This document shows, one piece after another, positions 1-32,000 of a DNA stretch of 32,000 nucleotides. Source of the DNA: Vibrio vulnificus CMCP6 (GTDB taxonomy: Bacteria; Pseudomonadota; Gammaproteobacteria; Enterobacterales; Vibrionaceae). The stretch is from NCBI RefSeq assembly GCF_000039765.1, contig NC_004459.3, positions 1,080,001-1,112,000 on the forward strand, written 5' to 3'. Position numbers and translations under genes: made by a program. The notes below the pieces were generated by a model. The model was given only the letters and a program-made list of their open reading frames with translations. It made no database searches and was not told the DNA's origin. Within the stretch, counting starts at the first letter, position 1; each line of letters begins with the position of its first letter.

Positions 1-190
1 TTTTGCCTTGAAATTAACCGATTGCTGGCTGTTAAACTTTAATTGTTGCTTTTTTGTGTGTTTTTTGCCAAATTGTGTTCCGACCTGATTTTTAGAGTAA
101 TATTCTGCAATCAGAAGGGATTCATTGGTTTGTTGAATGATCATCGTGTTTGATTATTCAGCACCACAGACAAGGCAGTAGAGGTCTGAA

Positions 191-1906
191 ATGTCACTAT
201 TAGAAGTGAAAAATCTTCGTATCGAGTATCCATCGCGGCATGGTATTCATGCGGCGGTGAAATCGTTGTCGTTTAATATTGAACGAGGCGAAATTGTTGG
301 CGTCGTCGGTGAGTCGGGTGCGGGCAAGTCAACCGTAGGTAATGCGGTGAGCGATTTGTTGAGCCCTCCTGGTCGTATTGCCAGCGGTGATGTGTTCCTT
401 GATGGCGAAAAAATTTCAGGCCTTTCTCCAGAAGCAATGCGCAAAGTGCGTGGCTCTAAAATTGGTTTTATCTTCCAAGATCCCATGACCTCGCTCAATC
501 CTCTCTTTACTGTTGAACAGCAGTTAAAAGAAACCATTCACGCCAATATGAATGTCTCTGACGAAGAGGCTTACACGCGCGCATTGTCATTAATGAAGCA
601 GGTGGGCATCCCTCAACCTGAAAACCGCTTAAAGCAGTATCCTCACCAGTTTTCTGGCGGTATGCGTCAGCGTGTAGTCATTGCGATTGCCCTAGCGGGC
701 GAGCCGGATTTGATCATTGCCGATGAACCCACCACGGCACTCGATGTGTCGATTCAAGACCAAATCCTCAACCTGATCCGTGAGTTATGTATTAAGCATA
801 ACGTGGGTTGCATGTTGGTCACGCACGACATGGGCGTGGTATCGAACGTGACTGACCGTGTTGCTGTTATGTACCGAGGTGACTTGGTTGAATTTGGTCC
901 AACGGCCAAAGTGTTGGGCAACCCAGATCATCCTTATACGCGCAGCTTGATTTCAGCGGTACCACGTTCGGATAGGAAGCTTGATCGCTTCCCTCTGGTC
1001 AGCTACATCGAAGAAGCGAGTGAATTGCAGCCTCTTGATATTAAAAATCACTGGCTGGGTCAGAGTGAAGATCAGAGAAAATACACCGGACCACTGCTTA
1101 ATGTGGAAAATGTTAACTTGCGTTTCGTCACTAAGGACTCGCTGTTTGAGAGCCGTCGTGAGTATGTGCAGGCATCAAATAACGTTAGCTTCCAAGTGCA
1201 TGAAGGGGAAACCTTTGGCTTGGTGGGGGAATCGGGTTCGGGTAAATCCACTATTGCACGAGTCATTGCCGGGCTGTATGCGCCTAACTCAGGTAAGGTG
1301 ACGTTTGAAGGTATTGACCTTACCGCATTGACCTCAGAAAAAGCGCGCCGTCCTTTGCGTCGCCAAATGCAGATGGTCTTCCAAAATCCATACACTTCGA
1401 TGAACCCGCGCATGAAGATTTTCGATATCATCGCGGAGCCCATTCGTTTCCATAAGTTGACCAACAGTGAAGCGGAAACGCGCCAAATCGTGAACGATCT
1501 CTTGGAGCACGTTGGCTTAGGGCGAATGGCTGGGGTGAAATATCCACATGAATTTTCGGGTGGCCAGCGTCAGCGTATTTCGATTGCGCGCGCATTGGCG
1601 ACTCGTCCACGTCTTTTAATTTGTGATGAGCCCACCTCGGCACTGGATGTCTCGGTTCAAGCACAGATTCTGAATTTGCTCAAAGATCTACAAAGCGAAC
1701 TGAACTTAACCATGCTGTTTATCAGTCATGACCTTCCGGTTATCCGCCAAATGTGTGACCGAGTCGGTGTGATGCAGATGGGGACTCTGCTCGAAGTCGC
1801 ACCGACTGAGCAACTGTTCCGCTCTCCACAGCATGAGTACAGTAAGCACCTGATTTCCTTGATGCCAGAGTTCACTGGTTTGAGGGAAGAGGTGAAAACG
1901 GCATAA
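191..1906 (+). CDS. ABC transporter ATP-binding protein with two fused ATPase cassettes (Dpp/Opp/Gsi peptide-importer family, GsiA-like)
   Basis: Two complete ABC cassettes are present. Walker A is GESGAGKST and GESGSGKST. The signature is FSGGMRQR and FSGGQRQR. Walker B is IIADEPTTALD and LICDEPTSALD. A GAGGT Shine-Dalgarno sits upstream of ATG 191. Confidence 0.95.
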   Translation: MSLLEVKNLRIEYPSRHGIHAAVKSLSFNIERGEIVGVVGESGAGKSTVGNAVSDLLSPPGRIASGDVFLDGEKISGLSPEAMRKVRGSKIGFIFQDPMTSLNPLFTVEQQLKETIHANMNVSDEEAYTRALSLMKQVGIPQPENRLKQYPHQFSGGMRQRVVIAIALAGEPDLIIADEPTTALDVSIQDQILNLIRELCIKHNVGCMLVTHDMGVVSNVTDRVAVMYRGDLVEFGPTAKVLGNPDHPYTRSLISAVPRSDRKLDRFPLVSYIEEASELQPLDIKNHWLGQSEDQRKYTGPLLNVENVNLRFVTKDSLFESRREYVQASNNVSFQVHEGETFGLVGESGSGKSTIARVIAGLYAPNSGKVTFEGIDLTALTSEKARRPLRRQMQMVFQNPYTSMNPRMKIFDIIAEPIRFHKLTNSEAETRQIVNDLLEHVGLGRMAGVKYPHEFSGGQRQRISIARALATRPRLLICDEPTSALDVSVQAQILNLLKDLQSELNLTMLFISHDLPVIRQMCDRVGVMQMGTLLEVAPTEQLFRSPQHEYSKHLISLMPEFTGLREEVKTA

Positions 1907-1981
1907 CCAAGCTTGCTTGGCACAATAACAGACGCAAATACAACAACTAGGGATTCGGATTCCCGCATAAGGAGTTATGCA

Positions 1982-3538
1982 ATGAAAACCATGAAAAGCA
2001 AACTGACCGTGGCTTTAATGGCTGCAGGCCTAAGCCTGAGTGCTGCTGCGGCAGACATCAAAGTTGCTTATGATGCAGATCCAGTGTCACTTGACCCGCA
2101 CGAGCAGTTGTCTGGTGGTACGCTACAAATGTCGCACATGGTGTTTGATCCACTAGTTCGTTATACCCAGAAATTGGATTTTGAACCTCGCTTGGCTGAA
2201 AAATGGGAACGTGTCAACGACACCACCTACCGCTTCCAGCTGCGTAAAGGGGTGAAGTTCCATTCCGGTAACGAACTGACGGCAGATGATGTCGTGTGGA
2301 CATTCGATCGTCTGAAAGATTCTCCAGACTTTAAAGCGATCTTTGAACCGTATGAAAAAATGGTCAAAGTGGACGATTACACCGTTGAGTTGGTGTCCAA
2401 AGGGGCTTACCCATTGGTACTGCAAACCGCCACTTACATCTTCCCAATGGACAGCAAGTTCTACTCTGGCACGACAGCCGATGGCAAAGACAAAGCGGAA
2501 GTGGTGAAGCACGGTAACTCATTTGCTTCGACCAATGTATCTGGTACTGGCCCGTTCATCGTCACTTCTCGTGAGCAAGGCGTGAAAGTAGAGTTTGAGC
2601 GCTTTAAAGATTACTGGGACAAAGAGTCAAAAGGTAACGTAGATAAGCTGACGCTTGTGCCAATCAAAGAAGACGCGACTCGTGTGGCTGCGCTCCTTTC
2701 TGGTGGTGTTGACATGATTGCGCCAGTGGCGCCTAACGATCACCAACGTGTGAAAGATGCGAAGGGCATCGAGCTTGTGACGCTGCCTGGTACGCGTATC
2801 ATCACTTTCCAAATGAACCAAAACAGCAACGAAGCGCTGAAAGATGTGCGCGTGCGTCAAGCGATCGTTCATGCCATCAACAATCAAGGTATCGTTGATA
2901 AGATCATGAAAGGTTTCGCGACAGCGGCTGGCCAGCAGGGCCCTGAAGGCTACGCGGGCTACAACGCGGAGCTGGTTCCTCGTTTCGATCTGAAAAAAGC
3001 GAAGCAGTTGATGAAAGAAGCGGGTTATGAGAAAGGCTTTACGCTGACGATGATCGCGCCGAACAACCGTTACGTTAACGATGCGAAAGTGGCTCAAGCG
3101 GCGTCTGCCATGCTATCGAAAATCGGTATCAAGGTAGACCTAAAGACCATGCCTAAAGCGCAATACTGGCCTGAGTTTGATAAGTGTGCAGCAGACATGT
3201 TGATGATCGGCTGGCACTCAGACACAGAAGATTCGGCGAACTTCTCTGAGTTCCTCACCATGACGCGTAACGAAGAAACGGGCCGTGGTCAGTACAACTG
3301 TGGTCACTACTCAAACCCAGAAGTGGACAAGTTGGTGGAAGCGGCGAACGTAGAAACCGATCCTGCTAAACGTGCAGCGATGCTACAGAAAGTCGAAACC
3401 ACGCTGTACAACGAAGCAGCATTCGTTCCTCTACACTGGCAAAACCTAGCGTGGGGCGCGAAATCTACGCTGGATATCAAACCAATCGTCAACGCGATGG
3501 ACTTCCCATACTTTGGTGACTTGGTAGTTAAAGAGTAA
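1982..3538 (+). CDS. ABC transporter periplasmic substrate-binding protein, family 5 (DppA/OppA/GsiB-like)
   Basis: An AAGGAG SD lies about 6 nt before ATG 1982. The signal peptide is MKTMKSKLTVALMAAGLSLSAAAA|D. Length and sequence are typical of peptide/nickel family-5 SBPs. The ORF-track start at 1913 would add 23 residues ahead of the signal peptide and was rejected. Confidence 0.9.
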   Translation: MKTMKSKLTVALMAAGLSLSAAAADIKVAYDADPVSLDPHEQLSGGTLQMSHMVFDPLVRYTQKLDFEPRLAEKWERVNDTTYRFQLRKGVKFHSGNELTADDVVWTFDRLKDSPDFKAIFEPYEKMVKVDDYTVELVSKGAYPLVLQTATYIFPMDSKFYSGTTADGKDKAEVVKHGNSFASTNVSGTGPFIVTSREQGVKVEFERFKDYWDKESKGNVDKLTLVPIKEDATRVAALLSGGVDMIAPVAPNDHQRVKDAKGIELVTLPGTRIITFQMNQNSNEALKDVRVRQAIVHAINNQGIVDKIMKGFATAAGQQGPEGYAGYNAELVPRFDLKKAKQLMKEAGYEKGFTLTMIAPNNRYVNDAKVAQAASAMLSKIGIKVDLKTMPKAQYWPEFDKCAADMLMIGWHSDTEDSANFSEFLTMTRNEETGRGQYNCGHYSNPEVDKLVEAANVETDPAKRAAMLQKVETTLYNEAAFVPLHWQNLAWGAKSTLDIKPIVNAMDFPYFGDLVVKE

Positions 3539-3549
3539 CACTCGCTTTC

Positions 3550-3623
3550 TCCCACTCAAGCGTTGGGTGGGATGAGTGATTTTAGGCGCTCAACTTTGTT
3601 TCAGTCGGGTTGAGCGCCGTTTT
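3550..3623 (+). promoter_or_regulatory. Two intra-operon stem-loops between the binding-protein and permease genes (mRNA stabiliser or partial terminator)
   Basis: Hairpin 1 (3550-3572) is TCCCACTCAA-GCG-TTGGGTGGGA with one G.U pair. Hairpin 2 (3585-3618) has perfect 10-bp arms GGCGCTCAAC / GTTGAGCGCC, a 14-nt loop, and is followed by GTTTTC. Confidence 0.5.
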
Positions 3624-3689
3624 CAGACTGAAGTTTATATGGCCGTGATAGCGAACGGGCATAGTCATGGATAGCAAAAGGGGCAAGGA

Positions 3690-4667
3690 ATGTTTTCGTT
3701 TCTGGTCAAGCGCCTGTTTCAGGCACTGATAGTGATGTTTGTGATCAGTTTAGTGGCGTTTGCCATTCAGGATAACCTAGGCGACCCGTTGCGTGAGCTA
3801 GTGGGCCAGTCAGTTTCAGAAGCAGAGCGCCAAGCGCTGCGAGATGAACTTGGTCTAAACGATCCCTTTATCACCAAATACACACGCTTTATCGGCGCTG
3901 CATTGCAGGGCGATTTAGGCACTTCATACTTTTTTAAACGTCCTGCGGTGGATGTGATTCTTGATAAACTCGTTGCCACTCTAGAGTTGGTGTTTGGCGC
4001 GACCGTATTAATCATCGTCTTTTCGATCCCGCTTGGGGTTTATTCCGCGATTCATCCGAAGAGTTTCTTTACCAAAGTGGTCATGGCAGGCAGTAGTATC
4101 GGTATTTCGATCCCCGTTTTCTTAACCGCGATCATGCTGATGTACGTCTTCTCGATTGAGCTGCAATGGCTGCCATCCTATGGGCGAGGGGAAACGTATA
4201 ACCTACTCGGTTGGGAATCGGGCTTTTTTACTATTGATGGCTTAAAGCACTTAGTGCTGCCTTGTATCGCGTTGGCGTCGATCATGCTGCCACTGTTTAT
4301 TCGTCTGGTGCGTTCAGAAATGCTGGAAGTGCTGAGTTCGGAATACATCAAATTTGCCAAGGCGAAAGGTCTCGCGCTGAACAAAATTTATTACCAACAT
4401 GCGCTCAAAAATACCATGCTGCCAGTGTTAACCGTTGGTGGCGTGCAGATTGGTACCATGGTGGCGTACACCATTTTGACTGAAACCGTGTTCCAATGGC
4501 CGGGAACAGGCTTCCTTTTCCTTGAGGCGATCAACCGCGTGGATACCCCACTGATCACCGCTTACGTCATTTTTGTCGGACTGATTTTCGTGGTGACCAA
4601 CACCATCGTTGACCTGCTGTATGGTTTAATCAACCCGACCGTGAACTTAACAGGCAAAGGAGCATAA
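3690..4667 (+). CDS. ABC transporter permease (DppB/OppB/GsiC-like)
   Basis: The protein is multi-TM. The binding-protein-dependent transport motif region YIKFAKAKGLALNKIYYQHALKN is present. It ends 2 nt before the next gene. Confidence 0.9.
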   Translation: MFSFLVKRLFQALIVMFVISLVAFAIQDNLGDPLRELVGQSVSEAERQALRDELGLNDPFITKYTRFIGAALQGDLGTSYFFKRPAVDVILDKLVATLELVFGATVLIIVFSIPLGVYSAIHPKSFFTKVVMAGSSIGISIPVFLTAIMLMYVFSIELQWLPSYGRGETYNLLGWESGFFTIDGLKHLVLPCIALASIMLPLFIRLVRSEMLEVLSSEYIKFAKAKGLALNKIYYQHALKNTMLPVLTVGGVQIGTMVAYTILTETVFQWPGTGFLFLEAINRVDTPLITAYVIFVGLIFVVTNTIVDLLYGLINPTVNLTGKGA

Positions 4668-4669
4668 TC

Positions 4670-5608
4670 ATGGAACACGTTAATAAAGCTCCTTCTGTAT
4701 GGGGACGCTTTAAAGAATCGGATTTTCTTTACTATTTTAAACGCGACAAAGTGGCGATGAGCAGCTTCGCAGTGTTCATGCTGTTTTTGCTGTTGGCGAT
4801 TGCCGCGCCGTTAATCGCGCCGAGCAACCCATATGATCTCTCATCGATTGACATTATGGACGCGGAGCTGCCGCCATCTTGGATGGAAGGTGGTGATGAA
4901 AACTTCGTGCTGGGCACCGATGAGCAAGGTCGCGATATTCTTTCCACCATCTTATATGGTTCGCGTCTGTCGCTCACCATTGGCTTCTTGGCGGTGGCGC
5001 TGCAGCTGTTTTTGGGCATCGTGATTGGCCTGTCGGCGGGTTACTTTGGTGGCCGTATTGACAACTTCTTGATGCGTTTTGCGGATGTTCAGCTCTCCTT
5101 CTCGACCATGATGGTGGCGATTATTGTCTCGGCGATTTTTAAAGCCAGTTTCGGCAGTGATTTCTACAGCCAATATGCGGTGGTGATGCTGGTGGTGATC
5201 ATCGGTGTGGCGGAATGGCCACAATACGCACGTACGATTCGCGCCTCGGTATTGGCGGAGAAGAAGAAAGAGTACGTTGAAGCGGCACGTGTGATGGGCT
5301 TTAAAGCACCGCGCATCATGTTCCGTCATATTCTGCCGAACTGTTTATCACCGATTTTGGTTATCTCAACCGTGCAAGTCGCCAACGCGATCATGTCGGA
5401 AGCGGCGCTCTCGTTCTTAGGGCTGGGTTTGCCCGTTGACCAACCGTCATTGGGCGCATTGATCAGCATTGGTTTTAACTACATCTTCTCCGGCGCTTGG
5501 TGGATCACCGCCTTCCCTGGCATTGTGCTGGTGACGCTGGTGTTAGTGATCAACCTATTGGGTGACTGGTTACGTGACGTATTTAACCCAAAAATCTACA
5601 AAGGGTGA
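4670..5608 (+). CDS. ABC transporter permease (DppC/OppC/GsiD-like)
   Basis: An AAGGAG SD lies upstream. The protein is multi-TM and carries the motif YVEAARVMGFKAPRIMFRHILPN typical of DppC-type permeases. Confidence 0.9.
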   Translation: MEHVNKAPSVWGRFKESDFLYYFKRDKVAMSSFAVFMLFLLLAIAAPLIAPSNPYDLSSIDIMDAELPPSWMEGGDENFVLGTDEQGRDILSTILYGSRLSLTIGFLAVALQLFLGIVIGLSAGYFGGRIDNFLMRFADVQLSFSTMMVAIIVSAIFKASFGSDFYSQYAVVMLVVIIGVAEWPQYARTIRASVLAEKKKEYVEAARVMGFKAPRIMFRHILPNCLSPILVISTVQVANAIMSEAALSFLGLGLPVDQPSLGALISIGFNYIFSGAWWITAFPGIVLVTLVLVINLLGDWLRDVFNPKIYKG

Positions 5609-5650
5609 TCTGAGCTGATTGATTTATAATCGGAAAACTACCTAAACTAA

Positions 5651-5680
5651 GAGTCGTAAGCCAATTACGGCTCTTTTTTT
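5651..5680 (+). terminator. Rho-independent terminator of the ABC operon
   Basis: The stem is GAGTCGTAA-GCCAA-TTACGGCTC (9 bp, one G.U), followed by TTTTTTT. Confidence 0.75.
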
Positions 5681-5794
5681 GCTTGTCATTTTTTATTCAC
5701 CAGGACGCGGCAAATTTTTGGCCTTACAACGTGTTGTAGGCAGCAGTCTGAGCGTCACTGAACAATTCATTGATGAAACGGGTAGAGTGAAGTT

Positions 5795-6739
5795 ATGGAA
5801 CTAAGCAAATCGGCACGCTTGCCGATCTTCAAACCTCAACGATTGTGGCTGATGGCGGCATTGTGCTTTTTGGGTGTTGCTACTCCTGCAGCGGCGGAAG
5901 GCTTTCTATGTGAAGCCACACAGGCAAGCACCAACGAATTACCCATGTTAGATAAAGCCTGCCCGATTGGTGATGGTGTTTGGGGTAAAAAAGCGCCCAA
6001 AAGCGGCAAAGAGGATTTCTTTTGGATTCAATGCGGTATTTTAAATCAGCCAATGCCACTGGCCGACGCCAAACCGCTTTACAAGCAGATCACCACCGAT
6101 GTATGGATGAAACCAGAAAATAAAACCTATCGTTGTTTGATTGGCCCGTATCAATCTTTTTCCCAAGCCAGCAAAGATCTTAAACAGGTCAAAAAACTGG
6201 GCGATTACCGAGAGGCCTTTATTCGATTTGTTAAGCCACATTCTGCGGTAAAACCGGTAACAGCCAGCAAAGAGGCGAAGGCGATAACCAAGCCTACCGC
6301 CCAAAAAGCACAACCGAAAGCACCGGCTGCGGCCAAAAAGCCAATGGCAGCCCCTGCGCAGGCGACCTTGGCCACAACGCCAGCTAAGCGTAGTAACGAT
6401 GACTCTTCATCCATCGACATTCGTAAAAGTGCCGAGTTAAAAGGTCGTACTTATGCAGTGCCTTATTTGATGGATGATGAGCACCAGTTTTATATGGAAC
6501 ACAACCAAGCATGGAATCGCTTGGATTACAGCAGTGCGGAAGTGGTGTGCAGTGATCTGCACATGCGTTTGTTAACCGAAGAGGAATTTTTTACCCTGCT
6601 GGACTCCAAAGTGATGGAAAACCAGCAGTGGCCAATGCAGTTGCCTTATTGGGGAAGAGGAAAAAAAGGCTTCTTTACCGATGGCCGTGTGACGCAGGTA
6701 AAAGGCTCTTCATTGCTCAATGTGCTGTGTGTGAAGTAG
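5795..6739 (+). CDS. Secreted protein with a SPOR-like peptidoglycan-binding domain, a Pro/Ala/Lys-rich linker and a C-terminal lectin-like (DUF1566-like) region
   Basis: The signal peptide is LWLMAALCFLGVATPAAA|EG. The stretch FWIQCGIL...YRCLIGPYQSFSQASKDLKQVKKLGDYREAFIRFV resembles the SPOR consensus. The linker is KPTAQKAQPKAPAAAKKPMAAPAQ. The C-terminal WNRLDYSSAEVVCSDLHMRLLTEEEFFTLL resembles the DUF1566 W..A...C....WRLPT..EL..L pattern. Domain calls are by eye only. Confidence 0.6.
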   Translation: MELSKSARLPIFKPQRLWLMAALCFLGVATPAAAEGFLCEATQASTNELPMLDKACPIGDGVWGKKAPKSGKEDFFWIQCGILNQPMPLADAKPLYKQITTDVWMKPENKTYRCLIGPYQSFSQASKDLKQVKKLGDYREAFIRFVKPHSAVKPVTASKEAKAITKPTAQKAQPKAPAAAKKPMAAPAQATLATTPAKRSNDDSSSIDIRKSAELKGRTYAVPYLMDDEHQFYMEHNQAWNRLDYSSAEVVCSDLHMRLLTEEEFFTLLDSKVMENQQWPMQLPYWGRGKKGFFTDGRVTQVKGSSLLNVLCVK

Positions 6740-6750
6740 TTGGATGAAAT

Positions 6751-6783
6751 CAAAAACAAATAAGCCCCGCGATGCGGGGCTTA
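6751..6783. terminator. Bidirectional hairpin terminator between convergent genes (best fitted to the minus-strand lipoprotein gene)
   Basis: Perfect 10-bp arms TAAGCCCCGC / GCGGGGCTTA (6761-6783) flank a 3-nt loop. On the minus strand the hairpin is followed by TTTGTTTTTG. Confidence 0.75.
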
Positions 6784-6796
6784 CATTATGATGTCT

Positions 6797-9523
6797 CTAA
6801 TTCGTCATTAAAGGCATTGCTTTAACCAGTTTATCCATGGCTTCTTGGTTGTGGCTGAAGAGCGAGTATTGAGCTGGAGATTCATAACCATTGACTTCTT
6901 TACTCCATGTAATGCCGATGTAAAAGTCACCAAAGTCACGATGGACATATCGAACACGCGTCTTCTGATCTTCACGTTCTTCTTCTAGCTCTGCTCTTTC
7001 CAAGCCGGCCATGTCTTTAACGCTTTGCCATGTTCCTGGCGTGTTAAAGCCTTCTGGCAGAATCGAGTTGTCTTGATATTGGTTATTGGCTTGGTACTCT
7101 CGTTTGCCGTACGAGTAACTCAGTTTCGGGCCATCCAGTTCAGGGTGATGCTGACCATCGCCTTCCACCGACATGTAGTACTCGACTTTGCCTTCAGCGA
7201 TTTGTGTGTTCACTGCTAGGGTTTGGTCAAGTGGTGTTGATGCCGAATCGAGCCAGAACAGCTCCTGATTGTTGATTTTCACAATAATTTGATAGTGACC
7301 ATTGTTGCTGTTTTGGTACAGCATTTCGTAGTTCCAGTTAGTGTCAACTCCCTCATCACTGTGATGCGCTGTCAATGTGCCGTCATTATTGAGTGTTACT
7401 GGCCAGCAATCTTTATTGGTGCTTTCCAAATATCCAGAGACCTTGTTAAGCGCGCTAAGTGTGTTGATAGGATCTGGCGCACCGTTGGAATCACTGATGT
7501 TAGATTTGAAGACTTGATAACCTTCTCTTTCTTGATCGCCCCAGCACCATTCAAATGTACCGTTGGTATTGAGTAGTGAGGCGTAACCAATTTCTCCATC
7601 ACGATCGGCAAAGCTGCCCATAACCCATTGCTGATTGTTAAAGTGTTGCTTGGTAAATCCTAAAGAAACTGGAGGAGGAGTGTCAGCTGCTTTGACTTCA
7701 GGAAGTGCAATGCGCGTCATTTCTGAAATAACACCATCTTCCGCATCTGGGTAGATCCCAGCAGCAATATAAAACTCACCGTTGGTGCTTGCTTCTAGAG
7801 GCGTACCCGAGATGGTTAGAACACCCATGTTGTCAACTGCGACCTTAATACCCGCAACACTGGTATTGTGATCTTGATTTTCCCCTTTCATACCAGCGAA
7901 GTACTCAACAGGACCATGAGCGTTAACGGCTTTAAAAATATCATCCAGTGTGATGCTGATCTGCACGCTTGGCAGCGGTTCATTCACTTTTAGGTCAACA
8001 AGCTGTGATGTGATTTCGCTTTGTAGGTTTGCTAAGGCGTTTGTGTTCACTTCAAAACTTGCGATAGGTTTCGCATCCACCTGCTTTAACACAAAGCTCT
8101 TTGAAGTACGTTCAATACCATCGAATGCGCTAATGGTGATGGTTTCACCGGCGGGGTAAGTATTCGTTGGCGTTCCCGCAATTTTCAGTTCTTTAGTGCC
8201 GCCTACAGCGATGACCGACAGTTCTAGTTCCTTGATGGTTGAACTTGCATCAATGATAAGTTCATCACCATCCGCATCGGCGAACAGGTTGTCGATACGG
8301 TATTGTTCATTCGTCACCGCCACGCCTTGAGTCAGTTCGATACTACCAATCCAAGCTTGCAGGTCTTCGGCGATTTTAGGGACGATAGTTGGCGCGCTGT
8401 TTGGTGTTTCAACTGTCAGCGTAAAGAGGGTAGATACCTTACCGACAACTGCCGCTTCTGCATCGATATCTGTACCAGTGATTTGCAAAATATAGGATTG
8501 GCGGACAGGGGTGAGTTCACCTTTGATGGTCAGTGAGCCACCATTGTTAGCCGTGATGATTAGACCACTAACGGCTTGGTTGTCGATCGGGTCGATCACT
8601 TGCACGTCTAGTGCAATGTTGTTGTTGTCACTATCAGAGAACAATGCATCTTGGCCAACTGCCAGATCTAAAGTGAGATCCAAGCTATGTGACGTGCTTG
8701 GTGTGTTCAACTGCGCTCTGATGTTGTCGGCAACACTCTTATTCACTATTAGCTTGTTGTTGACGGTGACTTGCACATCCCCTGACGGAGTAACTTCAAC
8801 GGTTGGCTTAAAGTTTGGCTGGTCTAACTTATCTTGGTTTTCAGGTGCAGTAACAATTTTATTTGCTTCTTGAGCAATTTTTAGTGCGTTTTCAGCTGTG
8901 TAGTTAACGCCTGCATTGACTTTGGACTCTGTGAGAATCTGAGCAGTCTTATGCAATGCATGGTTTTTCGCGGCGATAACATCGGTAAACGCGATATTTC
9001 CTGTGATGCCAAGCGTCTCGTTAACTTCTGTTTTGGCTTCTTCAATTTTTTCTTTTGTTGGGTTTGCGCCTGCTTGAACGACAACAAGGTCTGTGAGAGG
9101 AGAAATGACTTTTTCACCCGGCAGGGTACGAAGAACCACTTCATGCGCCATCGCTTGAGTTGGATGATCCATATCGATGGTGTATTTGCCCGCATAAGTG
9201 TCGGCGTCATACTGGGTTAGAGCAGTTTGAACGGTGCCGCCCGGAGTGAGCGTTTGCAGTGCCAGCACACCTTGTGTTCCTGCAGGGATTGTTCGACGGC
9301 CTTCTTTATCCGTTAGACCGAAAATCGTATCGCTGCCGATATCGAGCTTGCCGTTGTTGTCTTTATCAAGAAACACTACTGCTTGATTAAAGTAACCGTC
9401 AAAGCCTGTCACGATAATGCCGCCAGGTGCGACGTTGCCATTAGAACCTGAACCACTGTCTGAACCGCCACAACCGGTGAGGGCGATCGCCACTGACGCT
9501 GCTAGTAAACTAACCTTTTTCAT
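6797..9523 (-). CDS. Large (908 aa) outer-membrane lipoprotein with cadherin-like/Ig-like repeats and an uncharacterised C-terminal domain
   Basis: The lipoprotein signal is MKKVSLLAASVAIALTG|C, with Gly at +2 (not Asp), so predicted OM sorting. A Gly/Ser linker follows. Cadherin-like calcium-site motifs are LFADADGDEL (nt 8258-8287) and a degenerate ALFSDSDNNN. This is the long single ORF; the antisense ORFs here are short. Confidence 0.85.
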   Translation of the reverse strand: MKKVSLLAASVAIALTGCGGSDSGSGSNGNVAPGGIIVTGFDGYFNQAVVFLDKDNNGKLDIGSDTIFGLTDKEGRRTIPAGTQGVLALQTLTPGGTVQTALTQYDADTYAGKYTIDMDHPTQAMAHEVVLRTLPGEKVISPLTDLVVVQAGANPTKEKIEEAKTEVNETLGITGNIAFTDVIAAKNHALHKTAQILTESKVNAGVNYTAENALKIAQEANKIVTAPENQDKLDQPNFKPTVEVTPSGDVQVTVNNKLIVNKSVADNIRAQLNTPSTSHSLDLTLDLAVGQDALFSDSDNNNIALDVQVIDPIDNQAVSGLIITANNGGSLTIKGELTPVRQSYILQITGTDIDAEAAVVGKVSTLFTLTVETPNSAPTIVPKIAEDLQAWIGSIELTQGVAVTNEQYRIDNLFADADGDELIIDASSTIKELELSVIAVGGTKELKIAGTPTNTYPAGETITISAFDGIERTSKSFVLKQVDAKPIASFEVNTNALANLQSEITSQLVDLKVNEPLPSVQISITLDDIFKAVNAHGPVEYFAGMKGENQDHNTSVAGIKVAVDNMGVLTISGTPLEASTNGEFYIAAGIYPDAEDGVISEMTRIALPEVKAADTPPPVSLGFTKQHFNNQQWVMGSFADRDGEIGYASLLNTNGTFEWCWGDQEREGYQVFKSNISDSNGAPDPINTLSALNKVSGYLESTNKDCWPVTLNNDGTLTAHHSDEGVDTNWNYEMLYQNSNNGHYQIIVKINNQELFWLDSASTPLDQTLAVNTQIAEGKVEYYMSVEGDGQHHPELDGPKLSYSYGKREYQANNQYQDNSILPEGFNTPGTWQSVKDMAGLERAELEEEREDQKTRVRYVHRDFGDFYIGITWSKEVNGYESPAQYSLFSHNQEAMDKLVKAMPLMTN

Positions 9524-16659: not shown

Positions 16660-17556
16660 GTGAAAATACTGATTGTCGATGACAGCAAAGCAACGCTGGA
16701 AATTGTTCGCAAAGCCCTGCTTGGGTTTGGCTATCGTCGCTTGTCGATTGAAAAGACCAACTGTGCTCGTGAGGCACTGGAAAAAATGGCGCATTGGCGT
16801 CCGGATATCGTGCTGACGGATTGGCATATGCCAGACATGAGTGGCTTGGAACTGGTGCAAACCGTTGCCTCCCGTTTTCCTGAGGTGAAAATTGCGATGA
16901 TCACCACCGTTGATGATGACGAGCAGATTGCCCAAGCAAAAGCGGCGGGGGCCAGCTTTGTGTTGAGTAAACCGTTTGATGACGATGCATTGCATCGCAA
17001 GCTGTTGCCATTGGTGCAAGGGGCGGAAGAGAGTGAAAAAGCGTTTGATGAGCTGGTGGAAATCCAAAAAGAGCTCGCCTTGCCCAAGTTAAGTCAGTTG
17101 GAGAAGCTACTGCGAAAAGTGGTGCATGATGAGATTGCCCTCACCAATATCCGCTTACAACAGTTTGATGAAAGCAAAGTGCCCTGCATGATTGCCATTT
17201 ATGAAGATGGGGAAACGCAAAAGCCACGCGCGGTGGCGGTGCTGGATATTTACGCGGTGTGCGTGCTGGCGAGTGCCAATACGCACATTACGGCAGAACA
17301 ACTGAGCCAAGCCATCCATAAAAAAATGGTCAGCAAAGCGATTTTAGACACATGCCAGATGGTGTTGGATAAATCCTCTTTGGCATTTTTGGACAGCTTA
17401 ACGCGCAAAAGCCTACGGCTAAAAAGCGTCAGTTTTGTGCCAGAAGCGTTTGATAAGTTGAAGGTGCTATTTAGCAAACCCGCCGATAAACGCCTCGATT
17501 TCTCCTGCCAGTTAGGGGAGATGGCGCAGGGGAAGATCACATTGGTGGGTTTTTAG
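16660..17556 (+). CDS. Orphan response-regulator receiver (CheY-like) protein with an uncharacterised ~170-aa C-terminal domain
   Basis: The receiver signature is complete. It has the acidic pair ILIVDDS, phospho-acceptor Asp in IVLTDWHMPDMSG, Thr in AMITT and Lys in VLSKPF. The C-terminal half shows no DNA-binding, GGDEF/EAL, PilZ or CheX motifs I can recognise. The start is GTG. Confidence 0.85.
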   Translation: MKILIVDDSKATLEIVRKALLGFGYRRLSIEKTNCAREALEKMAHWRPDIVLTDWHMPDMSGLELVQTVASRFPEVKIAMITTVDDDEQIAQAKAAGASFVLSKPFDDDALHRKLLPLVQGAEESEKAFDELVEIQKELALPKLSQLEKLLRKVVHDEIALTNIRLQQFDESKVPCMIAIYEDGETQKPRAVAVLDIYAVCVLASANTHITAEQLSQAIHKKMVSKAILDTCQMVLDKSSLAFLDSLTRKSLRLKSVSFVPEAFDKLKVLFSKPADKRLDFSCQLGEMAQGKITLVGF

Positions 17557-17596
17557 CACTGCACCTTGGTTGTGTGTGAGGATCGGATTGGTCATA

Positions 17597-17612
17597 ATGT
17601 TACAAGTAACAT
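17597..17612. promoter_or_regulatory. GntR operator palindrome upstream of gntR (autoregulation site)
   Basis: ATGTTACAAGTAACAT is a perfect ATGTTA-N4-TAACAT, matching the E. coli GntR operator consensus. It lies 20 nt upstream of the gntR ATG. Confidence 0.7.
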
Positions 17613-17631
17613 TAATGACAAAAATCTTTTT

Positions 17632-18639
17632 ATGGCTCAACACAATAAGAAACCGCGCACCACTTTGCAGGATGTGGCGGATCAAGTCGGCGTGACCAAG
17701 ATGACGGTATCGCGCTACATGCGCAATCCCGATTCGGTGGCGGAAAAGACCCGCGAGAAAATCGCCACTGCGATTGAACAGATGGGGTACATCGAGAACC
17801 GTGCCCCAGCGATGTTGTCGAAATCCTCTAGCCGAGCAATTGGGATCCTGCTGCCTTCTTTGTCCAACCAAATTTTTGCTTCCTTTGTTCAGGGCATTGA
17901 AACCGTCACCAAAGCGCATGGTTATGAAACCCTCTTGGCGCACTTTAGCTACGATGAGCTGGAAGAGGAGCGCAAAATCGCGTCGCTGCTCTCCTATCAG
18001 GTGGATGGTTTGATTCTAACGGAAAGCCACCACACCGAACGCACGATGCAGATGATCAAAAACGCAGGCATTCCCGTAGTGGAAACCATGGAACTGCCAG
18101 CGCAGCCAATCGATATGGCGGTGGGGTTAGACCACGAAGATGCCTCTTACAGCGTGGTTAAACGCATGTTGGCTTCGGGTAAGCGTACCATTGTGTATTT
18201 TGGTGCACGCTTGGATACGCGTACCAAACTGCGTATGCAAGGCTATGATCGCGCCATGCGTGAAGCTGGCTTAGAGCCGAAACACGTGCTGACGGGCGAA
18301 CACTCCAGTTTCTCGTTGGCGGATGAGCTGTTAGAGCGCGCCTTAGCGACGTATCCAGAGATGGATGGGGTTTTTTGTACCAATGATGACATCGCCATCG
18401 GTACCTTGCTGTGCGCGCAGCAGCGTGGCATTGAGGTGCCGAAGCAACTGGCCATTGTGGGCTACAACGCATTGGATATCGGCCAGACGATTCGTCCGAA
18501 ATTGACCAGTGTCGATACGCCGCGTTTTCAAATTGGTGAGAAAAGTGCCGAGTTGTTGCTGGCCCGTTTGCGCGGTGAAACGTTAGAACAAAATGTGGTG
18601 GATATGGGCTACCGCATTACCGCTGGCGAGAGTGTGTAA
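17632..18639 (+). CDS. gntR: LacI-family gluconate utilisation repressor GntR
   Basis: The N-terminus is near-collinear with E. coli GntR (TLQDVADQVGVTKMTVSRYMRNP...IENRAPAMLSKSSSRAIGILLPSLSNQIF). The ORF-track start at 17566 would run through the operator and was rejected in favour of ATG 17632. Confidence 0.9.
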   Translation: MAQHNKKPRTTLQDVADQVGVTKMTVSRYMRNPDSVAEKTREKIATAIEQMGYIENRAPAMLSKSSSRAIGILLPSLSNQIFASFVQGIETVTKAHGYETLLAHFSYDELEEERKIASLLSYQVDGLILTESHHTERTMQMIKNAGIPVVETMELPAQPIDMAVGLDHEDASYSVVKRMLASGKRTIVYFGARLDTRTKLRMQGYDRAMREAGLEPKHVLTGEHSSFSLADELLERALATYPEMDGVFCTNDDIAIGTLLCAQQRGIEVPKQLAIVGYNALDIGQTIRPKLTSVDTPRFQIGEKSAELLLARLRGETLEQNVVDMGYRITAGESV

Positions 18640-18660
18640 CTCAGTCGATGTGATTAAAAG

Positions 18661-18685
18661 CAAGGGCGCGATAAACGCGCCCTTG
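18661..18685. terminator. Bidirectional hairpin terminator between convergent gntR and edd
   Basis: Perfect 10-bp arms CAAGGGCGCG / CGCGCCCTTG flank the loop ATAAA. On the minus strand the hairpin is followed by CTTTTAATC. Confidence 0.75.
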
Positions 18686-18689
18686 TTGA

Positions 18690-20486
18690 TCAGACGATAA
18701 AACTCGCACCGTGTTCGGCGCTAGACACCGATTGGCGAAGGGTGCTGAACAGATTGCGTCCCCAAGTTTGCTGGCTTGCCTCGGTATCGATTTCAAGCAT
18801 GCAGCGACCTGTGGTGTCGCTGAGGTTGTTTAACTCGCCTGTCTGGCAATCGACACGAATTACATCACCATTACGCACTAAGCCAATCGCGCCGCCACGA
18901 ATCGCTTCTGGAGAGACGTGAATGGCCGATGGGATTTTACCTGAAGCGCCAGACAAACGGCCATCGGTCACCAGCGCCACTTTAAAGCCCGCCTTTTGCA
19001 CATTGCCGAGAATCGGCATCAACTTGTGTAGCTCTGGCATGCCATTGGCAGCTGGGCCATTGTGCGTCACCACCACAATGCAATCTCGGTTGAGCTCACC
19101 ACGTTGGTACGCCGCTTCCACCTCATGTTGGCACTGGAACACCAGCGCTGGCGCTTCAATCACGCGCTGATCTTCTTTCACCGCAGAGACTTTCACCACC
19201 GCTTTGCCCAAATTGCCAGTCAGCACTTTTGTGCCGCCTGTGGATTGGAAAACACAGCATTTGTCGGCGATCACATGGCTATCGAAGGTGCCCTCACATG
19301 GTGTCCAAACGAGCTTGCCGTCGACAAGGCTTGGTAGGCTCATTTGGTCGTCGAACTCGCCAAACACTGGCTTGACGTCACGATGCAGCAGAGCCGATTC
19401 ATTGAGACGATGCAGCAGCGCAGGCACGCCACCCGCTTGTTGGAAGGCGTTCATGTCAGCGGGGCCGTTCGGGTATACGCGTGCTAGCAGCGGTACCACG
19501 TCAGAAAGATCACTGATGTCTTGCCAAGTGAGCTCAATACCCGCAGCGCGCGCCACAGCCAACATGTGAATGGTGTGGTTGGTGCTGCCACCGGAAGCAA
19601 GTAGGGCAATGATGCCGTTGATCAGGCTCTTTTCAGTGACCACTTCAGCCAGTGAGCGGAAGTGAGCCGAGCTGGCGGTCATGGCCGCCATTTTGATCGC
19701 CGCGTGTTCAGTGAGCGCGTGTCGGAGCTCGGAGTTTGGATGGATAAACGCTGAGCCGGGTAACATCAATCCCATCGCCTCAAACACCAGTTGGTTGGTG
19801 TTGGCGGTGCCGTAGAAGGTGCACGTGCCAACGGAGTGGTACGCGCGACACTCCATATCAAGCAACGCGTCTTTGCCCACTTCGCCCGCCGCGTATTTTT
19901 GGCGAACATCGACTTTTTCTTCATTGCTGATGCCAGTCGCCATGAGACCCGCTGGCACAAATGCGGTAGGCAGGTGTGCGTAAGACAGTGCACCCATCAG
20001 TTGCCCTGGGGCGATTTTGTCGCAAATGCCGAGCAGCAAGGTGGCATCAAACACATTGTGGCTCAAAGAGAGGGCTGTGGACTGTGCAATCAGATCACGA
20101 GAAAACAGCGACATATCCATGCCCGCTTGGCCTTGAGTGACACCATCGCACATCGCAGGGACACAGCCAGCGACCTGAGCAGTATGGCCATACTCTGCCA
20201 GTGCGCGCTTAATTTGCTCTGGGTAGTGCTGGTAAGGCTGGTGGGCGCTGAGCATGTCGTTGTAGGCGCTGATCAGCGCCACATTGGCATGAGTAAAATC
20301 GAGGATGTTTTTCTTTTCTGCTGAACAAGACGCCGCCACCGCGTGCGCTAAGTTGCCACACGATAAACCAACACGTCCTTTGCCCGCTTTGGCTTGCTCT
20401 TCGGTGCGTGCAACAAACGCCGCACGTGTTGCCTGGCTGCGTTCCACCAAGCGCTGAGTGACCTCTAAAATGATGGGATGGGTCAT
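18690..20486 (-). CDS. edd: Phosphogluconate dehydratase (Entner-Doudoroff)
   Basis: It belongs to the IlvD/Edd family and carries the CDKIAPG motif. The N-terminus is collinear with E. coli Edd ([16 protein letters not shown]...[12 protein letters not shown]). At 598 aa the length fits. Its ATG overlaps the gntK stop (ATGA at 20483-20486). Confidence 0.95.
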
Positions 20487-21004
20487 GCTTGTGCCTCATC
20501 TTGCTCTAGAATTAACTCGGCCGCGTTGGTGACAACCTCTTCGATAGTGGTATCAATGCTCACCAATAGAGTGCGAGGTTCACCATCGGGGCGCTCAAGT
20601 GTTTCAAACTGGCTATTGACCATGTTCTCTTTCATGAAGTGGCCTTGACGCTGGCGCATGCGCTCAAGAATGAGTGACTTATCGCCATCAAGGAACAAGA
20701 AGGTGACATTGTTGTTGCCGTCGCGGATTTGATCGCGGTAGCTCTTTTTCAGCGCTGAGCAGACGATAATGCCGTGCTCATTTTTGCTTTCAAGGCTATA
20801 CGCCGCATCACGAATACGCTCCAGCCACGGCTTGCGGTCGTCATCGTTCAGTGGCTGGCCAGAGGCCATTTTCTGAATGTTGGCGCGTGGATGGAGATCG
20901 TCACCATCAATGAATTTACGCCCCAGCTTTTCTGCCAACAGCTCACCAATTGTGGTCTTTCCGCTTGCGCAGACACCCATCACAATGACACTACTACCCG
21001 CCAT
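20483..21004 (-). CDS. gntK: Gluconokinase
   Basis: The P-loop is GVCASGKTT. FIDGDDLHPRANIQKMASGQPLNDDDRKPWL is near-identical in pattern to E. coli GntK. A GAGGA SD lies upstream. Confidence 0.93.
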   Translation of the reverse strand: MAGSSVIVMGVCASGKTTIGELLAEKLGRKFIDGDDLHPRANIQKMASGQPLNDDDRKPWLERIRDAAYSLESKNEHGIIVCSALKKSYRDQIRDGNNNVTFLFLDGDKSLILERMRQRQGHFMKENMVNSQFETLERPDGEPRTLLVSIDTTIEEVVTNAAELILEQDEAQA

Positions 21005-21079
21005 AACTTGTCCTCATAACTAAACTTGCGCGTGATCTCAAATTTGAAATTCACTTTGAAATATGGGTTTATCTTATTC

Positions 21080-21109
21080 ATGTTATCGGTAACATGTTAC
21101 CGGTAACGT
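21080..21109. promoter_or_regulatory. Two tandem, 2-nt-overlapping GntR operators in the divergent gntK-edd / gntP-eda control region
   Basis: ATGTTATCGGTAACAT (21080-21095) is a perfect half-site palindrome. ATGTTACCGGTAACGT (21094-21109) has one deviation. Confidence 0.75.
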
Positions 21110-21156
21110 AAATAAATGTGAACCACAACACAAACAATAATTCGAAAGGTGAAATT

Positions 21157-22533
21157 ATGGAGCAATTAGCCCACACCCCTGATCCTACATATCTTTTAAC
21201 CATAGCAGCGCTGGCGATTGCGGCGTTGCTCGTGCTGATCATCAAACTCAAAGTGCATGCTTTTGCCTCACTGACCATTGTCAGTTTAGGCACCGCCATT
21301 GCCACAGGCGTGACCTCGGACAAAGTGGTGCCCACCATGATGGGTGGCTTTGGCGGCACGCTCGCCTCTGTTGCACTGTTGGTCGGCCTTGGCGCCATGA
21401 TTGGTAAAATTTTGGAAGTGACAGGCGGGGCCAAAGTGCTGGCCGACACGCTGATTGGTCGCTTTGGTAAAGATCGCGCCCCGTTCGCGCTGGGTATTGC
21501 GTCGCTGCTGTTTGGTTTCCCAATCTTCTTTGATGCCGGCCTTGTGGTGATGATGCCTATCATCTTTAGCGTGGCGAAACGCTTTGGTGGCTCGCCAATC
21601 AAATACGCCTTACCGTCTGCGGGTGCGTTTGCGGTGATGCACGCCTTTGTGCCTCCCCATCCGGGCCCGGTGGCGGCAGCGGAATTTTTGGGTGCCAACA
21701 TCGGTTTGCTGCTGGTTGTGGGTATCCTGGTTGCGATTCCAACTTGGTATCTTGGCGCGTACCTATTTGGTTTGTACGCGGGTAAGAAATTCGACATCCC
21801 ACTTTCTAAAGCATTTTTTAACAGCGATGCGATTGTCGATGAAAGCAAATTGCCAAAATTTGCCACAGTAATGACCATCTTAGTGCTGCCCGTATTACTG
21901 ATCTGCTTGGATACCGGCCTAAACACGCTGGCAGTAGCGGGGGTGATTGATGGTAAAACACCGTTGGTGGAATTCCTTCGCATGCTAGGTAAAACGCCAG
22001 TCGCGCTTCTTATTACCTTGATCGTGTGCTTGGTGGTGTTTGCCAAAGATTACGGCATGGCTAAACTTGAAAAATTGTGTGGCGACTCACTGGCTCCGAT
22101 CTGTGGCGTTATCCTCGTTACTGGTGCGGGCGGCATGTTTGGTGGCGTATTGCGCGCCAGCGGCATTGGTAATGCCTTGGCCGATGTATTGACCGACACA
22201 GGCATGCCAGTGATTGTGGCTGCGTTTGTGATTTCAACCTGTTTGCGTGTGGCGCAAGGTTCTGCCACCGTGGCACTGACGACCACCGCTGCGCTGATTG
22301 CCCCGGTTGTGGCGGCAACCACAGGTTTGAGTGAGTTAGACCTCTGCTTTATCGTGATTGCTATCGCAGGCGGTGCAACGGTACTTTCTCACTTTAACGA
22401 TTCTGGTTTCTGGCTGGTCTCTCGTCTGCTTGAGATGGATGAGAAAACCACGCTGAAAACTTGGACGGTAATGGAAACCTTGCTTGGTGGTATTGCTTTC
22501 CTTATCGTCGCTGTATTGAGCTTTATTCTTTAG
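21157..22533 (+). CDS. gntP: Gluconate:H+ symporter, GntP family (symbol is family-level only)
   Basis: A polytopic membrane protein with a GntP-family sequence pattern, set within the gnt regulon. An AAAGGTGA SD precedes ATG 21157. The ORF-track GTG at 21118 lies immediately next to the operators and was rejected. Confidence 0.9.
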   Translation: MEQLAHTPDPTYLLTIAALAIAALLVLIIKLKVHAFASLTIVSLGTAIATGVTSDKVVPTMMGGFGGTLASVALLVGLGAMIGKILEVTGGAKVLADTLIGRFGKDRAPFALGIASLLFGFPIFFDAGLVVMMPIIFSVAKRFGGSPIKYALPSAGAFAVMHAFVPPHPGPVAAAEFLGANIGLLLVVGILVAIPTWYLGAYLFGLYAGKKFDIPLSKAFFNSDAIVDESKLPKFATVMTILVLPVLLICLDTGLNTLAVAGVIDGKTPLVEFLRMLGKTPVALLITLIVCLVVFAKDYGMAKLEKLCGDSLAPICGVILVTGAGGMFGGVLRASGIGNALADVLTDTGMPVIVAAFVISTCLRVAQGSATVALTTTAALIAPVVAATTGLSELDLCFIVIAIAGGATVLSHFNDSGFWLVSRLLEMDEKTTLKTWTVMETLLGGIAFLIVAVLSFIL

Positions 22534-22542
22534 AGGTTATCT

Positions 22543-23154
22543 ATGACAACACTTGAACAACGATTAAGAGAGATCAAAATCGTCCCAGTTATCGCTATCA
22601 ACGATGTAGCACATGCCTTGCCATTGGCAAAAGTGTTGGTAGAAAACGGTTTGCCCTGTGCGGAAGTGACATTCCGCACTGAAGCGGCGGCGGAATCCAT
22701 TCGCATCATGCGCGAAGCCTACCCTGATTTGTTGATTGGTGCGGGCACGGTATTAACCACAGAACAAGTGGACATCGCCATCGAAGCGGGCGTGGATTTC
22801 ATCGTCAGCCCAGGCTTTAACCCAACCACAGTGAAATACTGTCAGCAACGCGGCGTGACCATTGTACCGGGCGTTAACAACCCAAGCTTGGTTGAGCAAG
22901 CGATGGAAATGGGTTTGCGCACCCTGAAGTTCTTCCCTGCTGAGCCATCAGGCGGCGTCAACATGCTTAAAGCGCTGACGGCGGTTTACCCAGTGGAATT
23001 CATGCCAACAGGTGGCGTGAGCCCATCTAACGTGGAAGATTATCTCGCGCTGAAATCGGTTGTCGCGTGTGGCGGTACTTGGATGGTACCAACCGCCATG
23101 ATGGACAGCGGCGATTGGGAAGGCATTGCCGAACTGGTTCGTGCGGTGAAGTAA
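22543..23154 (+). CDS. eda: 2-keto-3-deoxy-6-phosphogluconate (KDPG) / KHG aldolase
   Basis: Collinear with E. coli Eda. The Schiff-base Lys context is LKFFPAEPSGG, and PTGGVSP is also present. Confidence 0.95.
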   Translation: MTTLEQRLREIKIVPVIAINDVAHALPLAKVLVENGLPCAEVTFRTEAAAESIRIMREAYPDLLIGAGTVLTTEQVDIAIEAGVDFIVSPGFNPTTVKYCQQRGVTIVPGVNNPSLVEQAMEMGLRTLKFFPAEPSGGVNMLKALTAVYPVEFMPTGGVSPSNVEDYLALKSVVACGGTWMVPTAMMDSGDWEGIAELVRAVK

Positions 23155-23172
23155 AACACGATTTTTGCACAG

Positions 23173-23217
23173 CAATAAGGCTATAAATTAAATTGATAGC
23201 CTTATTGTTTGATTTTT
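23173..23217 (+). terminator. Rho-independent terminator of gntP-eda
   Basis: 12-bp arms CAATAAGGCTAT / ATAGCCTTATTG flank an 11-nt loop and are followed by TTTGATTTTT. Confidence 0.8.
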
Positions 23218-23422
23218 AAGTAGTTATCCGTTCAAGCTTTATATTTTTTATTGTTAATAAAGCACTATTTACATAAGTATCATGAATGTTTTTATATTTT
23301 TTGAAGTTGATTCTAAAGTATAAAAATTATAAGTTTTTTTAATATATTCTATTGTTTAATTGTTTTGTTACTAATTTTATTCATATATCTTCAGGTTATA
23401 TTTGTAACTGGATGAGCTCTGA

Positions 23423-24220
23423 ATGAATAAGTTGGTAATTAAAGGTAGTGTCGGAATTGATGGTTGTAATAATGTCAATGATATTATTAGTGTGCAGAAG
23501 GCGATAAATACTCTGTCTAAGAAATATTTTCAAATACAACCGTTGAAAGTCGATGGAAGTTTGGGACGTAAGCCTGAAAAATCTAAAACTGTTATTCAAA
23601 TTAATAATGTTCAAAAACATATTGTTAATATGATAAGAACAGATGGCAGAATAGATCCCAATGGAACATCAAATAAAAAGATAAATTTAGCATTGAACAG
23701 AATAGTTAGTATAGAAAGCCAATCTGTTCCTATCCTAACTAATGCTTCTTTTCCATTGGAACAAGTGCCAACAGAGAGCTATACCGTTGCTCCTAGAAGT
23801 TTTGGTTCTAATCGAGGTGCTAGGAAGCATGCTGGCTGTGACTTGTACGCTAAAGAGGGTAGTCGAGTCTTTGCAATGGCGGATGGTGAGATTATGAAGT
23901 TCTATGAATTTTATGGTGGTACCTATGCGTTGGAAGTTAAGCACGGAAAGGCTGTAGTGCGTTATGGTGAGATATCTGGTCGATTGCCTGATGGGGTATC
24001 TATTGGAGCCAAGATTCAACAAGGACAACATATTGCCTATGTTGGGAAAGTGGTCTTAAAAAGCGGGTGGACAGGTGAAATGCTGCATTTAGAGATCTAT
24101 GATGGAAGTGCTACTGGTATTTTAAGAGCTCCTTTATCAGAAAGCCCTTACCAAAGAAGGAAAGATCTCATAAACCCAACGGATATTTTGAATATGGCTC
24201 AAAAAAGGTTACCAAGCTAA
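23423..24220 (+). CDS. Leaderless peptidoglycan-binding-domain / LytM (M23)-like protein, a candidate cell-wall effector or orphan lysin
   Basis: There is no signal peptide. The N-terminal part is PG_binding_1-like (VQKAINTL...VDGSLG; VQKHIV...DGRIDPNGTS). The C-terminal M23 pattern is RKHAGCDLYAKEGSRVFAMADGEI...ALEVKHG...GQHIAYVG...EMLHLEIY. The HxxxD His codon is at 23828-23830 and the distal His codon at 24086-24088. Confidence 0.75.
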   Translation: MNKLVIKGSVGIDGCNNVNDIISVQKAINTLSKKYFQIQPLKVDGSLGRKPEKSKTVIQINNVQKHIVNMIRTDGRIDPNGTSNKKINLALNRIVSIESQSVPILTNASFPLEQVPTESYTVAPRSFGSNRGARKHAGCDLYAKEGSRVFAMADGEIMKFYEFYGGTYALEVKHGKAVVRYGEISGRLPDGVSIGAKIQQGQHIAYVGKVVLKSGWTGEMLHLEIYDGSATGILRAPLSESPYQRRKDLINPTDILNMAQKRLPS

Positions 24221-24750
24221 TGAAGTCAGTATTTTTTCTGTGTGGTTTTGCATTGTGTTTTAGCCAAGCATCTTTTTCTAAAGATAACTTTCTGAGAAAT
24301 GAATACAACTTGGGTGAGATATTAGACGCAATTAAATTTGATGCAAATAATGATTCGATCGAGGATTTTATTTTAGCAGCAAACCAAATCACGGTTGAGA
24401 ACAGTGATCAGACGTATGTCATTACTTCAAATCTAGATGAGATACAATGCAAAGCTCATGTTAACTCTGACCAAAAAGAAACTAAGTTGCTGATTTTACA
24501 TGGCCAGTCAAGAGAAGTGCATCGTCTTTCCCAGGCTCATTTGATCCTGCCCTGTGTGGGCGATTTTCATGGCGTAAAATATGGCATGTCATTTATTTCT
24601 CAACAGGCGTTATCGAAAAGTTTGGGGTATGATTTGGTTTCTGACCCCAACCAGATGCTCGTGGTAATACCAACAGAAGCTGGAATCGATACATACTTAT
24701 ATTGGACAGGGGAACGCTATCAGCTCTTTTATCCCCCAGAAGAACCCTAA
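24220..24750 (+). CDS. Secreted 176-aa protein of unknown function, translationally coupled to the M23-like gene (candidate immunity protein)
   Basis: Start and stop overlap as TAATG at 24218-24222. The signal peptide is MKSVFFLCGFALCFSQA|S. The gene shares the AT-rich composition of its upstream neighbour. Confidence 0.7.
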   Translation: MKSVFFLCGFALCFSQASFSKDNFLRNEYNLGEILDAIKFDANNDSIEDFILAANQITVENSDQTYVITSNLDEIQCKAHVNSDQKETKLLILHGQSREVHRLSQAHLILPCVGDFHGVKYGMSFISQQALSKSLGYDLVSDPNQMLVVIPTEAGIDTYLYWTGERYQLFYPPEEP

Positions 24751-24752
24751 AA

Positions 24753-24782
24753 GAAGGCCATCGTTTGATGGCTTTCTTTTAT
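24753..24782 (+). terminator. Rho-independent terminator of the islet operon
   Basis: The stem is GAAGGCCATC-GTTT-GATGGCTTTC (10 bp, one G.U), followed by TTTTAT. Confidence 0.75.
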
Positions 24783-24859
24783 ACTGGCTAACCCTTAGTT
24801 TTACCCGCCGTTGTTCTTTATGAAAATGGATCTCCGTGTTTCATTTTAGCCGCCCCAAT

Positions 24860-24887
24860 AAAAAATGGCCGCCAAAAAGGCCGCCAT
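24860..24887 (-). terminator. Rho-independent terminator of gor
   Basis: The minus strand reads ATGGCGGCC-TTTTT-GGCGGCCAT (9 bp, one mismatch), followed by TTTTTT. Confidence 0.7.

Positions 24888-32000: not shown

Follow-up and report, generated by a model that had tools for sequence, protein, structure and literature searches.

Two genes, ORF1 and ORF2, lie inside a low-GC stretch between eda and gor in Vibrio vulnificus, bordered by these core metabolic genes. Coordinates below are those of the window, the whole 32,000-nucleotide stretch of DNA that was analysed, in which the locus comprises the following features:

23160..24921, no strand: variable islet, 1762 bp, GC ~0.36, delimited by BLASTN against empty-site strains
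23160..23422, plus strand: AT-rich leader, GC 0.217, with a hairpin, three AT-rich 21-mers and the presumed promoter
23423..24220, plus strand: ORF1, 265 aa, signal-less peptidoglycan-binding/M23 metallopeptidase, putative effector
23423..23722, plus strand: N-terminal domain of ORF1, ~100 aa, probable divergent PG_binding_1, three helices, PF01471 detected on homologues
23735..24217, plus strand: M23 domain of ORF1, distinct subfamily, H136, D140 and H222 kept, E183 and M220 in place of the catalytic histidines
24220..24750, plus strand: ORF2, 176 aa, exported partner, putative immunity protein, signal peptide from 24220-24270
24757..24780, plus strand: terminator-like hairpin, GCCATCnnnnGATGGC then TTTCTTTT, directly 3' of ORF2
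24859..24890, minus strand: GC-rich hairpin (GGCCGCC...GGCCGCC), 3' of gor, within the variable segment

A sharp drop in composition between eda and gor had been noted by eye in a first-pass annotation of this DNA, and windowed GC and GC3 bear it out. The ~1.8 kb islet has a GC content of ~0.36 against a window mean of 0.492 (sd 0.032), the minimum among stretches of the same length in the 32 kb. Sliding windows over 23150-24650 range from 0.22 to 0.45, with flanks at 0.50-0.56. ORF1 (GC 0.376, GC3 0.286) and ORF2 (GC 0.388) are likewise poor in GC compared with eda, gor, gntP and prlC (GC 0.52-0.53, GC3 0.56-0.59). In BLASTN comparisons with other V. vulnificus strains (L011-L014, L017, L019), homology stops at 23159-23163 and restarts at 24918-24922, and an unrelated spacer of ~108 bp replaces the islet. 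The eda-gor junction is thus polymorphic for presence and absence, with a defined empty site, and the pair is neither universally conserved here nor normal in composition. The first-pass annotation had placed the islet between the terminators of eda and gor; the low-GC islet itself stands, but its limits are wider (23160-24921) and enclose both of these supposed terminators. The hairpins at 23173-23207 and ~24860-24887 are part of the variable segment and not of the core, because homology to empty sites stops at 23159 and restarts at 24922. Empty-site strains lack the 24859..24890 hairpin and have one of their own, GGGTCATC...GATGACCC, instead. In agreement with the initial reading, no direct repeats were found at the islet ends. 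Neither the ORF list of the window nor the Pfam labels given to genes near the islet revealed an integrase-like gene, VgrG, PAAR, Hcp or an adaptor.

Within the leader, the hairpin at 23173-23207 lies just 3' of eda and the three AT-rich 21-mers, which are loosely repeated, span 23238-23359. The promoter of the two genes is presumably located here. One weak sigma-70-like match was found at 23254-23283, and in the promoter scan such matches were not commoner than in shuffled sequence. For the hairpin at 24757..24780, the scan gave the minus strand; its plus-strand T-run was read from the sequence.

Both reading frames were recovered with the lengths and positions first reported. Each ORF was called from the earliest start codon that follows a stop, which leaves no room to extend ORF1 upstream; its homologues likewise begin at the conserved N-terminal domain, which forms the immediate protein start in 27/27 aligned sequences. 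A signal peptide is absent from ORF1, as had been proposed, and from all 27 of these homologues. The AlphaFold2 model of ORF1 (mean pLDDT 89.6) has three N-terminal helices, at residues 18-35, 55-66 and 82-98. By Pfam, ORF1 itself has no PG_binding_1 match (PF01471) and no domain beyond M23, but PF01471 matches many homologues that share 37-45% identity with ORF1 (e.g. P0051, 26.1 bits vs. a cutoff of 23). The N-terminus is probably PG_binding_1-like, as suggested, on the evidence of the three-helix model and the homologues and not of a direct match. The same N-terminal domain type is also fused to CHAP, lysozyme and muramidase domains in other proteins; residues 1-103 of ORF1, for instance, are 42% identical to a Pseudoalteromonas PG_binding_1+CHAP protein.

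The C-terminal LytM/M23-like domain was confirmed by Pfam (PF01551, residues 135-227, E 8.5e-12, 45.6 bits vs. a cutoff of 28.7) and by Foldseek, in which the top matches of the ORF1 model were Csd3, the LytM domain of EnvC, StM23, LytM and ShyA, each with a probability of 1.00. In a profile alignment, H136, D140 and H222 of ORF1 align with the zinc ligands of ShyA and StM23. All three are invariant in alignment A1, and the equivalent of H222 is nearly invariant in 92 diverse representatives. The same profile alignment places RYGE of ORF1 opposite RYLH/VYGH, and MLHLE opposite HLHYE/HLHFE, in ShyA/StM23, so that the canonical catalytic histidines (H260 and H291 in LytM) correspond to E183 and M220. 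Both residues are invariant in A1, as are the corresponding positions across the 92 representatives. Because both catalytic histidines are replaced, we regard the domain as a variant, non-canonical M23 whose activity is a prediction only. The result is a broad M23 subfamily with an unusual active site, comprising 52 representative clusters at E ≤ 1e-30 and 860 at E ≤ 1e-10. It is well represented in Verrucomicrobia, Planctomycetes and Cyanobacteria. Relatives were recorded in 267 genomes; those from Cyanobacteria are large M23 + SH3 + SLT-like lysins.

The TAA stop codon of ORF1 and the ATG of ORF2 share one base (TAATG, 24218-24222), just as the first-pass annotation had it, and the two genes are translationally coupled. 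The N-terminus of ORF2, MKSVFFLCGFALCFSQA followed by S, is a Sec signal peptide, and members of its family have either a signal peptide or a lipobox, in keeping with the original call. ORF2 had been described as lacking any recognisable domain. This is true of the sequence in Pfam, and also in NCBIfam and the PDB, but a definable family exists: a profile search gathered 72 clusters and distant FG-GAP/VCBS matches, and the family alignment contains the motifs GDFNGDGxxD and PTEAGIDTYLYWxG...P.E.P. The AlphaFold2 model is all-beta (pLDDT 71), and a Foldseek search of the PDB with it gave nothing significant, the best match being the DDB1 propeller at E 0.02. The ORF2 family is all-beta, carries an FG-GAP-like motif and is a distant relative of the FG-GAP/VCBS repeat proteins. 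With ~70 clusters, it defines a putative immunity family that had no annotation.

How the two genes are paired elsewhere bears directly on what they might do. Of 76 analysable related loci, 22 have an ORF2-family gene directly 3' of the M23 gene, and the pair is found as a conserved module, with unrelated neighbours, in Gamma-, Beta- and Epsilonproteobacteria. The order is the same in Photobacterium jeanii, in a Cellvibrionaceae MAG, in V. parahaemolyticus, where the pair sits among short cassettes in an array resembling an integron, and in a Sulfuricurvum locus (L031). The last of these provides the vgrG/PAAR-linked homologue that the first-pass annotation had recommended looking for. There, a VgrG C-terminal fragment (Gp5_trimer_C) and a DUF2169 adaptor gene are followed by a 1571-aa protein and then directly by an ORF2-family gene (E 2e-09 to ORF2). 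The 1571-aa protein combines Tox-PAAR-like, DUF6531 and RHS repeats with an ORF1-type M23 domain as its C-terminal toxin (50% identity to ORF1, E 6e-52). Among 92 long relatives, PAAR_motif was found in two and RHS in one. A further relative has eCIS_core (DUF4157), M23, PG_binding_1 and a lipase domain in one protein. In Pseudoalteromonas, the ORF1-type N-terminal domain occurs on CHAP and lysozyme proteins, each with an overlapping downstream gene, and these neighbour PAAR, RHS, SMI1/KNR4, Imm49 and polymorphic-toxin genes. The window itself has no recognised T6SS gene, adaptor or known loading domain, and most stand-alone homologues likewise have none within 10 kb. When 93 genes next to 15 proteobacterial homologues were scanned with Pfam, they proved to be housekeeping genes only, with no enrichment of T6SS-core, phage or defence genes. 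A plasmid search gave no full-length homologue, and a plasmid origin was rejected; relatives of the N-terminal domain did surface there.

The islet also varies among the strains that carry it. It is intact in L015 (GCA_016094435.1). In L010, L016 and L018, ORF1 has been disabled through lesions of two or more independent kinds, and ORF2 is still a full 176-aa ORF in L010 and L016. L010 is missing 23306-23707 and with it the 5' half of ORF1. Its ORF2 has 9 non-synonymous and 5 synonymous substitutions; with so few substitutions and no synonymous skew, no purifying selection on ORF2 could be demonstrated where ORF1 is dead. At the same site, other V. vulnificus strains have a dCTP deaminase (PDLC02373, E 6e-175), a dGTPase (PDLC02374, E 3e-66) or a Lamassu-like (LmuB-like) SMC protein with TIR genes. 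The proposal of a recurrent insertion hotspot is thereby borne out within V. vulnificus: the eda-gor gap is a true chromosomal hotspot without an integrase, exchanging anti-phage and predicted antibacterial cargo. The remaining cargo at eda-gor in other strains is anti-phage, an observation that counts against an antibacterial reading of the islet.

We consider it probable, at about 0.68, that the islet encodes an orphan effector-immunity pair directed against bacteria, of a kind that T6SSs carry. A toxin with its antidote is the most likely identity because relatives of both proteins co-occur in the T6SS toxin module of Sulfuricurvum. ORF1 has the attributes of an effector, namely no signal peptide and a predicted periplasmic target, and ORF2 those of an immunity protein, being adjacent, co-oriented and exported to the effector's target compartment. 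An effector-immunity architecture without a nearby delivery system had been suggested from this locus; comparative evidence favours it, in the form of the conserved pairing, the Sulfuricurvum module, the Pseudoalteromonas arrays and the strain polymorphism. T6SS2 is present in all V. vulnificus strains studied, and T6SS1 in a subset (PMC5087951). ORF1 would be synthesised in the cytoplasm, from where, having no signal peptide, it could not reach the producer's own wall, and ORF2, coupled to its translation, would be exported via Sec and stay in the periplasm. Loaded as a cargo effector on a V. vulnificus T6SS, ORF1 may then be injected into the periplasm of a neighbour. We infer that its N-terminal domain would bind peptidoglycan and its M23 domain would cut peptide cross-links, causing lysis, and that in sister cells periplasmic ORF2 would bind and block ORF1, allowing them to survive. 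The cassette itself was probably gained through recombination in its conserved flanks, eda and gor, and might decay to an immunity-only state.

In the Tae/Tai, Tge/Tgi and V. cholerae TseH/TsiH systems, a signal-less wall hydrolase is encoded just upstream of a small periplasm-targeted protein. Such T6SS peptidoglycan pairs may be orphans far from a T6SS cluster, vary among strains and leave immunity-only remnants. ORF1-ORF2 resembles them in gene order, orphan site, strain variability and immunity-only remnants. It differs in that the catalytic domain is M23, whereas theirs are amidase, glycosidase or NlpC/P60 domains, and in that the putative immunity family of ORF2, with its FG-GAP-like motif, is undescribed. 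ORF1 shares its fold and HxxxD...H zinc triad with LytM, lysostaphin, ShyA and Csd3, but has Glu/Met at the positions of LytM H260/H291, lacks a signal peptide and is accessory rather than housekeeping. Endolysins of the phiKZ gp144 type are also signal-less and have an N-terminal PG_binding_1 and a C-terminal catalytic domain. ORF1 matches them in its predicted domain order and its missing signal peptide, and is set apart by having no phage context, almost no phage homologues and a conserved exported partner. As in PAAR/RHS polymorphic toxins, the ORF1-type M23 of Sulfuricurvum is a C-terminal toxin with an ORF2-family gene as the downstream immunity gene; unlike them, ORF1 is free-standing, with no PAAR domain, RHS shell or adaptor gene. 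M23 is a known toxin domain in T6SS WHIX effectors such as Awe1 of Aeromonas, which adjoin genes for signal-peptide proteins (PMC12135965). ORF1 would likewise be an M23 peptidoglycan peptidase serving as a T6SS toxin, but it has only 265 aa, shows no further domain in Pfam, and would have a PG_binding_1-like N-terminus in place of WHIX.

Few, if any, Verrucomicrobia, Planctomycetes and Cyanobacteria are known to carry a T6SS, and since the family is abundant in these phyla, T6SS would not be its universal route. ORF1 and ORF2 might accordingly be a toxin-immunity pair in which ORF1 is delivered otherwise, by lysis of a subpopulation, by an extracellular contractile injection system or by an undescribed route. 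This would suit the relative fused to eCIS_core, the lack of T6SS neighbours at most stand-alone copies and the large cyanobacterial lysins. We nevertheless think it unlikely for V. vulnificus, where every strain studied has T6SS2 (PMC5087951). PAAR and RHS were the sole delivery-domain fusions found among proteobacterial relatives, a released protein would still have to cross the outer membrane of its target, and no eCIS or tailocin gene was seen among window ORFs of at least 150 aa (domain labels covering the genes around the islet). Abortive infection is a more distant prospect, to which we give little credence: a cytoplasmic lysin would reach the wall only after phage disturbance of the inner membrane, and ORF2 would serve as a periplasmic regulator. 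The deaminase, dGTPase and SMC/TIR genes found at eda-gor elsewhere and the cassette array of V. parahaemolyticus would fit such a module. Against it, hotspots commonly combine offensive and defensive cargo. Neither ORF1 nor ORF2 has a PADLOC family at E ≤ 0.01, so a known defence system was rejected. An exported partner and a cytoplasmic enzyme have no obvious sensing logic, and the same toxin and partner inside a vgrG/DUF2169/PAAR-like-RHS module would make no sense for defence.

The first-pass annotation had offered an orphan phage endolysin remnant as its own alternative, which in its fuller form would be a prophage lysis cassette reduced to an endolysin and an accessory or spanin-like gene. 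The layout of ORF1, signal-less with a wall-binding and a catalytic domain, is indeed that of an endolysin, and its M23 part has matches to PHROG endolysin families (best E 1.5e-13). These matches are to generic M23, however, and a tblastn search of 50,697 phage records yielded just three weak partial matches at 29-36% identity. ORF2 has no PHROG match, the window ORFs include no recognised holin, integrase or other phage gene, and the pair turns up elsewhere in housekeeping surroundings, not in prophages. We therefore rejected a phage origin, which we regard as barely credible. The orphan T6SS-type effector-immunity pair remains our preferred reading.

On this reading, ORF1-ORF2 would be a concrete wall-targeting effector candidate with its immunity gene for the V. 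vulnificus T6SSs, whose repertoire is poorly defined; a 2016 study of T6SS1 states that its effectors and immunity proteins have yet to be identified (PMC5087951). Because the two genes differ between strains, they could influence strain competition in oysters. A wider proposal, which we hold as doubtful though conceivable, is that the ORF1-type N-terminal domain is, beyond binding the wall, a shared marker or loading domain of unrecognised polymorphic, signal-less cell-wall toxins with C-terminal M23, CHAP, lysozyme or muramidase domains. In Proteobacteria the T6SS would carry such toxins, and in phyla that lack it some other route would; they would be paired with new immunity families, and the M23 version would rely on Glu-based catalysis.

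The gor-adjacent position had also been named in the first-pass annotation as the site of the VSP-I island of V. cholerae El Tor. VC0186 is presumably gor, an identity on which a search gave nothing. V. cholerae VSP-1 is located between VC0174 and VC0186 (PMC4045137).

The two co-oriented ORFs that the first-pass annotation described in a sharp low-GC segment between eda and gor were recovered, with ORF coordinates, overlap and GC drop in agreement, thus confirming that observation. The features of the region are:

22543..23154, eda, one flank, beside gntK and a GntP-family permease gene
23160–23422, leader, GC 0.217
23423..24220, + strand, ORF1, putative M23 toxin of 265 aa, GC 0.376, GC3 0.286
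24220..24750, + strand, ORF2, putative exported immunity partner of 176 aa, GC 0.388
24918..26273, - strand, gor, the other flank, beside an RlmJ-type methyltransferase gene and prlC

One base within TAATG belongs both to the stop of ORF1 and to the start of ORF2, and both flanks are core metabolism genes, as seen in the ORF list and the Pfam labels of the same genes. GC across the region is 0.22–0.45 vs. 0.50–0.56 outside (neighbouring genes, GC 0.52–0.53 and GC3 0.56–0.59), and no other stretch of this length in the window has a lower GC, the value being ~4 sd under the mean. In BLASTN against strains with an empty site, homology stops at 23159 and restarts at 24922, so the islet is 23160–24921. 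The same comparison places both hairpins, previously read as the core terminators of eda and gor, inside the variable islet, and that reading does not hold. No direct repeats were found flanking the islet, and the simplest inference is exchange by homologous recombination via the conserved flanks. The leader also contains, at 23238–23359 ahead of ORF1, three loosely conserved AT-rich 21-mers (76–81% identity) spaced 48–53 bp apart. A regulator or nucleoid protein might bind them, or the resemblance may be due to chance, the DNA being AT-rich.

A V. vulnificus protein cluster of 130 member sequences (P0001) matches ORF1 at 99% identity. An alignment of 28 full-length relatives, 37–48% identical outside V. 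vulnificus, shows a conserved N-terminal domain right at the protein start in every member and a signal peptide in none, as had been noted for ORF1 itself. The M23-like C-terminal domain was borne out by Pfam (Peptidase_M23, residues 135–227, E 8.5e-12). The suggested PG_binding_1-like N-terminus stands in part: Pfam is silent on ORF1 and calls PG_binding_1 on many homologues. AlphaFold2 confidently modelled ORF1 (mean pLDDT 89.6) as an N-terminal domain of three helices joined to an M23 beta core by a short linker of low confidence (residues 98–102), and Foldseek returned Csd3, the EnvC LytM domain, StM23, LytM and ShyA, all at probability 1.00. Aligned by profile to ShyA and StM23, ORF1 retains the zinc triad (H136, D140 and H222). 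However, one canonical catalytic histidine is replaced by E183 (window 23969–23971; RYGE vs. RYLH/VYGH) and the other by M220 (24080–24082; MLHLE vs. HLHYE/HLHFE). Neither E183 nor M220 varies within the family alignment or among 92 diverse representatives, and E224 is likewise invariant across the whole subfamily, while C139 is invariant only within the 28-sequence alignment. With the fold and zinc ligands of M23 and without its catalytic histidines, the ORF1 domain is a distinct M23 subfamily. Judged from these sequences, the variant domain is probably active, possibly with Glu as a general base.

The N-terminus of ORF2 (MKSVFFLCGFALCFSQA before the cut, S after it) reads as a Sec-type signal peptide, as first predicted; residues 7–25 are low-confidence in the structure model (pLDDT 71), an all-beta fold for which the PDB yielded no significant structural neighbour. 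Its close relatives are confined to V. vulnificus and one other Vibrio sp. More distantly, proteins encoded directly 3' of ORF1 homologues in Photobacterium jeanii and a Cellvibrionaceae MAG are 22–25% identical to ORF2, bear signal or lipoprotein sequences, and have in common with it an N-terminal GDFNGDGxxD and a C-terminal PTEAGIDTYLYWxG...P.E.P motif. An ORF2 profile search returned 72 clusters, none annotated, the weakest matches being FG-GAP/VCBS repeat proteins. At seven loci (L032, L033, L035, L036, L067, L077 and L084) the gene directly downstream of the M23 gene belongs not to the ORF2 family but to an unrelated second family of small exported proteins. These are mostly 130–174 aa (367 aa for the ORF called in L084) and end in ...F.FE.G...R.Y.G...AE. 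They are found in Competibacter and an Elusimicrobia MAG, as well as with M23+SH3+SLT fusion proteins, and may be an alternative immunity family.

Is the pairing conserved? A same-strand ORF2-family gene follows the M23 gene at 22 of 76 analysable related loci, the 22 being spread over Gamma- and Betaproteobacteria in otherwise unrelated neighbourhoods of housekeeping genes, and also at an epsilonproteobacterial locus, L031, from a Sulfuricurvum MAG. Among the pairing evidence L031 is the decisive locus. There, a VgrG C-terminal fragment is followed in turn by a DUF2169 adaptor, a 1571-aa protein and a gene of the ORF2 family (E 2e-09 against ORF2). The 1571-aa protein combines Tox-PAAR-like and DUF6531 domains with RHS repeats, and its M23 domain, at the C-terminus, matches ORF1 residues 110–264 at 50% identity (E 6e-52). 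Such a gene order is canonical for a T6SS auxiliary effector module, the M23 domain standing where the toxin is expected and the ORF2-family protein where immunity is expected. The effector–immunity reading of the first-pass annotation was thus right in outline, given the conserved pairing and this vgrG/DUF2169/PAAR-like-RHS module.

The eda–gor gap, proposed earlier as an insertion hotspot, is a real one, with varied cargo and empty sites across V. vulnificus strains. An exact Eda protein lookup gave ten distinct V. vulnificus arrangements (L010–L019). The gap is empty in L011–L014, with eda and gor ~110 bp apart and, by BLASTN, an unrelated ~108-bp spacer with its own hairpin. The pair is intact in L015. 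L017 (6671–8461) has a gene for a 520-aa dCTP deaminase (dCTPase; PADLOC, E 6e-175) with a 58-aa ORF upstream, and L019 (6988–9509) one for a 532-aa dGTPase (PADLOC, E 3e-66) overlapping a 307-aa gene with no function assigned. Additional cargo lies at the site in L016 (8518–12612) and L010 (8495–12612); cargo at the site also includes an 888-aa LmuB-like SMC ATPase, again detected by PADLOC, that adjoins two TIR-domain genes, and a block with Methylase_S and HTH_Tnp_1 matches. By PADLOC, the alternative cargo is anti-phage genes. The gap is an integrase-less hotspot for defence and offence genes.

ORF1 is degraded and ORF2 present in three arrangements. In L016, ORF1 carries a stop at codon 37 together with deletions of 1 bp (at 23613) and 12 bp; L018 has the same two deletions and also lacks 81 bp; and in L010 a loss of ~400 bp takes the leader and 5' half. 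ORF2 is open at 176 aa in L016 and L010 and has a 1-bp deletion six codons ahead of its stop in L018. Such decay is what orphan immunity genes show; the substitutions are too few to prove selection.

How would ORF1 be delivered? No secretion apparatus gene was recognised in the window. Church et al. found T6SS2 in all V. vulnificus strains examined and T6SS1 in some (PMC5087951), and M23 is an established T6SS toxin domain in WHIX effectors (PMC12135965). T6SS cargo is therefore the most likely route for ORF1. The pair itself has the architectural features of a T6SS effector, genetic linkage comes through its homologues, and in predicted function it resembles orphan T6SS peptidoglycan effector–immunity pairs. 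That it is a true toxin–immunity pair with ORF1 delivered by a non-T6SS route we consider unlikely. The ORF1 family also has many members in Verrucomicrobia, Planctomycetes, Acidobacteria and Cyanobacteria, where T6SS is uncommon and the ORF2-type partner is absent or different; there the domain evidently serves other delivery routes or other purposes.

The hotspot and integron settings are suggestive of an anti-phage defence module, but PADLOC was negative for the pair and the embedding in PAAR-RHS argues strongly for an interbacterial toxin, leaving defence quite improbable. A phage endolysin remnant was rejected: 50,697 phage records gave only three weak partial matches, ORF2 has no phage family, and no phage gene was recognised in the window. 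A T6SS-type effector–immunity pair, the most likely reading here, is a well-known kind of system; our literature search found no published description of the pair, the M23 subfamily or the immunity family. The variant active site, new putative immunity family, shared N-terminal domain and integrase-less hotspot are worthwhile additions.

The ORF1 N-terminal domain (42% identity, residues 1–103) also heads other signal-peptide-less proteins, combining PG_binding_1 with CHAP, lysozyme or muramidase domains; the CHAP and lysozyme genes each have an overlapping downstream gene. The CHAP and lysozyme fusions sit amid PAAR, RHS-core, SMI1/KNR4, Imm49, polymorphic-toxin and lipase genes on Pseudoalteromonas megaplasmids. 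On a 1.85-Mb replicon of Vibrio sp. THAF191d (L025, 7989–8891), a 300-aa protein fuses a 34% identical N-terminal domain to an N-acetylmuramidase domain (PF11860, E 2e-64); the overlapping ORF 3' of it is methyltransferase-like, not an exported partner.

Among 92 long relatives, PAAR_motif occurs in two and RHS in one, and Pesticin, SLT, Amidase_2, SH3 and LysM domains were also seen. Proteins of ~610–620 aa starting with an ORF1-type M23 occur in Microcystis and other cyanobacteria (L061, L071, L080 and L091), none with an ORF2-family partner downstream; a Pfam scan of one of them, L061, places three SH3 domains and an SLT-like C-terminus after the M23 part. In Psychromonas aquimarina (L037, 4846–8778), an M23-only gene and partner lie ~3 kb upstream of two DUF6531/RHS-repeat ORFs, which suggests a toxin cluster. 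A 914-aa protein (L095, 9485–12229) combines eCIS_core (DUF4157), an ORF1-type M23, PG_binding_1 and a class-3 lipase domain, and is possibly a multi-toxin cargo of an extracellular contractile injection system. In V. parahaemolyticus (L106–L109, 10001–11015), one cassette pairs a 164-aa M23-only version with a 170-aa lipoprotein partner; it lies in a long, integron-like array of small co-oriented cassettes, with recurrent 29–37-codon ORFs between cassettes and a ParE toxin gene nearby, which looks like a chromosomal superintegron.
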